Origin: Desulfococcaceae bacterium
GTDB taxonomy: Bacteria > Desulfobacterota > Desulfobacteria > Desulfobacterales > Desulfococcaceae
Direction: 5' to 3'
DNA length: 64,000 nucleotides
Assembly (NCBI GenBank): GCA_050180235.1
Contig: JBFXEJ010000017.1
Coordinates: 4,595 to 68,594 of the forward strand
Shown: one piece after another, positions 1 to 64,000 of the stretch
Layout: each line of letters begins with the position of its first letter
Position numbering within the stretch: position 1 is the first letter of the stretch
The notes under the pieces: model-generated
The model's input: only the letters and a program-made list of their open reading frames with translations
Told to the model about the DNA's origin: nothing
Database searches by the model: none
Made by a program: the position numbers and the translations under genes

Positions 1-23
1 CAGGAGCCATTCTCTTTGACCCT

Positions 24-91
24 CATTCCGGCATAAACCGGAATCCATTATTTTCAGACGGTTCCGGATACCGGCTTTCGCTGATATGACG
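24..91. repeat. REP-like family C unit (ccggataccggctttcgc..atgacg type)
   Basis: cattccggcataaaccggaatcc...ggttccggataccggctttcgctgatatgacg. Confidence 0.7.
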
Positions 92-183
92 AAAGAGCGT
101 AACATCAGTTGGTTATGTTTTGTATCCTGTCTCACAGGGAAAAGTCTGCTGTTTTTTTGGATCTGAATACCGGGGACATAAAA

Positions 184-1704
184 ATGAAAATATCTCTGAT
201 GCTGTGTCTGATGCTGATGATTTCTCCGGTCTGCACAGTTTTTTCTTTTGATCCGGCTTCCGTAAAAACAGCAAAAATCACAGTTCCGGATCGGGAAGGA
301 CTGATGCGGCTGATTAATATGGGCGCGGATGTTGACAGTGTCCGTGGCAATACCGTCATCGTATATGCTTCAGAGCAACTGCTGGGGGAAATTGCCGCAC
401 TTGGCTATGAAATCAGTATTATACCTGATTTTTTTCCAAATGTTCAGGACAGGGCAGGAACTTATCACTCTTATGAGGAACTGGGAGATGAACTTGATGA
501 TATTGCAGAAAATTATCCCCTTATCTGCCGTATCTTCAGCATTGGGCAGTCTTTTCAGAAACGGGAACTTTGGGTGATGAAAATCACGGATTCGCCGGAT
601 GCGGAAGAGGATGAACCGGAAATCACATTTATTTCTTCCATGCACGGAGATGAACCGGTCGGAATGGAACTGTGCATGAATCTGATTCATCTGCTTGCGG
701 GAAATTATGGAAGCGATCCGGAACTGACTGATCTGGTAAATGAAACTGAAATATGGATTATGCCACTTATGAATCCTGACGGATATGCAATGAAAACCCG
801 TTACAACGCCCAGGGATTTGATCTTAACCGCAGTTTTCCGGATCGGGTTAAAGATCCCTTTGTCTCTTTTGAAGCCCGTCCTGCTGAAACCCGGCACATC
901 ATGAACTGGGCAATGGCAAATTCCCCTGTGCTTTCAGCTTCTTTTCACACAGGAGCGCTGGTGGTCAATTATCCTTTTGACTCTGACCCGAATCCCGGTG
1001 CTTTATATTCCGCTTCGCCGGATGATGAACTCTTTATTGAACAGTCCCTTACGTATTCCTTTCTGAATAAACCCATGTATGACAGTACCGAGTTTGCGCG
1101 CGGAATTGTAAACGGCGTTGAATGGTATCAGGTCTACGGTGGAATGCAGGACTGGCATTATCTCCGGCTGGGATGCAATCAGCTTACCATTGAGCTTTCA
1201 GATGATAAATGGCCTCTATATTCTGAGATACCGGACCTGTGGGAAGACAACCGCTCTGCAATGCTCGCTTATATGCAGTGGAGTCTGAGGGGAATAAGGG
1301 GAATTGTAACGGACAGCATAAGCGGGGAACCGCTGAAAGCCGCAATCCGGGTTGAAGGGATTGATCATGATGTTTTTACCGATCCGGATGCCGGGGATTA
1401 TCACCGGATGCTTGTGCCCGGAACATACAGTATTCAGGTATCAGCCACAGGATATATGGAACGCACGGTCTGCGGTATTGAGGTGGGTTCCGGAAAGGCA
1501 GCACGCGAAGATATTGCCCTGATCCCCAAAAATGCAGGGGATGTGAACGGATATGAAGAAACTGATCTGACTGATGCCATTCTGATTTTGCAAATGCTCA
1601 CAGGCACAAATACAGAAACTGTGAAAACCGCAGTTGATCCGGACAAAGACGGGAAAACCGGTCTGCCGGAAGCCATTTTTATACTCAGACTTTGTGCCTT
1701 CTGA
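184..1704 (+). CDS. secreted M14-family zinc carboxypeptidase with C-terminal dockerin-like repeats
   Basis: ORF 109..1704. ATG at 184 gives signal peptide MKISLMLCLMLMISPVCTVFS. M14 signatures SSMHGDEPVG and NPDGY; carboxypeptidase-regulatory-like segment GIVTDSISGEPL...YSIQVSATGY. Tail DVNGYEETDLTDAILILQMLTG / DPDKDGKTGLPEAIFIL. Confidence 0.85.
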   Translation: MKISLMLCLMLMISPVCTVFSFDPASVKTAKITVPDREGLMRLINMGADVDSVRGNTVIVYASEQLLGEIAALGYEISIIPDFFPNVQDRAGTYHSYEELGDELDDIAENYPLICRIFSIGQSFQKRELWVMKITDSPDAEEDEPEITFISSMHGDEPVGMELCMNLIHLLAGNYGSDPELTDLVNETEIWIMPLMNPDGYAMKTRYNAQGFDLNRSFPDRVKDPFVSFEARPAETRHIMNWAMANSPVLSASFHTGALVVNYPFDSDPNPGALYSASPDDELFIEQSLTYSFLNKPMYDSTEFARGIVNGVEWYQVYGGMQDWHYLRLGCNQLTIELSDDKWPLYSEIPDLWEDNRSAMLAYMQWSLRGIRGIVTDSISGEPLKAAIRVEGIDHDVFTDPDAGDYHRMLVPGTYSIQVSATGYMERTVCGIEVGSGKAAREDIALIPKNAGDVNGYEETDLTDAILILQMLTGTNTETVKTAVDPDKDGKTGLPEAIFILRLCAF

Positions 1705-1923
1705 TTCTTTATGCTTGAAAAAAAAATAATGCCGTACTATAGATTTCAGGAAAATGTTTGTCAAAAAAACATTAGGGTTTTCCCATAATCAATGCTCAGA
1801 GTCTGTAACAAATAACCTTTACAATTTTCTGTCCGAAAACCATTAGGGTTTGCAGCAGCTTATTCTGATACAGACCCTAAGGCACAAAGAGACACAAATT
1901 TTTTTTGTATTCTTGGCAGATTT

Positions 1924-2028
1924 AAGGTGAGTTCTGAAAATAAATATCCCATTTCAGTTCACATGCACAGGGCAAAAGCTGGAAGCTTTTGATACTTTGC
2001 TGGTATATTTTTTTCTGGAAATCACCTA
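1924..2028. repeat. family D MITE-like element (TIR AAGGTGA.../...TCACCTAA)
   Basis: Homologous to 38545..38644 and, in inverted orientation, to 47244..47343 (ctgaaaataaatatccc.tttcagttcaca). Confidence 0.75.
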
Positions 2029-2073
2029 ACCGTCATGAAATTTTTTTGCTGAAATATTTTTCAGATTTCATAT

Positions 2074-2145
2074 TAGACCTCTTGCAAAACTGGGAGTTGC
2101 ACCTTTGATTTTATTGGATTAAAATTGACTTTTGCAAGAGGTCTA
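2074..2145. repeat. 16-bp perfect inverted repeat with 40-nt spacer
   Basis: tagacctcttgcaaaa (2074..2089) and ttttgcaagaggtcta (2130..2145), about 140 nt upstream of the MFS gene. Confidence 0.8.
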
Positions 2146-2287
2146 TTACATTTTTTCAGATTTTAAGCAGGTCAGCATAAATTTTCGGATATAAAGTTTT
2201 CAGAAAAATCCGGTTTTCCGGAAAAACCGGATTTTCTGAATGCACGAAAAATTTCGTTTGCCTGCTTATATAAGGTTTAACTATCAG

Positions 2288-3454
2288 ATGACAAAAGAAA
2301 ATGACCGGATCAATGTCCGTGTGCTTTTTGCTCTTACCCTGGTTCACTTCACAGGCGATTTTTACAGTTCCTTCACAGCACCGCTTTTTCCCCTGTTTGT
2401 GGAAAAAATGGGACTTTCCCTGACACAGGTGGGAATCATTGCAGGATTCAGCCGTTTTCTGGCTTTTATTGTGCAGCCTCCGGTGGGCTACCTGGCTGAC
2501 CGGTACCGGACAAGGGCCTTTATTCTTACCGGTATGCTTATGCCTGTGATTTTTGTGCCTCTGTCCGGCATTTCCACAGGATTTTGGACACTGCTCCTGG
2601 CCACTGCGCTGGGTTCTTTCGGCTCTTCCATGTTTCATCCCTCTGTCACAGGAATGGTTCCGGTATATTCCGGCCATCGGGCAGGATTTGCCATGTCTGT
2701 GTTCAATACGGGCGGAACATTTGCCTTTGGTGTCGGCCCGCTTTTTATAACATGGTATGCAGCCCGTTTCGGGCTGGATGCACTTCCGTTCACCATGATT
2801 TTCGGAATGATTGTGTTTGTGTGGATATTCGCGATTCTCCCGCGTCCTGCCAGCGAGGGACTGCGCAGCCTGGGATTTATCGGTTCTGTCAAAGAAAGTC
2901 TGGGCAGTGCGTGGAAAATTGTTGCACTGATATGGGTGGTGATGTTTCTGCGTGCAGTGGTTGGGCAGTCCTTTCTGACTTTCATGCCGGTGCTGTATGT
3001 GCAGAAAGGATATTCCGTTGTTTCAGCAGGTGTGATTTTTTCCCTGTTCACAGTGGCCGGAACCGTCAGCGGGATCACAGCGGGTCATGTATCTGACAGG
3101 ATTGGATTTAAACCGGTTTTTATCTGCTCCCATCTTCTTATGACACCCATGCTGCTGGGGTTTCTGCATTGCACAGGAAACTGGGTTTACCTGGGATCAA
3201 TACTGGCCGGCGGAGCGGTGCTGGCCTCTCTTCCCCTGGGAGTTGTCATGGCCCAGAAAATTGCACCCAAAGGCAGATCCATGGTGGCCAGTCTGATGAT
3301 GGGATTTGCCTATGGACTGGGCGGAATGATTTCACCTCTGGTGGGCAAACTCTCAGATATTTATTCCATCCATACTGTGCTGAGCATTATATCCCTGATT
3401 CCACTGCTGACCCTGGTGCTGATTTGGCGTTTTCCCAACGTGAAAAATGACTGA
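2288..3454 (+). CDS. MFS transporter
   Basis: ORF 2240..3454 with about 12 hydrophobic segments and MFS loop motif GYLADRYRTR. Start at ATG 2288 (MTKEND) preferred but uncertain. Confidence 0.8.
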   Translation: MTKENDRINVRVLFALTLVHFTGDFYSSFTAPLFPLFVEKMGLSLTQVGIIAGFSRFLAFIVQPPVGYLADRYRTRAFILTGMLMPVIFVPLSGISTGFWTLLLATALGSFGSSMFHPSVTGMVPVYSGHRAGFAMSVFNTGGTFAFGVGPLFITWYAARFGLDALPFTMIFGMIVFVWIFAILPRPASEGLRSLGFIGSVKESLGSAWKIVALIWVVMFLRAVVGQSFLTFMPVLYVQKGYSVVSAGVIFSLFTVAGTVSGITAGHVSDRIGFKPVFICSHLLMTPMLLGFLHCTGNWVYLGSILAGGAVLASLPLGVVMAQKIAPKGRSMVASLMMGFAYGLGGMISPLVGKLSDIYSIHTVLSIISLIPLLTLVLIWRFPNVKND

Positions 3455-3520
3455 TTTCCAATATGGATTGCAAGGGGATTTGATGGAATCCTTTCAGAAA
3501 CCGTTAGTCACCCTGCTGCA

Positions 3521-3596
3521 CTGTCATACTGGCATAAGCCTGAATCCAGTGGATTCAACCTGTTCTGAATACCGGCTTTCGCCTGTATGATAACAG
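3521..3596. repeat. REP-like family C unit
   Basis: ctgtcatactggcataagcctgaatcc...gaataccggctttcgcctgtatgataac. Confidence 0.65.
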
Positions 3597-3602
3597 AGTG
3601 TA

Positions 3603-3703
3603 ATACCAGTTCTCCATTGACCTGATCCAATATTGCCGGTTTTTCCGCTGTTTTGTATGTGCAAAAAACCGCTCTGCCCAATTTTTGCACTCCTCCGGAT
3701 CAG
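3603..3703. repeat. family B element, partial (left TIR plus gtgcaaaaaaccgc...tttttgcactcctccggatcag cargo)
   Basis: ataccagttctccattga followed by the same cargo module seen at 26307..26458 and 63543..63655. Abuts the ABC gene stop. Confidence 0.6.
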
Positions 3704-3717
3704 GTGCAAGCCTCCTG

Positions 3718-5499
3718 TCATTCCCCGCTGAGTTCCTCTTCAATTTCCTGCAGACGCCAGGTGCGCGCGTAATAACCGTTGCCAGCCAGCAGTTGTGCAT
3801 GTGTGCCGGATTCTGTGATGCGTCCGTCCGTGAGCGTGATGATCCGATCTGCAAAGCGCAGGGCAGACAGACGGTGTGAAACAATGATTACAGTCCTCAG
3901 TTGAGCGGGGTTCCGGCAGATTTCCCTTATGGTCTGAATAATTGCAGTTCCGGTTTCCGCATCCACCTGACTGATGGGATCGTCCAGAATCAGTATGGGC
4001 GCGTTTCTAAGCAGAGCTCGGGCCAGCGCGATCCTCTGTTTCTGTCCTCCGGACAGAATCACCCCTTTTTCTCCCACAATGGTTTCCAGTCCCTGGGGAA
4101 AATCAGCTATGGTATTTTCCAGAGCAGCTTTGCGCACTGCTTCCCTCAACTGCTCTTCACTGACATCAGGACTGCCGAATGTGATATTTTCCCGGATGGT
4201 TCCGGAAAAAAGAAAGGGTTCCTGGGGCACAAAGGAAATCAGTCCGCGCAGGTCAGAAAGAAATATTTTGCGAATATCCATCCCGTCCAAACTGATGCTT
4301 CCCTGCGAAACATCGTAAATCCGGGGAATCAGTTGCAGCAGAGTGCTTTTGCCGCTTCCGGGCGGCCCCACAATGCCAAGCGTGTTTCCCTTTTCCACCC
4401 GGAAACTGATATTGTCCAGCACCATCGGACTGCCGGATTTGGGATCAGCAGACTGGGGGGCATCATAGGAAAATCCAGCATTTTCCATGATGATTTCGCG
4501 TGTGAATTCCTTAAAGGAAACTGCATCCGGATGATCCTTTATGTCCGGCAGAGTCCGGATAATCAGGGCAACGCGCTCCAAAGATGCCTTTCCCCGCTGG
4601 ATCAGATTGATGACCCATCCCAGAGCCATCATGGGCCAGGTCAGCATTCCCAGATAGCTGATAAAAGCCACAAAATCACCGGGTGTAATCACAGCGAAAA
4701 TGGTTTCCCGTCCGCCCAGCCACAGGACAAGGGTAAGGCTGAGATTGGTGAAAAAAACCATCATGGGAAAAAACGAGCCGGTTGTGCGTGCCAGCCGCAG
4801 ATTCCGTGTCATATTTTCTCTGGAGATTTTTTCCACCACAGACACAGATTCTGCCTCCCGGTTATATGCTTTGACAATACGGATTCCGGCAAAGCGTTCC
4901 CGCACAATCTCAGTCAGATCCGAAAACGCTTCCTGCACCGACATATACGCACTGTGCATCTGTTTGCTGAAAAAACGGGTGCATAATGCAATCAAAGGCA
5001 TTGGAATAATGACAAAAAGGGTCAGTCGCAGATTGATATACATCATAAATCCGATGGTCATCATGCCCATTACAATGGAATCTGTGACAGCCACCAGACC
5101 CATACCTGCCGCCATACGGATCTGCTGCATATCATTGGTGGCATGGGCCATTATGTCACCGGTTTTCACACGGCTGAACCATGAATCCGGCAGAGTCTGC
5201 AGATGATCAAACAGCCGGTTGCGCAAACCTTCTTCCAGTTCACGGGACATGCCCATAAGATAATAGCGCCACATATACCGCAGCACAACCATGATGAGGG
5301 CCAGTCCCGTAATCCACAGCCCGTAGCGCAGCAGGGACGCGGAATCCGTGCGGAACGCGGTAAGATCGTCCACCGCGGCTTTGATAATGCGGGGAACAAT
5401 GAGTTGCAGCAGATCAACCAGAATCAGGGCCAGCAGGCCCAGAAAAATGCCGAAACGGTTGCTGACAAAATAAGGGCGGATCAGATCAAAAGGTTTCAT
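3718..5499 (-). CDS. ABC exporter, fused permease/ATPase (MsbA/multidrug type)
   Basis: 593 aa with an N-terminal 6-TM domain. Walker A GPPGSGKST, ABC signature LSGGQKQR, Walker B ILILDD. Confidence 0.9.
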   Translation of the reverse strand: MKPFDLIRPYFVSNRFGIFLGLLALILVDLLQLIVPRIIKAAVDDLTAFRTDSASLLRYGLWITGLALIMVVLRYMWRYYLMGMSRELEEGLRNRLFDHLQTLPDSWFSRVKTGDIMAHATNDMQQIRMAAGMGLVAVTDSIVMGMMTIGFMMYINLRLTLFVIIPMPLIALCTRFFSKQMHSAYMSVQEAFSDLTEIVRERFAGIRIVKAYNREAESVSVVEKISRENMTRNLRLARTTGSFFPMMVFFTNLSLTLVLWLGGRETIFAVITPGDFVAFISYLGMLTWPMMALGWVINLIQRGKASLERVALIIRTLPDIKDHPDAVSFKEFTREIIMENAGFSYDAPQSADPKSGSPMVLDNISFRVEKGNTLGIVGPPGSGKSTLLQLIPRIYDVSQGSISLDGMDIRKIFLSDLRGLISFVPQEPFLFSGTIRENITFGSPDVSEEQLREAVRKAALENTIADFPQGLETIVGEKGVILSGGQKQRIALARALLRNAPILILDDPISQVDAETGTAIIQTIREICRNPAQLRTVIIVSHRLSALRFADRIITLTDGRITESGTHAQLLAGNGYYARTWRLQEIEEELSGE

Positions 5500-5688
5500 G
5501 GTTTATAAAAAAAATTAAATTTTTCCTGCAAATTCAGGGCAATTTGAACAAACTAGTGAATCATATGGCGGGCGGATAACGGTCTTTTCACACCCTGTCC
5601 ACTAAAAAATATAACGTACGGCTCACCATCTGTAGGAAGATTCCACAAAACTGGCTAAATGCCGATGCTTTTCTAAAAATTGAAAATT

Positions 5689-5735
5689 TCCAAATCAGCT
5701 CGGCCCCTGCAGTCTGGTGCAGCCGATTGTTCGGC
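5689..5735 (-). mobile_element. degenerate attC-like site (of the 155-aa-ORF cassette)
   Basis: Minus strand, 2 nt after the stop: GCCGAAC-AATCG-GCTGCA-CCAGAC-TGCAG.... R'' differs by 1 nt from the complement of the cassette start TTCAGC. No clear R' box. Confidence 0.4.
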
Positions 5736-5737
5736 AA

Positions 5738-6205
5738 CTATGCTATTGCAGGTTCGACAAATGCATAAGTTACTGGCTTATGTGAAGCAAGACCGTTTTC
5801 AGCCATCCATTCGTGAAACGATTCCAAATCGATACCTTCCGGTTCCGTCCAAGTGTCTTCTCGAAGGAAGTGCCAAACATACTCGCGAATGAATCCCTCA
5901 TTTCGTATGCGAACGAGGGAATGAAGATAGTCGTCTGTAATGACCAAATCATCTGGATAAGTGGCCCAAAATTCTGCCAGAGCATCTCGAGCAAAGCACT
6001 CCTCATCAAATGATGATGGTTGACCGATTCTCTCAGGATGCATTTCAAAGTATTCACCGGTGCGTACCAGGACTTTCGTTCCGGCATAAGTCGTCCACGC
6101 TGCAGCAGTTTCAACACCGGTTTGAGCTCCAGGGTGCAAGTTGATTGTCCACTCTGGTTTTTTACGCTTTCTTTTAAACAGCCATCTGAACATTCGAAAC
6201 CTCAT
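5738..6205 (-). CDS. hypothetical protein, integron-cassette borne
   Basis: 155-aa ORF. Its ATG lies exactly 2 nt after the attC core GTTCAGC (6214..6208). No recognisable domain. Confidence 0.5.
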   Translation of the reverse strand: MRFRMFRWLFKRKRKKPEWTINLHPGAQTGVETAAAWTTYAGTKVLVRTGEYFEMHPERIGQPSSFDEECFARDALAEFWATYPDDLVITDDYLHSLVRIRNEGFIREYVWHFLREDTWTEPEGIDLESFHEWMAENGLASHKPVTYAFVEPAIA

Positions 6206-6207
6206 TT

Positions 6208-6293
6208 GCTGAACAATGAGTTAAGCGGCTCAAAGGGTGGAGCGACCGCAGGGAGCGGAACCCTTTGAGTCCGCTTGAGCGCCGGGTTAGCCC
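6208..6293 (-). mobile_element. integron attC recombination site (of the 390-aa-ORF cassette)
   Basis: Minus strand: GGCTAAC-CCGGC-GCTCAAGCGG...CCGCTTAAC-TCATT-GTTCAGC, giving R''-5nt-L''...L'-5nt-R' with an extrahelical base in L'' (GCT-C-AAGCGG vs GTTAAGCGG). R'' GGCTAA is the exact complement of the cassette-start TTAGCC at 7661..7656. Confidence 0.75.
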
Positions 6294-6480
6294 TTTTTCT
6301 GTATCTTTGTGGTTGATAAGCACTGTTTTATATTATCGGATAATTGGTTATAAAATCAAACCTTTGCTTATATTTTTTGATAAATTTTATTCCTTATTAT
6401 AAAAAATTGCCATTAAATTCAATATCCAATCTGTGATTTTTACTTTTGTTTCTCTTTTGCGTACATTATCTAAGAATTTA

Positions 6481-7653
6481 CTATTGTGTCCTCGGAATTT
6501 GTTCACGGAATTCCATGTGAAAAGTTGACTCAAAGTAGGACAGGACTTTTTCCCATTGTTCGAATGGGGCGGTCAGTGTGAATATTATCTCTATCGGCCA
6601 TTCGCCCGAGTCTGAGATGTAAAAAACCACTTTTCTTTCTGGCCAACCGCATTCCGAATTCTCCTTTATGATTTTATCAACACGATAGAACATCTCGGTT
6701 TTGTAAAGGTTCGGCTGAGGATCATTAAAGTGGTAGTTCAGTAATTGATCTCGAGTTCTTAGAAATCCGGTCCGTCCGTGCCAACACCGACCATAATTAA
6801 GATTCAAGAGCAAATTTCCCTTGGGGATTTCTTGCTTGGTATCGATATCAGAAGTTGCCTCAGCTTTAAATGTATAATAATCTGTATGAAGCGATTCCTC
6901 CCAACTATCGAATTCCGGCAGGTCAAATTTGATTTTAAGACTTGTTCCCGGAATCAGTATCCCCAGATTGCTGGGAGCTTCTTCTGGGATGCGGTTTGGA
7001 TCCGGCTGCTCTTCACCCGTCATGAGATCAAGAAGCCACCAGCCATCATTTCGCCAAAACTTCATTAAATAGCTATGCGGCACGAGAGTGAAACTGGCAG
7101 CACTGCCTGAAGCTTCAATATTATATTGGCGGTATATTTTTTCATACGAAAATACAAAAACTGTGTATTGATAAATCGGAAAGTTATGCGGACGCCCTGG
7201 AATAATTTCCTCGCGATAAACAGAGTCAAAGTGTTGGATGGCAACCCATAAGTCTGAGTTATCAATAGGATAGGCATGACTTATTGCATCGGAAATTAAG
7301 TCCGTATTGGAACGAAGGAACTTCATCTCAATTGGCTTACCGTTTCCATTTTGTATAAAGTAACGGAATTGATATCCAATTGGATAATTGTCCCTTGGCC
7401 CTTCCGGAGTTAAAAACAAATTTGCCCTTTTGATAATTTGTTGAACGAGAAGGCGTTGTTCTTTTTTTTGATTCTCGGCATGTCGTACAGACAGCACAAC
7501 GGGTTGTTCGATATCACTGCCCGTCCTGTAACCGACAGGGAAGGGCCCCATCCCTACACAACCATAAAAAGCGTACAGCGATAATCCTAACAGAATCACA
7601 TCTAAATTAGCTCTGTTGAGTTTCATATTAAATAAAGATCGTAAATTTTTCAT
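6481..7653 (-). CDS. hypothetical exported protein, integron-cassette borne
   Basis: 390-aa ORF with N-terminal hydrophobic segment LDVILLGLSLYAFYGC. Visibly more AT-rich than its neighbours. ATG lies 2 nt after core GTTAGCC (7662..7656). Confidence 0.6.
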   Translation of the reverse strand: MKNLRSLFNMKLNRANLDVILLGLSLYAFYGCVGMGPFPVGYRTGSDIEQPVVLSVRHAENQKKEQRLLVQQIIKRANLFLTPEGPRDNYPIGYQFRYFIQNGNGKPIEMKFLRSNTDLISDAISHAYPIDNSDLWVAIQHFDSVYREEIIPGRPHNFPIYQYTVFVFSYEKIYRQYNIEASGSAASFTLVPHSYLMKFWRNDGWWLLDLMTGEEQPDPNRIPEEAPSNLGILIPGTSLKIKFDLPEFDSWEESLHTDYYTFKAEATSDIDTKQEIPKGNLLLNLNYGRCWHGRTGFLRTRDQLLNYHFNDPQPNLYKTEMFYRVDKIIKENSECGWPERKVVFYISDSGEWPIEIIFTLTAPFEQWEKVLSYFESTFHMEFREQIPRTQ

Positions 7654-7839
7654 TTGGCTAACCAGTTATTATCCGGATCATGATAACATTCGATTCTGCA
7701 TATTATCATGATCTGTAAAAATTCATCCTGAGATTTTTACCATATCATACAATAGAGATCAACAGAATATGAGTATTCCAGATCATCAGATTCAACTTTG
7801 ATAATGCCGCAGAAGATCAAAAAATTCCATCACACTAAG

Positions 7840-7900
7840 GAAAGCCGGAGTTCAGAACCGTCAGAAAATGCTGAATTCCGGCTTTCGCCGGAATGACGGT
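7840..7900. repeat. REP-like family C unit
   Basis: aaagccggagttcagaacc...gaattccggctttcgccggaatgacgg. Confidence 0.65.
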
Positions 7901-7966
7901 CAGATCTAATAACTGCCTGATTTTTGGAAAGACTGCATAACATCACTTATAACTTATAAATGGATA

Positions 7967-8431
7967 TTATTTCTCTGACCTGTGATTTATCTGATTCACA
8001 GAATTCTGGTTCGACAGTTCGGAAAGGAGATCTCTGATGCTCCAAATCTTTACTCCATGACGTTCCATAGCCGAACGCAGTTCATCATCTGCCTGCAAAT
8101 CCTTATCCCCGGAAACGATGGCATCTGCCTGCCCGTCTGTCGCAGTTGCCAAAACCGGATGGTCTTTGGGATCACGGCATAAAGGCGGAACTGTTTGCAG
8201 ATTTACCATTTTTCCGCGCTGATACAACTGTTTCAGCAGAATTTCCGCATGATCCTGATTGATATATTTCTTCAGACGCGAACGCTGCCGGACTTCATCA
8301 AATTCATCAATAAGTGGCTGACTGACAATCACTATGAACTTGTTTTCCCTCCATGCCTGCAAAACAGGCAGTGCAGAACGTCCACCAGGCAATGCACTGA
8401 TCCATATATTTGTATCAACAACTGTTTTCAT
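7967..8431 (-). CDS. PIN-domain toxin (type II TA, PIN_3-like)
   Basis: MKTVVDTNIWISAL (conserved Asp) and ...ATDGQADAIVSGDKDL, typical of the PIN fold. A small upstream ORF is present. Confidence 0.8.
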   Translation of the reverse strand: MKTVVDTNIWISALPGGRSALPVLQAWRENKFIVIVSQPLIDEFDEVRQRSRLKKYINQDHAEILLKQLYQRGKMVNLQTVPPLCRDPKDHPVLATATDGQADAIVSGDKDLQADDELRSAMERHGVKIWSIRDLLSELSNQNSVNQINHRSEK

Positions 8432-8491
8432 TGCACTGCCGGTTGTCTGTGTTTTTGGCGGACAGCCTGTATTTCCTTTGCAATATCAGCA

Positions 8492-8686
8492 TCACTGATA
8501 TTTTTTTTCCTCAACAGCAGCCAACCGGACAATCAGATCATCGAGTTCAGCATCCAAATCTGTTTCAGCCAGAACCTTTGCCACCTGAATACGTGACGGT
8601 TTGTCCAGATCGCGGATGATCGCAAGCAACTGATCAAGGTTCAGGCTGACATTGGGAATTGTAATTTCTGCTGCCTGTATATTCAT
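8492..8686 (-). CDS. putative antitoxin partner of the PIN toxin (apparently truncated at an A8 tract)
   Basis: 64-aa ORF directly upstream of the PIN gene. It stops 60 nt before the toxin ATG, and the alternative frame after the A8 run reaches a TGA that overlaps that ATG. Confidence 0.5.
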   Translation of the reverse strand: MNIQAAEITIPNVSLNLDQLLAIIRDLDKPSRIQVAKVLAETDLDAELDDLIVRLAAVEEKKYQ

Positions 8687-8736
8687 TTTTCAGACTCCTT
8701 TGTATCATATTTGAGGGTGAATCAGATCAAAATGCT

Positions 8737-9483
8737 TCATGGTTTGTAAGAATTCTGCAATATGCTTTCCATTCGGGCAATATCTTCAGGCAGATCCACT
8801 TCAGGCGAATCATACTCGGTGACAATAACTTTGATTTTGTAACCGTATTCCAGTGCGCGGAGCTGTTCGAGTTTTTCAATGCCTTCCAGTTTTCCCTCAG
8901 GCAGTTTTCTGAATATATCCAGAAAAGACCGGGTATAGGCATATACACCAAGATGCTTGTATGTGTCAAACACGGCAGACGGTTCCCGTCCGAAGGGAAT
9001 GGCCGAGCGGGAAAAATACAGGGCAAATCCCTGCGAGTCAAACACGACTTTCACATCTTTGGGATTGGTGATTTCTTCGGGACGGACAATTTTGTATGCT
9101 AAAGTGCTCATGTTCAGGCCCGGATCGGAAAAAAAAGGACTGACCACCTCATCCAGACAGCGGGAATCCAGCAGAGGCTGATCTCCCTGCACATTGATGA
9201 CAATATCCTCAGGTGCAAGCCCCATCTGATGCGCGGCATCACCTGCCCGATCCGTGCCGGAGCGGTTTTCCGCAGAAGTCATCATGGCCCTGCCACCAAA
9301 GGAATGCACGGCATCCAGAATCCGGGCATCGTCTGTCGCGACCACCACATCAGTTACATTTTCCGCTTTTCGAGCGGCTTCATACACACGCTGAATCATG
9401 GCTTTGCCCGCAATCTTTGCCAGAGGCTTGCCCTTAAAACGGGTTGATCCGTAACGGGAGGGAATAATTACCGCAATTTTCAT
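8737..9483 (-). CDS. kdsB: 3-deoxy-manno-octulosonate cytidylyltransferase (CMP-KDO synthetase)
   Basis: MKIAVIIPSRYGSTRFKGKPLAKIAGKAMIQRV... with full-length KdsB-like layout, 248 aa. Confidence 0.9.
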   Translation of the reverse strand: MKIAVIIPSRYGSTRFKGKPLAKIAGKAMIQRVYEAARKAENVTDVVVATDDARILDAVHSFGGRAMMTSAENRSGTDRAGDAAHQMGLAPEDIVINVQGDQPLLDSRCLDEVVSPFFSDPGLNMSTLAYKIVRPEEITNPKDVKVVFDSQGFALYFSRSAIPFGREPSAVFDTYKHLGVYAYTRSFLDIFRKLPEGKLEGIEKLEQLRALEYGYKIKVIVTEYDSPEVDLPEDIARMESILQNSYKP

Positions 9484-10036
9484 AAAAAATAAAGCCTTTC
9501 GTTTGGTTTCAGATTTTTTCTATAATAATATCAGTCCTTACGGATTTTTTCCGTCCGTGTGTCAGACCCGAATCAACGGATTTGACCCACTGCCTTTCTT
9601 TTATTTATTTAGAAATACAACGCAGCAGTACCTGAGCAGCACTGCCAAAGATTCTTTCACTGAACATTCTGATTTTTCCTGAAATTATAACACGTCTGTA
9701 TTTATTTGTAAAGTTTAAATGTTATAAGCAAGTCAGCATAAATTTTCGGGTATAAAAAAGTTGTTTTTTAAGAGAAACCGGGTTTTCTGAAAATGCCGAC
9801 TTTTCACCAAATGACAGGATTCATCCGGTGGTTTCAGTATTTTTTAAAAAAAGATCAACTGCGGCCGCACGGGCGCTTCGGATGGGCCGGACAGCAGTCC
9901 GGAAAAATTTTAAAAAAAAAGTGCTCCCTCCGATCTCCGGAACAGTTCCTGTTTCAGAGGAACACCCGGTTTTGGAACCGGATGAACTGCGGTCTTATAC
10001 CAATTTTCTATTGAAAGTATATTTATGATTCGGTTT

Positions 10037-10080
10037 CCCACAGAGAACACAGAGAGAAAAAACCACAGAGAACACAGAGG
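10037..10080. repeat. family E repeat (cacagagaacacagag type)
   Basis: cccacagagaacacagagagaaaaaaccacagagaacacagagg. Confidence 0.65.
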
Positions 10081-10396
10081 AAATAACTCACTTTATTGTA
10101 TAAATTCAATAGCGAATTGGTATTACTCCGGTAAAAAATCAGATCAGGTACGGATTTGGCCGGGGGCGGAACGCCGGACACGGCGTACTGCCGGGATCGC
10201 CTTCGGAAACTGTTCAGCGGAATGCAGCCTGTTTTTATATTCGTTGACTGTAAGCTCCTTATCTGATAGTGCTCCAAATCCGTTGATGAATCAGGGTTCT
10301 TCCTCTCCCGAAGTGAGGAAAATTCAGAATCATCGGATTTGCAATATCCAAAGCAGACAGCAATTCATCCAATTCCGTGAAAAGGAGAAAATCCGC

Positions 10397-11191
10397 ATGA
10401 GTTTCAATGAAAAAGTCAAGCGCAATGTCGCGGCCAACTTTGATCAAAGTCTTCATATTTATCAGGAATTTGAGGAAAAACACAAGTTCTTTGCATCTTA
10501 TGCTTTAAAGATGGCAGAGGCCATAGGGATGAAGGAGGGAACATCGGTTCTGGACGTGGGCTGCGGTTACGGATTGTCCGCAGTGGTGCTCAATGCAAAA
10601 TACGGATGCCGCGTTACCGGGATTGATCTGTCTCCGGAAATGATTTCAGCGGGACAGGCTGTGGAAAAAAATGAAGAGATATGCCTGATGGTAGGGGATG
10701 GTGAAAATCTTTCACCCCTTGTCGGCGGGCGTCAGTTCGATTATGTTCTCTACAATGCCTCGATTTTTATTTTTCCTGACGCTGCCAAAGCCATTGACGA
10801 GGCATTCCAATGCCTTTGTCCCGGTGGCAAGATAGCGTTTTCTTACTATCCGCAGTTGCTCGGGGAAGAGGAGGCAGATCTGTTTGATCTCGCTTTCAGA
10901 CGCATGGGCGAACCTCTGCCCAAATTTCGCGTTATTACGGATTACCCGGCTGCCTGCAATGCGCTGGAAAATCGCTGCGGCAATATCCGTCACCATCGCT
11001 GGACACAGCCTCTGCATATCGGTTTTATGCAGGATTTCTTTTCCATTCCGGCCCAGTCAGCTTCCCTGTTCCCCGGACGCGGCTATGAGGAAAGACGCGA
11101 TCTGGTCAAACAGCTTTTTGAAACCCTGAGGGATTTGGAAGGCAGCGGACAGGTTGTCTGGCGTATGGCTGAAGGCAGCAAAACACCCTGA
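10397..11191 (+). CDS. class I SAM-dependent methyltransferase
   Basis: SAM motif I VLDVGCGYGLS. ATG at 10397 is preceded by AAAGGAGAAA. The upstream part of ORF 10025..11191 runs through repeat DNA. Confidence 0.8.
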   Translation: MSFNEKVKRNVAANFDQSLHIYQEFEEKHKFFASYALKMAEAIGMKEGTSVLDVGCGYGLSAVVLNAKYGCRVTGIDLSPEMISAGQAVEKNEEICLMVGDGENLSPLVGGRQFDYVLYNASIFIFPDAAKAIDEAFQCLCPGGKIAFSYYPQLLGEEEADLFDLAFRRMGEPLPKFRVITDYPAACNALENRCGNIRHHRWTQPLHIGFMQDFFSIPAQSASLFPGRGYEERRDLVKQLFETLRDLEGSGQVVWRMAEGSKTP

Positions 11192-11342
11192 CAGCATAAT
11201 TGCAGTCTGCCGGTTTTTGAATCTGTTTTGTGCAGAGAAAAATCCTGTATTCTGATCTCGTCTGCGGATCTGCCCACGGCTGTGCAGATTAGCAAAGCAG
11301 ACAGAACTGCGGTCGTCTCCGGCCTCGTGCGCAGCAATCCAT

Positions 11343-12554
11343 TCAGGAATTGCCGCGGCTCTCCCGCCCGGCTGTCACAATATCACGTTCTGCTGCCCAT
11401 TGCCCGATGTCCTCTTTTTTAATGGCAGCAGCCATAAGCCGGGGAAAAAGATCGGGCGTGCAGGCAAACGCGGGCGCGCCCAAAGCAGACATCTTTGCCG
11501 CCAGTTCTTTATCGTAAATGGGCGCTCCTTCGTCACTCAGCGCCAGAAGGGTAATGAACTGAACACCGGAAGCAATAAGCTCCTGGGTGCGGCTGAGCAG
11601 CTCTTGGGCAACTCCGCCTTCATACAGATCGGAAATGAGAACGAAAATGGTATTTCGCGGCTCCCGGATCAGGGTCTGGCAATAGGCCACAGCCTTGTTG
11701 ATAAAAGTGCCGCCCCCAAGCTGTGTTCCGAACAGCACTTCAACCGGATCATCAAGTTTGTCTGTGAGATCCGCCACAGCCGTGTCAAAGACAATCAGCC
11801 GGGTGGAAACTGCGGGCAAAGTGGCCATTACTGCGCCGAATATGCTGGAATACACCACTGACGAGGCCATAGAGCCGCTCTGGTCAATGGCCAGAATAAT
11901 GTCACGCTGGGTGCGCCGGGACTTGCGTCCGAACCCGATTAAGCGTTCCGGGATAATGGTTTTATATTCCGGCTGATAATGGTGCAAATTGGCCCGGATG
12001 GTTCGGTGCCAGTCCATTTCCGGAAGACGCGGCCTGCGGTTGCGGACTGCCCGGTTCAGAGCTCCGGTCACTGCGGTTTTCATGGGCTCTTCCAGCTTTT
12101 TCATCAATTCGTCAACCACCCTGCGGACTACGGCACGCGCGGTTTCTTTAGTGCGGCTGGGAATCACACTGCTGAGGGCAATCAGACTGGCCACAAGGTG
12201 AACATCCGGTTCCGCAGCTTCGAGCATTTCCGGTTCCAGTAACATGCGCTGCAAATCAAGACGCTTGAGCGCATCCTGCTGCATGACCCGGACTATGCTT
12301 TTGGGAAAATATTTGCGTATATCTCCCAGCCACCGGGAGACCGTGGGGCTTGAAGCTCCGGAACCGCCGCGCCCCTGACGCCCCAGACCGCGTTCCGGGC
12401 CCGCGTCGTATAATGCCTGAAGGACCAGATCCATAGCGGTATCCTCACTGCTCAGGCCGATACCGATACCGTCCGCTTCTTCACCGCCGAGAATCAGGCG
12501 CCAGCGCCGCTGGCGTTCTTCCGCTGGTTCAGAATGTAAGGAAGTGTCTGACAT
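11343..12554 (-). CDS. VWA domain protein (YehP-like)
   Basis: 403 aa with MIDAS motif AIDQSGSM. Last gene of the SWIM/AAA/VWA operon. Confidence 0.85.
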   Translation of the reverse strand: MSDTSLHSEPAEERQRRWRLILGGEEADGIGIGLSSEDTAMDLVLQALYDAGPERGLGRQGRGGSGASSPTVSRWLGDIRKYFPKSIVRVMQQDALKRLDLQRMLLEPEMLEAAEPDVHLVASLIALSSVIPSRTKETARAVVRRVVDELMKKLEEPMKTAVTGALNRAVRNRRPRLPEMDWHRTIRANLHHYQPEYKTIIPERLIGFGRKSRRTQRDIILAIDQSGSMASSVVYSSIFGAVMATLPAVSTRLIVFDTAVADLTDKLDDPVEVLFGTQLGGGTFINKAVAYCQTLIREPRNTIFVLISDLYEGGVAQELLSRTQELIASGVQFITLLALSDEGAPIYDKELAAKMSALGAPAFACTPDLFPRLMAAAIKKEDIGQWAAERDIVTAGRESRGNS

Positions 12555-12582
12555 AATTTTTTTATCCGCTAAACGAAAATTA

Positions 12583-12641
12583 ATACCGATTCTCCATTGA
12601 AAACATGCTGATATTGGATCAAATCAATGGCGATTCGGCAT
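12583..12641. repeat. family B MITE-like palindromic element (short form)
   Basis: ataccgattctccattga...tcaatggcgattcggcat. Confidence 0.75.
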
Positions 12642-12723
12642 GATGCTGATCCGAACTCTGCGAAAATCTGAGCAATTTGCGGATTGCTGTCCGCAGATTT
12701 CACAGATTTTCGCAGATTGTTTC

Positions 12724-12781
12724 ATACCGTTTCCCCGCTGAAAAATACTGATATTGGATCAAATCAATGTCGATTCGGTAT
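12724..12781. repeat. family B MITE-like palindromic element (short form)
   Basis: ataccgtttccccgctga...tcaatgtcgattcggtat. Between the two copies lies a 14-bp perfect inverted repeat, tctgcgaaaatctg/cagattttcgcaga. Confidence 0.7.
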
Positions 12782-12977
12782 AAAAACAGATTGCCCGCTC
12801 CCCCACTCCGCGTCAATGCCATTACGTTTACGTTAAGGACAAAGGAGTCCCGAACTGAAAGTTTGGGACATGAAATGATTCACAAAATCCGGCCAAAATT
12901 CCGTTTCACTTCATTTCGGCACTCCGGAAATTCCCTGATCCGGGGCCTTGACACGAATAACGGGAATGAGAAAACAA

Positions 12978-15314
12978 TTATAATCCCAATAACTTTGCCG
13001 CTTCTGTTACCGCCCTGTCGCCCCATTCCTTATTGAAATGCCCGGTTTTTCCATGCGCATGAGCGGCGGTTCGGGTGGAGGTCTTCTGCCGCGTTTTCAC
13101 CCGGGAGCCAAGCTGCTGCCGTTCTGGAGGAGAAAAGGTGCTGAAGGTTCTCCGCATTAACGGCAGCAGCTCGGTAAAGCGATCCGATGGCAGTTCGCAG
13201 ACCCAGGCATCGAGCACATCCCAAAGATTGCTGTCGTGAAAAAGAATCATTCCGCTTCCTTCCAGAAAACCCTGAACCCAGGCGGCTGCCATTGCCGTTT
13301 CATTTCCCGGAGATACGGCCAGAGACATAAGCCGGGCTGTTTCCTCACGTTCAATCTCATTTTTATCAAAAAGCAGGCGGCACACCTTTCCCCGCACCAG
13401 GGCATTGATGGTATCGCTGCTGAGTATGCCGCGCAGGGCTGCTGTCCACGCACCGCGATGGGCCTCATTTTCCAGCAGAAAGACTGCGTGATTTGCCGCT
13501 GTTATTTTTCCGTTCATGGACTGGGCCGCATCTTCATCCAGAGACTGGCACGCGGGCTGCAGACCGATACAGATGCGGGCAATCAGGCCGTCAACCACTT
13601 CGCCCACCATAGCGGAATCGCTCTGGCGCACATTGCCGTAGCGCAATATCGTCACCAAAGACGGAAGTGCCTGCATAAGCCCTGTGACATCATTGGTCTG
13701 TGCAGAACGTGAGCGGAGAGCGCTGACCACCGGATCAACCGTAGCCGGGAGTTCCGAAAGCAGCACAGCGTTGATCAACCCGGCAAGCTCCGCGATGCTT
13801 TCGGTTTTTTTGGCTGTATGAACCGCTTTTGCAGTCGCGGCCAGTTCCACAGTGGTTCCCCACATGGCCGCTTCAATAACGGTTACGACAAATTCCGGCT
13901 GCCATTTGATATGCCAGTATTCATGGAAAGTGCCTTTTTTTCCGTAACCGCCCTGAACCTGCTTCCCCCAGGGAATGTTCAGAAGGTTGAGCCGGTGCAG
14001 CAGATGGCTTCGGGCCAGACCGTTGGGCGTGCGCAGATCCAGATCAATCTCTTCGGTGTCTGCCGATGGTTTGAGGCGAAGGCTTCTCTGCTGTTTTTCA
14101 AGGTCGGTCTGGAGGGGCACTTTGGGCGTATCGGCCGGAGTTGATCCCATCCGCTCGCCGATGAGCAGGCGATCCCGGATAAAAATCATGGGGGAGCGAT
14201 CACCGAAGCAGAGCACGGACTGGGTCGCGTCATTGAGTTCCTCAAGTCCGGGAAAAGGGCGCTGACGCATTGCGGCCAGGGACTCGGCCAGACGAACCGC
14301 ATCGATGATGTGGGCTGTGGAGGCGTCAAGATCGGCTTTTCGCAGCAGTTCAGCCACCCGGATAAACCAGCGCGTGGCCAGAAGGCTTGGCGTCTGCCCG
14401 GTATCCTCCCGGCGATGATGCCAGAGATGCTCATACCAGCCCGGCGCACTTATGCCCGCGCCGTATCCGCTCCGGCGGGCCAGCCGACCGTAAGTCCAGG
14501 GAATCCAGGTGGTTTCCACCCTGATTTTGGGGAGCCCCCGCAGCAGTTCATTGTCATCTTTGACTTTTGCATCCGCGACAAGCGCGGGCACATGCCAGGC
14601 CCCGCACACGACCGCGATATTTTCATACCCCTGTTTTTCCGCCACACGGATGGTCTTCCGCATCCAGGCTTCCCGGCGCTGTTCCCGAAGCCTTTCATCC
14701 CCGCTGTAAAGGCTGGGAAACTGCTCCCGCAGGCCTGTCATGACATCCGCAATGGCCCTGAACAGTTCTCCGCTGTCAAGGCGTTCCTCCACAGCATGTT
14801 CCCACCATGCCTCCCCGTCCTCATATCCGGCATGGCGTGCAAACCAGTCCAGAGGATCTGCGGGATCCGGCCGGTCGCCGGTGGGAGAATCGCTGGGTTC
14901 CTCCGCACGCTCCTCCTGCGTTTCGACTGTTTCCGGAACAGGAGATTCTGTCCCGGATGACGGAGCATCCGCGGTCTGTTCCTGACTGAGGGCAAGCTGA
15001 TGTCTCTGGGGGAGATCCATGAACTGCACCGGAATATTACGCTTAAGAGCAAACCGCATGGCCTGCCATTCCGGGGAAAATTCGGCAAAGGGATAAAATA
15101 CGGATCGAAGCGGGTTCTGCCCGTCATATATCAGCAGCGCGACCGGAGGGTTCATGTCCTCCCGGCCTGCCAGACCGATATATTCATCAGCATCCGGCGG
15201 GCCTTCGATGAGCAGATAATCCGGTTTCATCTCGTCCAGAGATCGGATCAGATTGCCCGCCGATCCCGGTCCGTGATGGCGGATGCCAAACACTGTGAAT
15301 GGGGATTTTTTCAT
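12978..15314 (-). CDS. large DUF5682-like protein (YehM-like)
   Basis: 778 aa with N-terminus VFGIRHHGPGSA. Lies 6 nt downstream of the AAA gene. Family assignment is from memory of conserved SWIM/AAA/VWA clusters. Confidence 0.75.
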   Translation of the reverse strand: MKKSPFTVFGIRHHGPGSAGNLIRSLDEMKPDYLLIEGPPDADEYIGLAGREDMNPPVALLIYDGQNPLRSVFYPFAEFSPEWQAMRFALKRNIPVQFMDLPQRHQLALSQEQTADAPSSGTESPVPETVETQEERAEEPSDSPTGDRPDPADPLDWFARHAGYEDGEAWWEHAVEERLDSGELFRAIADVMTGLREQFPSLYSGDERLREQRREAWMRKTIRVAEKQGYENIAVVCGAWHVPALVADAKVKDDNELLRGLPKIRVETTWIPWTYGRLARRSGYGAGISAPGWYEHLWHHRREDTGQTPSLLATRWFIRVAELLRKADLDASTAHIIDAVRLAESLAAMRQRPFPGLEELNDATQSVLCFGDRSPMIFIRDRLLIGERMGSTPADTPKVPLQTDLEKQQRSLRLKPSADTEEIDLDLRTPNGLARSHLLHRLNLLNIPWGKQVQGGYGKKGTFHEYWHIKWQPEFVVTVIEAAMWGTTVELAATAKAVHTAKKTESIAELAGLINAVLLSELPATVDPVVSALRSRSAQTNDVTGLMQALPSLVTILRYGNVRQSDSAMVGEVVDGLIARICIGLQPACQSLDEDAAQSMNGKITAANHAVFLLENEAHRGAWTAALRGILSSDTINALVRGKVCRLLFDKNEIEREETARLMSLAVSPGNETAMAAAWVQGFLEGSGMILFHDSNLWDVLDAWVCELPSDRFTELLPLMRRTFSTFSPPERQQLGSRVKTRQKTSTRTAAHAHGKTGHFNKEWGDRAVTEAAKLLGL

Positions 15315-15320
15315 GGCCGG

Positions 15321-16409
15321 TTATCCGATGGCATTCCTGTCACGGCAGGCCCGGTAAAGGTCTTTCCAGTCTTTGCGCTCCTTGACAACGGTTTCAAGAT
15401 ATTCCTGAAAGACAATCTTGTCCTGAACCGGGTCTTTGACAACCGCGCCGATAAGTCCGGAAGCCATATCCTCAGCCGTCAGAATGCCGTCACTGAAATG
15501 TCCGCTTAAGGCCATGCCGCTGTTGATGACCGATATGGCCTCAGCCGTGCTCAGGGTGCTGCTGGGCGATTTGATTTTGGTCTTGCCGTCTATGGTTTTT
15601 CCCTCCCGAAGTTCACGGAAAATGGTCACCAGACGCCGGACTTCACTGGAGGCAGGCGGTTCCGCAGGGAGTTCCAGCGCTCGCCCGATTTCCCGCACCC
15701 GTTTTTCCACAATTGCGACCTCCTCTTCCAGACGGGCCGGCAGCGGCAGCACAACCGTATTGAACCGGCGCTTGAGAGCACTGGACATCTCATTGACCCC
15801 TTTGTCACGGTTATTGGCTGTGGCAATCACATTGAAACCCCGCATGGCCTGCTGCTCCCGGCTGAGTTCGGGAATGGGGAGCGTTTTTTCTGATAAAATG
15901 GTGATCAGGGTGTCCTGCACGTCAGACGGAATCCGGGAGAGTTCCTCAACCCGTGCAATTTTGCCGTTTTTCATGGCATTCATCATGGGACTGGGAACCA
16001 GGGCCTCCTCGCTGGGGCCGTGAGCGAGCAGATGCGCGTAGTTCCAGCCGTAACGGATCTGTTCCTCACCGGTTCCCGCAGTTCCCTGAATGAGACATGT
16101 GGAATCTCCGGAAATGGCTGCGGACAGATGCTCGGAGACCCAGGTTTTCCCGGTTCCCGGAACCCCGAAAAGCAGCAGACCCCGATCCGTGACCAAAGTC
16201 GCGACAGCAATCTCCATCAGGCGCCGATCCCCGATATATTTGGCGGAAACCTCAAAACCGTTGTCCAGTTTGCCCCCGAGCAGGTAGGTGACGACTGACC
16301 AGGGAGACATTTTCCAGTTTGCGGGTTTCTGCCGGGTATCCGCACGGATCAGTTCCGCAAGCTCCTGTGCAAAATCCTGCTCCGCGTGTTTTCGTAAAAC
16401 CTCAGTCAT
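15321..16409 (-). CDS. MoxR/dynein-related AAA+ ATPase (YehL-like)
   Basis: Walker A GVPGTGKTWV; 362 aa. The stop of the upstream gene overlaps its start (ATGA). Confidence 0.9.
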   Translation of the reverse strand: MTEVLRKHAEQDFAQELAELIRADTRQKPANWKMSPWSVVTYLLGGKLDNGFEVSAKYIGDRRLMEIAVATLVTDRGLLLFGVPGTGKTWVSEHLSAAISGDSTCLIQGTAGTGEEQIRYGWNYAHLLAHGPSEEALVPSPMMNAMKNGKIARVEELSRIPSDVQDTLITILSEKTLPIPELSREQQAMRGFNVIATANNRDKGVNEMSSALKRRFNTVVLPLPARLEEEVAIVEKRVREIGRALELPAEPPASSEVRRLVTIFRELREGKTIDGKTKIKSPSSTLSTAEAISVINSGMALSGHFSDGILTAEDMASGLIGAVVKDPVQDKIVFQEYLETVVKERKDWKDLYRACRDRNAIG

Positions 16410-17917
16410 GACAACTCCTTGTGCAACTCAATGCGCAATTTGATGATTTCAAAAAATTCATAACCGGTTTCCGCATAATAGGGCCAGTTCTCATGAGCCT
16501 CCGGCCATCCCGTCAATGCCGAAACCAAAACATCCGGGTGAATGAATAAGGCCATATCTTTGATATAGGCCCTCAGTGTCCAGTCCTGCCGGCGCCGGGA
16601 AATGGCGGACTTCACGACTGTCAGAACGGTTTTGCTGAGTTCAGGGCCCCAGATTTCCGGATCATTGGAATGGATCAGGCTCTCAATAACGCTGATGCTG
16701 TCAGGTGACAGGCTTGATGCCACCCATTTCTCCAGATCAGACCGGGGCATAGCTTTCATGAGCGCATCCCGGTCGGGCTGAAATTTGCCGGTTTTTCCGG
16801 ACTCAAGCAGGGCTGTGATCCATGAGGGATCATGCTGCGTGATGGCAGCATTTGCCAGTCCCATGAAAAGCGCCTCTTTCCATTCTGACTTTCGGATGGC
16901 CTTCAAAATCTCTTTGGGAGAAAAATTCCCTCTTTCCTGCCACCAGCCCAGCGGGGTAAAGGAAACCATCCACATAAGCATGGCCGCGCGGGAACCCAGT
17001 CCGGAAACAGCTTTGTCAAGAATGCTGTCGCGTTTCATGGGCTCATTGATTTCTTCCGGAGGTTCAACTTTGCATGTGGTTCTCAGCAGTCCCTTTTCCA
17101 TGGAAACACAGTCTTTCATCCGCTCCTGCATACGCAGGGCCAGAGCGGAAGAGGGGAGTTGGGACAGCAGAGAGGCAAGTGCGCGGCGAACCTCTATACT
17201 GCGGTCATCCAGCAGACTTTCGAGCACGGGTTCATCGTCCGGACTCAGGCTGTGCTGAAACAGGGCGATGAGTTTGCTTCGGTTTGAAGCTGTTTCCCCC
17301 TTCAGACCTTCCTGAATCAAGGCACGGCTTTTTGCAGGCTCCTTTTCCCGAACGCGAATCATGTATTCGCACCGTTCGCTCAGGGTTCCTTCTTCCCACA
17401 GGCGTGTTTCGGACTGTTCCATATCCTTTTCTGTAGCCGCTGCCCAGCGCCAATCGGGATTTTTCTGCGCGATCCACCGACCCCGCGGACCGATACATCC
17501 TCTGACCGCAGACCGATACACTGGTGTTTCTGTGGCAAACCGGAGCAGTGCCGGAAGCGCCCGAAACCGCGGACGGGTATTGCTGCCGGAAGCTCCGGCA
17601 ATCCATTCAGATACAAGCCGGGGCCAGGGTTTTGCAAGGGCTTCCCGGAGAATGCGGCCGGCCGCGGGAGTGCAGGTTTTGCGATTATCTTCGGGCGACT
17701 GTGTCAGGGAAACAAAATCTTCGGTCTCCGGAAGAAAGGCCGCAGTTTCAAAAACCCATGCCAGCGCGCATTGATGCAGAAGCTGCTCCTCTTTGCTGAC
17801 CGGCAGCGCCGCAATGTTCTGAAACATCCGGGAAACAACATCTGACACGCCTTCTGCTGTTCCTGCACTCTCCCGGCGGGTTCCCACAAAAAGCTGTTTT
17901 GCAAGTGTGTCAATCAT
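16406..17917 (-). CDS. helical-repeat protein, DUF5691-like
   Basis: 503-aa ORF between the SWIM and AAA genes with 4-nt spacing or overlap. No catalytic motif seen. Confidence 0.6.
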   Translation of the reverse strand: MIDTLAKQLFVGTRRESAGTAEGVSDVVSRMFQNIAALPVSKEEQLLHQCALAWVFETAAFLPETEDFVSLTQSPEDNRKTCTPAAGRILREALAKPWPRLVSEWIAGASGSNTRPRFRALPALLRFATETPVYRSAVRGCIGPRGRWIAQKNPDWRWAAATEKDMEQSETRLWEEGTLSERCEYMIRVREKEPAKSRALIQEGLKGETASNRSKLIALFQHSLSPDDEPVLESLLDDRSIEVRRALASLLSQLPSSALALRMQERMKDCVSMEKGLLRTTCKVEPPEEINEPMKRDSILDKAVSGLGSRAAMLMWMVSFTPLGWWQERGNFSPKEILKAIRKSEWKEALFMGLANAAITQHDPSWITALLESGKTGKFQPDRDALMKAMPRSDLEKWVASSLSPDSISVIESLIHSNDPEIWGPELSKTVLTVVKSAISRRRQDWTLRAYIKDMALFIHPDVLVSALTGWPEAHENWPYYAETGYEFFEIIKLRIELHKELS

Positions 17918-17921
17918 TGGT

Positions 17922-19274
17922 TTAAACCGTCACTTCTCCTGAAAAACGGTGGCAGCCTTCCTCATTCCAGCATACCAGCGGCAGTAACGACCGATCTGTC
18001 CATTCACCGGCAACCGTAAGGCCGTGTCCTCCTGATAAAGCGAGGCATTCCCATACTTCGTGAAATGACGCGTGGGCCTGAATCTTGCGGCCTTCCCTGT
18101 CGGAAAAAAACAGCCTGCTGTCAACCATATGAGGGACCAGATTTTCAATCACCAGAGGATAAAGTGTCATCCAGGGATTCAGGGAAACCGCTTCCGCATA
18201 TTTTTCAAGGGCCTGCGCAATGGTTTTTTCTCCGGTTATCCCTTCCATCGGCCTGGAGTCGGAAGTCCGGTTTGCCACCAAAGCCCGCAATGGCAGAGAG
18301 CCGGGATAAAAAATCAGATCCGCGTCAAGGCAGGTTCCCGGAACCAGCGACACATCAGGGGGCTGACCGCCATAGGAAAACGAAAGCACCAGTGCCGCAG
18401 TCTGCGTGCTTACCTCCCGCAGCCAGACACGCTGTTCTTTCATTTTCGCACTGTCCCGGATGCTCTCGCCCACAACGGCCCATGTGCCTGCAACTGTTTT
18501 GCCATGTGCCATGACCGCTTCCCTGTCAATGGGCCAGCCCGCGGCAGTCCTCACATCCGCCTGCCGGTCTTCCGGCAGTTCCCGGAAACGCTGAAATGCC
18601 CTGATCAGGAGATAAAGCTTTCCCATCAGAACGGTCAGGTCCGGCAGACAGGTGGCGGATCCGCTGGCCGTGATCCGTGCCATCTGCTGCACCATGCCTG
18701 CCGCACCCGGAACCTGCGCGTCAACCAGCCGGGCAGCCGCATTTTTCCACACAGCGTCCCCCTGTCCCGGCAGGGAAGCCAGCCCTCCGGCCACCAGATC
18801 GCGCAGCCACAGTTCGCAGTCCGTAAGCCCGCTGATCATGGTTTCAATCCGTTTGTCCTGTTTTTTTGCAACGGCTTCCGGTTCAGCAGGCGCGGCCGCT
18901 TTTTTCTCAGCCTTGGTGACACGGGCTTTTTCCCGATCTTTGCGTTTATCCAGCCAGTCCGAAACCCAATCCGGTGCGGGGTGCTCAGCAACAGTCCCGC
19001 TGCCGTCAGCATAAAGCAGAAACAGGGCCAGCGCATGTTTGCAGGGGAACTTCCGGCTCGGGCAGGAGCATTTGAATGCCGGGCCGTTCAGGTCAATTCT
19101 GACTTCATAGGGGTTCCTGCCGCTTCCCTGGCAATGCCCCCATACGGCCTCATCACTGTGGCCGAGGAGCGGCCATTTGGAAGGCAAGGCAAGTTTTTTT
19201 GCCGCAGCCGCGGAGGAAGCATCCGGAGCAAGTGCAATAATCTGATCTTTTGTGAAATTCATAACAGTTTCCAT
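17922..19274 (-). CDS. SWIM zinc-finger protein (YehQ-like)
   Basis: SWIM motif FKCSCPSRKFPCKHALALFLL (CxC..CxH). Start uncertain: TTG 19298, ATG 19274 or ATG 19262. Confidence 0.85.
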   Translation of the reverse strand: METVMNFTKDQIIALAPDASSAAAAKKLALPSKWPLLGHSDEAVWGHCQGSGRNPYEVRIDLNGPAFKCSCPSRKFPCKHALALFLLYADGSGTVAEHPAPDWVSDWLDKRKDREKARVTKAEKKAAAPAEPEAVAKKQDKRIETMISGLTDCELWLRDLVAGGLASLPGQGDAVWKNAAARLVDAQVPGAAGMVQQMARITASGSATCLPDLTVLMGKLYLLIRAFQRFRELPEDRQADVRTAAGWPIDREAVMAHGKTVAGTWAVVGESIRDSAKMKEQRVWLREVSTQTAALVLSFSYGGQPPDVSLVPGTCLDADLIFYPGSLPLRALVANRTSDSRPMEGITGEKTIAQALEKYAEAVSLNPWMTLYPLVIENLVPHMVDSRLFFSDREGRKIQAHASFHEVWECLALSGGHGLTVAGEWTDRSLLPLVCWNEEGCHRFSGEVTV

Positions 19275-19304
19275 CACATTCGGGCAAGGCCCGGACAAAA
19301 CTCT

Positions 19305-19535
19305 TTACTCTTTATCATTTTTTATGATTTCCTGCCTGTCCTGCTCATACTGATCATAGGTGGGCGTTTTTTCACCGGCCGGCGGTATCGGGTCTTCCCG
19401 CTGCATTGTCTGTGTGTGGTTAGCGCCTTCATACATACCGCGCAAAAAGCCGTCATAAACTTTATCTTTTTCTGCACACGAAGACAGGCAGAGGACAAAA
19501 CACGCAAAAATCAGAATTTTTGAAACTGTTTTCAC
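19305..19535 (-). CDS. small lipoprotein
   Basis: GTG start at 19535 preceded by GGAGAA. Signal peptide plus lipobox KILIFACFVLCLSSC. Immediately upstream of the SWIM gene. Confidence 0.55.
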   Translation of the reverse strand: MKTVSKILIFACFVLCLSSCAEKDKVYDGFLRGMYEGANHTQTMQREDPIPPAGEKTPTYDQYEQDRQEIIKNDKE

Positions 19536-19640
19536 AATTTTTTCTCCTTTTAATCGAATTGTCACACAATTTCCTTCCATAAACAACATACGGTTTCCGA
19601 ACAGCAGGTCAAACCGGCTGATTTTTTTACATCTGAATTT

Positions 19641-19725
19641 CGCACAGAAAAAACTCTGGGTGACTCTGTGTCACTCTGCGGTCAAAAACAGTCGATCGCG
19701 AATTTGACCCACTGCCCTTAAAGGA
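19641..19725. repeat. family E repeat (inverted form)
   Basis: ctctgggtgactctgtgtcactctgcgg...atttgacccactgcc; the last motif recurs at about 9575..9592. Confidence 0.55.
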
Positions 19726-19753
19726 ATGCCAAACAGAAAATCTCGTATTCCTT

Positions 19754-20221
19754 TCACTCTTTCCTGCCTGTTACATCATGGAGCCCCAGACTGCCGGAGG
19801 AAAACTGTTCCACAATGATTTCATAAAACCTTCTCTGCTGCGCGGGCGACAGCAGTTCTTTCTCTTCCAGAATATGTGCAATCACTTCTTTTTCCAGTTC
19901 TGCCTGGCGGGTCATAATATGTCCCGCGACAGTGTCAATCTTTGTTCTGTCTGTTGGTTCCCCAAAAAGAAGATCTGCAAGTTCCGCCCGGCTTTGGCGC
20001 AGATTTCTCCGGATGTCAGCCACTCTGGGCAGAAAGGTGCTGCGGATGCGGCTGACCTGTTCCCTCTGGATTTGGCTCAGATCAGGAATAAGATCCAGAT
20101 ACCCTTTGATGGATGTCAGGCTTTTCCACCGTTTCTCCATATGGAAAAAGATCAGGGACATAGCTGCCAGCATTATCAGCACTGCGGTTCCGAAACCCGC
20201 TGCAAAACAGACAAAAGGCAA
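19754..20221 (-). CDS. periplasmic Spy/CpxP-family (heavy-metal-sensor-like) protein
   Basis: N-terminal TM segment and a helical protein with an LTXXQ-like segment (LSPAQQRRFYEI). Third gene after the ECF sigma and anti-sigma genes. Confidence 0.65.
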   Translation of the reverse strand: MPFVCFAAGFGTAVLIMLAAMSLIFFHMEKRWKSLTSIKGYLDLIPDLSQIQREQVSRIRSTFLPRVADIRRNLRQSRAELADLLFGEPTDRTKIDTVAGHIMTRQAELEKEVIAHILEEKELLSPAQQRRFYEIIVEQFSSGSLGLHDVTGRKE

Positions 20222-20251
20222 GATATTTTTCTCCTTGTGTATGGAAAGAAT

Positions 20252-20626
20252 TCAAAGAAGATTAAAATAAATACGGCCTAGGGAACAGGGCGGAAAATCT
20301 CCGAATTCATCCAGAGTTCCGTTATTTTTCTTTTTAATGGCAAAGAGGGTATCAAAGAAATACGCAAAAAAATACAGCATTCTGGAAGCCCATGTTCGTG
20401 TTTGCGGTATATCCGCTGTTTTCATCATCAGATTCCGCACAAATTCATCACCCACACTTTCCGGAGGAAGTCCGGCAAGCAGACTGTCCGCGTGTTTGAA
20501 ATCATTCCACGTCTGCCTGCATTCCGCACACTGCGACAGGTGTTTTTCCATCTCCCCGGCTTTTTCCGCGTCCAATTCCCCGTCAAGATACGCGGAAATT
20601 TTTTTTCCCTTGTTCCGGCATTTCAT
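20252..20626 (-). CDS. anti-sigma factor (zf-HC2)
   Basis: ISAYLDGELD...HLSQCAECRQ motif. Lies 4 nt after the sigma factor gene. Confidence 0.75.
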   Translation of the reverse strand: MKCRNKGKKISAYLDGELDAEKAGEMEKHLSQCAECRQTWNDFKHADSLLAGLPPESVGDEFVRNLMMKTADIPQTRTWASRMLYFFAYFFDTLFAIKKKNNGTLDEFGDFPPCSLGRIYFNLL

Positions 20627-20630
20627 TCGC

Positions 20631-21182
20631 TCACTCCTTTTGCGGAAATTTTTCTCTCAGGCTTTTCCGTGCCCTGTAAATCAGTGATTCCACACCCGGA
20701 ACACTGATATGAAGCACTTCACTGATTTCTGTGTAAGACAGTCCTTCGGTGACACGGAGAAGCAATGCAGCCCGCTGTTTTTCCGGCAGTTCCCTCAAAG
20801 CGGAAAACACCGCATTCTTCAGATGGTAAATGTCTTCCGGATTTGCGGATGCACTGTCTGAAAGGCTGTGTTCCTCACAAAGTTCTTTGGTGAAATCCCT
20901 TTGTCTTCTGCGACGCCGGGCTTCATTCATGGAAAGATTATACGCGATTGTGAATATCCATGCAGATACGGAAGAATCGGAACGCACCTCAAAACGGGAT
21001 GCAGCCCGGTACACTCTCAGAAAAACCTCCTGGGTCAGATCCTCGGCCTGCTGACGTTCTCCGCCCATGTATTTCCGGATGAAACTGAAAAGCGGATTTT
21101 GGTATCGTCTTACAAGGGCTTCAAATGCCTGACGGTCGCCATTCCCGATGGCCTGCATCAGTTCGGTATCCGTTTTTTCCAT
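20631..21182 (-). CDS. ECF-type RNA polymerase sigma-70 factor
   Basis: Regions 2 and 4 recognisable (DLTQEVFLRVY; LPEKQRAALLLRVTEGLSYTEISEVLHISVPGVESLIYRARKSL). Confidence 0.9.
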   Translation of the reverse strand: MEKTDTELMQAIGNGDRQAFEALVRRYQNPLFSFIRKYMGGERQQAEDLTQEVFLRVYRAASRFEVRSDSSVSAWIFTIAYNLSMNEARRRRRQRDFTKELCEEHSLSDSASANPEDIYHLKNAVFSALRELPEKQRAALLLRVTEGLSYTEISEVLHISVPGVESLIYRARKSLREKFPQKE

Positions 21183-21219
21183 GGGGTTTTGGCTTTTTCC
21201 TGCTCAAATGCAGGCTGGG

Positions 21220-21732
21220 TTATTTAAAGCGGCTGTCAGAGCGTTTGGCAGCCACTTCCTGTTTATCCGCTGTCATCCAGCCGGAAGAACTCTTTGATAC
21301 TGCGTCAAAATTTTCAATATAGGGTTTAATATCCAAAAGCGGGGTTCCATCCAGGACATCAATCCCCTTCACCGTAAGAACCGCTCCTTCCGCTTTTATC
21401 AGTTGAACGATGGAGATACCGATATGATTTGGCCTTAAAGGAGAACGAGTTGCAAAAACGCCCCGCTCCACTGTATCCAGAAAAGGAGTTACTGTCAGAC
21501 AGGTTCTGTCTGCCTTATGAAAAAGATAAATAAGATAGATATGGCTGAATCCGTCCAAATCTGTAAGCCCTTCAACATAATGCTCATCAATATGCACTGT
21601 CCCTTCGATGTCTGCTGCACCTTTGGGCTGTATCGGCATATTTTCCAGGTTTTTAAAAGGCGAGTGAATGATACCTATTGGTTCCAATTTGTTTCTCCTT
21701 TTTTCTTCATTTCGGCCCGATTGAAATAACAA
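21220..21732 (-). CDS. trmO: tRNA (t6A37-N6)-methyltransferase TrmO/TsaA family
   Basis: LEPIGIIHSPF..., FSHIYLIYLFH, GVFATRSPLRPNHIG. Confidence 0.8.
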   Translation of the reverse strand: MLFQSGRNEEKRRNKLEPIGIIHSPFKNLENMPIQPKGAADIEGTVHIDEHYVEGLTDLDGFSHIYLIYLFHKADRTCLTVTPFLDTVERGVFATRSPLRPNHIGISIVQLIKAEGAVLTVKGIDVLDGTPLLDIKPYIENFDAVSKSSSGWMTADKQEVAAKRSDSRFK

Positions 21733-21746
21733 AAGACCTGATTCAT

Positions 21747-23009
21747 CTAAATTTTAATCTTTGCCTTATTGATAAGGAAATCCGTTGCAATCCCGATTCC
21801 AAATGCCCATGCCATATTCGGAACTGCAAGTGATATGCCGCTGATCAGCAGAGCCACAAAATATTCCTCATTTGTTTTCAGGCTGCGGATCAGAGGACAG
21901 AGTTCAAGTCCGGCAAAAATAAGCAGAACGCCCAGAACAGAGTTTGGAATCATCGTAAGAACGGCAAAACCGAGTTCCCCGAAAAACAATGCTGTCAGAA
22001 CAAAGAAAAGACCAATCATGAGCGGTGCGCCCCCGGTTCTTGCTCCAAAGCGAAAATGGGCTGCCAGTCCCCCGGTTCCGTGACACATGGGAACAGCACC
22101 GATAAATCCGACCGGCAAATTGGCAATTCCCATTGTCAGGGCAAATTTTCCTGCTTTGGTTTTCTGAAGCAGCGGATTGTCCGGAAAAATCGTAGTGCAA
22201 AGGTCAGCCGTTCCCACACAGGCATTTCCGATTGTCAATGGAATCTGTGGCAGAATCAGCATGATAAATGCAATCCAGAAGTCATTCAAAGAGGGAATAA
22301 TCACACGGATATCCGTAGGCCCAAGTGAAAATTTCTGTCCCTTAAAACCCCCGAAAATAAAACCCACTGTGATTCCTACGCCTACCGCAGCAATTGCCGC
22401 GGGCAGTTTTTTGTTGTCCAGCAGCAGCAGCACCATCACAAAAACAAAGATGCCGAGAGCCAGATTAATGTTGAAACCGGCTGCATTGACCGAACTTTCG
22501 GAAATAAACAAATCTTTTTTCACAATCAGTTCGATCCCTTTGCGCAGAAATACCAGACCCAGTGCGAGTTGGATACCGCGAACAACCGGCTGCGTAAACA
22601 GTTTTGCCAGTTTATCCACCAGACCGGTAAGGGCAAAAAACAGCAGAAGAAATCCGAAAATAATTCCGGATGCTCCGATCACCGATTCTGTAATCATCGC
22701 AGGATAGGCAATGGCAATGGCCCCCACAGCTTTCAAAGGCTGAACCGGAACCGGGAGTTTGAAATAATATCCTGTGAGGATATAAAACAGTCCGAATGAC
22801 AGAAACACTGAGGAAGGACTCAGTTTGTTGATAATAATCATTCCCAGGACAATCGGTAACAGGGTTCCCAGATCTCCGAAAGAACCGGCCAGCTCGACAC
22901 GGTCAAATTTCAGATTTTCAAAAAGTCTGTTTTTTGGATTTCCCGCGGGGATTTCGGAAGGATTTTCTGAATCCTTGTATTTCACACCGGCACTGCTGAC
23001 TTTTTCCAT
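21747..23009 (-). CDS. MOT1/SulP-related putative molybdate/sulfate transporter
   Basis: ELAGSFGDLGTLLP motif and a polytopic membrane protein. ATG 23009 is preceded by GAGGAGG; ORF 21747..23138 extends further upstream. Confidence 0.7.
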   Translation of the reverse strand: MEKVSSAGVKYKDSENPSEIPAGNPKNRLFENLKFDRVELAGSFGDLGTLLPIVLGMIIINKLSPSSVFLSFGLFYILTGYYFKLPVPVQPLKAVGAIAIAYPAMITESVIGASGIIFGFLLLFFALTGLVDKLAKLFTQPVVRGIQLALGLVFLRKGIELIVKKDLFISESSVNAAGFNINLALGIFVFVMVLLLLDNKKLPAAIAAVGVGITVGFIFGGFKGQKFSLGPTDIRVIIPSLNDFWIAFIMLILPQIPLTIGNACVGTADLCTTIFPDNPLLQKTKAGKFALTMGIANLPVGFIGAVPMCHGTGGLAAHFRFGARTGGAPLMIGLFFVLTALFFGELGFAVLTMIPNSVLGVLLIFAGLELCPLIRSLKTNEEYFVALLISGISLAVPNMAWAFGIGIATDFLINKAKIKI

Positions 23010-23151
23010 ACATAACCTCCTCAATTCTGTTTTGGTTTTGCCCTGAACTTTTCGGGTTTCGGCAGTCTCTTTTCTGAAATGTAAAACAGCAGAGAAAGGA
23101 AAAACCCGCGAAAAAATATTTGGATTTTGCAGCGACACATGAAAAATATGC

Positions 23152-23841
23152 TTATCCCTCTTTATCCGGAAGCGTAAATTTGTAACCTATGCCATATACC
23201 GAGCAGATAGGCTGATATTCCGGCAGATGATCCCCGATTTTTTTCCGCAGATTTTTGATATGGGAATCAATGGTGCGTTCATAACCCTCAAAATCATATC
23301 CCTGCACTTTGGAGATCAAATCCGCGCGGGAGAAAACCCTGTCCGGATGCAGGAGCATAATTTTCAGCAGACTATACTCAATGGGCGTCAGGTTCAGGGG
23401 ATTGCCGTTTACCGAAACCGTGTGTTTTTCCTCATCCAGATGAACCGGACCCATGCGGATCTGCTTTCCGGAAATTTCAGGCTTTGAACGGCGCAGCACG
23501 GCCTTTACCCTTGCCATCACTTCCCTGGGGCTGAAGGGTTTGCAGATATAATCATCCGCACCCAGTTCCAGCCCCACAATCCTATCAATCTCTTCCACCT
23601 TTGCGGTAATCATGATGATGGGAACATTGGAAAATTTCCGTATTTCCCGGCAGATTTCCGTGCCTTCCATACCCGGCAGCATGATATCCAGCAGAATCAG
23701 ATCCGGAGGCTCCTTTTTCACAAAAGGAACCACCGTATCCCCGCGATCCATGCAGGAAGCCGTATATCCGGCATTTACAAGATAATCCCGCAAAAGCCGG
23801 GCAATCTTGATTTCATCTTCCGCAATAAGTATATGCTGCAT
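23152..23841 (-). CDS. OmpR-family DNA-binding response regulator
   Basis: Receiver domain (ILLDIMLPGMEG) plus winged-helix output (LTPIEYSLLKIML...YGIGYKF). Confidence 0.9.
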   Translation of the reverse strand: MQHILIAEDEIKIARLLRDYLVNAGYTASCMDRGDTVVPFVKKEPPDLILLDIMLPGMEGTEICREIRKFSNVPIIMITAKVEEIDRIVGLELGADDYICKPFSPREVMARVKAVLRRSKPEISGKQIRMGPVHLDEEKHTVSVNGNPLNLTPIEYSLLKIMLLHPDRVFSRADLISKVQGYDFEGYERTIDSHIKNLRKKIGDHLPEYQPICSVYGIGYKFTLPDKEG

Positions 23842-24045
23842 CTGTTTTTCTCCTGAACACGTTCATTCATCCAGAATGCTTTTCTTCATGAGGCATAAAA
23901 TCGGAAAATGCCGGAATACAGCATGTTCCGGTGTTCCGGATACCGGCGGGAATGCCGGTATCCAAAAACGGGAAATCAGCATAATATTCTGTAAATACAA
24001 TTTAAATGATCAGCATTGCCTGTGCGGCACTGCCCATATGCAGCA

Positions 24046-24996
24046 TCATTTGTATATCAGCCGGGGCGGTTCCAGCAGCACCTTTGTGTCCGGGGGGATG
24101 GATTCCGTTATCCAGACATTTCCGCCAATGACCGAACGCTCCCCGATAACCGTGTCTCCGCCCAGAATCGTGGCTCCGGAATAGATTATTACATCATCTC
24201 TGATGGTGGGATGACGTTTTTTTCCCCGCAACTGCTCCCCGGCATCTTTGGGAAGGGACAGCGCACCCAGGGTGACACCCTGATAAATGCGCACATTGTT
24301 TCCAATCACAGTGGTTTCTCCGATGACCACACCGGTTCCGTGATCAATGACAAAGCGTTCCCCGATCTCCGCTCCGGGATGAATATCAATTCCTGTGAGA
24401 TTGTGTGCATATTCGCTCATTATACGGGGCAGAAAAGGCACGTTCATGTCATACAAATGATGGGCTATCCGGTGCACCCATATGGCAAAGATGCCAGGAT
24501 AACTGAAAATAATTTCATCATAACTGCGTGCTGCCGGGTCTCCCTCATAGGCAGCGGCCACGTCCGAGGCCAGGGTTTTCTGAATATCCGGGAGGGACTG
24601 CAGCAGTTTCAGAGCGATTTCATTTCCCTGCCCTTCGCAGTCCCGGCATGCTTCGCCATAGCGGAAGCAGTCATGGCGGATGCTCCGGGCCACCTGTTCT
24701 GCCAGCATGTCATACACAGTGGAAAGAGTCTGGCCCAGACTGTAACGCAGATTCACAGGATCAGTTTTTTCCCGTGCAAAGTAACCGGGAAAAAGAATCT
24801 CCCGCAGCCGTTCAATGATTCCAATCACTGATTCCCTGGATGGAATGGGTTCATAGGTTACATGGCTGTGGCAGGTTTTATCGTCACAACTGTCGAGAAT
24901 TTTTTCCAAAATATCAGGAAGCTGCTCCCGGTGCTGCGTGACATTTCTGGCATCTGTTTTGCATGTTTCACCGGGTATTCTGATTTTTTCATCCAT
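24046..24996 (-). CDS. cysE: serine O-acetyltransferase (long form)
   Basis: Hexapeptide repeats IHPGAEIGERFVIDHGTGVVIGETTVIGNNVRIYQGVTLG with an N-terminal helical domain. Confidence 0.85.
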   Translation of the reverse strand: MDEKIRIPGETCKTDARNVTQHREQLPDILEKILDSCDDKTCHSHVTYEPIPSRESVIGIIERLREILFPGYFAREKTDPVNLRYSLGQTLSTVYDMLAEQVARSIRHDCFRYGEACRDCEGQGNEIALKLLQSLPDIQKTLASDVAAAYEGDPAARSYDEIIFSYPGIFAIWVHRIAHHLYDMNVPFLPRIMSEYAHNLTGIDIHPGAEIGERFVIDHGTGVVIGETTVIGNNVRIYQGVTLGALSLPKDAGEQLRGKKRHPTIRDDVIIYSGATILGGDTVIGERSVIGGNVWITESIPPDTKVLLEPPRLIYK

Positions 24997-25445
24997 AACA
25001 CACCTTCCTTTCTTATTCCTTTTTTATACAGATTTTATCTCCGTATCTCAGAGTGTTGTACGGGACGGAATGCCATTCACACAGTGTTTAAGAAAAAGTC
25101 TGTCCCCGAAACCATAAGGTATTTCAAAACACCAGGGGCTGATGGTGAAAATCTTTTTCCTGAAATTTGCAGATTGTTTCATGATGTCTGTGCGTGAATT
25201 ATTATATTAATAAGTCTTTTGTCCAATGTCAAAGTCAACTGATGCAGACAGGGATTTTGCCATGACCGGTTTCATAACTGCCGGACCAGAAGTTTTGGAA
25301 CCGGTATTCTGCTGTTTTGCCCATTGCAGATAATTCGGAGTTATACATCTCAAAAATCTCATTATACGCACTCTGACCGGGAGCATAAAAAAATCAATCT
25401 GATTTACATATCACTGCCAATATGATAACCTGCTTAGGCATCAAA

Positions 25446-25516
25446 GTCATACTGGTAAAAGCCGGTATCCGAAACATATCGGAATTGGAGGATTCCGACT
25501 TTTGCCGGAATCACGG
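25446..25516. repeat. REP-like family C unit
   Basis: gtcatactggtaaaagccggtatccg...gattccgacttttgccggaatcacgg. Confidence 0.6.
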
Positions 25517-25615
25517 AGCAGGCTGCTGACATTTGAACAGACTGCACAATATCGGCCAATAAATTCAAAGATTAAGAAATAAACTGCTTAGCTGCCAAAA
25601 AGAAAGGAAAATGAA

Positions 25616-26275
25616 ATGAATATCAGTGAAAACTGGCTTTGGGGAAAAATGATGTATCTGCTTCCCCTGCTCCTGTCTCTTTCCGTCCATGAATGGGCCC
25701 ATGCCTGGGCTGCTTCGCGGCTGGGGGATGACACGGCCAGACAGATGGGACGCCTGACCCTTAATCCCCTGGCCCATATTGATCCCATTGGAACCGTTCT
25801 GCTGCCCCTTATGGGTGTGCCCTTTGGATGGGCCAAACCTGTGCCCATCAATCCCATGCGCTTTCATCGGGAGATCTACATGGGCAAAGGCGTCATGCTC
25901 ACTGCCATTGCAGGCCCGGTTTCCAATCTGTGCCTCGCATTTGCCTGCGGACTGCTGATTTTTGTTTTTTCCGGAATACTGTCCATACGCATAGAGCAGG
26001 CAGAGGGGCTTTATATGATGCTGGAAATCATGGTGATGATGAATGTGATTCTGGCTGTGTTCAATGCCATTCCGGTTCCGCCTTTGGACGGTAGCCGGGT
26101 AATGGATTATTTTGTGCCAAATCAGTACAGGGATACCTGGGAGCAGTTCTGCCGCATAGGGCCGCTGGCTTTGATGGCGATCATTTTTCTGCCCCGGATA
26201 ATGGGTTTCAGTATTATGGCCTGGCCGCTGAGAATTACGGAATATATCCTGAATATGATGTATGTGAAGGGGTAA
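25616..26275 (+). CDS. site-2 protease family (M50) membrane metalloprotease
   Basis: HExxH as HEWAHAW; multiple TM segments. Confidence 0.8.
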   Translation: MNISENWLWGKMMYLLPLLLSLSVHEWAHAWAASRLGDDTARQMGRLTLNPLAHIDPIGTVLLPLMGVPFGWAKPVPINPMRFHREIYMGKGVMLTAIAGPVSNLCLAFACGLLIFVFSGILSIRIEQAEGLYMMLEIMVMMNVILAVFNAIPVPPLDGSRVMDYFVPNQYRDTWEQFCRIGPLALMAIIFLPRIMGFSIMAWPLRITEYILNMMYVKG

Positions 26276-26306
26276 TAAGGAAAATTCCTTTTGAAGGCAG
26301 GGTGTT

Positions 26307-26458
26307 ATACCGATTCTCTATTGATTTGATACAATATTTATTGTCAGTTTTTCCGCTGCTGCGCGTGTGCAAAAAACCGCTCCGCTTAATTTTTGCACTC
26401 CTCCGGATCAGTTTCGGCCGGAAGTGCAGATTGTATCAGGTCAATGGCGATTTGGTAT
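26307..26458. repeat. family B element with cargo module
   Basis: ataccgattctctattga...gtgcaaaaaaccgctccgcttaatttttgcactcctccggatcag...tcaatggcgatttggtat. Confidence 0.75.
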
Positions 26459-26514
26459 AAAACTAACGATTATTTAGTGCCAAAATTTTTTTAACAATAA
26501 AAATGAGGAATATC

Positions 26515-26784
26515 ATGGAATTGCTGAAAAAAGAAAAACAGGGTGAGGTAGTGGTACTGATATTCTGTGAAAATGAATTCAATGCGGCTGTTTCCGAAAA
26601 ATTCAAGTCAGAATCCCTCAGATATATTGAAGAGGGCAGCAGTCGTATCGCACTGGATCTGTCCAATGTAAGGTTTATGGACAGCAGCGGACTCGGAGCT
26701 CTGATTTTTTTTCTGAAAAAGGCGGATCAGAAAACAGAGTTTGCCATCTTCGGTCTCAGCAAAATGGTAAAAAATCTGCTGTAG
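26515..26784 (+). CDS. STAS-domain anti-sigma-factor antagonist
   Basis: VRFMDSSGLGALIFF motif. ATG 26515 is preceded by GAGGA. Confidence 0.75.
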   Translation: MELLKKEKQGEVVVLIFCENEFNAAVSEKFKSESLRYIEEGSSRIALDLSNVRFMDSSGLGALIFFLKKADQKTEFAIFGLSKMVKNLL

Positions 26785-26958
26785 ATAACAAAAACATACA
26801 AGGCATTCAGAATATTTGAAAACAGGGAGGATGCTGCAGCGTCTCTCACGGCATCCTGATGCCCGGCTCCGGCGAACGGCACGGTTTCATTGCAGAGCAG
26901 GTGCCTGCACAGTATTGTCTGAAAAAATTATATTTTGGGCAGCCCGGAATCTGTTTCC

Positions 26959-28827
26959 TCACTGTTTTTGCAGCAGAATCAGACGCAGTCTTTCAAATTC
27001 CATCTCCATCTGTGCCAGTTCTCCGGCAGCAGTGTTTAAATCCCCCTTTTTCGCGGTCTGTTCAATTCTGAGAGCGGTATCGCGCATGGCATATGCGCTT
27101 ATATTTGCGGAAGATCCTTTGATGAGATGTGCTTTTTTTCCAGCGGACTCTGCATCTTTTTCAGCAATGGACTGTTGCAGATTCCGGATCTGTTTAACCA
27201 TATCCTCCAGATAAATACCGGTCAGTTCTTTCAGAAACTGTTCATCCCCTTCCAGTCTTTCCAGCAGATCATCCCGGTCGAAAATATATTTCTGATCCGC
27301 ATGGGCATTTTTTTTCTCTTCAATGAAATCCGCCTGTCCTTTTTCAGTTTTATGTTCATTTTCTTCTTTGCTGCGGCAGGATTCAGGACAGGTGGACAGC
27401 AGAAGATGTTTTTCGATAATCCTCAGAAGTTTCTGCGGCTGAACCGGTTTGGTAAGATATTCATTCATGCCTGCCTCAATGCACCGTTCCCGGTCATCTT
27501 TCATGGCATGGGCCGTCAAAGCGATTACCGGCACATCGCTTTTCAGTTCACTGCGGATGAAACGGGTGGCCTCAAGTCCGTCCATTTCAGGCATATTCAC
27601 ATCCATAAGCACAAGGCTGTAGGTATATTTTTTCAGTGCCTGCACAGCCTCCATCCCGTTTATCACAGCGTCTGTCTGAAATCCGTTTTTTTCCAGAATT
27701 GCCACAGCCAGCATCCGGTTCACCTCATTGTCTTCAGCAAGCAGTATCCGGTGCCTGTGTTTACGGATGTCCATGACAGACGGTTGTGCTGTGAAAGCCA
27801 AAGGACTGTCCGGTTTTACGGGAAAAGTATCTGCGGATTCATCTGCCGCACTTCCGAAAACAGCGGTAAACCGGAAAACCGTGCCTTTTCCCGGCCTGCT
27901 TTTCACATCGATACTGCCGCCCATCATTTCCACCAGTCCCTTTGAAATGACAAGACCCAGCCCGGTTCCGCCGTATTCACGGGTTGTGGACGCGTCCACC
28001 TGTGAAAAGGATTTAAACAGCCGATCCAGACGTTCCGGGGGAATTCCGATGCCCGTGTCACTGACAGAAAAATGTATAGTGTTCGTATCCCTTTCTTTTC
28101 CCATCAGACAGACTTCAATCTTTACCTGCCCCTTTTCTGTGAATTTGATGGCATTTCCGATCAGATTGATCAGTATCTGACGAAGCCGTTCCGGATCCCC
28201 GATCAGTTTCACAGGAACATCGGGTTCCACAAAGCAGGAAAAATCCAGATGTTTTTTTTCTGCCATGATTTTGAACATGGCGGACAGATTTTCCATAAGA
28301 GTCTGCAAATCGAAAACACTTTCCTCCAGTTCCAGTTTTCCTGCCTCAATTTTGGAAAAATCCAGGATGTCATTGATGATCCGCAGCAGTGAATCCGCAC
28401 AGCTCTGCGTTGTCTGCACATAAGTCTGCTGCCGGGGAGTCAGTTCCGTGTCAAGCAGCAGTCCGGTCATGCCGATAATGCCGTTCATGGGTGTCCGGAT
28501 TTCATGACTCATATGGGCAAGAAACTGGCTCTTGGCCTGGTTCGCTGATTCGGCAAGCCATTTGTCCCGCTGGGCTTTTTCCATTTCCTGCATAAAATAA
28601 TGGGCATGTGAACCGAAAATCAGAAAAAGACATACAAGGATGACGCGGTGAAGCCAGACCTGCTGTATTTTCAGACCGGTAAAGGTATAGAAGAAATCCA
28701 CCTGTGGCGGAAAAATTTCCAGAAAGGATTCTGTGAGACAGTAAAATGCGGCCATGGCAATCCCTATGAGCAGCATCTGGTATCGGACAAATATGTTTTT
28801 CTTTTCCTGCATTTCGCGTATCATCAC
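26959..28827 (-). CDS. hybrid sensor histidine kinase / response regulator with HPt domain
   Basis: H-box [10 protein letters not shown]; HATPase boxes GNAIKFT, DTGIGI and GGTGLGL; receiver LLAEDNEVN...[10 protein letters not shown]; C-terminal HPt [10 protein letters not shown]. Confidence 0.9.
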
Positions 28828-29174
28828 TTTGGGTGTTGTGCATCCGGCAGGTTCGCGGGATACCTTTTTTTACGCAAAACAAAAAGGGAAAGTTCCATGC
28901 TTCGCGTCACTGCCATTGCATCAGACGGGAAAAGACCGGCCCGGAGTTTAGGACTGAGAGTCTGGGGCTGCAATGTCTGTCAAACTTTCCGTTTGGTGCC
29001 CATCATAATTGGAAAGGGGAAAAATAACTTCACCCCTTCCGCATAGGCAGGCAAACAAAAGTTTTCGTGTATCAAAAAAAATCGGGTTTCACAGCAAAGC
29101 CTGGTTTTCTGAAAATTTTATCCCCAAAAATATACAGAAGTCTGCTTATTCTGAAAAGGTGGTATTTGGTACTC

Positions 29175-29466
29175 ATACCGATTCGCCATTGAAAACATAC
29201 TTATGAAACACAGCCCTGTCCCTCTCAGGAGGGGATTTTATTAAAAAATCGGTAGTGGGACTGCTCATACTGATTTTTTTAATATATAAATCAATATGTT
29301 ATTTATAATCAGTATAAGCAGTATCATGGATGTATCGTATAACTATTTGTATTTATTATGTATAGACAAAAATCAGTATATTTTTTAAAATATAATAATA
29401 TCAAATAGTTAATTTTTTGTCAGTATGTGCAGACCCACTACCAAAAAATCAATGGCGAATCGGTAT
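29175..29466. repeat. family B element carrying a nested family A MITE
   Basis: ataccgattcgccattga...[A element 29251..29442]...tcaatggcgaatcggtat. Confidence 0.8.
29251..29442 (+). mobile_element. MITE family A copy (192 bp) with 8-bp TSD AAAAAATC
   Basis: Ends GGTAGTGGGACT...GCAGACCCACTACC (imperfect terminal inverted repeat). Identical flanks at 29243..29250 and 29443..29450. Inserted inside a family-B element. Confidence 0.85.
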
Positions 29467-29661
29467 CATTCCCGCAATGCCAGTGCGTTTTTGTGCCGGA
29501 ACGGGGAAAATGAAACCGCAGTTTTGGTATATCTGTATCACATGAAAAGAAAAATCTCAATCTTTTCATTCTGTTCTTACATACAGAGGCAGATATAACT
29601 GTCTGTGATATTTTATAAAAAATAATTTGAGACCAATATTCTGATGATGGGGTGCGGCTGC

Positions 29662-30141
29662 TTACTGATGACAGGAAAGAGAGGTGGGAAGTCCGGGCTC
29701 AGTGCTCTTCGTCCGGTTCCGGAGAAAACATCTGATAAATTCTGAATCTATTCTTGGACTCAGGAAAATATCCCCGCTGTAAACAGCGCGGACGGCTTTG
29801 ACGATATTCAGGCTCAGGCAGGGTTTGACCAGATATGCTGATGCTCCGGTCATAAAGGCCTCATACACATATGCATCATTTTTATGGATGGAAAGAATCA
29901 CAAACAGCGTTTTCATGCCGTTTTTCCGTATCTGACGGATGACGTCCAATCCGTTCATTACCGGCATGACAATATCCGTCAGCACAACATCCGGGTTGTG
30001 TTTTTGGATTTTTCCGACAGCCTCCTTTCCATCGGCAGCCTCATCCACAACTTCCATGTCTTTCTGATATTCCAAAGTCTTCCGAATCCATGTTCTTACA
30101 ATTTCATGATCATCGGCAATCAGAACTCTGATTTTTTTCAT
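29662..30141 (-). CDS. NarL-type receiver domain protein lacking the HTH output
   Basis: 159 aa, MKKIRVLIADDHEIVR...LTDIVMPVMNGL. Paralogous to the neighbouring NarL regulator but ends without a LuxR HTH. Confidence 0.75.
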   Translation of the reverse strand: MKKIRVLIADDHEIVRTWIRKTLEYQKDMEVVDEAADGKEAVGKIQKHNPDVVLTDIVMPVMNGLDVIRQIRKNGMKTLFVILSIHKNDAYVYEAFMTGASAYLVKPCLSLNIVKAVRAVYSGDIFLSPRIDSEFIRCFLRNRTKSTEPGLPTSLSCHQ

Positions 30142-30269
30142 TCTGTCTCCCGCAGTATTCCGGTTTATCCCTGTCAGAATCTAAAGTATGAAAGGAGATA
30201 AATCAATTGGGAGGAAAAAGTATTCAGAGGTAGTCTTTTCCTACTGTCTGACGGTTCTCCGCGGGGAAG

Positions 30270-30941
30270 TTACTCCTCTTCCCATAATTCGGGGCCGATG
30301 AGACCAATTTTGATGGCGTATTTCACCATGGCGACCATATTGTGGATATCCAGTTTTTTCATTGTATTGGCCCGGTGCTTTTCCACGGTTTTGGAGCTGA
30401 TGCACAGAATATCCGCAATCTCGGCACTGGATTTTCCCTCCACCAGGAGACGGAAAACCTGCTGCTCCCGTTCGGACAGAAGATCATATCCGCTGACCGG
30501 GGGTTTTTCGTTCCGGCTTTTGAGAAAATTCATGATGAGTTTGGAATTGATTTTGGAACTGAGATAATATTCGCCCCGGTGAACCGAACGGATAGCCTCC
30601 AGCACATCAGATGTGGGGGATGCTTTAAGCACATACCCCATGGCACCCGCTGTCAGTGCCTGGTGGACATAGGCATCTTTTTTGTGCATGGACAGCAGCA
30701 CGACCTGTGTTTCGGGAACAGCCTCCCGGATCAGGGCCACGGCTTCCAGTCCGTTGAGTTCCGGCATCTGAATGTCCAGAAGAGCCACATTCGGACGGAG
30801 GGTTTTGACTTTTTTTACGGCCTTCATCCCGTCATCTGCCGTATCCAGAACCTTCATGTCCGGCTGTTCCTCAATGAGTTTGCGAAGCCCTTCCCTTACA
30901 ACCGAATGATCGTCCGCTATCACCACATTTATTGTATCCAT
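30270..30941 (-). CDS. NarL/LuxR-family response regulator
   Basis: Receiver (LLDIQMPELNG) plus LuxR HTH (LSEREQQVFRLLVEGKSSAEIADILCISSKTVEKHR). Confidence 0.9.
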   Translation of the reverse strand: MDTINVVIADDHSVVREGLRKLIEEQPDMKVLDTADDGMKAVKKVKTLRPNVALLDIQMPELNGLEAVALIREAVPETQVVLLSMHKKDAYVHQALTAGAMGYVLKASPTSDVLEAIRSVHRGEYYLSSKINSKLIMNFLKSRNEKPPVSGYDLLSEREQQVFRLLVEGKSSAEIADILCISSKTVEKHRANTMKKLDIHNMVAMVKYAIKIGLIGPELWEEE

Positions 30942-30957
30942 TGTATCCTCCCTTTAA

Positions 30958-31185
30958 TCAGTGTTCAGTTATCAGTTATCAGTTATCAGTTATCAGTTGG
31001 GCAGGATTCAGGAGGCAGAGGGTCAGAAAAATAACTACTGAACACTGATACCAATTCGCCATTGAAAATATACTTATGAAACACACCCCGGCCCATCTCA
31101 GGAGGGAATTTTCTGAAAAAAATCAATAAAGAATTGTTATGATAACTGAACACTGATAACTGACAACTGAACACTGATAACTGAA
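30958..31185. repeat. composite repeat filling the HK-RR intergenic space
   Basis: Contains (cagttat)x4 at 30966..30993 and an inverted counterpart gataactgaacactgataactga at 31141..31185. The centre (31048..31135) is homologous to the left half of the family B element at 29175. Confidence 0.7.
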
Positions 31186-32511
31186 TTAAGAAACCGGCAG
31201 TTCCGCACGGATGGTGGTTCCCCTGTTTTTTTCTGAGCGGATATCAAGGCTGCCTTTCACTGAAACCACCCTTTCCCGCATACCGATAAGCCCGATGCCG
31301 CCGGAACGTCCGGCAGGATTAAATCCCACACCGTCATCCCTTATCATCAGAATGACCCTGGGATAACTGTAGGTCAGCATCACATTCACCGTCTGTGCTT
31401 TGGAATGTTTGACAATATTGTTCATACTTTCCTGGAAAATCCTGTAAAGGATCAGTTCAAACTCCGGTGTCACCCGTTTTTTGAATCCTATGGCCTGAAA
31501 ATTCACCTGTATCTCCTGCTGCTGTTCCATAAATTCTTTCACATACCATTCCAGAGTGGGAACAAGACCCAGATCATCGAGCAGATCCGGCCGCAGATCA
31601 GATGAAATGCTTCGGATTCTGTCACCAAGCTGCTCTATCAGATCAATAAGCCGTTCAAAACTCTCTTTCCGGACTTCAGGCCGTTCCGGCACGGAATTCC
31701 ACAGGGTTTCAACTCCCATATGAAGCGCTGCCAGGGTCTGTCCGAATTCATCATGCAGATCACGGGCCAGTTTTTTCTGTGCGTCCTCTGTGCCGCTGAT
31801 GAGTTTTCCGGAAAGATAGCGGATTTCCTTTTCAGCGCGTTCGCGCTCCCTTATTTCTTTTTCCAGCCGTTCATTGGCATTTGCCAGATCAACAGAATGC
31901 TTTTTTTCCAGTTCATTGATTTTCTGCAGGGCTTCAACCATTTTGTTGTAAGAATGGGCAATTTCCCCTGTGTCTTCATCATCGGGGATATCCATATCCA
32001 TATGATCGGGAAAATCTTCTTCTGTCAGCCCCTCTCCGCTGCCATCCTTTCCCGGTTCCCCGGCTTTCTGAAGAAATTCGGATATTCTGCCAAAAGACCC
32101 GGAATCTCCCCTGCTGTCATTTTCCTTTTCGGGCTGCAGGGCATGCATACCGTTTTCTTCTTCAGGCAGGGGGATAACCGGATGTTCCGGAAAACCGAAG
32201 GTGCTGATAAAATATTTCAGAGAGAACAGAAGTGTAAAAACCGCCACACCCAGCAGCAGAAGCAGTATGGCCGACAATAACTGCTTCTGCCGTTTTTTTG
32301 CCAGAAAACTGATTTCCGCATCCAGTTGCTCCTCTGACACTGCCCCGGATTCAATCCCGTAAGCTTTTTCATGGACAAGTGTCCTGAATTCGCTGACCAG
32401 TGCACGGGTTTCATGCAGAAGTGCACATACAGACAGGAGCAGAAAAAGGGATAATGCCAGGAGGCAGCGGATGCCGGCTTCCGATCTGATCCATTGTTTC
32501 AAAGCAGTCAT
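31186..32511 (-). CDS. sensor histidine kinase (HisKA_3 / NarX-like)
   Basis: TM segments, H-box DLHDEFGQTLAAL, HATPase_c NNIVKHS...DDGVGF...GIGLIGMRER. Confidence 0.85.
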   Translation of the reverse strand: MTALKQWIRSEAGIRCLLALSLFLLLSVCALLHETRALVSEFRTLVHEKAYGIESGAVSEEQLDAEISFLAKKRQKQLLSAILLLLLGVAVFTLLFSLKYFISTFGFPEHPVIPLPEEENGMHALQPEKENDSRGDSGSFGRISEFLQKAGEPGKDGSGEGLTEEDFPDHMDMDIPDDEDTGEIAHSYNKMVEALQKINELEKKHSVDLANANERLEKEIRERERAEKEIRYLSGKLISGTEDAQKKLARDLHDEFGQTLAALHMGVETLWNSVPERPEVRKESFERLIDLIEQLGDRIRSISSDLRPDLLDDLGLVPTLEWYVKEFMEQQQEIQVNFQAIGFKKRVTPEFELILYRIFQESMNNIVKHSKAQTVNVMLTYSYPRVILMIRDDGVGFNPAGRSGGIGLIGMRERVVSVKGSLDIRSEKNRGTTIRAELPVS

Positions 32512-32528
32512 TATCCTCCTGTAAAAAT

Positions 32529-32633
32529 CTTAGGCGATTTCTATGAAAAAATGTACCATCATTGTAGGGTGGGCACGGCTTTTTGTGCCCACCCTACAAA
32601 AAACGGTATAATCATTAATGGAAATCACCTTAA
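32529..32633. repeat. family D element, subfamily with gtagggtgggcac hairpin cargo
   Basis: cttaggcgatttc...gtagggtgggcacggctttttgtgcccaccctac...ggaaatcacctta. Confidence 0.75.
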
Positions 32634-33254
32634 ATCCGGAATCTTGCCCCCTAACCTCCGGACAGCCTGACTGAAAGTCTGGCAGGGACGCAGTTCATAA
32701 CGCCAAGGGAATTGCAGTGCATTGTTTCAGCTAAAACTGCCGGTGTATTTCACGGCAGTAACTGATTCTGAAATTCCCCCCTGCCGGAAAATTTTCCGGA
32801 ATTCTGTGTTCATTTAAAGAGATTTGTCTTTTGTTTCAGGCCCGGAAACAGGGCAGTCAGAAAATACGGTTTCAACTTTATTACATATTTACAGCAAAAG
32901 TCAAGATTTCCGCTGCCCCTGACCGGTTTTTTGCATGAACCGGGGAAATACCGGATAATTGCATTAATGCAGATACCAATCTGCAGAAATATGTTGACGG
33001 AAATTCTGATACCGGAAATAATAGACCCTGCCGGAAACAGAAAAGCGGCACAGGCCTCCTTCCGGAGTTGCGGATCATGAACAGACCGGATGTATATTCT
33101 GCCTTGTTTCAGTGCAGACTGCAAGAAAATATTTGCCAAAAAATCTTTGGGACTGTAAAGAACGCCAAATTCATCATGGAGACAAAAGCGGTTTTTTTGG
33201 TGAAGACACTGCTGTTTCCGTCATTTGAAGGGTTGGGGAGATGCAGAGGGGAAA

Positions 33255-33752
33255 ATGATCACGGTTATCGGAGTGGATCCCGGACTTGCCGCAACCGGTG
33301 TGGGGCTGGTCAGGGGAAACGGATCTGAAATTGCAGATTTTTCATACGGAAGTATCAGCACATCCCCGGACTGTCCCCTGCCCGGACGGCTGGATCATAT
33401 TTTTGTGAAACTGATGTCTGTGCTGAGTGATGAAAAGCCGGATCTGATGGTGGTGGAGGATGTCTTTTCCCTGGACAGATATCCGAAATCCGGGATCATT
33501 CTGGGAAAGGTTTCGGGCGTGATTCTGCTGGCCGGATGCCGTGCGGAAATACCGGTGACAGAAATACCGGTGCGGGAAGCCAAAAAGGTGCTGACCGGAA
33601 ACGGAAATGCGGACAAGGTTCAACTGGAAAAATCCGTGCGCCACCGCCTTAATGCGGTCAGCATCATCAAACCTTTTCACGCTTCCGATGCGCTTGCACT
33701 TGCGATTATCGGTTTCTTCCGGTATAAAAGTCTTTGCTGCCCTTCCCGGTGA
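33255..33752 (+). CDS. ruvC: crossover junction endodeoxyribonuclease RuvC
   Basis: MITVIGVDPGLAATGVG... and ...HASDALALAI. ATG at 33255 lies within ORF 33225..33752. Confidence 0.9.
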   Translation: MITVIGVDPGLAATGVGLVRGNGSEIADFSYGSISTSPDCPLPGRLDHIFVKLMSVLSDEKPDLMVVEDVFSLDRYPKSGIILGKVSGVILLAGCRAEIPVTEIPVREAKKVLTGNGNADKVQLEKSVRHRLNAVSIIKPFHASDALALAIIGFFRYKSLCCPSR

Positions 33753-33981
33753 ATCCGGATATGAGCGCAGAGCGGAGCAGATAAAAAAACGGGAAAAAGG
33801 GATGGTACATATTTCCGGAAACATATTTTCACCCGGCACGGATTGAAAAAAGCAGAAAATACCCTTTGAAATCTGACTCACCGGGAGCTTCAGTCTGCTG
33901 CATGGGAAAAATATATTTCCGGAAACCTGTATATTGTGTCTGCGGGTTATTCTTATAGATTTCTTAAAAAAAGGAGGAAAG

Positions 33982-34710
33982 ATGATAAGAATCTGTGTAT
34001 TAATGCTGTCTCTGTTTTTTTCCTGTCTGGCTGTGTCCGGATGCGGTATGGGCAAAACAGTGAAGAAACCGCAGGTCAATGCGGAAGCCCGCAAAATTGC
34101 AGCAGCTTACGGTATCGGAAATTTCAGCAGGATAGAGGCCATCCGCTATACCTGCAATCTCCATATCAGGAACAGGCACATACAGCGGAGCTGGATATGG
34201 GAACCTGATAAAAACTGGGTGACATACAAAGGGAACAGTCCCGGCGGGGAGCAGACAGAGTTTGCATACAGCCGCTCGGAAAAAGACAGGGCAGTTTTTG
34301 ATGACAGGGTGGATAAGTGGTTTGCAAGCGATCAGAACTGGCTGCTTTTTCCCTTTCACCTGGAATGGGACGGTGCGGAAATCGTATCGGACGGATCCCA
34401 CCCCCTTCCCATTCCGCCCGGAGATGCCCGGCGGCTTACGGTGAGGTATCCTCCGGAAAGCGGATATACTGCCGGAGATATATATGAACTGTATTACGGA
34501 CCGGACTATGTGATCCGGCAGTGGGTTTACAGAAAACGCGGTTCGGAAAAACCCACACGGATTACCACTTGGGAGGAACATGCAAAAGCCGGGCCGATTC
34601 TGGTTTCACTCACACGCAATGATGATGAGGGCAGATTCCGGCTCTGGTTTTCGGGTGTTGCAGTCAGGCTCAGGGGGAGCACCGTATGGCTGCCTGCACT
34701 GATTTACTGA
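33982..34710 (+). CDS. hypothetical lipoprotein
   Basis: ATG 33982 is preceded by AAAGGAGGAAAG. Signal peptide plus lipobox MIRICVLMLSLFFSCLAVSGC. Confidence 0.6.
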   Translation: MIRICVLMLSLFFSCLAVSGCGMGKTVKKPQVNAEARKIAAAYGIGNFSRIEAIRYTCNLHIRNRHIQRSWIWEPDKNWVTYKGNSPGGEQTEFAYSRSEKDRAVFDDRVDKWFASDQNWLLFPFHLEWDGAEIVSDGSHPLPIPPGDARRLTVRYPPESGYTAGDIYELYYGPDYVIRQWVYRKRGSEKPTRITTWEEHAKAGPILVSLTRNDDEGRFRLWFSGVAVRLRGSTVWLPALIY

Positions 34711-34856
34711 TCCTTCCGGAAACATTTTTTCGGATGTATGAATGATCATGCTTATATTTTGGATTGATATATATTTATTTTTCCGCTAAATTATATTTTT
34801 GCGGATAAAGATGAAACATTTTTCCCGGATTTTTTTCAAACCGAAATCGAGATAAT

Positions 34857-35588
34857 ATGCCGAAGATCGCTATATCGGGCAGAACAGACATGGGTCTCAA
34901 ACGCTCGAACAATGAAGATGCCTTTATCGTGAAACCGGAGCTCAGTTTCTGTCTTGTGGCAGATGGGATGGGCGGAGCAGCAGCCGGTGAACTGGCCAGC
35001 CGGTATTTTGCAGATACCGCATACGAAGTTTTTTCCATAGGCGGGCAGCAGATTACAGAGGCGGAAATCCCCCGGCTGGTGCGCAAAGCATTCATACTGT
35101 CCAACAAAAGGATTCTGGAGCATGTGCAGGAGGAACCCGCTCACAGTGGCATGGGATGCACCGCTGAACTGATGGCTTTCTTTGACGGGGGGTATGTGCT
35201 GGGGCATATGGGCGACAGTCGTACCTACCGTTTCAGAAACGGTGAACTCAGGCAACTGACAAAGGATCATTCCCTTGTTCAGAATCTGGTGGATCAGGGA
35301 ATGATCACCGAAGAGGAGGCCAGAATCCATTCCCACCGGAACGTTATTCTCCGGGCTGTGGGAATTGACAAAAATGTGTCTCTGGATCTGATCAGGGGAA
35401 AAACGCTTCCGGGTGATATGTATCTGATGTGTTCGGACGGTCTGACAGACATGGTGGAGGATACCCTGATTAGGGAAGTGCTGCTCAATGACATTTCCCT
35501 GCCCCAGAAAGTGGAGGGTTTTATTGAGCTGGCCAAGCTCGCGGGCGGTGCGGACAATATCACAGTGGTTCTTTCGCAGGTGATGTAA
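34857..35588 (+). CDS. PP2C-family Ser/Thr protein phosphatase
   Basis: RSNNEDAF, ADGMGGAAAGE, CSDGLTDMV and GGADNITVV motifs. Confidence 0.9.
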   Translation: MPKIAISGRTDMGLKRSNNEDAFIVKPELSFCLVADGMGGAAAGELASRYFADTAYEVFSIGGQQITEAEIPRLVRKAFILSNKRILEHVQEEPAHSGMGCTAELMAFFDGGYVLGHMGDSRTYRFRNGELRQLTKDHSLVQNLVDQGMITEEEARIHSHRNVILRAVGIDKNVSLDLIRGKTLPGDMYLMCSDGLTDMVEDTLIREVLLNDISLPQKVEGFIELAKLAGGADNITVVLSQVM

Positions 35589-35626
35589 TTCCGCTTTTTC
35601 CTGTTCCCTGCTTTTTTTAATGCCAT

Positions 35627-35768
35627 TTAGGCGATTTCCATGAAAAAATGTACCATCATTGCAGGGTGGGCACGGCTTTTTGTGCCCACAGTTTCAGCAG
35701 GACGGCGGGCACAGAAAGCCGTGCCCGCCCTACGAAAAACGTTATAATCATTAATGGAAATCACCTTA
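35627..35768. repeat. family D element, same subfamily, longer cargo
   Basis: tttaggcgatttccatgaaaaaatgtaccatcattgcagggtgggcac...ggaaatcacctta. Confidence 0.75.
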
Positions 35769-35957
35769 TGGCAGGCCGGAGCGCCAAACGGAAAGTTTGG
35801 CAAACATGGCAGTCTCCGAATTTTCAGTCTGAAACACCATCTACCAGCCGTCACACCGGATTTTGCCGGAATGACGCAGACTGACTTTTGCCGTTAGACC
35901 GCTGGAATGGATGGGGAACAAATCTGACAATCCGGCAAATAAATGAGGACATATAAA

Positions 35958-36917
35958 ATGATTCTGAAAAAACTTGGCAAAACAGATATTGGGATCAGCG
36001 CTGTTGTTATGGGAACCTGGCAGGCAGGCCGGGCCATGTGGGCTGATATTGAGGATACGGAAACCGAACGGGCCATGCAGACGGCTTTTGATGCAGGAGT
36101 CACCACTTTTGACACTGCCACGGTTTACGGAGACGGGCATTCAGAGCAGGTTCTTGGCAAAGCCCTGCGCAGTGTGAGGCCGCAGGCAGTCATTGCCACC
36201 AAAGTCTTTCCACATTCCCTGGCATATGAAAAGGTTTTCAAAGCATGTCACAAATCCCTGAAGGATCTGGGAACAGATTATATAGATCTGTACCAGATTC
36301 ACTGGCCATCCGGTTCCTTTGGCAGCAAAAAGGTTCCCATAGAGGAAAGCATGTCTGCCCTGAACAGGCTGAAAGAGGAGGGCAAAATCCGGGCCATCGG
36401 GGTTTCCAATTTTTCCCGTGAGCAGATTGCCGAAGCCTCAAAGTACGGTCAGATTGACAGTCTGCAGCCTCCGTATTCCCTTTTCTGGCGTCATGCGGAA
36501 AAAGATGCCATGCCGTACTGCACAGAAAACAGCATTTCCATCCTGGCATATTCATCTATGGCACAGGGAATCCTTACCGGAAAATTCGGCCCGGATCATC
36601 AGTTTGCCAAAGGGGATCACCGTGCCAAAAACCGGCTTTTTCTTCCGGAAAATTTTGCAAGGATTCAGGAGGCTTTGGCAAAACTTCGGCCCATTGCAGC
36701 CCGGAACCGTCTCAGTCTCGGACAACTGGCCCTGGCCTGGGTCATATCACATCCAAACGCGTGCGCAATTGCCGGAGCAAGAAACGCGGAACAGGCCGTG
36801 CAGAATGCAAAGGCAGGATCAGTGTCCCTGTCTGAAGAGGATTTGGCGGAAATGGACAGCATTGGCCGCATTGTCACCGATTATCTGGATGATGATCCGG
36901 TTTTGTGGAAATGGTAA
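35958..36917 (+). CDS. aldo/keto reductase
   Basis: FDTATVYGDGHSE, LYQIHWP and similar AKR motifs. ATG 35958 is preceded by GAGGA. Confidence 0.9.
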   Translation: MILKKLGKTDIGISAVVMGTWQAGRAMWADIEDTETERAMQTAFDAGVTTFDTATVYGDGHSEQVLGKALRSVRPQAVIATKVFPHSLAYEKVFKACHKSLKDLGTDYIDLYQIHWPSGSFGSKKVPIEESMSALNRLKEEGKIRAIGVSNFSREQIAEASKYGQIDSLQPPYSLFWRHAEKDAMPYCTENSISILAYSSMAQGILTGKFGPDHQFAKGDHRAKNRLFLPENFARIQEALAKLRPIAARNRLSLGQLALAWVISHPNACAIAGARNAEQAVQNAKAGSVSLSEEDLAEMDSIGRIVTDYLDDDPVLWKW

Positions 36918-36919
36918 TT

Positions 36920-37044
36920 GATAGTGGGACTTTTTATACTGACAAAGTAGGGGTATGGCCTGCCACTGCCCTGTGAATCCGGGGCAACCGCAGGGGTTGC
37001 CCCTACGGTAATCAGTATCAAAAGTACCATTACCAACTTTTGTT
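36920..37044 (+). mobile_element. degenerate/chimeric family A element with different cargo
   Basis: Left end GATAGTGGGACTTTTTATACTGA and right end CAGTATCAAAAGTACCATTACC resemble family A termini. The interior is the gtaggggcaacccctgcggttgccccgg palindrome. Confidence 0.45.
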
Positions 37045-37147
37045 TTTTGGATGTGCATAAATTTTTTCTATGATGTGGAGGTTATTGACGAAAAATGTCC
37101 ATATGTTATATTCTAAACCTCATAGGATTTTACCGTTTTCTCTCGTA

Positions 37148-37203
37148 TGATAACACTAAGTTCAGGGGCGGCGATAGCCGTCCCCTGCAACGCTGGGTTA
37201 TGT
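37148..37203 (-). mobile_element. integron attC recombination site (56 bp)
   Basis: Minus strand: ACATAAC-CCAGC-GTTGCAGGGGACGGC-TATC-GCCGCCCCTGAAC-TTAGT-GTTATCA, with extrahelical G and A in the 5' arm. Lies 19 nt downstream of the stop of 37223..37831. Confidence 0.7.
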
Positions 37204-37222
37204 TTTTTTCTGATTATTAAGG

Positions 37223-37831
37223 TTAATCTCTTATTCCTGAAACTACCTGTAATGCCCTGATTGCCTCTTCCAATCCTATCTTATCATCACCGTTAACATC
37301 CCATCTTGCTCTTTCGGTCTTTACGGCTTCTTCGCATGGACTTGGCAAAGGCTGTCCCGTTTCGACATAGGTTTTCGTAATATTGCCTTCAGAATCAAGC
37401 AGTTCAATTTTTATAACTTTGCAAAGCCAGTATGTCTGTTCTTCATAAGGCCAAATTGTTGCATTTTGCTTTTCAACCGTGCAAAGTAAGTTTGCTTTAT
37501 GGTTTCCTGGTTCTATCTGAGCGTTAATGAGTTCTCCGGCAAAACCCTTTGTTACATAAAAATTGATTTCTCCGGAATTACTATGCCCGTAATGTAATTC
37601 AATGTAATAATCGCCATTTTTACTTTTCACATAGAAGGTGTAAATAACAGGATTAAATTCATCTACTTTTCTGAAATCAGGCTGAAAAGTTGCACCATCA
37701 AAATATACTGTAGTTCCTTCATAATTTTCAGGTGAAAAATTAACCTGTTCCATTGTGGGGTTAGGATAATCCTGCCCCCAAGCCAAACCTCCAATCAACA
37801 GAATTGATACACACAATATTAGCCTTTTCAC
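37223..37831 (-). CDS. hypothetical secreted protein with dockerin-like tail, cassette borne
   Basis: GTG 37831 is preceded by GGGAGAGAAG. Signal peptide VKRLILCVSILLIGGLAWGQ; C-terminus DVNGDDKIGLEEAIRALQVVSG. An attC lies 19 nt downstream of the stop. Confidence 0.6.
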   Translation of the reverse strand: MKRLILCVSILLIGGLAWGQDYPNPTMEQVNFSPENYEGTTVYFDGATFQPDFRKVDEFNPVIYTFYVKSKNGDYYIELHYGHSNSGEINFYVTKGFAGELINAQIEPGNHKANLLCTVEKQNATIWPYEEQTYWLCKVIKIELLDSEGNITKTYVETGQPLPSPCEEAVKTERARWDVNGDDKIGLEEAIRALQVVSGIRD

Positions 37832-37855
37832 TCTCTTCTCTCCCTTTTCTAAGAA

Positions 37856-37914
37856 ACATAACCAGTTGTTATGCGGTTTTTTTGTCTTAAAGCATGAAAA
37901 AATGCGTGTTATGC
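37856..37914 (-). mobile_element. attC-like upstream cassette boundary (weak)
   Basis: Minus strand: GCATAAC-ACGCA-TTTTTT...AAAAAAA...GCATAAC-AACTG-GTTATGT. The terminal TTATGT is the exact complement of R'' ACATAA of the attC at 37148..37203. Confidence 0.4.
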
Positions 37915-38100
37915 GGATAGCAACTTTCATGCCAAATAATCCGAGTCACTTACCGTTACATTAAAAAAATCAGATTTATTTTATACAGTCTCTATGAACA
38001 AGTCAAGAACAAAAGAAGATAATCCATAAGATATGCGGGTCTGATTTAAATAAAGACGGCAGTTTGTGCAGCAGAAATACAGGCAACTCATGTTATGCAC

Positions 38101-38175
38101 CACCGTCATACCAACGAAAGCCGGTATCCAGAACTTCTTGAATTTAATGGATTCCAGCTTTCTCCGGAATGACGG
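38101..38175. repeat. REP-like family C unit
   Basis: caccgtcataccaacgaaagccggtatcc...gattccagctttctccggaatgacgg. Confidence 0.7.
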
Positions 38176-38256
38176 CTGATACTATAATATACTGATTTTT
38201 AATATAATTACGTAACATGAAAAAATAAATCGGACAGTATGGTATATTAAAAGATT

Positions 38257-38448
38257 GGTAGTGGGACTTTTCATGCTGATTTTTTTAATATATAAATTAA
38301 TATGTTATTTATAATCAGTATAAGCAGTATCATGGATGTATCGTATAACTGTTTGTATTTATTATGTATAAACAAAAATCAGTATATTTTTGAAAATATA
38401 ATAATATTAAGCAGTTATTTTTTTGTCAGTATGTGCAGACCCACTACC
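38257..38448 (+). mobile_element. MITE family A copy (192 bp), no obvious TSD
   Basis: Near-identical to 29251..29442, including the core tcatggatgtatcgtataac...tttgtatttattatgtata. Confidence 0.8.
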
Positions 38449-38451
38449 CAA

Positions 38452-38510
38452 ACCGGAATCCGGTAATGTCAGGCGTTCCGGATACCGGCTTTCGCCGGTA
38501 TGACGGTGGT
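38452..38510. repeat. REP-like family C unit
   Basis: ccggaatccggtaatgtcaggcgttccggataccggctttcgccggtatgacgg, abutting MITE A copy B. Confidence 0.7.
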
Positions 38511-38544
38511 GGCTTAACATCAGTTATAATCAATCCTTCGGATT

Positions 38545-38644
38545 TAGGTGATTTATGAAAATAAATATCCCGGTTCAGTTCACAGACGCAAAGCCGGAGG
38601 TTTTTGCTGCTTTGATGGGATATTCTTTTCTTGAAATCACCTTA
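38545..38644. repeat. family D MITE-like element
   Basis: ttaggtgatttatgaaaataaatatcccggttcagttcaca...gaaatcacctta. Confidence 0.75.
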
Positions 38645-38752
38645 ATTACCCGTTTGCAGTTTTCCCTGTTTTACAGGGTGCGGGGGCATGCACAGATGCC
38701 TGCCCCCCTGTACATGCTTCCCCGGTCTGAATGAAAAGCGGAAAAACAAAAA

Positions 38753-39088
38753 TCAGAAAACTGTCTTTTCCGGGGGTCTGCGCTCCGGCACATATTCATG
38801 GGGAATCTTTTCTTCGTTCCATTCCCTGCTCACATACAGATTGCAGTAACAACTGCCGAATTCTTTCACATCCGGTTCACGGTATTCACAGGGGCAGATA
38901 ATATCCTTATCCTCCTCCCGCTTTCCCGAAGCCAGCCGGCAGGGACAGGCCATATAGCCGTAACGCTCTTTGTTTTGCAGCAGTGATTGCAGAAGTTCAA
39001 GGGTTCTTTCTCTGTCTTTGTTGAAGAAATACCCTTTGGGTTCCTGCACCTTCCTAAGCTGTTCATAAAGTTTTTCCGCATCCATCAC
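38753..39088 (-). CDS. ferredoxin:thioredoxin reductase catalytic-subunit-like protein
   Basis: Cys pattern CPCRLASGK...CPCEYRE...CYCNLY is typical of the FTR catalytic domain. Confidence 0.8.
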   Translation of the reverse strand: MMDAEKLYEQLRKVQEPKGYFFNKDRERTLELLQSLLQNKERYGYMACPCRLASGKREEDKDIICPCEYREPDVKEFGSCYCNLYVSREWNEEKIPHEYVPERRPPEKTVF

Positions 39089-39339
39089 AGTCCCAGCGCC
39101 TCCCTGATTTCTTTTTCCTTGTATCCCACAATGATCTTATCTCCGATAATGATGGTGGGGAAAGAGCATTTTGGGTTAAGTTTCTTCACATCCTCAATAA
39201 TGGCCCTGCGTTCATCACCTTCCAGCAGGTCCACATCCACAAAATCATACTGCACCGTGCATTCTGCCAAAAATTTTTTGACAGATTTGCAGTGACTGCA
39301 TGTGCTGAGGGAATATACCTGAACATTTTTTTTACTCAT
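39085..39339 (-). CDS. glutaredoxin-like protein
   Basis: 84 aa with CSHC active site and a ...FPTIIIGDKIIVGY thioredoxin fold. Overlaps the FTR-like gene by 4 nt. Confidence 0.85.
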   Translation of the reverse strand: MSKKNVQVYSLSTCSHCKSVKKFLAECTVQYDFVDVDLLEGDERRAIIEDVKKLNPKCSFPTIIIGDKIIVGYKEKEIREALGL

Positions 39340-39440
39340 GAAAATTTTCCTTTCTGCGTGGCTTGGAAATAAAGCATAAACAGGCTTTCAGCCTTTTCAT
39401 GCGCAGCGGCACAGGCTGGAAGCCTGTGCCACTTTTTGTT

Positions 39441-39698
39441 TCAGTCAGATTTTACAGCAAATTCCTCAAAAGTCTTCAGCCATTTGGATGTCGCATGGGT
39501 TTCACTGATTTTAAAATATCCCGCAGTGATAAAAACGGGAATCCGGTAATTTTCCGGAATGGCAAATGCCTTTTTCACGCCGTCATTTTCGAATTCGTCT
39601 TGTTTGTCCTGCGTCACAGCCCCGGCTTTGATCATTTCCTGAAAATTTTTTTCCGCAAAGGTATCAAAATTCCCCATTCCGAATTTCCCATTCCCCAT
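39441..39698 (-). CDS. possible gene remnant (nitroreductase-like C-terminal segment?)
   Basis: 85-aa ORF containing AFAIPENYRIPVFITAGY, which resembles nitroreductase C-termini. Overlaps the hydantoinase 3' end inside a gggaatggg repeat. Weak call. Confidence 0.25.
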   Translation of the reverse strand: MGNGKFGMGNFDTFAEKNFQEMIKAGAVTQDKQDEFENDGVKKAFAIPENYRIPVFITAGYFKISETHATSKWLKTFEEFAVKSD

Positions 39699-41388
39699 TC
39701 ATCAGCCCCTGCACAATGCGTTCATAACCCCGGATCAGGCCGGGTCTGACCTGCACTTTTACCCGGATGTTTCTGCCTGTGGTATAAAATCCCCGCACCA
39801 TATTGAACTGCTGACTTTCCGTTACATCCATGTCCAGATCCTCTGCATCCGCGCCCATGCGCACAGCTTTGATCCGCAGCAGTTCAAAGGCTTTTTCCGC
39901 AGCCATTTCCTTTGAAAAATTCCGGTTTACAGTCTGCGTGAAATTCTCTTCAGGCGCGGCAGCAATTTCCTGCTGGGTATCTGCAAACAGGGTGACTTCG
40001 CATGTGGTACGGGCCAGGGCAGCGCCAATGGCATTGGCAACCTTCCAGTGGGGAATCACACTTACTTCAAATTCGGACAGTTCCTGCAGACGTTTGGCAA
40101 AATAGGGAGCCGGGCCGCCCAGCACGAAAATTTTCTTCGGGTTGACCTGCAGACCTTCCCGGAGTTCATGAATGGTATAAACCGGCTTGCGGTTGATGGC
40201 ATCAATCATGGCACGGGTATGAGAGAGAATGATATGACAGGCCCGGTCAAAAATCATCTCTGCCGCTTCCGGGATACCTGTTCCCAGAACCTCTGCCACG
40301 GAGCCGATACCTCTGGCTGCGGCCTCCTGATCCCCGTCTTCCATCAGTCCCAGAACAAAAAGCGCGTCCGTTGGTGTGGGTGTGTTTCCGCCATAGGCCA
40401 TGGCAGGACCGACGCGATCCGGCCCGATAAGAAGTTCTCCTTTGCGGACGCGCACATGACTGTCTCCGCCAAGTCCGATGGATCGGGTTTCCAGGGAGCG
40501 GATCAGCGTATTGAAATTACCGAGGCTGATACCCACAGGATTGAGCAGCGGAACCCGGTCAGCCAGAATTGCTATGTCCGTTGTGGTTCCGCCGATATCG
40601 AGCACCACACTTTCTCCTGTTCCGGAAGCAAACACGGTCGCTCCCATGACACTGGCCGAAGGCCCGGAGAGAAGCGTCTGACCGGGAAAATCAATGGAAG
40701 CCGCGAAGTTCATAGTTCCTCCGTCAGCCTTCAGGAGATGGATGGGAATCTTCAGCCCCTTCCGGTCAAGGGATTTGACCACAGCACTGAAAAAATTTTT
40801 GTGCACGGGAAATACAGCCGCATTGAGATAGGCAGTGGCAATGCGGCGGGGAAAATCGAGATTGCCGGATATCTGATGCCCCATGAAAATCCTTTCGGCA
40901 TTTTCACCCAGGATGTTCTGCAAAATATCCCGGATCATCAGTTCATGAGCGGGATTGCGCACGGAAAATTTTCCCACAATCCCGAATGTCCTGATCCCTT
41001 CCTGTTTCAGATGCTGCGCGACTGAGATAATTTCTTCCCGGTTTATCCCTGTGATTTCCCGGCCCCGGTGATCCACCGACCCGGAAACACAGAAATAATG
41101 TTCATTGGTACGGAACAGTTCCGGATCAATGCCGGGCCCGGCAGAAACAATCATGCCGACCGGCTGATTCTTTTCCTGAACAATGGCATTGGTGGTCAAA
41201 GTGGTGCTGAGCACTGCCCGCCTGATTTTTTCCGGATCAATTCCCCCGGTGATCTTTTCCAGACTTGTCAGAACCGTCTGAAACAGATCCTCCTGTGCTG
41301 TGCGCACCTTGAATTCCCGGATCAGTCCCCTGTCTCCCAAAAGCACGGCATCCGTATGTGTTCCGCCGACATCAAGTCCTATTATCAT
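39664..41388 (-). CDS. hydantoinase/oxoprolinase-family protein
   Basis: MIIGLDVGGTHTDAV and LDIGGTTTDIA (ASKHA fold). ATG 41388 is preceded by AGGAAA. Confidence 0.85.
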   Translation of the reverse strand: MIIGLDVGGTHTDAVLLGDRGLIREFKVRTAQEDLFQTVLTSLEKITGGIDPEKIRRAVLSTTLTTNAIVQEKNQPVGMIVSAGPGIDPELFRTNEHYFCVSGSVDHRGREITGINREEIISVAQHLKQEGIRTFGIVGKFSVRNPAHELMIRDILQNILGENAERIFMGHQISGNLDFPRRIATAYLNAAVFPVHKNFFSAVVKSLDRKGLKIPIHLLKADGGTMNFAASIDFPGQTLLSGPSASVMGATVFASGTGESVVLDIGGTTTDIAILADRVPLLNPVGISLGNFNTLIRSLETRSIGLGGDSHVRVRKGELLIGPDRVGPAMAYGGNTPTPTDALFVLGLMEDGDQEAAARGIGSVAEVLGTGIPEAAEMIFDRACHIILSHTRAMIDAINRKPVYTIHELREGLQVNPKKIFVLGGPAPYFAKRLQELSEFEVSVIPHWKVANAIGAALARTTCEVTLFADTQQEIAAAPEENFTQTVNRNFSKEMAAEKAFELLRIKAVRMGADAEDLDMDVTESQQFNMVRGFYTTGRNIRVKVQVRPGLIRGYERIVQGLMNGEWEIRNGEF

Positions 41389-41773
41389 GGCTTTTCCTTG
41401 CATCTGTGAAAGGTTGACAATATATGCACATCAGGTGGCAGCCTGCATTTTTCCGCTGCCGGACTGCCGGTCATTTTCCGCAAATATGACCGGGCTGCGG
41501 GGGATACTCTCGGATGTTACGCAATTTTTTTAAAAATCAGCATATTGCTTTGCCATCCAGCATTCCTTCAAAAAATGTAATCCAGTAATTTCAGAACATT
41601 ATGGATACCAATTTTCACCGGTATGACGGTGGTGCCTAACATGAGTACTCTTTTTCCCCAGCGAAAAGCAGGAATTATCCTATACTTTATCCGGTTGTTT
41701 TTCAATATCATATTTGATAGAAAAACCCAAGAGAAGTGTGGCATGAAATTTTTCTGAAAAGGAGATAGGGAAA

Positions 41774-42469
41774 ATGAAAGGCATAACTTATATATTTTTG
41801 GCCTTTTTCCTGCTTTTGCCATCGGCCGGGACATGTGCTTCGTCCGTCGGAGCAGTCACCGCATTCCAGGGACAGGCAGAGATCATCAGGCCCGGACAGC
41901 CCGGTATACCCACTGCTTCCGGTATGCCTGTCCACGCGGGTGACATGGCAAAAACCGGAAAGCGTTCCAAACTTGAAATCCGCTTTGATGACGGCAGCAT
42001 AATTCGTCTTGGAGAAAATTCACACGCAGAAATAGCAGAATACCTGTTTGAAGATGACAGTGTTCTGGCAAAAATATTTCTGCACGCCGGAAAAGTCCGC
42101 AGCATTGTAAAAAAAGCAAAAGGATTGTTTGGAATGGATGAAATAAACCGTTTTGAGGTGCATACGGACACGGCGGTCATAGGGGCGCGGGGAACGGATT
42201 TTGTCACATTCCGCAAGGGAAAGATCAGCCGTGCCCTGTTTATCAGAGGAGAAGGTTACTGCTATCCGGTGGGCAATCCCGAAGCTCTGAAAAAAGTTGC
42301 CGCAGGACAGTCCGTAACCGTAAACAGGGCGGATGCAGTCCCCTTTGTGCAAAAAGGGAATGAATCGGAAATCCGGGAAAATCTGAACGATACAACTATC
42401 TGGAAAGATAGCGGTTTTATATGGAATAACCCGGGGCCTGATGACACAGTAACAGCAAGTCCCTACTGA
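41774..42469 (+). CDS. FecR-domain protein (secreted)
   Basis: Signal peptide, then VHAGDMAKTGKRSKLEIRFDDGSIIRLGENS, typical of the FecR domain. Confidence 0.7.
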   Translation: MKGITYIFLAFFLLLPSAGTCASSVGAVTAFQGQAEIIRPGQPGIPTASGMPVHAGDMAKTGKRSKLEIRFDDGSIIRLGENSHAEIAEYLFEDDSVLAKIFLHAGKVRSIVKKAKGLFGMDEINRFEVHTDTAVIGARGTDFVTFRKGKISRALFIRGEGYCYPVGNPEALKKVAAGQSVTVNRADAVPFVQKGNESEIRENLNDTTIWKDSGFIWNNPGPDDTVTASPY

Positions 42470-42523
42470 TTCTGTGACGATTTTTTTGTAATTTCCCAGG
42501 CATGATCCGATTGCAAAAGTCAG

Positions 42524-42592
42524 TCATCGTCATTCCGGCGAAAGCCTGAATCCTGTGTTTTCAGTCTGTTCCGGACACCGGTTTTGACGGTT
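42524..42592. repeat. REP-like family C unit
   Basis: gtcatcgtcattccggcgaaagcctgaatcc...gttccggacaccggttttgacgg. Confidence 0.65.
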
Positions 42593-42766
42593 TTGTGGGG
42601 TTTTGCAATTGTCCCGGTTCCAAAAGGTTTTCCGGGACACAGGTGTTCCCTGTTTCGGGATTGAGAGAGCAATACTTTGAAAATACAATAAAAATGCAGT
42701 TTATCCGGAGTTGCGGATGAAATAGGCATTTACAAACAGGTGACAGATGGGTTATAAAGATAAATT

Positions 42767-44005
42767 ATGAAAACAGCTATAAGATGGTTTGGTTTATTTA
42801 CGGTACTGTTATGTATGACTTTTCCAGCGGATGCCTACAAGAGCTGTCCGCCACTGACGCGGTGCAGAGACCCCTTTCTGCAGCAGGGACTTGAGGCTGC
42901 TGTCGCTTCTCTGGATCTGGATGCCGCTGTCCAAAGCAAAAACCTTTGCGTGGCACTGGCCGATATTACGGATCCGTCCTCGCCCAGACTGGCTGCCCTC
43001 AACGGCAACCAGATGATGTACGCTGCAAGTCTTCCCAAAATTGCCATCCTGCTTGGCGCATTCGAGCGTATCCACAGGGGTGAGATGACCCTGGATCAGG
43101 AAACACATGATACGATTACGCGCATGATCCGCAATTCCTCCAATGAAGCCGCCACCGAGATGCTCAACCGCGTAGGCCCGGAATTTCTGGAAAGTGTGCT
43201 CCGTTCTCCCAAATACCGCTTCTATGATCTTTCCCAGAACGGGGGGCTGTGGGTGGGTAAGGAATACGGCAAATCCGCTGCATGGAAACGTGACCCCCTG
43301 TACAATCTTTCCCACGGTGCCACGGCTGTGCAGGTTGCCCGTTTTTACTATATGCTGGAAAACGGACTGCTCGTATCCCCGGAAATGAGCCGGAAGATGA
43401 AGGAAATTTTGGGGCATCCCGCGATTCATCACAAATTTGTAAAGGGACTTGAGGCCACGCGTCCCAATTCCGCCATCTACCGGAAATCCGGAACCTGGGG
43501 GCAGTTTCATGCAGACAGTGCCATTGTGGAGCGCAAAGGCCGCCGCTATATTGCCGTGGCCCTGGCAAACAGCCCGGAAGGCGGGCAGTGGCTCAGCGAC
43601 CTTATTGTGGCTCTGGATGATCTGATTTTTCACGGCTGGCCGCAGACCCGGTATTTCCGTCCTGAGAAGGATACCCTGAATGTGGCCCGTCTGGAGACAG
43701 ATGTTCCTAAAATAATCCGTCCGGAGACTAATCTTCAGAAGCCGGCCCGTCAGAAGGCAGTTCAGAAGGCAACCCGTCTGAAGGCAGTTCAGAAGACAAA
43801 ACGTCTGAAGACGGTGCAGAAGGCAAAACGTCTGAAGACGGTGCAGAAGGCAACCCGTCTGAAGGCAGTTCAGAAGGCAAAACATCTGAAGACAGTGCAG
43901 AAGGAGAAGAGTCTGAAGAATGATCGGAAGAAGCATGGTAAGACTCCAAAAGCCTCTGGATCCGTGTCCCAAGTGTCTGGTGCACGACAGCAGAGTTCTT
44001 CCTGA
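42767..44005 (+). CDS. secreted class-A beta-lactamase-fold serine hydrolase with Lys-rich repeat tail
   Basis: Signal peptide; SxxK (SLPK), SxN (SSN) and KSG (KSGT) motifs. Tail of 9-aa repeats (KAVQKATRL and variants). Confidence 0.75.
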   Translation: MKTAIRWFGLFTVLLCMTFPADAYKSCPPLTRCRDPFLQQGLEAAVASLDLDAAVQSKNLCVALADITDPSSPRLAALNGNQMMYAASLPKIAILLGAFERIHRGEMTLDQETHDTITRMIRNSSNEAATEMLNRVGPEFLESVLRSPKYRFYDLSQNGGLWVGKEYGKSAAWKRDPLYNLSHGATAVQVARFYYMLENGLLVSPEMSRKMKEILGHPAIHHKFVKGLEATRPNSAIYRKSGTWGQFHADSAIVERKGRRYIAVALANSPEGGQWLSDLIVALDDLIFHGWPQTRYFRPEKDTLNVARLETDVPKIIRPETNLQKPARQKAVQKATRLKAVQKTKRLKTVQKAKRLKTVQKATRLKAVQKAKHLKTVQKEKSLKNDRKKHGKTPKASGSVSQVSGARQQSSS

Positions 44006-45191
44006 GCACATCAGACATGATGACAACCATATAGTGCAGATGCCGTGTCTCTGCCGGGGATTCCACAACAGCCACAGAATTCATCAGATTTCTGACATTT
44101 CCTTTGTATTTGCCGCATGTGAATCCGGGTTCGGGTCTGCACTGGTACAGAGAACCGGATTTAAAGTAAACAGCCGCATCCGAAAGAGCCGGAGCCGAGG
44201 CATAGCGTATCCGTCTCTGGGTCATGTAAAGCAGGCGTTTGATTTCCCTGCTTGAAAATATGTCCACAATTTTTCCCTGCTCCATTTTCAGCAGAAACTG
44301 CATTAAAGAACGGGAATTTGCCCGGCTGCCGGTTCTTCCCGGAACGATCTGCTTGCCCCGTTTTGTAAAAAAATTCCCCTGCCGGAACTGTTCTGTGTCA
44401 AATCCGTGCTGTTCCAGCGGGGTCTGCAAACTTCTGACAAGGAGTCCGGAAAGAACCTGCCTGGGTGTTTCACGGAAAAACGTCCGGATTTCAGCTTCAC
44501 TGACCGGATAACGTTTTCCGAAATGTCTGAGCAGAAGGATTTCCCGGATCACCATGCTTGCGGAAGCATTGGAACTGGCTGAAAGCATCCAGTCCAGATA
44601 TGTGTAAAGAGATGCCCTGTCTCCGATCCGCAGGATGCGGTGGGAAAGCTGTTTTTTTGCAGGATTCCAGAAGGGAACCTTGTGCTCGTCAGATCGGATG
44701 AACTCATCTGCCGTGACCATTGCTGTCCGCAGAATGTTCAGGCGGGCCTGTGTGTCTTCCGGCCAAATATCAGCCAAAGCCTGAAACAGCCCTGTGGCAA
44801 CAACGATTTTTCCCACACTTCCGGGATTATGATCCGCAGTTCCCCGGTGTTCCGCGTAAACAGGAGCGTCAGGATTGGAAAGATCCAGCACTGCAATTCC
44901 GTATCTGTTGACTTCCCTGCCAAGCAGTCTGACAATCTTGGATGTAAATTCCTTATCCGCAGCCGGAAGTTTCATATCCGCCCTGTTTGTCAGGCGCAGA
45001 TCAGCCTTATCCAGTCCGAGCATGGCTCCGGCAGGCTGACGCGGCCCGCCCACTTTGCCTTCATTTGCCAGACGGTAGCCTTCCAGCCGGGCAATGCCGC
45101 TGAAACCATCCCCGTCCAGAGGATAGGCAAACCCGGAAACAGTCCCGAACATCACTCCCAGAAAAATACTGAATATGCTGATAAATTTCAT
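43728..45191 (-). CDS. secreted beta-lactamase-fold serine hydrolase with Ser/Asp/Pro-rich repeat tail
   Basis: ATG 45191 is preceded by GGGGAGAA, followed by a signal peptide. SxxK (SVGK), SSN and KSG (FKSGS) motifs. Tail SSDVLPSAP... is encoded on the opposite strand of the same repeat. Confidence 0.7.
   Translation of the reverse strand: MKFISIFSIFLGVMFGTVSGFAYPLDGDGFSGIARLEGYRLANEGKVGGPRQPAGAMLGLDKADLRLTNRADMKLPAADKEFTSKIVRLLGREVNRYGIAVLDLSNPDAPVYAEHRGTADHNPGSVGKIVVATGLFQALADIWPEDTQARLNILRTAMVTADEFIRSDEHKVPFWNPAKKQLSHRILRIGDRASLYTYLDWMLSASSNASASMVIREILLLRHFGKRYPVSEAEIRTFFRETPRQVLSGLLVRSLQTPLEQHGFDTEQFRQGNFFTKRGKQIVPGRTGSRANSRSLMQFLLKMEQGKIVDIFSSREIKRLLYMTQRRIRYASAPALSDAAVYFKSGSLYQCRPEPGFTCGKYKGNVRNLMNSVAVVESPAETRHLHYMVVIMSDVLRKNSAVVHQTLGTRIQRLLESYHASSDHSSDSSPSALSSDVLPSELPSDGLPSAPSSDVLPSAPSSDVLSSELPSDGLPSELPSDGPASED
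43747..43919. repeat. 27-bp tandem repeat, about 6.4 copies, coding on both strands
   Basis: Unit cgtctgaag(g/a)c(a/g)gt(t/g)cagaaggcaa(c/a)(c/a). Read as KAVQKATRL on the plus strand and SSDVLPSAP-like on the minus strand. Confidence 0.9.
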
Positions 45192-45268
45192 AATATTTTC
45201 TCCCCACAAAATCAAATCTGACCGATCACCTTGCGCCGACTTTCCAAAAATCAGGAAGTTACCCTTTC

Positions 45269-45343
45269 ACCGCCATTCCGGCATAAGCCGGAATCCGGCA
45301 GTTTCAAACAGTTGCGGATACCGGTTTTCGCGTGTATGACGAC
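45269..45343. repeat. REP-like family C unit
   Basis: caccgccattccggcataagccggaatcc...gcggataccggttttcgcgtgtatgacg. Confidence 0.7.
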
Positions 45344-45440
45344 ATTGCGTAAGGTGAGATTACAGAATACCGGCAGACCGGGTTAAATATATTCGGTACA
45401 TACTTGACATGCAATCTTTTTTTTTCTATTTTGCATTTTC

Positions 45441-46058
45441 ATGAACGATTATCAGACAGAGCAGATGGAAACCCTGACTATGATCCGGAGCCATTTTTCG
45501 GAAATGGGGGAAGCGGAGCGGAAAAAGCTTCGGGCATCTCTGAAAGACTATCTGGCATTCAGGGCAGATACAGCGGCATTTCTGGCAGGGCATTTCGGAC
45601 ATCTCTGTACCCGGAACTGCTATGAAAACCGCATGAGTGCGTGCTGCTCCAAAGACGGCATTATCACCTTTTTCGCAGATGCCGCGGTCAACGTGCTGCT
45701 GTCTTCGGATGCACAACTGGATGCACTGGCAGATGTGCTTGTAAAAACCCATACAGGTTTCAAATGTGTGTATCTTTCTGAAAAGGGATGTCTGTGGCGG
45801 ATCAAACCCATTGTGTGCGAAATGTTTCTCTGTGATTCTGCCAAAGCGGAAATCTTTGGAAATAACCCTGCCCTGAAGGAGGAATGGGAGACTTTGGAAA
45901 AAAGGAGAAAAGGTTTCACCTGGCCGGATCGCCCGGTTCTGTTTGATGAGCTGGAGCAGATTTTTCTGGATGCAGGATACCGTTCTCCCCTGATGTATCT
46001 GCACATCAGTCCCGGACTGCTGCGGATCAGGCGCAATTCCGCCCGGCACCCGGACTGA
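45441..46058 (+). CDS. YkgJ-like cysteine-cluster protein
   Basis: Cys pattern CTRNC...CC and CVYLSEKGCLWRIKPIVCEMFLC resembles the UPF0153/YkgJ family. Assignment from memory only. Confidence 0.45.
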   Translation: MNDYQTEQMETLTMIRSHFSEMGEAERKKLRASLKDYLAFRADTAAFLAGHFGHLCTRNCYENRMSACCSKDGIITFFADAAVNVLLSSDAQLDALADVLVKTHTGFKCVYLSEKGCLWRIKPIVCEMFLCDSAKAEIFGNNPALKEEWETLEKRRKGFTWPDRPVLFDELEQIFLDAGYRSPLMYLHISPGLLRIRRNSARHPD

Positions 46059-46193
46059 TATGGGAAACTGTTTTGCAGTATCCCGCCATTTTCAGTCAGC
46101 AGAGAAAAATTTTTTTTTGCAATGCAGACTTTCAGGCTTTTTACCGTAATTTTTTTTCAACTTTACTTTATACTTGAGAAAGGACATAATCTG

Positions 46194-46463
46194 ATGAAAG
46201 ATGACAGGGGACTGTATTATTATCCGTTTCCCGAAAACAAAGGTGTGCGGATGTATGTACGTGAGGTTGGGGATGAAATCTGTTTCCGTTTATGGAAATC
46301 AGATGAGCCTGAAATATGGGAGGGGCATGGATGGGTTCCCCATGCGGCCATACTGGAGGCTGCGGCCATGTACAAAAAAACATCGTCCAGAGGTTTTGAT
46401 CCGGGCCGGGCGTATGATCTTGCTGTGGCCGGCTCCCTGATTCAGGAGGATAAAAAAAAATAA
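46194..46463 (+). CDS. hypothetical small protein
   Basis: Internal ATG 46194 (MKDDRGLYYYPF...) of ORF 46122..46463. No recognisable domain. Confidence 0.4.
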   Translation: MKDDRGLYYYPFPENKGVRMYVREVGDEICFRLWKSDEPEIWEGHGWVPHAAILEAAAMYKKTSSRGFDPGRAYDLAVAGSLIQEDKKK

Positions 46464-46485
46464 CCGGCATAAAGGAGATGCAAAA

Positions 46486-47139
46486 ATGAGAAAATTATTG
46501 TTTCCAAATGTTTTATTTTCTGTTTTCCTTATTCTGGCAGTCAGCGGATGCGCAACCAGGAGATATGTGAATGAACAGCTTAACGAGGCGCTTACTGCTG
46601 AAATCAGCAATGTGCGCACAGATATTTCCAATGTGCGGGAAGGTGTGCGAAGCAATCAGGAGGCCATTGATGTGCTGAAAATCAAAACCCAGGAACAGCA
46701 GGAGATGATAGAGAAAAAATTCTCTTTGGTAGATGAGGCCATCAGCCGCGCCAAAGAGGGCAGCAAGGTCAGTGCCGGAAAACTTATGTTTGAGGCCACC
46801 ATTTCCGATGAAACCGTTCCCTTTACTTTTAACAAAAGTGAACTTTCCGAAGATGCCAAAGCCGAACTGGACATCCTGGCTGAGGTGCTGATTCAGGAAA
46901 ACAGGAATGTGTATATTGAAATTCAGGGACATACAGACAACATCGGAACCGAGGCATACAACCTGAAACTGGGGCAGTTCCGTGCGGATGCTGTCAAAAA
47001 CTATCTGCATACAAAGCATGAAATTCCGCTTAACCGCATGGACAGCTTTTCATACGGCAAATCCAGACCGGTTGCGCCCAATGACACCGCAGAAAACCGC
47101 GCACAGAACCGCCGTGTGGTGCTGATGGTGATGGAGTAG
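46486..47139 (+). CDS. OmpA-family lipoprotein
   Basis: Lipobox LAVSGC, coiled-coil region, OmpA C-terminal domain IEIQGHTDNIGTEAYNLKLGQFRADAV...NRRVVL. Confidence 0.9.
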   Translation: MRKLLFPNVLFSVFLILAVSGCATRRYVNEQLNEALTAEISNVRTDISNVREGVRSNQEAIDVLKIKTQEQQEMIEKKFSLVDEAISRAKEGSKVSAGKLMFEATISDETVPFTFNKSELSEDAKAELDILAEVLIQENRNVYIEIQGHTDNIGTEAYNLKLGQFRADAVKNYLHTKHEIPLNRMDSFSYGKSRPVAPNDTAENRAQNRRVVLMVME

Positions 47140-47243
47140 TGCTTTTTCAACTTTGATTTTATGAGTTCAAGTGTGCAAAAAACCGGATTTTTTGGAAAAA
47201 TCCGGTTTTTGCAAATCACAGATGCAGCAGTCAGGGCTGTGCC

Positions 47244-47343
47244 AAGGTGATTTCCTGAAAAGAATATCCCGGCCAAAGTATCAAAAACTTCCAGTTTTTG
47301 CCTGTGAACTGAAACGGTATATTTATTTTCAGAAATCACCTAA
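47244..47343. repeat. family D MITE-like element (inverted orientation)
   Basis: aaggtgatttcctgaaaag...gtgaactgaaacggtatatttattttcagaaatcacctaa. Confidence 0.75.
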
Positions 47344-47585
47344 ATGTCAAGCAGATTTCGGGTTGGGTGAAGCAACAGCGTAACCTTCCTGTTTTTAAGC
47401 ATTGTCTGAACCATGATTCACAGTATTAAGGGATTGGCAGGATAAAAACCCGGCAATGAAACATATCAGTCATGGCAAATCCCTTAATCCTGAAAATCCC
47501 GGTTCAGACAATATTTCTGAACCATAATTTACGGGATTAAAGGATTGATTCAATCCGCACTGCGGAAAAGCGAAAGGACAGTCTT

Positions 47586-48845
47586 TTGAAAATAAAAAAA
47601 ATAACATTCTTCGCAGTGATGCCATTTCTTCTGATTCTGTGCATATCTGCCGGATACAGTGAAGAAATTCCAATGTTGTTAATTAACCTTGATCCCCTGA
47701 ATATTTCAGGACAAAGCCCCAATTTTGCTGCTGCTTTCAGGGAAAAAGATGGGCCGGTAAATATCACATCCGCGGATGCCCTGATTACGGACAGCGGGGG
47801 AACCGGTCTGACTGCAATAAGCATCAGTATTGTTCCGTTCATGCCGGATGATGTGCTGGAAGCTGATACAGCCGGAACAGATATGATTGCCACATATCAG
47901 GACGGCGTGCTGCATATTACATCCAGAAATATCGGCGGATGGGACAGTGCGGAAAATTATCAGGTAATTTTGCGCACCGTGATTTTCAAAAATGATTCTC
48001 CCAATCCTGATGAAACCCCGCGTCAGATTGAAATGCTTGCGCAAAGGGAAAATCAGAGCGGAGAGCCGGTTCTGTGTACGCTGACTGTTACAGCCGTAAA
48101 TGATTCTCCGGTGAATATTGTGCCAGATTCGCAGTTCACGCCCAGAGATATTCCCCTGATTTTCAGTCCCGGAAACGGGAACCGCATTTCCGTCAGTGAT
48201 TTGGATGCCGGAGACGGAGAAATGGCTGCAGATATGCAGGCGGATGAGGGAAATCTGTCTGTGAACGGCACATCCGGAGCAATCACAGAAGGCAATGATT
48301 CCGGGCATCTTTCCCTCAAAGGCACAATGGAGCAGATCAACAGGGAACTCAATGGTCTGCGTTATATTCCCCCTTTGGGCAAAGATGGCAATTTCACCCT
48401 GACTCTTATTTCTGATGATCAGGGACATACCGGAGAACCCGGGCCTCTGCGCGATACAGATACCGTTTCCATTACGTCCGGCGCTCCTGTCAGTCCCCAA
48501 CCGCCTGTTGCAAATGCGGGTGCGGATCAGACAGTGAACGGTTCCGTCACTGTCACTCTGGACGGTTCCGCGTCTTATGCAATGGAAGGGGCATTCATAA
48601 CATATGCATGGAGCCAAATTGGCGGAAGTCCGGGAGTTGTGCTGAATAATGCAGATACTGCTTTTCCGGCTTTTACTGCACCCCAGGCCGGGGAACTGGA
48701 AAAAAATTTGACATTTCAGTTGAAAGTCACAGACAGCAATGATCTGTGGGCGTTGGACACAGTAAGGGTGACGGTGCGCAGCAATTCCTCAGAGGGTGGC
48801 GCAGGCGATTCAGGCGGCTGTTTTATGCGTTCGCTCATTCACTGA
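47586..48845 (+). CDS. secreted cadherin-like / PKD-like repeat protein
   Basis: TTG start with signal peptide MKIKKITFFAVMPFLLILCISAGYS. VTAVNDSPV (cadherin-like) and ANAGADQTVNGSVTVTLDGSAS (PKD-like). Confidence 0.6.
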   Translation: MKIKKITFFAVMPFLLILCISAGYSEEIPMLLINLDPLNISGQSPNFAAAFREKDGPVNITSADALITDSGGTGLTAISISIVPFMPDDVLEADTAGTDMIATYQDGVLHITSRNIGGWDSAENYQVILRTVIFKNDSPNPDETPRQIEMLAQRENQSGEPVLCTLTVTAVNDSPVNIVPDSQFTPRDIPLIFSPGNGNRISVSDLDAGDGEMAADMQADEGNLSVNGTSGAITEGNDSGHLSLKGTMEQINRELNGLRYIPPLGKDGNFTLTLISDDQGHTGEPGPLRDTDTVSITSGAPVSPQPPVANAGADQTVNGSVTVTLDGSASYAMEGAFITYAWSQIGGSPGVVLNNADTAFPAFTAPQAGELEKNLTFQLKVTDSNDLWALDTVRVTVRSNSSEGGAGDSGGCFMRSLIH

Positions 48846-48859
48846 TTTAAATGTTCTTT

Positions 48860-48905
48860 CCCGCAGAGAACACAGCGTTTTTCCACAGAGGACACAGAGA
48901 TTTCA
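48860..48905. repeat. family E repeat, left of the defence-type islet
   Basis: cccgcagagaacacagcgtttttccacagaggacacagagatttc. Confidence 0.65.
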
Positions 48906-49048
48906 CTGAAGATTCCGGTTTTTAAGATGATTTTTTAAATTAAGCACTCAACCGGAAGTTTCCGGGTATTCAAAAAAAACCGGATTTTTCCAAAAAATCA
49001 GATTTTTCTGAAAACTCTGCACCAGAAAATTTATGCTGATTTACCTAT

Positions 49049-51046
49049 ATGAATTCATTTTCCCATCTGCCACTTTTCAAAGAAGACAATCTTCTGAAAA
49101 AATTTGAGGAAATCCATGATTATATTTATGCCAATGACGGACTTTCCCCGCAGCAGGCTTTGGAGGAAATTGTCAAAATTCTGTTTGTCAAAATTGCTGA
49201 TGAAAATGCAGATCAGAAGCAGTTCACAATTTCCGAAAAGGAATGGAACAGCCTGAAACATGGGCAGAAAATTCCGGATTTTGAAGATCGGATCACAAAA
49301 CTGTTTGCACAGACCGTTCAGGCATATCCGGACATATTTTCAGCAGATGAGCGCATCCGTCTTTCCCATACAGTTTTGGCTTTCACTGTCAGCAGACTGC
49401 AGAATATTTCTTTTGTCACTTCTTCACAGGATGCAAAAGGACTGGCTTTTCAGAAATTTCTCTCCCATCAGGAAAAACACGGCAGAGGGCAGTTTTTCAC
49501 ACCTGAACCTGTCATAGATTTCTGTGTGCAGATGATACAGCCCGATCTGTCTGAAAGCATTGTAGATCCGGCCTGCGGCACCGGAGGTTTTCTGATGTCC
49601 GCTCTGAAATATCTCAAAAACAGGTTTGCAGATGCAGATGTATCTGAGATAATTTCAAAAAATCTCTGGGGATTTGATATAAACAGGAGCATTGCCAGAA
49701 TTGCCAGAATGAAACTTCTTTTGGAGGCAAATGCAAAAACCAATATCTTCTGTGCCAATTCTCTGGATAATTTGGAGAATCTCTTATCAGCAAATCCTGA
49801 AGGTTTTGACATTGTGCTGAGCAATCCGCCGTTTGGAGCAGGCGGAAAAATTGCGGACAGGCAGATACTTGAAAAATTTGATTTGGGATACAAATGGTCA
49901 GAAACAGAAAATCAGTACATCAGAACAAAGAAAATCAGCACAGGTCAGGCTGCGGAAATTCTCTTTGTTGAACGCTGTCTGCAGGTGCTGAAACCGGGCG
50001 GAAGAATGGGCATTGTCCTGCCCAACGGACATTTTGAAAATCCTTCTTTGGCATATATGAGATTTTATATTAAGCAAAAAGCAAAAATACTGGCAATTGT
50101 AAATTTGCCGCAGGAAACATTTATTCCTTTTGGAACCGGTGTAAAAACATCTTTGCTTTTTTTGCAGAAACAGGGTATATATCCCAAAAAATCTTATCCT
50201 GTTTTTTTTGGAAAAATAAAAAAACCGGGGTATCAGGGCAATAAAAATGCAAGTCCTGTTTACCGGAAAGACAGAAACGGACAAATCATAAAAGATGAAA
50301 AGGGACAGTCTGTTTTGGATGAGGATTTCAGTCTGCTTGTCAGGGAGTACAAAAATTTTCTGGAAGGAAACAGAAAGGAAACCCAAAATTCCTTTTCCCT
50401 TGATTCTGATGAACTGAAGGGCCGTTTTGACTATGATTTTTATGCACCGGAAAATAGAAGATTAATAGCTGATTCCAGTGCAGATAAAACCGTCCGGCTG
50501 GGTGATGTTTGTGAGATTGTAAAAACAAAAAGTGAAAAACTGAAAAAATCTGATCTGGCCGTTGAATATATAGAACTTTCTGATATTAATACAAACGCTT
50601 TTGAAATTATCAATACAGCAGATTATTATGTGCATGAACTGCCCAGCCGTGCCAGTTACGAAATCCGAGCGGGGGATATTCTCACCGCGATTGCAGGCAA
50701 TTCTGTGGGAACAAAAAAACATGCCACAGCATTGGTCACAGAGGAATTTGAAGGCTGTATCTGTTCCAATGGGTTCAGAGTCTTGCGAAATTTCAGAATT
50801 GACATATATTTTATGATGTATTTTCTGAAATCAGATTTGTTTCTGCGTCAGATGCTTATGTACCGCACTGGTGCGGCCATTCCCAATGTGTCAGACAAAG
50901 ATTTGGCAAACATTCTGATTCATCTGCCGGATGACAATATCATAAAGCAGATAAGCGAGAAAATGAAAAGTTCTTTTGAACTCCGGCACGCAGCAAAAAG
51001 AGAAATGGAAAGTATTCCGGCAAATATTCTGCAATGGCCGAACTGA
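49049..51046 (+). CDS. N6-adenine DNA methyltransferase fused to an HsdS-like target-recognition domain
   Basis: Motif I DPACGTGGFL and motif IV NPPFGA. The C-terminal ~200 aa resemble a single type I S-subunit TRD (VRLGDVCEI...GAAIPNVSDKDL). Visibly AT-rich. Confidence 0.85.
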   Translation: MNSFSHLPLFKEDNLLKKFEEIHDYIYANDGLSPQQALEEIVKILFVKIADENADQKQFTISEKEWNSLKHGQKIPDFEDRITKLFAQTVQAYPDIFSADERIRLSHTVLAFTVSRLQNISFVTSSQDAKGLAFQKFLSHQEKHGRGQFFTPEPVIDFCVQMIQPDLSESIVDPACGTGGFLMSALKYLKNRFADADVSEIISKNLWGFDINRSIARIARMKLLLEANAKTNIFCANSLDNLENLLSANPEGFDIVLSNPPFGAGGKIADRQILEKFDLGYKWSETENQYIRTKKISTGQAAEILFVERCLQVLKPGGRMGIVLPNGHFENPSLAYMRFYIKQKAKILAIVNLPQETFIPFGTGVKTSLLFLQKQGIYPKKSYPVFFGKIKKPGYQGNKNASPVYRKDRNGQIIKDEKGQSVLDEDFSLLVREYKNFLEGNRKETQNSFSLDSDELKGRFDYDFYAPENRRLIADSSADKTVRLGDVCEIVKTKSEKLKKSDLAVEYIELSDINTNAFEIINTADYYVHELPSRASYEIRAGDILTAIAGNSVGTKKHATALVTEEFEGCICSNGFRVLRNFRIDIYFMMYFLKSDLFLRQMLMYRTGAAIPNVSDKDLANILIHLPDDNIIKQISEKMKSSFELRHAAKREMESIPANILQWPN

Positions 51047-51077
51047 TTGATATTTCCGAATTTTCCCAAAAAAATTT

Positions 51078-51268
51078 GGTAGTGGGACTTTTCATGCTGA
51101 TTTTTTTAATTTATAAATCAGTATATTATATAAAATCAGCACGAACAGTATCATGGATGTATCGTATAACTATTTGTATTTATTATGTATAGACAAAAAC
51201 CGGCATTTTCTGAAAACATAATAATATAAGACAGTTAAATTTTAACCAGTTTGTGCAGACCCACTACC
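51078..51268 (+). mobile_element. MITE family A copy (191 bp) with 8-bp TSD AAAAATTT
   Basis: Same termini. Flanks 51070..51077 and 51269..51276 are identical. Lies between the methyltransferase and PD-(D/E)XK genes. Confidence 0.85.
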
Positions 51269-51305
51269 AAAAATTTATCTGTATTAAGAGTAAGAGATTT
51301 TACAT

Positions 51306-52190
51306 ATGGAAAAAATTTCTCAATCCCGCGGAACCCGCTGGCACCGTCTTCTGGGAACCCTGTTTGAGGAACTCCTGTCCCCGACCGGAGTTTCCGTGTT
51401 CACGGATTTTCCTGTGATGGCAGAATCTCCGGAAGCCGACATTCTTCTGCTCCGGAAAGAGCCGGGAAAATGGACTGCTGAACAGGCAGCCTTTCTGCCT
51501 GACGGCATACGGGACAGCAGCGCGGCGCATATTCTCATTGAATTCAAATATACAGAATCCGTGACAGAGGACACGTTCCGGCAGACAACCGGATATGAGT
51601 TTTTTTACCGGCATGCCCATAAACTGAGAGAGTGTGACATACAGTTTTTTGTTATGAGTGCAAAGACACCGCAGGAAACACTGCTGAAGAGATTCGGATA
51701 TTCATCTGGAGAAAAACAGGGAATTTATCTGAGTGACAACCCTATCCTGCGGATATTCCCGCTGCTGTGCCTCAATGAACTTAGCAAAGAGATGCATAAC
51801 GCATTTGTAAAATGCTTTGCCAGCCGGAGGCAGGAGAAGACAGTCGCGTTCAATGCCATTATGCAGGAATGGATAAAAAAACTGAATCCGGAATTGCAGA
51901 GGTTCATTGACGGTCTTCTGTGCTACTGGTTTTCAGAGAAAGGAGAGCATATGGAAACACTGGAACTGACCCCTGAAAAAGTCAAAGAGATGGGAAAAGT
52001 GTGGGCAGATATGGTTCTTTCCGGCATGTCTGTCGATGATGTGCTGGCCAGATTCAGCCCGGATGATGTTCTGTCCCGGTACAAACCGGAAGAACGTCTG
52101 AAAGGAATCGGAACTGAGGAACGCCTGAAAGGACTTTCAGAGGCGGAAATAGAAGCCTATCTTTCTGAAATCAGAAAGAACAGGAACTGA
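51306..52190 (+). CDS. PD-(D/E)XK nuclease-fold protein (Rpn/DUF4351-like)
   Basis: Candidate catalytic D (PEADILLL) and ExK (LIEFKYTES). Repeat-rich helical C-terminus. Family call tentative. Confidence 0.5.
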   Translation: MEKISQSRGTRWHRLLGTLFEELLSPTGVSVFTDFPVMAESPEADILLLRKEPGKWTAEQAAFLPDGIRDSSAAHILIEFKYTESVTEDTFRQTTGYEFFYRHAHKLRECDIQFFVMSAKTPQETLLKRFGYSSGEKQGIYLSDNPILRIFPLLCLNELSKEMHNAFVKCFASRRQEKTVAFNAIMQEWIKKLNPELQRFIDGLLCYWFSEKGEHMETLELTPEKVKEMGKVWADMVLSGMSVDDVLARFSPDDVLSRYKPEERLKGIGTEERLKGLSEAEIEAYLSEIRKNRN

Positions 52191-52475
52191 GCGGTTTTCA
52201 GGGAAAGGAGATCCATTCTGTGGAAACACTGGAACTGCCCCCTGAAAAAGTCAGGGAAATGGGAAAGATTTGGGGGGATTTGATCCTTTCCGGAATGTCT
52301 GTTGATGAAGCTCTGGCCCGATTCAGCTTGGATGAGATTCTGTCCTGTTACAAACCCGAAGAGGTTCTGTCCATCTATAAACCCGAAGAACGTCTGAAAG
52401 GACTTTCAGAGGAAGAAATCGAGGCTTATCTTTCTGAAATCAGAAAGAACAGGAACTGACCGGTTTTTCAGAGAT
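51928..52475 (+). repeat. tandem duplication (~265-bp unit, two copies plus the start of a third)
   Basis: Unit boundary GGTTTT(T)CAG(A/G)GA occurs at 51928, 52193 and 52462. Copy 1 is the 3' end of gene 51306..52190. Confidence 0.8.
52220..52459 (+). pseudogene. duplicated 3' fragment of the preceding PD-(D/E)XK gene
   Basis: The 79-aa GTG-initiated ORF is a diverged copy of the last ~80 aa of 51306..52190 (METLELTPEKVKEMGKVW vs METLELPPEKVREMGKIW; both end EIEAYLSEIRKNRN). Confidence 0.5.
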
Positions 52476-52481
52476 GTTCCG

Positions 52482-52555
52482 GGAGTGCAAAAATTGTATT
52501 TTTGCACAGATATGCGGATCATTTCCGGGCAGCAAAAATACAATTTTTGCACTCC
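52482..52555. repeat. 24-bp perfect inverted repeat upstream of the Bell-like gene
   Basis: ggagtgcaaaaattgtatttttgc (52482..52505) and gcaaaaatacaatttttgcactcc (52532..52555). Related to the ggagtgcaaaaatt cargo module of family B. Confidence 0.85.
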
Positions 52556-52621
52556 GCCGGAAAGTTTTTGATCTGCTGTTTGTTCATAATGCTTACACTT
52601 TTTCAGAAAAAGGAGAAAAAA

Positions 52622-53005
52622 ATGGATCCCGTTACCGCAGGCATTCTTGCTGCCATAGCCGCAGGCGCGACACAGGTGGGTAAATCAGCAATTGTTGACA
52701 GTTACACCGCACTGAAAAAAGTGATTGGGGACAAATACAGAAAATCCCAGCTTCCGGCAGTGGTGAACAGTCTGGAAGCCATGCCGGATTCCAAAAACCG
52801 GCAGGGAACTGTACAGGAGGAGATTCAAATCACCAAAGCAGACAAAGACCCGGAGATTCTCAAGGCTTTGGAGAATCTTGCGGAAGCACTGAAAGCCTCA
52901 CCCGAAGGACAGAAAGTGATCAGCAAATACAATCTCAATATTACGGGCAGCAAAATTGGTGTGGTGGGTGACAATGTGAAAATTGAAGGCGGAATGCACT
53001 TTTAA
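52622..53005 (+). CDS. small Bell/HeLo-like putative membrane-targeting effector with C-terminal amyloid-like motif
   Basis: ATG 52622 is preceded by AAAGGAGAAAAAA. N-terminus MDPVTAGILAAIAAGATQVG; C-terminus NLNITGSKIGVVGDNVKIEGGMHF matches the N-terminus of the next gene. Confidence 0.7.
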   Translation: MDPVTAGILAAIAAGATQVGKSAIVDSYTALKKVIGDKYRKSQLPAVVNSLEAMPDSKNRQGTVQEEIQITKADKDPEILKALENLAEALKASPEGQKVISKYNLNITGSKIGVVGDNVKIEGGMHF

Positions 53006-53014
53006 GGAAAATGT

Positions 53015-55069
53015 ATGACCCAAATATCTGATGCGAAAATCGGGGTGGTGGGAACTGCGCATATTGAAGGCGGAATGCACATTTATGGCAATAAACCCCA
53101 GAATCCGCCACTGCACCTTCCCCCGCGTTCCAAACATTTTACAGACCGCAAAGCAGAACTGGAAAAACTGCTTGCAGAACTGCAGCCGGGTCATACGGTC
53201 ACGCTTTGCGGCCCCGGGGGTATCGGCAAAAGCGCACTCGCGGCTGAGGCCCTGTGGCATCTGACATCAGGTACTTCGCCCCCTGCGTGTTTCCCGGACG
53301 GTGTAATCTGGCATGATTTTTACCGGGAACCCAAATCAGAAACCGCACTGGAACACATTGCCCGGTGTTTTGGGGAAGAACCGGTTCCCACTGCCCTTAC
53401 TGCTGCCGGGAGAGCTTTGTCCGGCAAAAAAGCGGTGCTGCTGCTTGATGGCACGGAAGACACAGACAATCTTCCCGCAGTTCTGTCCGTCAGCGGCAAC
53501 TGCGGTGTCATTGTCACCAGCCGCAGACGCAGGGATGCAGAAGAGAAAAGAGAGGACATCCGGCCGCTGGAAGCAGATGAGGCTGTGAAACTGCTCCGGG
53601 CATGGTGCGGAGATCAGGCAAAAGAGGAAAATCCGGCCCGGCAGATTTGCGAACGGCTGGGCGGACTGCCCCTTGCTGTGCGTCTGGCAGGCCGTTATTT
53701 AAGTCAGACCGGTGACAGCGCGGCTGAGTATCTGGAATGGTTAATCTCCTCACCGTTTGAAGCCCTTGATCCGGATAAGGAACATCACCGGCTGGAAAGC
53801 GTACCCTGGCTGATAGAACACAGCCTGAAGCAGGTGGATGAAACAGCCCGGCAGATTCTGGCGGTATGCGGCATACTGGCTTTCGCTCCTTTTTCCAGAC
53901 AGGTGATGGAATTCGCGCTGGAAGACAAATCCGCTGTCCGTGTAGGACTCAATACCCTTGTCAACTATGGTCTGTTAATCCGCATAGCAGATCGTTGGCA
54001 GGTGTCCCATGCCCTGATTCATACTTATGCAAGAACCCGTCTTCATGTTCTGGAAGAGACGGAAAAAAATCTGATTTTGTATTACCTTGCCTTTGCTGCC
54101 GTGCAAAATGAGGTTATGGCAGAAGGCTTTGCCAGGCTCAACCCGGAACGGCCCCATATCCTGTCCCTGCTCCACAGCACTTCTGATGACGCAAACGCCC
54201 TGAACCTGCTTTGGGCAATGGAAGAATACTGCACCTGGCAGGGCCATTACGCGGAATTCCGCTCGGCTGTGCTTCACTGCATCCGTGCCGCGCAAAAACT
54301 GGAAGATCATCATCAGGAGGCCAACTGCATAAAGGCTCTGGGTGATGTCCACATCATGCTTGCCGAATATGAACAGGCCCGGAAATGTTATGAAGAGGCA
54401 CAGCCCGTTTACGCACAGATCGGAGCCTTCTTGGGGGAGGCCAACTGCATAAAGTCTTTGGGCGATGTACACAGTTATCTTGCTGAATATAAACAGGCCC
54501 GGAAATGTTACGAAGAGGCGCGGCCCGTTTACGCAAAGATCGGAGCCCTCCTGGGGGAGGCCAACTGCATTTATTCTCTGGGCGATATCCACAGTTATCT
54601 TGTAGAATGTGAACAGGCTCGGAAATGTTACGAAGAGGCGCGGCCCGTTTACGCAAAGATCAGGGATCGTCTGGGGGAGGTCAACTGCATAAAGGCTCTG
54701 GGCGATGTCCACATCAGGTTTGCCGAATATGAACAGGCCCGGAAACGCTACGAAGAGGCACGGCCCGTTTACGCAAAGATCGGAGCCCGCTTGGGGGAGA
54801 CCAACTGCATAAGGGCTCTGGGCGATGTCCACATCATGCTTGCCGAATATGAACAGGCCCGGAAATGTTATGAAGAGGCAAAGCCCGTTTACGCACAGAT
54901 CGGAGCCCGCTACAGTGTCGCGTTTATACTGGCGTATCTGGGACTGACATATAAAGGATTGGGAGAACTGCAAACCGCGCGGGAGCATCTGGAGCAGGCC
55001 ATTGACCTCTTTGAAAAGATAAAATCCCCGTATGCGGCTATGATCAAAAAATGGCTGGAGGATTTGTAA
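53015..55069 (+). CDS. NLR-like STAND NTPase: N-terminal amyloid-like motif, NB-ARC, TPR repeats
   Basis: MTQISDAKIGVVGTAHIEGGMHIYG; Walker A GPGGIGKSALA; Walker B LLLDGTED; NB-ARC GLPL motif GGLPLAV; five near-identical 40-aa TPR-like units plus a terminal TPR. Confidence 0.9.
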   Translation: MTQISDAKIGVVGTAHIEGGMHIYGNKPQNPPLHLPPRSKHFTDRKAELEKLLAELQPGHTVTLCGPGGIGKSALAAEALWHLTSGTSPPACFPDGVIWHDFYREPKSETALEHIARCFGEEPVPTALTAAGRALSGKKAVLLLDGTEDTDNLPAVLSVSGNCGVIVTSRRRRDAEEKREDIRPLEADEAVKLLRAWCGDQAKEENPARQICERLGGLPLAVRLAGRYLSQTGDSAAEYLEWLISSPFEALDPDKEHHRLESVPWLIEHSLKQVDETARQILAVCGILAFAPFSRQVMEFALEDKSAVRVGLNTLVNYGLLIRIADRWQVSHALIHTYARTRLHVLEETEKNLILYYLAFAAVQNEVMAEGFARLNPERPHILSLLHSTSDDANALNLLWAMEEYCTWQGHYAEFRSAVLHCIRAAQKLEDHHQEANCIKALGDVHIMLAEYEQARKCYEEAQPVYAQIGAFLGEANCIKSLGDVHSYLAEYKQARKCYEEARPVYAKIGALLGEANCIYSLGDIHSYLVECEQARKCYEEARPVYAKIRDRLGEVNCIKALGDVHIRFAEYEQARKRYEEARPVYAKIGARLGETNCIRALGDVHIMLAEYEQARKCYEEAKPVYAQIGARYSVAFILAYLGLTYKGLGELQTAREHLEQAIDLFEKIKSPYAAMIKKWLEDL
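54317..54916 (+). repeat. five tandem 120-bp (40-aa) TPR-coding units of very high identity
   Basis: Units start at 54317, 54437, 54557, 54677 and 54797. Example pair: EANCIKALGDVHIMLAEYEQARKCYEEAQPVYAQIGAFLG / EANCIKSLGDVHSYLAEYKQARKCYEEARPVYAKIGALLG. Confidence 0.9.
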
Positions 55070-55110
55070 CGCTGTTTTTTCCCCCCTTTTCTGCAGGATG
55101 TCCAAAGTTT

Positions 55111-55312
55111 CCCACAGAGGACACGGAGAAAAAGCGCAGAGAATTCAAAAACGATAAAGGGCTGAGACAAAATAATCTGTGTTTTATACCCGAAAATTTT
55201 CGCTGATCGGCTTACAGACAACAAAATTTTTCCGCAGAGAACAGAATGGTTCAGGCAAAACAGAAAAATCTCTGTGTCCTCTGTGGAAGAATCTCTGTGA
55301 TCTCTGTGGGAA
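55111..55312. repeat. family E repeats (two units, opposite orientations), right of the islet
   Basis: cccacagaggacacggagaaaaagcgcagagaa (55111..55143) and ccgcagagaac...tctctgtgtcctctgtggaagaatctctgtgatctctgtggg (55232..55312). Confidence 0.65.
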
Positions 55313-55353
55313 ACAGATTTTGATGATGCAATGGAATACAGGGAGTAAAAAAA

Positions 55354-55521
55354 ATGAAATACCGTGTGCTGCTTGAACAGGATGAAGACGGAATATTTGT
55401 TGTTCAGGTTCCCTCTTTGCCGGGCTGCATTTCCCAGGGAAACACCCGCAAAGAGGCATTGAACAATATCCGTGAAGCCATTTCTGTTTATCTGGAAAGC
55501 CTGAAAGCATATGATGAATGA
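55354..55521 (+). CDS. hicB: HicB-family antitoxin (orphan)
   Basis: 55-aa ORF below the track cutoff: MKYRVLLEQDEDGIFVVQVPSLPGCISQGNTRKEALNNIREAISVYLESLKAYDE. Stop overlaps the lgt start region. Confidence 0.7.
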   Translation: MKYRVLLEQDEDGIFVVQVPSLPGCISQGNTRKEALNNIREAISVYLESLKAYDE

Positions 55522-56383
55522 ATTTTGGATTTGGTGGCAGCATCTGCCTGAAAAAATAAGCCCGGTCATCTTTCAGATCGGCAGCTTCAAACTGCAGTAT
55601 TACGGACTGATGTATCTTATTGCATTCGGCATCAGTTATGCACTGGTCCTTTACCGCATACGGAAAGAGGAAAGCTTTCATATCACGGCGCAGCAGGCCG
55701 AATCCCTGACCACTGCCATGATTCTGGGCGTGATTCTGGGCGGGCGGCTGGGATACGTCATTTTTTACAATTTTTCCTATTATCTGCATCATCCATTGGA
55801 AATCTTTCTGCCCTTTGATTTTTCCAATGGCATGACCTTCACCGGCATTTCCGGCATGTCCTATCACGGCGGTCTGCTGGGCGTTGTCATTGCCTCGTGG
55901 ATATACACCCGGAAAAGCGGCATAAGTTTCCGGGAAATGAGTGATCTGTATGCGCCTGTGGTTCCTTTGGGTTACACCTTCGGGCGCATGGGCAATTTCA
56001 TCAACGGAGAACTCTACGGAAGAATAACAGATGCAAATATAGGCATGTATTTTCCCCATGCACCGGGCCCGGAACTGCGCCATCCTTCGCAGTTGTATGA
56101 AGCCTTTTTTGAGGGCATTTTTCTCTTTGTTCTGCTGTGGAGCATTCGCAAAAAAACAAACACCAAAGGCGCTATGCTGGCCTTTTATCTGATGGGATAC
56201 GGAACAGTACGCTTTTTCATTGAATACTTCCGTGAACCGGATGCGCATCTGGGATTTGTTTTTCTCTCTTTTTCCAGAGGACAGCAACTGTGTTTTCTGA
56301 TGATACTGGCCGGAATACTGATTTACGGCGGACTGCGTTTCAAAAACAATGGCAAAACCGCAGTTGCCGCAGGAAAGAGATGA
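55511..56383 (+). CDS. lgt: prolipoprotein diacylglyceryl transferase
   Basis: 290-aa polytopic protein with Lgt-like N-terminus ...FQIGSFKLQYYGLMYLIAFGISY and GRMGNFINGELYG. Confidence 0.9.
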   Translation: MMNEFWIWWQHLPEKISPVIFQIGSFKLQYYGLMYLIAFGISYALVLYRIRKEESFHITAQQAESLTTAMILGVILGGRLGYVIFYNFSYYLHHPLEIFLPFDFSNGMTFTGISGMSYHGGLLGVVIASWIYTRKSGISFREMSDLYAPVVPLGYTFGRMGNFINGELYGRITDANIGMYFPHAPGPELRHPSQLYEAFFEGIFLFVLLWSIRKKTNTKGAMLAFYLMGYGTVRFFIEYFREPDAHLGFVFLSFSRGQQLCFLMILAGILIYGGLRFKNNGKTAVAAGKR

Positions 56384-56580
56384 GGATTGCAAATTCAGCC
56401 ACGAATGACACGAATAACACGAATTTTTATTCACTATTCGTGCAATTCGTGTCATTCGTGGTTAAAACAATCCGCAGGGAAGAGATGAGGATTGCAAATT
56501 CAGCCGCGAATAACACGAATAACACGAATTTTTATTCACTATTCGTACAATTCGTCATTCGTGCTTAAAACAATCCGCTT
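56381..56580. repeat. 105-bp tandem repeat x2, each with an internal palindrome
   Basis: atgaggattgcaaattcagcc.cgaat.acacgaataacacgaatttttattcactattcgt.caattcgt(gt)cattcgtg.ttaaaacaatccgc, starting at 56381 and 56486. Confidence 0.85.
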
Positions 56581-56594
56581 GAAAGGAATTAGAT

Positions 56595-56861
56595 ATGATA
56601 TCCGTGAATGTGGAAAAAGCGGCCCGGACATTGCCCGGACTGATTCATCATACTCTGATGAATTGTGAGGAAACGGTTATTGTTTCCGAAAACGGGGCAG
56701 TTGTGATGATTGATCAGGCTGAGTGGGAAAATATGAAAGAAACCCTGAATCTGCTGCGGGACAGAAAATCCCTCAAAGCCCTGCTGGACGGACACAGAGA
56801 AAGAGATTTGGGACACATACCGGACAGCGTAAGTGCTGAAAAGGCTTTTTATGACTTATAA
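56595..56861 (+). CDS. yefM: Phd/YefM-family antitoxin
   Basis: 88 aa, ...ETVIVSENGAVVMIDQAEWENMKETLNLL. Overlaps the toxin start. Confidence 0.85.
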   Translation: MISVNVEKAARTLPGLIHHTLMNCEETVIVSENGAVVMIDQAEWENMKETLNLLRDRKSLKALLDGHRERDLGHIPDSVSAEKAFYDL

Positions 56862-57123
56862 AATCAACATTCTCAAAAATGCGGATGAAGATTTGGACTG
56901 GCTGAGAAAAAATGACAGAAAAAGCTACTGCAAATGTTTTGATCTTGTGAGGGAACTCATGGAAAATCCCAGAGAAGGAACCGGCAAACCGGAACGGCTT
57001 AAATATTTTGCAAAAGAGGTTTACAGCAGAAGGATTAATCAGGAGGACAGGCTGGTTTATACCATTTATGAAAATACAGGGGAAATTGATATTTCCTCAT
57101 TTCGGGGACATTACAAAAAATAA
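56851..57123 (+). CDS. yoeB: Txe/YoeB-family toxin
   Basis: GTGKPERLKYFAKEVYSRRINQEDRLVY...GHY matches the YoeB pattern. ATG 56851 lies within ORF 56833..57123. Confidence 0.85.
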   Translation: MTYKINILKNADEDLDWLRKNDRKSYCKCFDLVRELMENPREGTGKPERLKYFAKEVYSRRINQEDRLVYTIYENTGEIDISSFRGHYKK

Positions 57124-57150
57124 AAACACCAACATACAGATTACAGGCAT

Positions 57151-58545
57151 ATGAAACTCTTTTTATACAACACACTGACAAGAAGCAGGGAGGAATTCGT
57201 TCCCATTGATCCGCAGGAAGTGGGAATGTATACCTGCGGGCCTACGGTTTACAATTATGCCCATATCGGCAACCTGCGCACCTATATTTTTGAGGATATT
57301 CTCAAGCGGGTTCTCCTGTACAACGGTTACAGAGTCAAACATGTGATGAATATCACAGATGTGGGGCATCTGACCGGTGACCGGGATATGGGCGAGGACA
57401 AACTGGAAAAAGGAGCCGCACGCGAGGGAAAATCCGCGTGGGAGATCGCGGCTTTTTACACGCAGGAATTCAAAAAGGACATGAATGCTTTGAACCTGCT
57501 GGAGCCAAATATCTGGTGCCGTGCCACCGATACGATTCCCGAACAGATTGATCTGATTCGTATTCTGGAGGAAAAAGGCTACACCTACCCCACCCGTGAC
57601 GGCATCTATTTTGACACATCAAAATTCAAAGATTATACCAAACTTTCCCATCAGAATCTGGATGCCCTGCAGGAAGGCGCACGGGTGGAAAAAAACCCGG
57701 AAAAACGCAATCCCACGGATTTTGCGCTCTGGAAATTCTCTCCGGCTGATGTGCAGAGACAAATGGAATGGGATTCTCCCTGGGGAAAGGGATTTCCGGG
57801 CTGGCATATTGAATGCTCTACCATGAGCATGAAATTTCTGGGAGAGCGGCTTGATATTCACTGCGGCGGAACAGATCATATCAACGTGCATCATACCAAT
57901 GAAATTGCCCAGTCCGAAGCCGCGACCGGGAAAAAGTTCTTCAATTTCTGGATGCACGGAGCATTTCTCAACATTGAAGGCGGCAAGAAAATGGCAAAAA
58001 GCGCGGGCAATTTCCTGACGTTGGAAAACACACTGATCCGGCAGGGAATTGATCCTCTGGCCTACCGTTTTGCCGCGTTTCAGACCCATTACCGCAATCC
58101 TATGGAATATACCGCAGAATCCATGCACGCGGCTGCCAACGGACTGGCACATCTGAGAAGCCGTGCCAAAAGCCTCCGGGAGTCCGGAGACTTTTCATCA
58201 GGTCAGATCAGCCCTGAATTCAAAGAAAAATTCCTCACGGAAATCAATGATGATCTGAACATGCCCCGCGCAATGGCTGTGGTGCAGGAAATGCTCAAAT
58301 CTGATCTCAGTCCCGGAGACAAACATGCCACACTTGCAGATTTTGACCGGGTGCTGGGCTTTGATCTCGGCAAAGAGGAAAAAGAGGAAGGACTGCCGGA
58401 GGAAGTCCTGAAACTGGGCGAAGCCCGGCAGAAAGCCAGATCAGAAAAAAACTGGGCAGAATCGGATCGGCTGCGGGATGCCATCCGTGATTTGGGATAT
58501 ATGGTGCGGGATACAAAAGAGGGAATGAAGATTGACAAAATCTGA
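57151..58545 (+). CDS. cysS: cysteine--tRNA ligase
   Basis: HIGN ([10 protein letters not shown]) and KMSKS-like (KKMAKSAGN) class I motifs; 464 aa. Confidence 0.95.
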
Positions 58546-58563
58546 AATATCGGAGGAGAAGAC

Positions 58564-58968
58564 ATGAATACAGGAAAGAAAATCATATGCGGATGTCTGC
58601 TGTCTCTTTGCTGTCTGATTATGGCAGGATGCGGATTTTTTATTGCAGGGTCGGTTGCGGGAGTGGGCGTGTATTCCTATGTCAACGGCGAGCTGATCCG
58701 TTCATACCAGACCGGCTATGATCAAACCCTTGAGGTCTGCACTGATGTTCTGGAAAAACAGGATCTCAGAATAACAGGAACTGAGCAGAAATCCCTCAGC
58801 ACCACCATCAGCAGTGAGTATTACAACGGCAAACCCGTAACAGTAAAAGTGACACGCAGGAATACCGACATGACCGAGGTTGCCATCCGCTCCGGTATCA
58901 TGGGCGTATGGGACAGAGAATTTTCCGAACGGATTCATGCGGCCATTGCAAAGCAGCTTGAGCAGTAA
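58564..58968 (+). CDS. small lipoprotein (DUF3568-like)
   Basis: Lipobox LIMAGC; RBS GGAGGAGAAG. Confidence 0.65.
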   Translation: MNTGKKIICGCLLSLCCLIMAGCGFFIAGSVAGVGVYSYVNGELIRSYQTGYDQTLEVCTDVLEKQDLRITGTEQKSLSTTISSEYYNGKPVTVKVTRRNTDMTEVAIRSGIMGVWDREFSERIHAAIAKQLEQ

Positions 58969-60382
58969 TATAACCGGCATTGTCGGCAGAACCATCCGGA
59001 AATACCGGATGCTGGAAACCGGGGATACTGTTCTCATGGGCGTATCCGGGGGAGCTGATTCCGTGGCTCTCGTGCATATTTTTGCAGAACTGACTCCCTG
59101 CTTTTCTCTGCGCCTGGGCATAGCCCATCTCAACCACTGCCTGCGCGGTGAAGAATCAGACAGGGATGAGAAATTTGTCATTGAACTGGCAGAAAAACTT
59201 TCCATTCCCTGTTTTACCGGAAAAAAAGACGCGGAAGAATACAGACGTTTGCACAGGCTTTCCCCTGAAGAATCGGCCAGAGAGATCCGTTATGCTTTTT
59301 TGGAACAAACCGCGCGGGAAAAGGGATTCACGCGAATTGCTTTGGGACACCACGCTGATGACAATGCGGAACTGATTCTGATGTTTCTGCTGCGCGGGAG
59401 CGGCCCGTCCGGACTGTCCGGCATTCCCCCATGCAGAGAGGGAAAATACATACGTCCCATGATGGAACTGAGCCGCTCAGATATTATGGAATATCTGCAC
59501 ATAAAAAACGCGGAATATGTGACAGACAGTTCCAACAGCGATCTGAAGTATCTGCGCAACCGCTTGCGGCATCAGCTTATTCCCCATCTGAAAACGCATT
59601 ACAATCCCGGCATTGTCCGCACTCTTAACCGGGTTTCGGAGATTCTGAGGGATGAGGAACAGTGGCTTTCCGGAATTGCTGCCGATCTTTTTCATACAGT
59701 TCTGATTTCCGAAAAAAAGGGTGGTGCGGAACTTTCGGTCTCCGGGCTTGGAGCGATGCCGCATGCCGCGCAGAGACGCGTCATCCGTCATGCCCTTGCC
59801 TGTGTTAAGGGAAATCTGCGGAGGATCACATTTACGCACACAGAGAATATTTTCCGTATCCTGCAAAAGGATCAAGACCTCAGATGTCTTGATCTGCCGG
59901 ATCGCATCCGTGTCACCCGGAAAGGAGACAGTCTTCATATTTCCAAAGAGTCGGAAACGCTCCGAAATCTGGGGAAAAAAAAGCCGGATCTGGCTCCCTG
60001 TTTTTATACGGTGACAGCTCCGGGCAGAATCCGGATCAGGGAAACCGGAGCGGTTCTGATTTTTTCCCTGCCGGAGAAAATGCCTGATATTCAGGATTTC
60101 GGAGCCTCTGTGGCATTTTTTGATATGGAAAAAGCATCATTTCCCATAGTGATCCGGAATTTTCAGCCCGGAGACCGTTTCCGGCCTTTGGGAATGCAGG
60201 GAACACAGAAGCTGAAAAAATACTTTGCGGATCACAAAATTCCACAGGATGAAAGGGCCAAATGTCCCATTCTGCTGAGTGAGGATCGGATTATCTGGGT
60301 GGCAGGACACAGGATCGGCGATTGTGCAAAGGTGACAGGCAAAACAGAAAAGGTGCTGAAAGCAGAACTTTTGCTTGCCTAA
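58937..60382 (+). CDS. tilS: tRNA(Ile)-lysidine synthetase
   Basis: PP-loop GVSGGADSVAL. Start uncertain (ATG 58937, TTG 58958 or ATG 59009). The conserved-looking helix IVGRTIRKYRML lies upstream of ATG 59009. Confidence 0.85.
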   Translation: MRPLQSSLSSNITGIVGRTIRKYRMLETGDTVLMGVSGGADSVALVHIFAELTPCFSLRLGIAHLNHCLRGEESDRDEKFVIELAEKLSIPCFTGKKDAEEYRRLHRLSPEESAREIRYAFLEQTAREKGFTRIALGHHADDNAELILMFLLRGSGPSGLSGIPPCREGKYIRPMMELSRSDIMEYLHIKNAEYVTDSSNSDLKYLRNRLRHQLIPHLKTHYNPGIVRTLNRVSEILRDEEQWLSGIAADLFHTVLISEKKGGAELSVSGLGAMPHAAQRRVIRHALACVKGNLRRITFTHTENIFRILQKDQDLRCLDLPDRIRVTRKGDSLHISKESETLRNLGKKKPDLAPCFYTVTAPGRIRIRETGAVLIFSLPEKMPDIQDFGASVAFFDMEKASFPIVIRNFQPGDRFRPLGMQGTQKLKKYFADHKIPQDERAKCPILLSEDRIIWVAGHRIGDCAKVTGKTEKVLKAELLLA

Positions 60383-60508
60383 TTTATAAATATGATTAAT
60401 ATTAATTCCGTATTGTTCAGACATGCGCAAAATGAAATTCATACAGAACCGGAAAAAAAACAGAATTATTTCCGGAACTCTGCAATCTTTTTCAGGAGGT
60501 AATATTCG

Positions 60509-62434
60509 TTGAACCCTTTTTACAAAAATCTGGCTTTATGGCTGGTCATCACCCTTATGATGATTATGCTCTTCAATCTTTTCAACCAGCAGACAGTTGC
60601 GGAACCCGGCATCAGTTATACGGAATTCATAAACATGGTGAATGCCGGTGGTGTAGCCGAAGTGGTGATACAGGGACAGGAACTCCTTGTCACCGACACC
60701 AGCCGGAAACGGTTTAAGGTATTTGCACCGGAAGATGATAACCTGATCCAGAAGCTGGAGCAGAAAGGTGTTGTCATCAAGGCAAAACCCCCCAATGACT
60801 CACCCTGGTATATGACTCTGCTGGTGTCCTGGTTTCCCATGATGGTGCTCATCGGTGTATGGGTATTTTTCATGCGTCAGATGCAGTCCGGCGGAGGCAA
60901 GGCCATGTCCTTTGGCAAAAGCCGGGCCCGTCTTCTGTCCGAGCAGTCTGAAAAAATCACATTTGAGGATGTGGCAGGCATTGATGAGGCAAAAGAGGAA
61001 CTGTGGGAAATTGTTGAATTTCTCAAAGACCCCAAAAAATTCACAAGGCTGGGCGGACGCATTCCCAAAGGCGTGCTGCTCATGGGGCCTCCGGGTACGG
61101 GAAAAACCCTTCTGGGACGTGCCATAGCCGGAGAGGCGGGTGTTCCCTTTTTCAGCATCAGCGGATCTGATTTTGTGGAAATGTTTGTGGGCGTGGGCGC
61201 ATCCCGCGTGCGCGATCTTTTTATGCAGGGCAAGAAAAATGCACCCTGCATCATTTTTATTGATGAAATTGACGCAGTGGGCAGACACCGCGGTGCAGGT
61301 CTGGGCGGCGGACATGATGAAAGGGAGCAGACCCTGAACCAGCTTCTTGTGGAAATGGACGGTTTTGAGTCCAATGAGGGCGTAATTCTGGTCGCAGCCA
61401 CAAACCGGCCTGATGTGCTTGATCCTGCACTCATGCGTCCCGGCAGATTTGATCGTCAGGTGGTGGTGGGAATGCCTGATTTGAAGGGCCGGGAAAAGAT
61501 TCTCAAGGTGCATATGCGGAAAAGCCCCATTGCAGATGATGTGGATATTCTGAATCTGGCCAAAGGCACACCCGGATTTTCCGGCGCGGATTTGGAAAAT
61601 CTGGTCAATGAAGCCGCTCTTTTTGCAGCCAAGAAAAACAAAGACAAGGTTGGCATGGCTGATTTTGAGGAGGCCAAAGACAAAGTTTATATGGGGCTGG
61701 AACGCAAATCTCTGGTGCTCACAGACGAAGACAAAAAAGTCACGGCCTATCATGAGGGGGGACACGCACTCGTGGCCCGTTTCCTGCCCGGCACAGATCC
61801 GGTCAACAAAATCACCATCATACCCCGCGGCCGTGCTCTGGGCATTACCTGGTACCTGCCGGATGAAAGATACACCATCTATCAGGAGCAGTATGAAAGC
61901 CGGATTTCCTGTATGATGGGCGGACGGGTTGCTGAGGAGATTATTTTTGGCAAAATCACTGCGGGTGCTTCCGGTGACATCAAACAGGCCACGGATCTGG
62001 CAGATAAAATGGTACGTGCCTGGGGCATGAGCGAACTGGGACCCATTTCCTATGCCAAAGGGGATGATCAGGTTTTTCTGGGAAGGGAAATCACCCAGCG
62101 CAGGGATTATTCTGATGAGGTGGCCCGGAAGATTGATGCGGAAGTCAGCCGTCTGATTGCCACAGCCTATGAAAAGGCCAGAAAGGTGCTGAAGGAGAAT
62201 ACAGACATTCTCCACAAACTCACAGAACTTCTGCTGGAAAAGGAAACCGTGATGGGAGCGGAACTTGATGATCTCATCCTTGCCATGCGCCCCGGTATCC
62301 GTCTGCCTTCCCATCATCCCGAAACTCTGCCGGAACCAGCCACGGTTTCTTTGGAAAAACATCCGGCTGTTTCCCCGGCTATCCCCACTGATGATGCGGA
62401 TAAGGACAATGATCAGGAATTAAAACAGAAATGA
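60509..62434 (+). CDS. ftsH: ATP-dependent zinc metalloprotease FtsH
   Basis: TTG start 9 nt after AGGAGG. Walker A GPPGTGKT; zinc site HEGGHA. Confidence 0.95.
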
Positions 62435-63312
62435 AACAGTATACAATTTCCTGGACACATCAGGGGCGGGAATGGAATCTCAGACTTGGTGAACGCACCT
62501 GCGTGATGGGAATTCTGAATGTTACGCCTGACTCTTTTTCAGATGGAGGCATTTTCTTTGACTTTGAAAAAGCCCTTGCCCAGGCAGAAAAAATGGTCGG
62601 AGACGGAACTGATATTCTTGATATCGGGGGCGAATCCACCCGTCCTTTTTCCGAAGAGGTTTCTGTGACTGAGGAAATCCGGCGGGTGGTTCCGGTTATT
62701 GAAAAACTGGTTTCCGGCAAAATTCCGGTTCCCATATCCATAGATACGGCAAAAGCAGAAGTCGCTAAACAGGCTTTGGACGCTGGTGCGTCCATTATCA
62801 ATGATATTTCCGCGCTGCAAAATGATCCGGAAATGGCGTCTCTGGCTGCTGAATACAGAGTGCCGGTCATCATGATGCATATGAAGGGAACTCCCAAAAC
62901 CATGCAGGTTGATCCGCATTATGATGATCTGCTTGGGGAACTGCACCTGTTTTTTGAACAGGCTATTTGCAGGGCAGTGAAAAGCGGCATAGAACGCTCG
63001 AAGATTATCATTGATCCGGGGATTGGTTTCGGAAAAACAAAGGAGCATAATCTTTGTCTTATCAGACGGCTGGACGCGTTTGCAGATTTGGATGTGCCGA
63101 TTCTGGTGGGTTCATCCCGAAAGGCATTTATTCGCAATCTCCTGAAAAAAGAAGGGGAAAAGGATATAAATCCCCTGTCGCCCATTGTGGAAACCGGAAC
63201 CCAGGCCAGTGTGGCAGCCTCTGTTCTGTCAGGTGCGCATATTGTCCGGGTTCACAATGTGGCCAATACCCGTGCAACGGTGAGGATTGCTGATGCCATC
63301 CGGAATGTGTAA
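62431..63312 (+). CDS. folP: dihydropteroate synthase
   Basis: [14 protein letters not shown] and DIGGESTRP; ATGA overlap with ftsH. Confidence 0.95.
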
Positions 63313-63542
63313 GGAAAGCGAAACAGATAACTTTCCCGTGATTCACAGGTCTGTCAGATATTTCTTTCACATTCAGAAAGAACAGGAGTTCGGACTGAAA
63401 GTCTGGCATAGTCCCAAACTTTCCGTTTGGGACTCCTTAAAATGGGAAGAAATTTTTCTGGCAAAGCATTCACGCGGAATCTGGAATATGTTCTGTTATG
63501 GGATTCGGCTTTCTCCGGATAGAGGATTTTTTTTGAGTTGTT

Positions 63543-63655
63543 ATACCGATTCGACTGATCCGGAGGAGTGCAAAAATTAAGCGGAGCGGTTTTTTGCACA
63601 GACAAAACTGCGTAAAAACCGGCAATATTGGATCAGATCAATGGCGGATTGCTAT
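63543..63655. repeat. family B element with cargo module (inverted cargo)
   Basis: ataccgattcgactgatccggaggagtgcaaaaattaagcggagcggttttttgcac...tcaatggcggattgctat. Confidence 0.7.
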
Positions 63656-63664
63656 TACGGGATC

Positions 63665-63834
63665 ATCAGATTTTTCCCTGATAAGCGGCTTTTTGGAATA
63701 TTATCAGGGAAAACTGACCTGATAACTGCTGTTTTTGACTGTTATCAGGGAAAGTTCCCTGATATTGTGTTATCACGGGAATCTTCCCTGATAATGGCGG
63801 TTTTGGGCTGTTATCAGGGAAAAGTTCCTGATAA
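63665..63834. repeat. array of five ~25-bp palindromes TTATCAGGGAAA-n-TTCCCTGATAA
   Basis: Sites at 63665..63684, 63701..63725, 63742..63764, 63770..63794 and 63811..63834. The last four show 69-bp periodicity. The array ends 24 nt before ATG 63859. Confidence 0.8.
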
Positions 63835-63858
63835 TCAATGGTTAGAAGGCATAGATAA

Positions 63859-64000
63859 ATGGTGATAAGACATTACATAAAATGTGATACATGCAATACA
63901 CCACATACATTGCGTATTGGGCTAGGGCATAACGATTGGCAAGAGCATACTTTTCCATGTGTGGAATGCGGTGAGGACATTTCTGTAGGCGTAAAATTAG
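63859..64000 (+). CDS. 5' part of a zinc-ribbon-containing ORF running off the window
   Basis: MVIRHYIKCDTCNTPHTLRIGLGHNDWQEHTFPCVECGEDISVGVKL (CxxC...CxxC). Open at the window end and not in the ORF track. Confidence 0.3.
   Translation, partial: MVIRHYIKCDTCNTPHTLRIGLGHNDWQEHTFPCVECGEDISVGVKL

Follow-up and report, generated by a model that had tools for sequence, protein, structure and literature searches.

An attI site is known for only a minority of integrons. In this simple site, two IntI-binding boxes stand in inverse orientation and crossover takes place within GTT; the site lies beside intI and often carries accessory repeats (PMC3146285). Clusters of two or more attC sites, spaced within 4 kb and with no intI nearby, are termed CALINs; 95% of them have no neighbouring intI pseudogene and most are small (Cury et al. 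2016, PMC4889954). For SALINs and small CALINs, insertion at attG (GWT) has been shown experimentally (Loot et al., bioRxiv 10.1101/2022.09.11.507474).

Here, a 64-kb stretch of DNA (the window) from a Desulfococcaceae bacterium, an uncultured member of the Desulfobacterales of sulfate-reducer type, is analysed. Its minus-strand segment 7676..5609 is probably an integrase-less integron platform, a CALIN by the IntegronFinder definition, which would be served by an IntI encoded elsewhere. The lineage keeps several such platforms, namely an attI after folP at 63827 and variants at 7676 and 37876, and intI lies beside none of them (Table 1; a slash in a sequence marks the crossover).

Table 1. 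Integron-related features of the window, with positions counted from its first nucleotide
Feature	Position	Strand	Remarks
Integrase-less integron array	7676..5609	minus	Docking site, cassette 1 and cassette 2
attI-type simple site s1	7676..7659	minus	CCGGATAATAACTGG/TTA; array docking site
Putative attI accessory repeats, degenerate	7669..7720	minus	GATCATGATAA-16 nt-TTATCATGATC; inverted repeat I2, abuts s1
Cassette 1, 1448 nt	7661..6214	minus	Ends with the G of attC1 R'
Cassette 1 ORF, 390 aa	6481..7653	minus	Probable lipoprotein signal (..LYAFYGC)
attC1, 85 nt	6292..6208	minus	R'' GGCTAAC (6292..6286), CCGGC, L'' GCT[C]AAGCGG[A], variable hairpin, L' CCGCTTAAC, TCATT, R' GTTCAGC (6214..6208)
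Cassette 2, 599 nt	6213..5615	minus	Starts TTCAGC
Cassette 2 ORF, 155 aa	5738..6205	minus	151 aa if started at ATG 6193
attC2, 127 nt, complete	5735..5609	minus	R'' GCCGAAC, AATCG, L'' GCT[G]CACCA[GA], L' TGGTGAGC, CGTAC, R' GTTATAT (5615..5609)
Single-cassette platform, SALIN-type	37876..37148	minus	s2, cassette and attC
Site s2	37876..37859	minus	CCGCATAACAACTGG/TTA; attI-type variant
37-kb cassette, 708 nt	37861..37154	minus	Start TTATGT, exact complement of R'' ACATAA
37-kb cassette ORF, 202-aa secreted protein	37223..37831	minus	
37-kb attC	37203..37148	minus	R2 40.1 bits, R1 28.8 bits
Canonical attI of the Desulfobacterales IntI clade	63672..64000	plus	4-5 alternating CCCTGATAA / TTATCAGGG units, then simple site and start of a cassette ORF
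Simple site of the folP-linked attI	63827..63844	plus	CCTGATAATCAATGG/TTA; identical to clade consensus

Cassettes and attC sites

The first-pass annotation had described a CALIN-like array, in which integron cassettes and a canonical attC occur but the window holds no integrase, and this description stands: two attC sites lie on the same strand within 700 nt, each after an ORF. The cassette boundaries also obey the rule of complementarity between R'' and cassette start. As had been read, GTTAGCC (7662..7656) precedes the 390-aa ORF and is the exact complement of R'' of its own attC1; cassette 1 begins with TTAGCC, complementary to GGCTAA. GTTCAGC likewise precedes the ORF of cassette 2, the stop of which is followed after 2 nt by GCCGAAC-AATCG, with R'' matching the expected GCTGAAC at 6/7 positions. 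Over the variable (non-AAC) positions of R'', complementarity is 4/4, 3/4 and 4/4 in cassettes 1, 2 and the 37-kb cassette, respectively, and each of these three units holds one ORF between G/TT bounds, as do gene cassettes, which usually consist of a promoterless ORF and its attC. The first ATG of both ORFs lies 2 nt past the 7-nt core, again as annotated; translation of the second ORF more probably begins at ATG 6193, as GAGG lies 6 nt before it, and the resulting 151-aa product agrees with an entry of the protein collection (P0006).

The segment is AT-rich, as noted earlier (GC 0.37-0.43 over 6000..7750 vs about 0.47-0.53 in the flanks), and its proteins still have no assigned function; neither ORF matched a Pfam family. 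For the protein of cassette 1, a search of 5.8 billion proteins gave only 4 homologues, all of them distant; that of cassette 2 has about 30 environmental homologues, none of them with a Pfam family. By exact look-up, both proteins were found only on one 6-kb Logan contig, in the same layout. No recognisable attC adjoined homologues of the cassette ORFs in the few contigs read with model R2 (L202-L208); one of these, L203, bears a different hairpin repeat. The PIN toxin-antitoxin pair (7967..8686) does not follow the segment, contrary to the annotation, but lies upstream on the cassette strand, outside the array and with no attC. A miniature inverted-repeat (MITE-like) element sits between the PIN gene and s1, and other intergenic repeats occur in the window. 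A promoter scan gave nothing above background (10 found vs 6.5 expected).

The geometry of attC1 and its extrahelical L'' base were read correctly at first pass, with a start one base too far out (6293 instead of 6292). Both strands of the site are predicted to form an imperfect hairpin (z -3.4 and -4.4), and the bottom-strand fold suggested as a check does place the extrahelical bases on the R''/L'' arm. Two covariance models, R1 and R2, were derived from attC sites that lie in bona fide integron arrays, with no window sequence included; the general attC alignment used (A6) was model-guided, as two MAFFT-based ones had the 3' spacer out of register. These home-built models, which are not that of IntegronFinder, favour proteobacterial types of attC and give rough E-values. 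They score attC1 at 48 bits (R1, E about 1e-12) and 41 bits (R2, E about 1e-8), with R2 giving 9.8 bits on the strand opposite to that of the cassettes, and the 37-kb site at 29 and 40 bits, so that with these substitutes the covariance check suggested for the annotation gave significant scores at both sites. As a positive control, R2 had a sole correct-strand match, the aadA1 attC of plasmid R100, with a score of 73 bits. In its 5' half, attC1 agrees with an attC of a Rhodocyclaceae contig (L003) at 21/22 positions. The aadA-type 59-base element with which the annotation had compared attC1 was given there in its exact sequence, which is 100% identical in 1962 plasmids.

The site after cassette 2 had been regarded as decayed and lacking R'. 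It is complete, with GTTATAT (5615..5609) as R'. Only this attC2 and the 37-kb site pass a sequence-free test of attC geometry perfectly when the whole window is scanned (0.05 expected by chance); one additional site had a single mismatch (1.3 expected). Its bottom strand has a fold of z -2.9, and although R2 scores it weakly (9.7 bits, E = 6 window-wide), the model match has exactly the ends that had been read. AAC and GTT are exact at the R'' and R' ends of attC1, attC2 and the 37-kb site (ACATAAC...GTTATCA), with the degenerate positions of the R-box consensus, RYYYAAC for R'' and GTTRRRY for R', deviating in places, as in many array sites. In all three, the spacers are 5 nt + 5 nt and two bulges occur, one of a single nucleotide that follows the third base of L'' and another 5-6 bp beyond it; in attC sites, extrahelical bases on the R''/L'' arm set the strand polarity. 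The bulged top-strand base is C in attC1 (bottom-strand G, the canonical state) and G in the other two, a state also seen in some array sites (L103:4817).

The attC motif of the window belongs to real integron arrays. A scan for the exact L''/L' pattern gave 147 sites, 102 of which have AAC at the exact R'' position (1.6% expected), a position outside the scan pattern. At least 12 of the loci encode an IntI with 48-58% identity to IntI1, the query being 100% identical to IntI1 of R100; the loci hold arrays (440 model matches in 538 kb) and the attC helices of array sites covary. As attC sites, those of the window would be recombined by IntI in the form of the folded single (bottom) strand.

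attI-type docking sites

The annotation had seen neither intI nor attI in the window; the absence of intI holds, that of attI does not, as both the attI-type site s1 and the canonical site at 63827 are present. The canonical site scores 31.6 bits with a position weight matrix (PWM) made from 30 IntI-linked attI sites, which is the maximum possible and the best score in the window, and after it begins a cassette ORF that continues past the window end. Sequence, architecture and crossover position match attI, and the site would be bound by IntI; intI is not adjacent, as none lies in the interval from the stop of folP (63312) to the site. The repeat units CCTGATAA / TTATCAGG are candidate IntI-binding units. 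In four sister contigs (L329-L332) the folP-linked attI is followed by attC sites, with IntI encoded in none, and the cassettes after its G/TT differ between the window, the L329 type and the L332 type.

The consensus to which this site conforms, CCTGATAAT-[C/A]AATG-G/TT, occurs 80-250 nt from the intI start in 30 of the 39 loci examined that encode IntI of one clade (62-100% identical to that of the deltaproteobacterial integron L017, which has its attI about 100 nt from its intI). Near-identical integrons of the clade diverge in sequence right after G/TTA and their attC matches are all on the expected strand.

The crossover of s1 lies between G7662 and T7661, flanked by an L-box-like CCGGATAAT, the 5-nt spacer AACTG and the R box GTTA.... 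The site shares 17/18 positions with the attI that follows folP in sister contig L332 (CCTGATAATAACTGG/TTA) and 16/18 with the attI adjoining intI in Desulfopila (L264); with the PWM it scores second best in the window, at 20.1 bits. It agrees with the clade site at 16-17/18 positions, has its crossover in GTT and would be bound by IntI; intI is not adjacent. The repeats beside it (TGATAA unit, 16 nt, TTATCA unit, L box) match the layout of the attI at 63672..63844, an architecture that suggests attI accessory repeats.

The 19-mer at the s2 junction, 30 kb away, is shared within the window by the s1 junction only, at 17/19 bases (0.02 expected); scored alone with the PWM, s2 reaches only 8.4 bits. 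Contig L223, considered as an orthologue of the 37-kb locus, was set aside as it shares only a 79-nt unit ending at the crossover, i.e. a repeated unit. A reading of s1 and s2 as the 3' half of a decayed attC was also rejected: there is no upstream R''/L'' partner and the folds consist of the R-box palindrome only, so both are read as a double-stranded simple site.

A search of 185,579 species genomes gave 39 matches to the junction 18-mer CCGSATAAYAACTGGTTA, 8 of them in Desulfobacterales, including 4 contigs of a sister metagenome-assembled genome (MAG). A strong attC in the same orientation lies downstream in 6/8 Desulfobacterales loci, whereas the other 31 loci yielded one weak attC match only (15.7 bits, E = 0.59). 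IntI was not found within 4 kb of any of these loci, nor did a metagenome scan match the left flank TTATCATGATYCGGATAATAA. The sister MAG (GCA_964534335.1) carries at least four more attI-type platforms.

Sister genomes and the missing integrase

Two sister genomes, L122 (about 93% nucleotide identity) and L123 (about 87%), keep kdsB-antitoxin-PIN on one side and an ABC transporter on the other, with different DNA between. Homology to L123 stops at s1, beside the G/TT junction, and picks up again at GTTATAT; L123 carries a homologous attC at 7729-7816, and R' with its flank GTTATATTTTTTAG is common to attC2 and to L123 after its last attC. The differences between the window and the sister genomes fall exactly between cassette boundaries. 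In L122 the s1 region is missing and no attC is present, which means that some of the variation at this locus is not of integron type.

Searches by tblastn with IntI1 and four chromosomal IntI sequences found no IntI homologue in the 64-kb window below E = 0.3, in agreement with the annotation. A suspected intI remnant at 9216..9426 (plus strand) was discarded: three IntI queries gave E of 0.4 or worse, antisense in kdsB and with no IntI motif. Likewise, no IntI was found in about 20 kb around folP in the four sister contigs, no intI or intI remnant lies beside the same platforms in sister genomes, and the sister MAGs are not among the 80 best IntI loci. What lies upstream of s1 is PIN, antitoxin and kdsB, and upstream of the canonical attI folP, in place of the intI of a complete integron; with two attC sites 473 nt apart and no IntI similarity in 64 kb, the array fits the definition of a CALIN.

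Since different cassettes occupy the same junctions in sister genomes that have no intI, we infer an integrase acting in trans, probably still today. As no integrase was found in the window or around folP in the sister contigs, and no sister MAG is among the 80 best IntI loci, action in trans is a hypothesis. In such a scheme, an IntI encoded elsewhere would bind the folded bottom strand of the attC of a circular cassette and recombine it with the attI-type site at G/TT (7662/7661), which would place the newest cassette beside the site; cassettes could be excised again by attC x attC or attI x attC recombination.

Were the locus instead an inert fossil, intI would have been deleted, for example by insertion of the MITE-like element or of the toxin-antitoxin pair, cassettes would no longer be exchanged and the sister differences would be ordinary indels. 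The degenerate accessory repeats, the MITE-like element between PIN and s1, and the unrelated DNA with no attC in L122 fit such a history, and loss of intI is one listed origin of CALINs (Cury et al. 2016, PMC4889954), but we consider it unlikely: tblastn gave no sign of an intI pseudogene (best match E = 0.4, antisense in kdsB), L123 shows a cassette-precise replacement, with an attC homologous to that of the window and an identical R' flank, and at the folP-linked attI, which also has no intI either in the window or in four sister contigs, the cassettes nevertheless differ after G/TT. Somewhat less probable still is insertion of the cassettes at an ordinary 5'-GWT-3' site, with the likeness to attI fortuitous. 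The arrays are small (2 and 1 cassettes), far from intI and of the class tied to attG by Loot et al., with the crossover at G/TT; attG, however, needs only GWT and weak flank preferences, whereas here 17/19 bases are common to two junctions, the motif recurs at the heads of cassette arrays in at least six other Desulfobacterales loci and s1 is 17/18 identical to the folP-linked attI.

That the hairpins have nothing to do with integrons, and are REP-type repeats or intrinsic terminators after ORFs, is very improbable and already contradicted. They are GC-rich imperfect hairpins directly 3' of ORFs in a window with other intergenic repeats, but only three such sites exist in 64 kb, all at ORF ends, and their stems do not have a sequence in common, whereas a REP would have many near-identical copies genome-wide. 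None of the three is followed by a T-run and a terminator scan found none there; AAC and GTT boxes, 5-nt spacers and bulges stand at fixed positions; the covariance model is strand-specific (41 vs 9.8 bits); and an Rfam search of the whole window gave no family at gathering score. The first-pass annotation had itself named a genome-wide REP as the competing reading, and had asked for further attC sites, which were found at 37203..37148 and in arrays of sister genomes.

Beyond the integron platform served from elsewhere, a wider reading is put forward tentatively: the lineage may maintain a 'distributed integron', with several docking sites per genome, no linked intI, strain-specific mini-arrays and one unlinked or incoming integrase. 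The docking sites would be one canonical attI-type site after folP and variant copies, each about 18 bp long, that sit within repeated units of about 85-250 nt. If so, attI would be a multi-copy, possibly mobile landing pad and not the unique partner of intI.

Comparison with known systems

The data offer an attI consensus for a large IntI clade in which attI otherwise could not be searched for, and the attI-type sites with differing cassettes but no intI make both servicing in trans and the multiplication of attI testable. The closest complete relatives are the chromosomal integrons of Desulfobacterales and other Deltaproteobacteria (e.g. Desulfopila sp. IMCC35008, Desulfospira joergensenii DSM 10085; L248-L290), which share the attI consensus TTATCAGGG..CCTGATAAT-NAATG-G/TT, the attC class and its orientation relative to attI, but have intI 80-250 nt from attI where the window and its sisters have folP or PIN/kdsB. 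Against the aadA1 attC of the class 1 integron In2 (R100), attC1 has the same box order, spacing, extra L'' base and extra A after L'', and differs in length (85 nt vs 60 nt), in its L boxes (GCGG and CCGC vs GCCG and CGGC) and in one C.A mismatch beside the bulge. The cassettes of the window, unlike aadA1, carry no resistance genes; they have no resistance or clinical angle.

With CALINs the array shares two same-strand attC sites within 4 kb, small size, cassettes with no assigned function and the lack of intI and of a neighbouring intI pseudogene; it differs in being headed by an attI-type site, attI being outside the CALIN definition, and in lying among several platforms in one 64-kb stretch. 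With SALINs and attG insertion it shares isolated or two-cassette arrays away from intI, a G/TT crossover and a double-stranded target, and the 37-kb cassette fits the SALIN definition; attG sites, however, share GWT only, whereas here a conserved 18-mer related to the attI of the lineage is reused at many loci. Assignment of the array to the CALIN/SALIN class, an already known class of element, is well supported, and the junction-level evidence documents that such elements are real, and apparently active, in an order that is uncultured and dominant in the environment.

The cassette array and its attC sites

Two cassettes lie on the minus strand between a PIN_3 toxin gene and an ABC-transporter gene, and the array is a genuine CALIN (an attC cluster without nearby intI) that comprises an attI-type site and the two cassettes. 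The first-pass annotation had already read the segment as CALIN-like and AT-rich, encoding proteins without assigned function, and this is borne out by the attC1 scores, a drop in GC to 0.37-0.43 over both cassette ORFs and a Pfam search of the ORFs that gave no family. Homologues of these ORFs are few and all environmental; no recognisable attC was found beside them in the few contigs read, a negative of little weight, since the models are centred on proteobacteria. In contigs encoding homologues of the 155-aa protein, small ORFs on one strand are separated by a different long hairpin repeat, TAAGAAGCGGTTTCAAAAC…GTTTTGAAACCGCTTCTA (L203 690..780, 1713..1740); it may represent a further class of cassette-type site that the attC models miss. 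The complementarity between each cassette start and its own R'', also noted at first pass, stands when counted on the four variable R'' positions (those other than AAC), with one mismatch in cassette 2.

Features of the array region and of the other cassette loci in the window (↓, junction)
Feature	Position	Strand	Remarks
kdsB	8737..9483	minus	upstream end of region; 64-aa ORF between kdsB and PIN_3 gene
PIN_3 toxin	7967..8431	minus	Pfam E 5e-19
Non-coding DNA	~300 nt, PIN_3 side of array	minus	contains MITE-like (miniature inverted-repeat) element
Left junction	between non-coding DNA and 390-aa ORF	minus	CCGGATAATAACTGG↓TTAGCCAAATG
s1, head of main array	7676..7659	minus	PWM 20.1 bits, second in window; shuffled-window maxima 9-21 bits
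390-aa ORF, cassette 1	6481..7653	minus	starts TTAGCC; R'' GGCTAAC; 4/4
attC1, 85-nt imperfect palindrome	6292..6208	minus	R1 48, R2 41 bits; opposite strand 13.4, 9.8 bits
155-aa ORF, cassette 2	5738..6205	minus	starts TTCAGC; R'' GCCGAAC; 3/4
attC2, 127-nt imperfect palindrome	5735..5609	minus	
ABC-transporter gene	3718..5499	minus	after attC2
s2, head of 37-kb cassette	37876..37859	minus	PWM 8.4 bits; shuffled-window maxima 9-21 bits
37-kb cassette	37148..37876	minus	lone, SALIN-type; 202-aa secreted protein; starts TTATGT; R'' ACATAAC; 4/4
37-kb attC	37203..37148	minus	R1 28.8, R2 40.1 bits
Predicted perfect attI, CCTGATAATCAATGG↓TTA	63827..63844	plus	PWM 31.6 bits, top of window
Locus of this attI	63672..64000	plus	cassette ORF follows the attI and runs past window end

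attC1 reads GGCTAAC-CCGGC-GCT[C]AAGCGG[A]…CCGCTTAAC-TCATT-GTTCAGC; the palindrome had been recognised at first pass, with its start one base off (6293), and both strands form the predicted hairpin better than shuffled sequences do (z -3.4 and -4.4). Because an Rfam search of the window gave no family match, the test of attC identity was built from independent sequences. One genome per species was scanned for the exact L''/L' pair TCAAGCGG…CCGCTTAAC…GTT, which gave at least 120 loci; AAC, which is not part of the pattern, lies exactly 5+2 nt upstream in 102/147 sites among the matches listed, and at least 12 loci encode a near-full-length IntI with 48-58% identity to IntI1 (the query is 100% identical to IntI1 of R100). 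The loci are arrays, with 440 model hits in 538 kb, and their helices covary, 90% of cells being paired versus 25-45% with the partner slid. Covariance models were built on 44 sites (R1) and on 106 array sites with more L-box types (R2); their E-values are rough, and the bit scores in the window, including those of attC1 for which this check had been proposed, fall where real array sites score. As a control, R2 was run on plasmid R100, where the aadA1 attC, known from experiments, scored 73 bits and was the only match on that strand.

attC2, previously called decayed and lacking R', is complete. The GCCGAAC-AATCG after the stop of the second ORF is its 5' part, and the pairing partner of L'' GCT[G]CACCA is TGGTGAGC, 93 nt downstream, which is followed by CGTAC and R' GTTATAT (5615..5609). 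A sequence-free attC rule (AAC, 5 nt, 3 bp, 1-nt bulge on the 5' arm, 5 bp, … 5 nt, GTT; 50-150 nt overall) is satisfied on both strands of the window by exactly two sites, attC2 and the 37-kb site (0.05 expected), attC1 being added when one mismatch is permitted. The R2 score of attC2 is low, 9.7 bits with a window-wide E of 6, yet the ends of the hit match the site exactly. The sister genome L123 has the same R' and subsequent bases, GTTATATTTTTTAG, directly after its last attC, a shared flank that marks what was originally the target site's right half.

attI-type sites and the search for an integrase

CCGSATAAYAACTGG↓TTA is common to the heads of both cassette arrays in the window, where 0.02 matches are expected and two occur. 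This junction motif has 39 matches in 185,579 species genomes, eight of them in Desulfobacterales, four on different sister-MAG contigs; strong same-orientation downstream attC hits occur at 6/8 Desulfobacterales loci, the sole attC hit at the other 31 is weak (15.7 bits, E = 0.59), and no IntI was found within 4 kb of the motif loci. In Desulfobacterales the motif is tied to cassettes. The 37-kb cassette is placed behind CCGCATAACAACTGG↓TTA, the end of an ~80-nt unit that is 96% identical in the sister contig L223. An 18-mer, CCGCATAA[C/T]AACTGG↓TTA, heads further arrays at L215, L221, L223 and L240 (contigs of sister MAG CAZHPS01) and at L211, L228 and L247, with IntI never within 4 kb; in L223 two modules stand in tandem, and each consists of a ~250-nt repeat with the 18-mer site at its end, then cassettes and attC.

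L017 is a deltaproteobacterial integron; the 80 best loci with an IntI related to its own were fetched, and in 30 of the 39 examined TTATCAGGGCAAA…CCTGATAAT-[C/A]AATG-G↓TT lies 80-250 nt from the intI start, with attC sites on the expected strand and divergence directly past G↓TTA even among 94-100% identical integrons. This agrees with attI as textbooks describe it, in which two binding boxes in inverted orientation are accompanied by accessory repeats (PMC3146285). A PWM built from these 30 sites reached 17 bits or more twice in 2 Mb of unrelated loci, pattern-selected sites aside: at the true attI of L017 (31.6) and in L121 (17.8). No attI had been visible at first pass, and the PWM now ranks two candidates highest. 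The site at 63827, 330 nt after folP and preceded by 4-5 alternating CCCTGATAA/TTATCAGGG units, would be a perfect, canonical attI of the Desulfobacterales IntI clade, and the left junction (s1) is, judged by its sequence, an attI-type site.

No intI is present at the folP-linked attI (63672..64000, plus). The earlier statement that the window holds no integrase agrees with tblastn using IntI1 and four chromosomal IntI, for which no hit in the window or in the sister genomes L122 and L123 had an E below 0.3; a weak antisense match inside kdsB was dismissed as noise.

Sister genomes and origin of the array

The ABC transporter assigns the window to uncultured Desulfobacterales. L122 (~93% nt identity) and L123 (~87%) keep kdsB-antitoxin-PIN and the transporter and differ between them, L123 having different ORFs, one decayed attC and a terminal attC that is homologous (23 bits), and L122 unrelated DNA without attC. 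The PIN toxin-antitoxin pair, formerly counted with the array, lies in the conserved part beyond the variable segment and lacks an attC; it is therefore context rather than cassette. L122 also has, between PIN and transporter (2313..2771), a 152-aa ORF whose similarity to the Cap4 dsDNA endonuclease domain is weak (E 2e-4) and does not reach the Pfam cut-off.

Four sister contigs recovered via FolP homologues (L329-L332) all carry a folP-linked attI, that of L332 (CCTGATAATAACTGG↓TTA) being 17/18 identical to s1, with attC downstream in 4/4 (L331 ends just past its first attC) and no IntI in the flanking sequence, which extends to at most 10 kb. Their cassettes are mutually different (L329-L331 type versus L332 versus window). 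The lineage has several integrase-less platforms, and cassette content differs between close relatives. The L329 array includes a reverse transcriptase (RVT_1, 488 aa, 11683..13149), probably from a group II intron, and further along, at 15276, a second attI-like unit, TCTGATAATAAATGT↓TTA (18 bits).

Other repeats were observed. A MITE-like element, CCGTCATTCCGGCGAAAGCCGGAATCCAG…CTGGATACCGGCTTTC…GGTATGACGG, with outer ends ATGTTA[C/T]GCAG / TGC[G/A]TAACAT, lies upstream of both cassette loci (~7824..7943 and ~38090..38235, minus; arm 38475..38511) and in L122 and L123; in copies with C, such as that of L123, the end includes GTTACGC, the DR1 core of attI1, possibly by coincidence. A 78-nt AT-rich intergenic repeat, GTATAACTATTTGTATTTATTATGTATAGACAAAAATCAG…, occurs three times (29337..29414, 38343..38420, 51164..51240, plus) and contains a AAAATCAG motif that also recurs near cassette loci. 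In an uncultured beta-proteobacterium (L002 and L024, CAVQWT010000002.1), at least 13 near-identical attC in runs spaced ~296 bp look as though a very short cassette, probably without an ORF, had been amplified in tandem.

The most economical mechanism would be an IntI encoded elsewhere that drives attI x attC and attC x attC recombination, and we infer such a trans-acting integrase. An inert fossil left after intI loss is unlikely. Plain insertion at an attG, an ordinary genomic site, is rated somewhat lower still. That the hairpins are unrelated to integrons is very hard to credit.

The intI-less, multi-copy attI-type sites are the part deserving follow-up. The array itself is of a known kind (CALIN/SALIN, the latter a single such cassette): PMC4889954 discusses how CALIN arise and are mobilised in trans, and a preprint by Loot et al. 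(bioRxiv 10.1101/2022.09.11.507474) the formation of small CALIN/SALIN by genomic insertion.

Follow-up and report, generated by a model that had tools for sequence, protein, structure and literature searches.

Results

Organization of the locus

The window, a 64-kb stretch of DNA from a Desulfococcaceae metagenome-assembled genome (MAG), contains two collinear genes on the forward strand that are separated by exactly 9 nt (53006–53014). The first (52622–53005) encodes a protein of 127 aa, the putative effector, that ends ...KYNLNITGSKIGVVGDNVKIEGGMHF followed by a TAA stop codon and is identical to the NCBI entry 'MAG: hypothetical protein AB7S75_06885 [Desulfococcaceae bacterium]'. The second (53015–55069) begins MTQISDAKIGVVGTAHIEGGMHIYG and, according to its ORF and Pfam matches, encodes a 684-aa NLR-like STAND NTPase, the putative sensor, comprising a terminal motif, an NB-ARC domain and tetratricopeptide repeats (TPRs). 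These two ORFs, their coordinates and their spacing were found exactly as given in a preliminary description of the locus. A Shine-Dalgarno-like AAGGAG, read directly from the forward strand at 52610–52615, lies 6 nt 5′ of the effector ATG and supports ATG 52622, not the upstream TTG at 52502, as the effector start. A second such sequence, AAGGAA (53004–53009, forward strand, likewise read directly), overlaps the effector stop codon and precedes the sensor ATG. The 9-nt intergenic gap implies that effector and sensor share a single transcript. The pair is flanked by a gene for a restriction-modification methylase and by toxin-antitoxin genes.

The effector is a Bell domain protein

The preliminary description presented the small protein as Bell/HeLo-like. 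In an AlphaFold2 model of the effector (pTM 0.72), helices spanned residues 3–13, 23–38, 44–53, 58–71, 77–92 and 94–102, delimiting a helical domain at residues 1–102 (52622–52927, forward strand) with a pLDDT of 81–94 per 10 residues. The tail, residues 108–127, had a pLDDT <50 and was disordered in this monomer model. With 127 aa and six helices over residues 3–102, the effector fits the published size and α-helical character of Bell effectors (about 120–140 aa). The Gly/Ala-rich hydrophobic start that had been claimed for the protein was confirmed: MDPVTAGILAAIAAGATQVG (52622–52681, forward strand) has Asp at position 2, coincides with the helix at residues 3–13 and is the most hydrophobic segment of the effector (Kyte-Doolittle +1.42). 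In the published Bell signature, a hydrophobic N-terminal helix has an acidic residue at position 2 or 3 (10.1101/2020.01.06.895854). The effector matches this signature with the helix MDPVTAGILAAIAAG and the acidic residue D2. Nineteen effector homologues were found, and M1, D2, A10, A11, G15 and G20 are invariant among the close ones.

A profile of the effector family was then compared with the Bell-side proteins of the Dyrka 2020 set. It matched PLS85526.1 at 63.9 bits, CCI22909.1 at about 45 bits, AFR28659.1 at about 44 bits and KZB79293.1 at 38.3–38.5 bits. In Pfam, HetE-N (PF20701) matched residues 1–94 of the window effector with 20.7 bits (E = 5e-4), below the 25-bit gathering threshold; the same family matched 11 of the 19 homologues at E ≤ 0.01 (best 2.4e-6), and a precomputed match was present in 18 of the 19. 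Neither HeLo nor Helo_like_N had a Pfam match in the effector at E ≤ 1. A Foldseek search of the PDB with the Bell model returned no fold match (best E = 3.2) and thus no fold-level link to HeLo, MLKL or Bab. A profile search of PDB sequences with the effector found nothing, and the protein matched no model in PADLOC-DB 2.0. The small protein is a genuine Bell domain: this part of the earlier reading stood, on profile matches of 38–64 bits, and the HeLo part did not, the sub-cutoff HetE-N match being the only Pfam signal.

The sensor combines NB-ARC and TPRs

The interpretation of the large protein as an NB-ARC-TPR STAND protein was borne out by Pfam. The NB-ARC NTPase domain (PF00931; residues 50–251; 53162–53767, forward strand) scored 54.3 bits against a cutoff of 23.5 (E = 1.5e-14). 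Within it lie the three signatures named in the preliminary description, all on the forward strand: the P-loop GPGGIGKS (residues 66–73; 53210–53233), the Walker-B-like LLLDGTED (residues 142–149; 53438–53461) and the GLPL-type GGLPLAV (residues 216–222; 53660–53680). TPR_12 matched five stretches of the sensor (E = 2.6e-35, 120.9 bits). The TPR sensor region, delimited by an AfsR TPR-region match, comprises residues ∼388–681 (54176–55057, forward strand) and includes a tandem array of 5.0 near-identical 120-bp (40-aa) TPR units (54316–54911, forward strand; TRF period 120, 85% matches). The copy number of this repeat differs among close relatives, one of which (L003) has 2.0 copies in a 564-aa protein. 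No GreA/B or PIN domain was matched by Pfam in the sensor. Among PADLOC-DB 2.0 models, the sensor matched generic TPR models only; no Avs, bNACHT or other system-specific model was matched.

Effector and sensor share a terminal motif

The effector-side motif, SKYNLNITGSKIGVVGDNVKIEGGMHF, occupies residues 101–127 (52922–53002, forward strand) and is conserved in homologues down to 57% identity. Its counterpart, ISDAKIGVVGTAHIEGGMHIYG, was located at residues 4–25 of the sensor (53024–53089, forward strand) by alignment to the effector tail. This shared motif is non-random and strictly terminal. In a BLOSUM62 local alignment, the last 30 residues of the effector and the first 30 of the sensor scored 56, as compared with 19.9 ± 4.2 for shuffled sequences (maximum 49; 0 of 20,000 reached 56). 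The best match to the effector tail anywhere in the 684-aa sensor was the sensor N-terminus, and a six-frame scan of the window found the motif at these two termini only. Compared with classical BASS motifs, the motif has little Asn or Gln. The shared core was also said to be visible in the DNA, and the strings quoted are present, including an identical run of 18 nt, ATTGAAGGCGGAATGCAC, at 52982–52999 and 53063–53080. These 18 identical nucleotides could come from gene conversion instead of selection.

The paired termini are conserved and exchanged in concert

The motif is carried by both partners in six independent loci: the window, L010, L011, L014, L015 and L016. In Desulfosarcina ovata (L010), the partner is a NACHT protein; L011/L012 and L016 have the same motif pair, as does a cable bacterium, Ca. 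Electrothrix (L015). In L014, one Bell gene is followed by two sensors with the same motif. Effector and sensor motifs of the non-window pairs aligned with scores of 69–86, versus about 18–22 when shuffled, and none of 5,000 shuffles reached any of these scores. The pairing of termini is thus conserved in independent loci, and the similarity is not private to the window, which excludes a recent local duplication absent from relatives; both points had been set as checks. Relatives were also present in a contig labelled Ca. Moduliflexus and in Chloroflexota. In one relative, a TIR-NACHT gene lies near the pair. Several related loci have decayed: the Bell gene is truncated in D. ovata, and the NLR is split in L011, L013 and L014.

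In one orthologous pair (L006), both termini have been replaced together by a different matched motif. The Bell and NB-ARC domains of this pair are 75% and 78% identical, respectively, to those of the window, whereas its tails share only 31% and 24% identity with those of the window pair and yet match each other (score 53, versus 17.9 ± 3.7). Orthologous NB-ARC proteins bear alternative N-terminal cassettes, some of them BASS2-like. Inside the motif family, partners were no more alike than non-partners (0.639 versus 0.617, p = 0.28); specificity is therefore visible at the level of the motif family only.

The motif occurs with several effector and sensor types

An exhaustive profile search for the motif among 1.84 billion representative proteins yielded 164 protein clusters at E ≤ 1e-3. 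In the best 150 of these 164 clusters, the motif was N-terminal in 56 and C-terminal in 46. N-terminal motifs precede NB-ARC, NACHT, AAA_16, TPR and WD40 domains, and occur on nSTAND proteins; C-terminal motifs follow HetE-N, EAD7, trypsin-like peptidase and bDLD1 domains. The motif sometimes lies beside EAD7 or bDLD1 adaptor domains, including in single fused polypeptides. In an alignment of 145 family members, …QIGVIGDxAHIEGGIHF is highly conserved, and the consensus, LSKYNIDARGSQIGVIGDNAHIEGGIHFH, has no invariant Asn. Named source records indicate Desulfobacterota, cable bacteria included, and uncultured lineages related to them as hosts; searches of viral collections did not find the motif. 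Overall, these data demonstrate that the motif is a widespread module that joins several effector types to several STAND sensors.

Relation of the motif to described BASS families

The preliminary description suggested that the motif may represent a new family. We compared it with BASS profiles, for which we used a one-sixth nr70 sample of the published sets (PMC8086366 supplement); BASS10 is represented in this sample by one sequence. None of the BASS1–9 profiles separated 15 motif sequences from 3,000 shuffles. Three family members scored 15.0, 13.4 and 12.3 bits with the BASS3 profile, two above and one just below the decoy maximum of 12.5. The BASS4 profile gave 11.8 bits against a decoy maximum of 9.4, and the BASS2 profile at most 10.1 against 12.6. 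None of the published BASS files contains the strings EGGIH, EGGMH, KGGIH, GVIGD, GVVGD or IGVVG. The nearest published sequences were a class-not-assigned pair, AFR28659.1/AFR28658.1, with 26.0 and 10.6 bits (decoy maximum 9.5). The suggestion of novelty therefore holds in that the motif lies outside BASS1–9 and none of its diagnostic strings occurs in the BASS files, but is tempered by this clear relative among the unassigned Dyrka pairs.

As judged by its sequence, one half of the motif resembles BASS3 and the other BASS2. The first half (KY-x-[VI]-x-A-...-G-[VI]-x-[VI]-G-D) can be aligned to BASS3 sequences, AKYTVDAREAKGLQIGDHNTQTNTF for example, without a gap. The tetrad [IV]-Q-[IV]-G that defines BASS3 and RHIM, the motif of the RIPK1-RIPK3 necrosome, is nevertheless not kept: Val occupies the Gln position and the core reads I-G-V-[VI]-G-D. 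In its second half, IEGGIHF, the motif resembles not RHIM but the end of BASS2 (…DVHGGIHF), and the Pfam RHIM family (PF12721) had no match.

On balance, we incline to regard [SA]KY[NQ][IV]x[AI]xx[SA]Q[IV]GV[IV]GDxA[HK][IV]EGGIHF as an undescribed BASS family with a BASS3-like first half and a BASS2-like last third. It would be an interchangeable plug coupling Bell, EAD7, bDLD1, trypsin-like peptidase, caspase and TIR-like effectors to NB-ARC, NACHT and nSTAND sensors with TPR, WD40 or HEAT repeats, its cassette being exchanged in concert on both partners of orthologous pairs and one effector being wired to two sensors at some loci.

Discussion

The locus is probably a bicistronic Bell/BASS-NLR amyloid-signalling module of the kind described by Dyrka, Saupe and colleagues. 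The two-gene Bell/NLR interpretation offered in the preliminary description is supported by the Bell profile matches, the NB-ARC and TPR_12 matches and the conserved paired termini. As in the Bell/BASS/NLR pairs reported previously (Dyrka 2020, 10.1101/2020.01.06.895854), the Bell gene is followed within 10 nt by a collinear NB-ARC/TPR gene that starts with the same motif; this motif, which is about 25 residues long and has much Gly, Val and Ile, ends the effector and begins the NLR, and the Bell domain is directly homologous in sequence to proteins of that dataset. The published set is dominated by Actinobacteria and Cyanobacteria, whereas the host here is represented by the MAG of an uncultured member of Desulfococcaceae (Thermodesulfobacteriota).

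Of the related systems, Bab/Agp (BASS11) of E. coli ECOR25 has been characterized as an abortive-infection system (Ibarlosa ... Saupe 2024, 10.1101/2024.11.07.622273). The statement in the preliminary description that the in vivo function of such bacterial pairs is essentially untested consequently does not hold for Bell/BASS systems in general; according to the same paper, it does for Bell/NLR pairs. In Bab/Agp, too, a small effector related to Bell proteins has a hydrophobic helix at its N-terminus, and its C-terminal motif recurs at the N-terminus of the adjacent sensor. BASS11, compared here by its description only, is described as four short strands split by glycines, and the present motif is readable likewise; BASS11 reportedly also occurs, as the present motif does, beside EAD7, NACHT and NB-ARC domains. 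By contrast, BASS11 is described as having a central conserved Asn (Bab N100, Agp N12), none being invariant in the present family, and the Bab/Agp sensor is TPR-GreA/B-C-PIN rather than NB-ARC/TPR.

The relation to HET-S/NWD2 of Podospora anserina and other fungal amyloid signalosomes (HRAM, sigma, PP) is one of analogy, not of family membership. These systems also have adjacent genes and sensor repeats of high internal identity and variable copy number, and the N-terminal motif of the NLR is the template for the motif at the C-terminus of a helical effector that targets the membrane, as may occur here. However, HET-S/NWD2 has a NACHT/WD40 sensor and two pseudo-repeats on the effector, as compared with NB-ARC/TPR and a single motif copy in our bacterial locus, which has no HeLo or HeLo-like Pfam match. 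Avs/AVAST and bNACHT proteins resemble the sensor in being STAND NTPases with a C-terminal repeat sensor and an N-terminal output element, encoded near restriction-modification and toxin-antitoxin genes. Their effector is fused, whereas we propose that here a separate protein is recruited via a short motif.

By analogy with BASS1 and BASS3, for which fibrils and prion behaviour have been shown (10.1101/2020.01.06.895854), with Bab/Agp and with HET-S/NWD2, we infer the following mechanism. A ligand would bind the variable TPR array of the NB-ARC/TPR sensor and trigger nucleotide-dependent oligomerization, which would gather the N-terminal motifs (...KIGVVGTAHIEGGMHI...) into a cross-β fold. This fold would act as a template for the copy of the motif that ends the 127-aa Bell protein. 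Conversion of the tail would free the Bell bundle with its hydrophobic N-terminal helix to attack the membrane and kill the cell. On the same analogies, the module most probably serves abortive infection or some other kind of regulated cell death.

Instead of defending against phage, amyloid signalling could also bring about developmental or kin-related death of cells in a bacterium of multicellular or filamentous habit, a role originally put forward for Bell/NLR pairs. Bell domains and BASS pairs are reported to be largely restricted to multicellular bacteria (10.1101/2020.01.06.895854). Desulfococcaceae includes the filamentous Desulfonema, and the occurrence of the motif pair in cable bacteria, the relatives in the Moduliflexus-labelled contig and in Chloroflexota, the absence of the motif from the viral collections and the lack of a PADLOC defence-system match all favour such a role. 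We nevertheless consider it the less likely one, at perhaps one chance among several: the sole tested Bell/BASS system, Bab/Agp, is antiphage, the pair adjoins methylase and toxin-antitoxin genes and in a relative lies near the TIR-NACHT gene, and TPR copy number varies as expected of a sensor under diversifying pressure.

A further alternative retains the module and its death or defence logic, and differs as to the motif, which would be a non-amyloid homotypic adaptor. It would dock the effector onto the oligomerized sensor with fixed stoichiometry, by β-strand addition or as a small β-sandwich, as in death-fold and EAD adaptor pairs, without self-propagating templating. The motif does occupy the positions of EAD7 and bDLD1, at times adjoining them, also in fused polypeptides; its strong conservation over 145 sequences is more like that of a folded interface than of a loose amyloid motif, it contains few Asn and Gln, and partners lack pair-specific covariation. 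On the other hand, its length, its position at the termini, a hydrophobic pattern punctuated by Gly, its disordered state in the monomer model and the genomic layout all match BASS motifs for which fibrils and prion behaviour have been demonstrated (10.1101/2020.01.06.895854). Together with its partial likeness to BASS3, BASS2 and an unassigned BASS pair, and with a pattern readable as the four glycine-separated short strands of BASS11, these properties make docking of this type improbable, though still worth weighing.

That the resemblance of the termini is functionless, either a trace of local duplication or gene conversion or part of a decaying remnant, is very improbable. The identical 18-nt run in both motif-coding segments and the truncated or split genes at several related loci would fit such an origin. 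Against it stand the pairing of the motif in at least six loci that are independent, have diverged in sequence and differ in sensor type, the 164 motif clusters with their strong terminal bias, the joint replacement of both termini in L006, and the intact ORFs of the window with their ribosome-binding sites. Least probable of all, and hardly credible, is a role in RiPP-type maturation (of the FxSxx-COOH or HaaT type, for example), with the small protein as precursor peptide and the NB-ARC/TPR protein as accessory, as might be suggested by the NCBIfam matches of the sensor to FxSxx_TPR (131.7 bits) and HaaA_phane_TPR (157.7 bits): these scores are far under the curated cutoffs (300 and 1125, respectively), the HaaT match lies entirely in the TPR region (that of FxSxx_TPR spans the NTPase region too), no radical-SAM or other maturase gene is near the pair, and a folded domain of 100 residues is conserved in the small protein.

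Among bacteria, Bell/NLR pairs are presumed to correspond to the cell-death switches known as HET-S/NWD2 in fungi and RHIM in animals. The locus reveals no new principle; it is a compact, intact example, a single operon encoding proteins of 127 and 684 aa. With 145 sequences aligned and at least six natural pairs, the motif family is well defined, and nature has supplied controls in the form of an orthologous pair with a different matched cassette and relatives that differ in TPR copy number. Experiments on specificity and seeding should therefore be easy to design. Finally, the locus adds sulfate-reducing and cable bacteria to the organisms known to have such systems, and it shows that a single motif is able to serve many combinations of effector and sensor.

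The gene pair and its matching ends

Both genes lie on the forward strand: the effector ORF (127 aa) at 52622..53005 and the sensor ORF (684 aa) at 53015..55069, separated by 9 nt in the window sequence. The effector ends in ...QKVISKYNLNITGSKIGVVGDNVKIEGGMHF-TAA and the sensor begins with MTQISDAKIGVVGTAHIEGGMHIYG. Aligned with each other, the last 30 residues of the effector and the first 30 of the sensor scored 56 in a BLOSUM62 local alignment. For shuffles of these termini the score was 19.9 ± 4.2 (maximum 49), and none of 20,000 attained 56. The best match to the effector tail within the whole 684-aa sensor was the sensor's own N-terminus. Scanning the 64-kb window in all six frames placed the shared segment of ~25 residues (the motif) at these two termini only. 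The ORFs, termini, spacing and shared motif reported in the preliminary description were thus all confirmed.

Shine-Dalgarno-like sites precede both start codons on the forward strand: AAGGAG at 52610-52615 before the effector ATG, and AAGGAA at 53004-53009, overlapping the effector stop codon, before the sensor ATG. Because of these sites, the effector likely starts at ATG 52622 rather than at an upstream TTG, and both genes probably share a transcript. Promoter and terminator scans returned no more sites than expected by chance. The two motif-coding segments also contain an identical 18-nt run, ATTGAAGGCGGAATGCAC (52982-52999 and 53063-53080), which spans five codons having synonymous alternatives and may reflect gene conversion between the module's two ends.

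The effector belongs to the Bell family

For the effector, NCBI lists an identical protein from a Desulfococcaceae MAG. The effector had a single Pfam match, to HetE-N (PF20701), which at 20.7 bits over residues 1-94 fell short of the 25-bit cutoff; of 19 effector homologues, 11 matched PF20701 individually. A profile of the 19 homologues matched Bell-side proteins of the 2020 Dyrka/Saupe dataset, namely PLS85526.1 (63.9 bits), CCI22909.1 (45.2 bits), AFR28659.1 (44.3 bits) and KZB79293.1 (38.3 bits). Based on these matches, the effector is assigned by sequence to the Bell family as Dyrka/Saupe defined it. A Pfam scan of C-terminal 100-residue fragments of the Dyrka Bell proteins yielded no match and thereby does not support equating Bell with HetE-N. 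A literature search on HetE-N and PF20701 found nothing relevant.

An AlphaFold2 model built on the 19-sequence alignment comprised six helices over residues 3-102 (pLDDT 81-94, pTM 0.72), while residues 108-127 had a pLDDT below 50. Hydrophobicity is highest at the N-terminus, MDPVTAGILAAIAAG, which carries an Asp at position 2; both features agree with the published Bell signature. A Foldseek search of the model against the PDB gave no match (best E=3.2), and a sequence-profile search of the PDB gave nothing better than E=0.05. No structural relationship to HeLo, MLKL or Bab emerged from these PDB searches, inclusion of the Bab entry 9H9V being unconfirmed. Of the Bell/HeLo-like character first proposed for this protein, the Bell part stands on the family profile (38.3-63.9 bits), whereas the HeLo part found no structural counterpart. 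Structure prediction returned the helical domain and the low-confidence tail but no fold match in the PDB.

The sensor is an NB-ARC/TPR protein

The sensor matched Pfam NB-ARC over residues 50-251 (54.3 bits against a cutoff of 23.5) and TPR_12 in five stretches (120.9 bits). All NB-ARC strings quoted in the preliminary description are present: the P-loop GPGGIGKS at residues 66-73, LLLDGTED at 142-149 and GGLPLAV at 216-222. The TPR region contains a tandem array at 54316-54911 on the forward strand, with a 120-bp period and 5.0 copies, encoding five near-identical 40-aa units. Variation among these units is concentrated at a few positions. In L003, a syntenic locus with about 91-95% DNA identity to the window across the aligned region, the array (7695-7928) has 2.0 copies and the protein 564 aa, against 5.0 copies and 684 aa in the window. 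Sensor domains of fungal and bacterial NLRs are known for highly identical internal repeats that change in copy number.

The paired termini are conserved across loci

Both termini are kept in the near-identical syntenic loci L003-L005 and L007, and the effector-side pattern ISKYNLNIxGSxxGV[VI]GDNAxIxGG[IM]HF is retained in homologues as low as 57% identity. With a narrower Bell alignment, the locus search recovered no more than 2 species-representative genomes plus 1 metagenome locus; relatives are scarce in genome collections.

The paired termini proved to be conserved in independent pairs as well. In Desulfosarcina ovata (L010), the effector tail ...SEVGVIGDHAHIEGGIHFNRK* faces a NACHT sensor beginning MADKRKDKTTDVKNAQIGVLGDNTHVEGGIHFHH..., and both ends likewise belong to the motif family in Ca. 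Electrothrix (L015) and in the metagenome loci L011/L012 and L016. A further metagenome locus, L014, pairs one Bell protein with two sensors, one nSTAND5-like plus HEAT and one NB-ARC/TPR. The scores of these independent pairs (L010, L011/L012, L014, L015 and L016) were 69-86 against about 16-22 for shuffles, and in none did any of 5,000 shuffles attain the observed score. Pair-specific covariation was not detected inside the motif family (similarity of partners 0.639 versus 0.617 for non-partners, p=0.28): specificity is seen between motif families, not inside this one.

In L014 (646-6608), the Bell effector precedes two sensors with the motif. The first is nSTAND5-like and comes with a HEAT-repeat protein of 768 aa as a separate product; the second is an NB-ARC/TPR gene split over several ORFs. 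The arrangement looks like a single effector wired to two receptors. In L011 (4205-6401) and L012 (2098-4294), a stand-alone 37-aa motif ORF (MKPLSQIGVIGDYAHIEGGIHYSNYKIPLPPKQPLKN) sits between the Bell gene and a P-loop/TPR ORF. It is identical in these two independent assemblies and may represent a split NLR or a free-standing motif peptide. Two loci are decayed. In L010 (AP021876.1, 6001-9395), the Bell gene is reduced to its C-terminal 63 residues, and next to it stand an intact gene for a motif-Metallophos-NACHT protein and, separately, one for an FGE-sulfatase. In L013 (6001-8732), NACHT fragments follow an N-terminus that bears the motif. The locus of a 57%-identical Bell homologue, L001, is without an adjacent motif-bearing NLR and encodes a 985-aa HetE-N-NACHT-FGE-sulfatase protein followed by a Metallophos-NACHT-FGE-sulfatase protein (7874-10831 and 11583-12393).

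Both ends are exchanged together

In the orthologous gene pair of L006 (6001-9197), the Bell and NB-ARC domains are 75% and 78% identical to those of the window, but the termini are only 31% and 24% identical. The L006 ends nevertheless match each other, the effector ending ...FNIQAENIQGVVQAEKIDNLTQNF and the sensor beginning MSEYRFSGGNIKGPIQAENIEKVEQRY, with a score of 53 against 17.9 ± 3.7. The replacement motif is also given as FNIQAENIQGVVQAEKIDNLTQNF against GNIKGPIQAENIEKVEQRY. Both ends of L006 were exchanged together, a joint replacement that is hard to account for unless function requires matching ends. On a contig assigned to Ca. Moduliflexus by its label lies a Bell relative (34% identical) with a NACHT/FGE-sulfatase partner, and this pair has a third, weaker matched motif. 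Among NB-ARC orthologues, the linker and P-loop PLQRPPRxEHFTDRxxEL...LQPGxVVTLCGPGGIGKSALAAEA are constant, and the segment preceding the linker is of at least six motif types, BASS2-like ones among them. The N-terminal cassette of the NB-ARC sensor is modular.

The motif lies outside BASS1-9 as defined

The supplement of PMC8086366 provides sequence sets for the bacterial amyloid motif families BASS1-10 and a README linking cluster names to BASS numbers. The strings EGGIH, EGGMH, KGGIH, GVIGD, GVVGD and IGVVG are absent from every BASS file in it, and a literature search with motif strings returned one unrelated paper only. BASS profiles were built from 189 sequences, a one-sixth nr70 sample (182) plus seven BASS2 sequences; none of these sampled profiles separated 15 motif sequences from 3,000 shuffles. 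The BASS3 profile scored motif sequences at 15.0, 13.4 and 12.3 bits (decoy maximum 12.5), the BASS4 profile at 11.8 bits (decoy maximum 9.4) and the BASS2 profile at no more than 10.1 bits (decoy maximum 12.6). In the reverse test, the motif profile was run against the published sets with a decoy maximum of 9.5. It scored 26.0 bits on AFR28659.1 (...ATKYQVVVSGGKVGIVGDHGHVTVN) and 10.6 bits on its partner AFR28658.1, both listed as 'class not assigned', 14.6 bits on one BASS2 sequence and 12.4 bits on PIB05176.1. BASS3 sequences ranked next, at 9.0 to 5.7 bits, all under the decoy maximum.

From the profile tests in both directions and the missing strings, we place the motif outside BASS1-9 as defined, and related to sequences that their authors left unclassified. 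The earlier suggestion of a possible new motif family accordingly holds insofar as the motif fits none of BASS1-9, and is qualified by its kin among the unassigned published pairs (AFR28659.1/AFR28658.1). By eye, the first half of the motif aligns gap-free to AKYTVDAREAKGLQIGD... of BASS3, and its last third resembles the BASS2 end (...DVHGGIHF). BASS11, the motif of the E. coli effector/sensor pair Bab/Agp, has a central conserved Asn and a TPR-GreA/B-C-PIN sensor (10.1101/2024.11.07.622273), neither of which applies here. A relationship to BASS11, compared by description only, is possible because it too is reported beside EAD7, NACHT and NB-ARC domains.

The motif is shared by many effectors and sensors

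A HMMER scan of 1.84 billion representative proteins with a 34-position motif profile found 164 clusters at E<=1e-3, 12 of them at E<=1e-10; a word-index search with the profile found just 7 short proteins. The consensus of 145 extracted segments was LSKYNIDARGSQIGVIGDNAHIEGGIHFH. Among the best 150 of the 164 matches, the motif was N-terminal in 56, C-terminal in 46, internal in 30 and in short fragments in 18. The 28 long proteins scanned with an N-terminal motif carried NB-ARC (10), NACHT (5) or AAA_16 (12) domains with TPR or WD40 repeats. C-terminal motifs (38 scanned) accompanied HetE-N (13), EAD7 (2), trypsin-like peptidase (2), bDLD1 (1), COR-B (1) and guanylate cyclase (1) domains. 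In the 27 internal cases scanned, mostly EAD7, bDLD1 or HetE-N came first, then the motif, then STAND, caspase or phosphoesterase parts. Such proteins are natural fusions of both partners with the motif in the middle; P0095, P0098, P0100, P0111 and P0171 have a bDLD1, EAD7 or HetE-N domain, the motif and then a long STAND-type region. Effector-side motifs terminate in ...GGIHFG(K/E)-stop, and sensor-side motifs run on as ...GGIHFH into a Pro-rich linker.

All 10 clusters whose source was looked up were metagenome-derived. Named source records comprised Desulfococcaceae and Desulfobacterales MAGs, Desulfosarcina ovata, Ca. Electrothrix, Chloroflexota or Anaerolineae MAGs and one Gammaproteobacteria MAG; among these, the motif itself was confirmed in the Desulfobacterota records only. 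INPHARED phages gave no tblastn match to the motif, and IMG/VR contigs gave 0 matches to two degenerate DNA patterns.

Genomic neighbourhood

Upstream of the pair, the window encodes an N6-adenine methylase fused to a type I specificity domain (49049-51046), with no nuclease match. Downstream are a HicB-like antitoxin (55354-55521) and a Phd/YoeB toxin-antitoxin pair (56595-57123), and the adjoining housekeeping genes are lgt (55511-56383) and cysS (57151-58545). One relative has a TIR-NACHT gene near the pair. The neighbourhood looks like an accessory-gene island, and this context fits a defence island; it does not prove a defence role. A 294-aa ORF (51306-52190), with no Pfam match, has an 86%-identical counterpart of 330 aa at the corresponding position of L003. 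The next ORF, of 79 aa (52220-52459), repeats part of the C-terminus of the 294-aa ORF in tandem (75% identity). L003 has an extra Uma2-family gene, missing from the window.

Proposed mechanism and role

The architecture, the Bell profile and the conserved pairing support the Bell/NLR interpretation of the preliminary description, and amyloid signalling as in the published model is the best-supported reading. A ligand would be bound by the TPR array of the sensor and the NB-ARC domain would oligomerise. The clustered N-terminal motifs would then take a cross-beta fold and template the effector tail, releasing the Bell domain, its hydrophobic first helix included, onto the membrane and leading to cell death. 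Fibril formation and prion behaviour have been demonstrated for BASS1 and BASS3 (10.1101/2020.01.06.895854). Bab/Agp confers phage-triggered, motif-dependent abortive infection with membrane relocalisation, and the function of Bell/NLR pairs is described as still an open question (10.1101/2024.11.07.622273). The present analysis itself establishes anatomy, conservation and concerted cassette exchange only.

The same wiring could operate with the motif serving a non-amyloid adaptor interaction. The role could also be developmental rather than antiphage, as the link of such systems to filamentous lineages would suggest. A functionless duplication as the source of the likeness between the termini is contradicted by their conservation. 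A reading of the pair as a RiPP (FxSxx) accessory was rejected on scores far under the cutoffs and a context with no maturase gene nearby.

As a Bell/NLR pair, the system is a canonical member of a class reported in 2020 and validated functionally in 2024 in a system with another sensor. What is new is a large, well-defined motif family outside BASS1-9 as defined, the combination of one motif with effectors and sensors of many kinds, the concerted cassette swap and the occurrence of such a system in Desulfobacterota, cable bacteria included.
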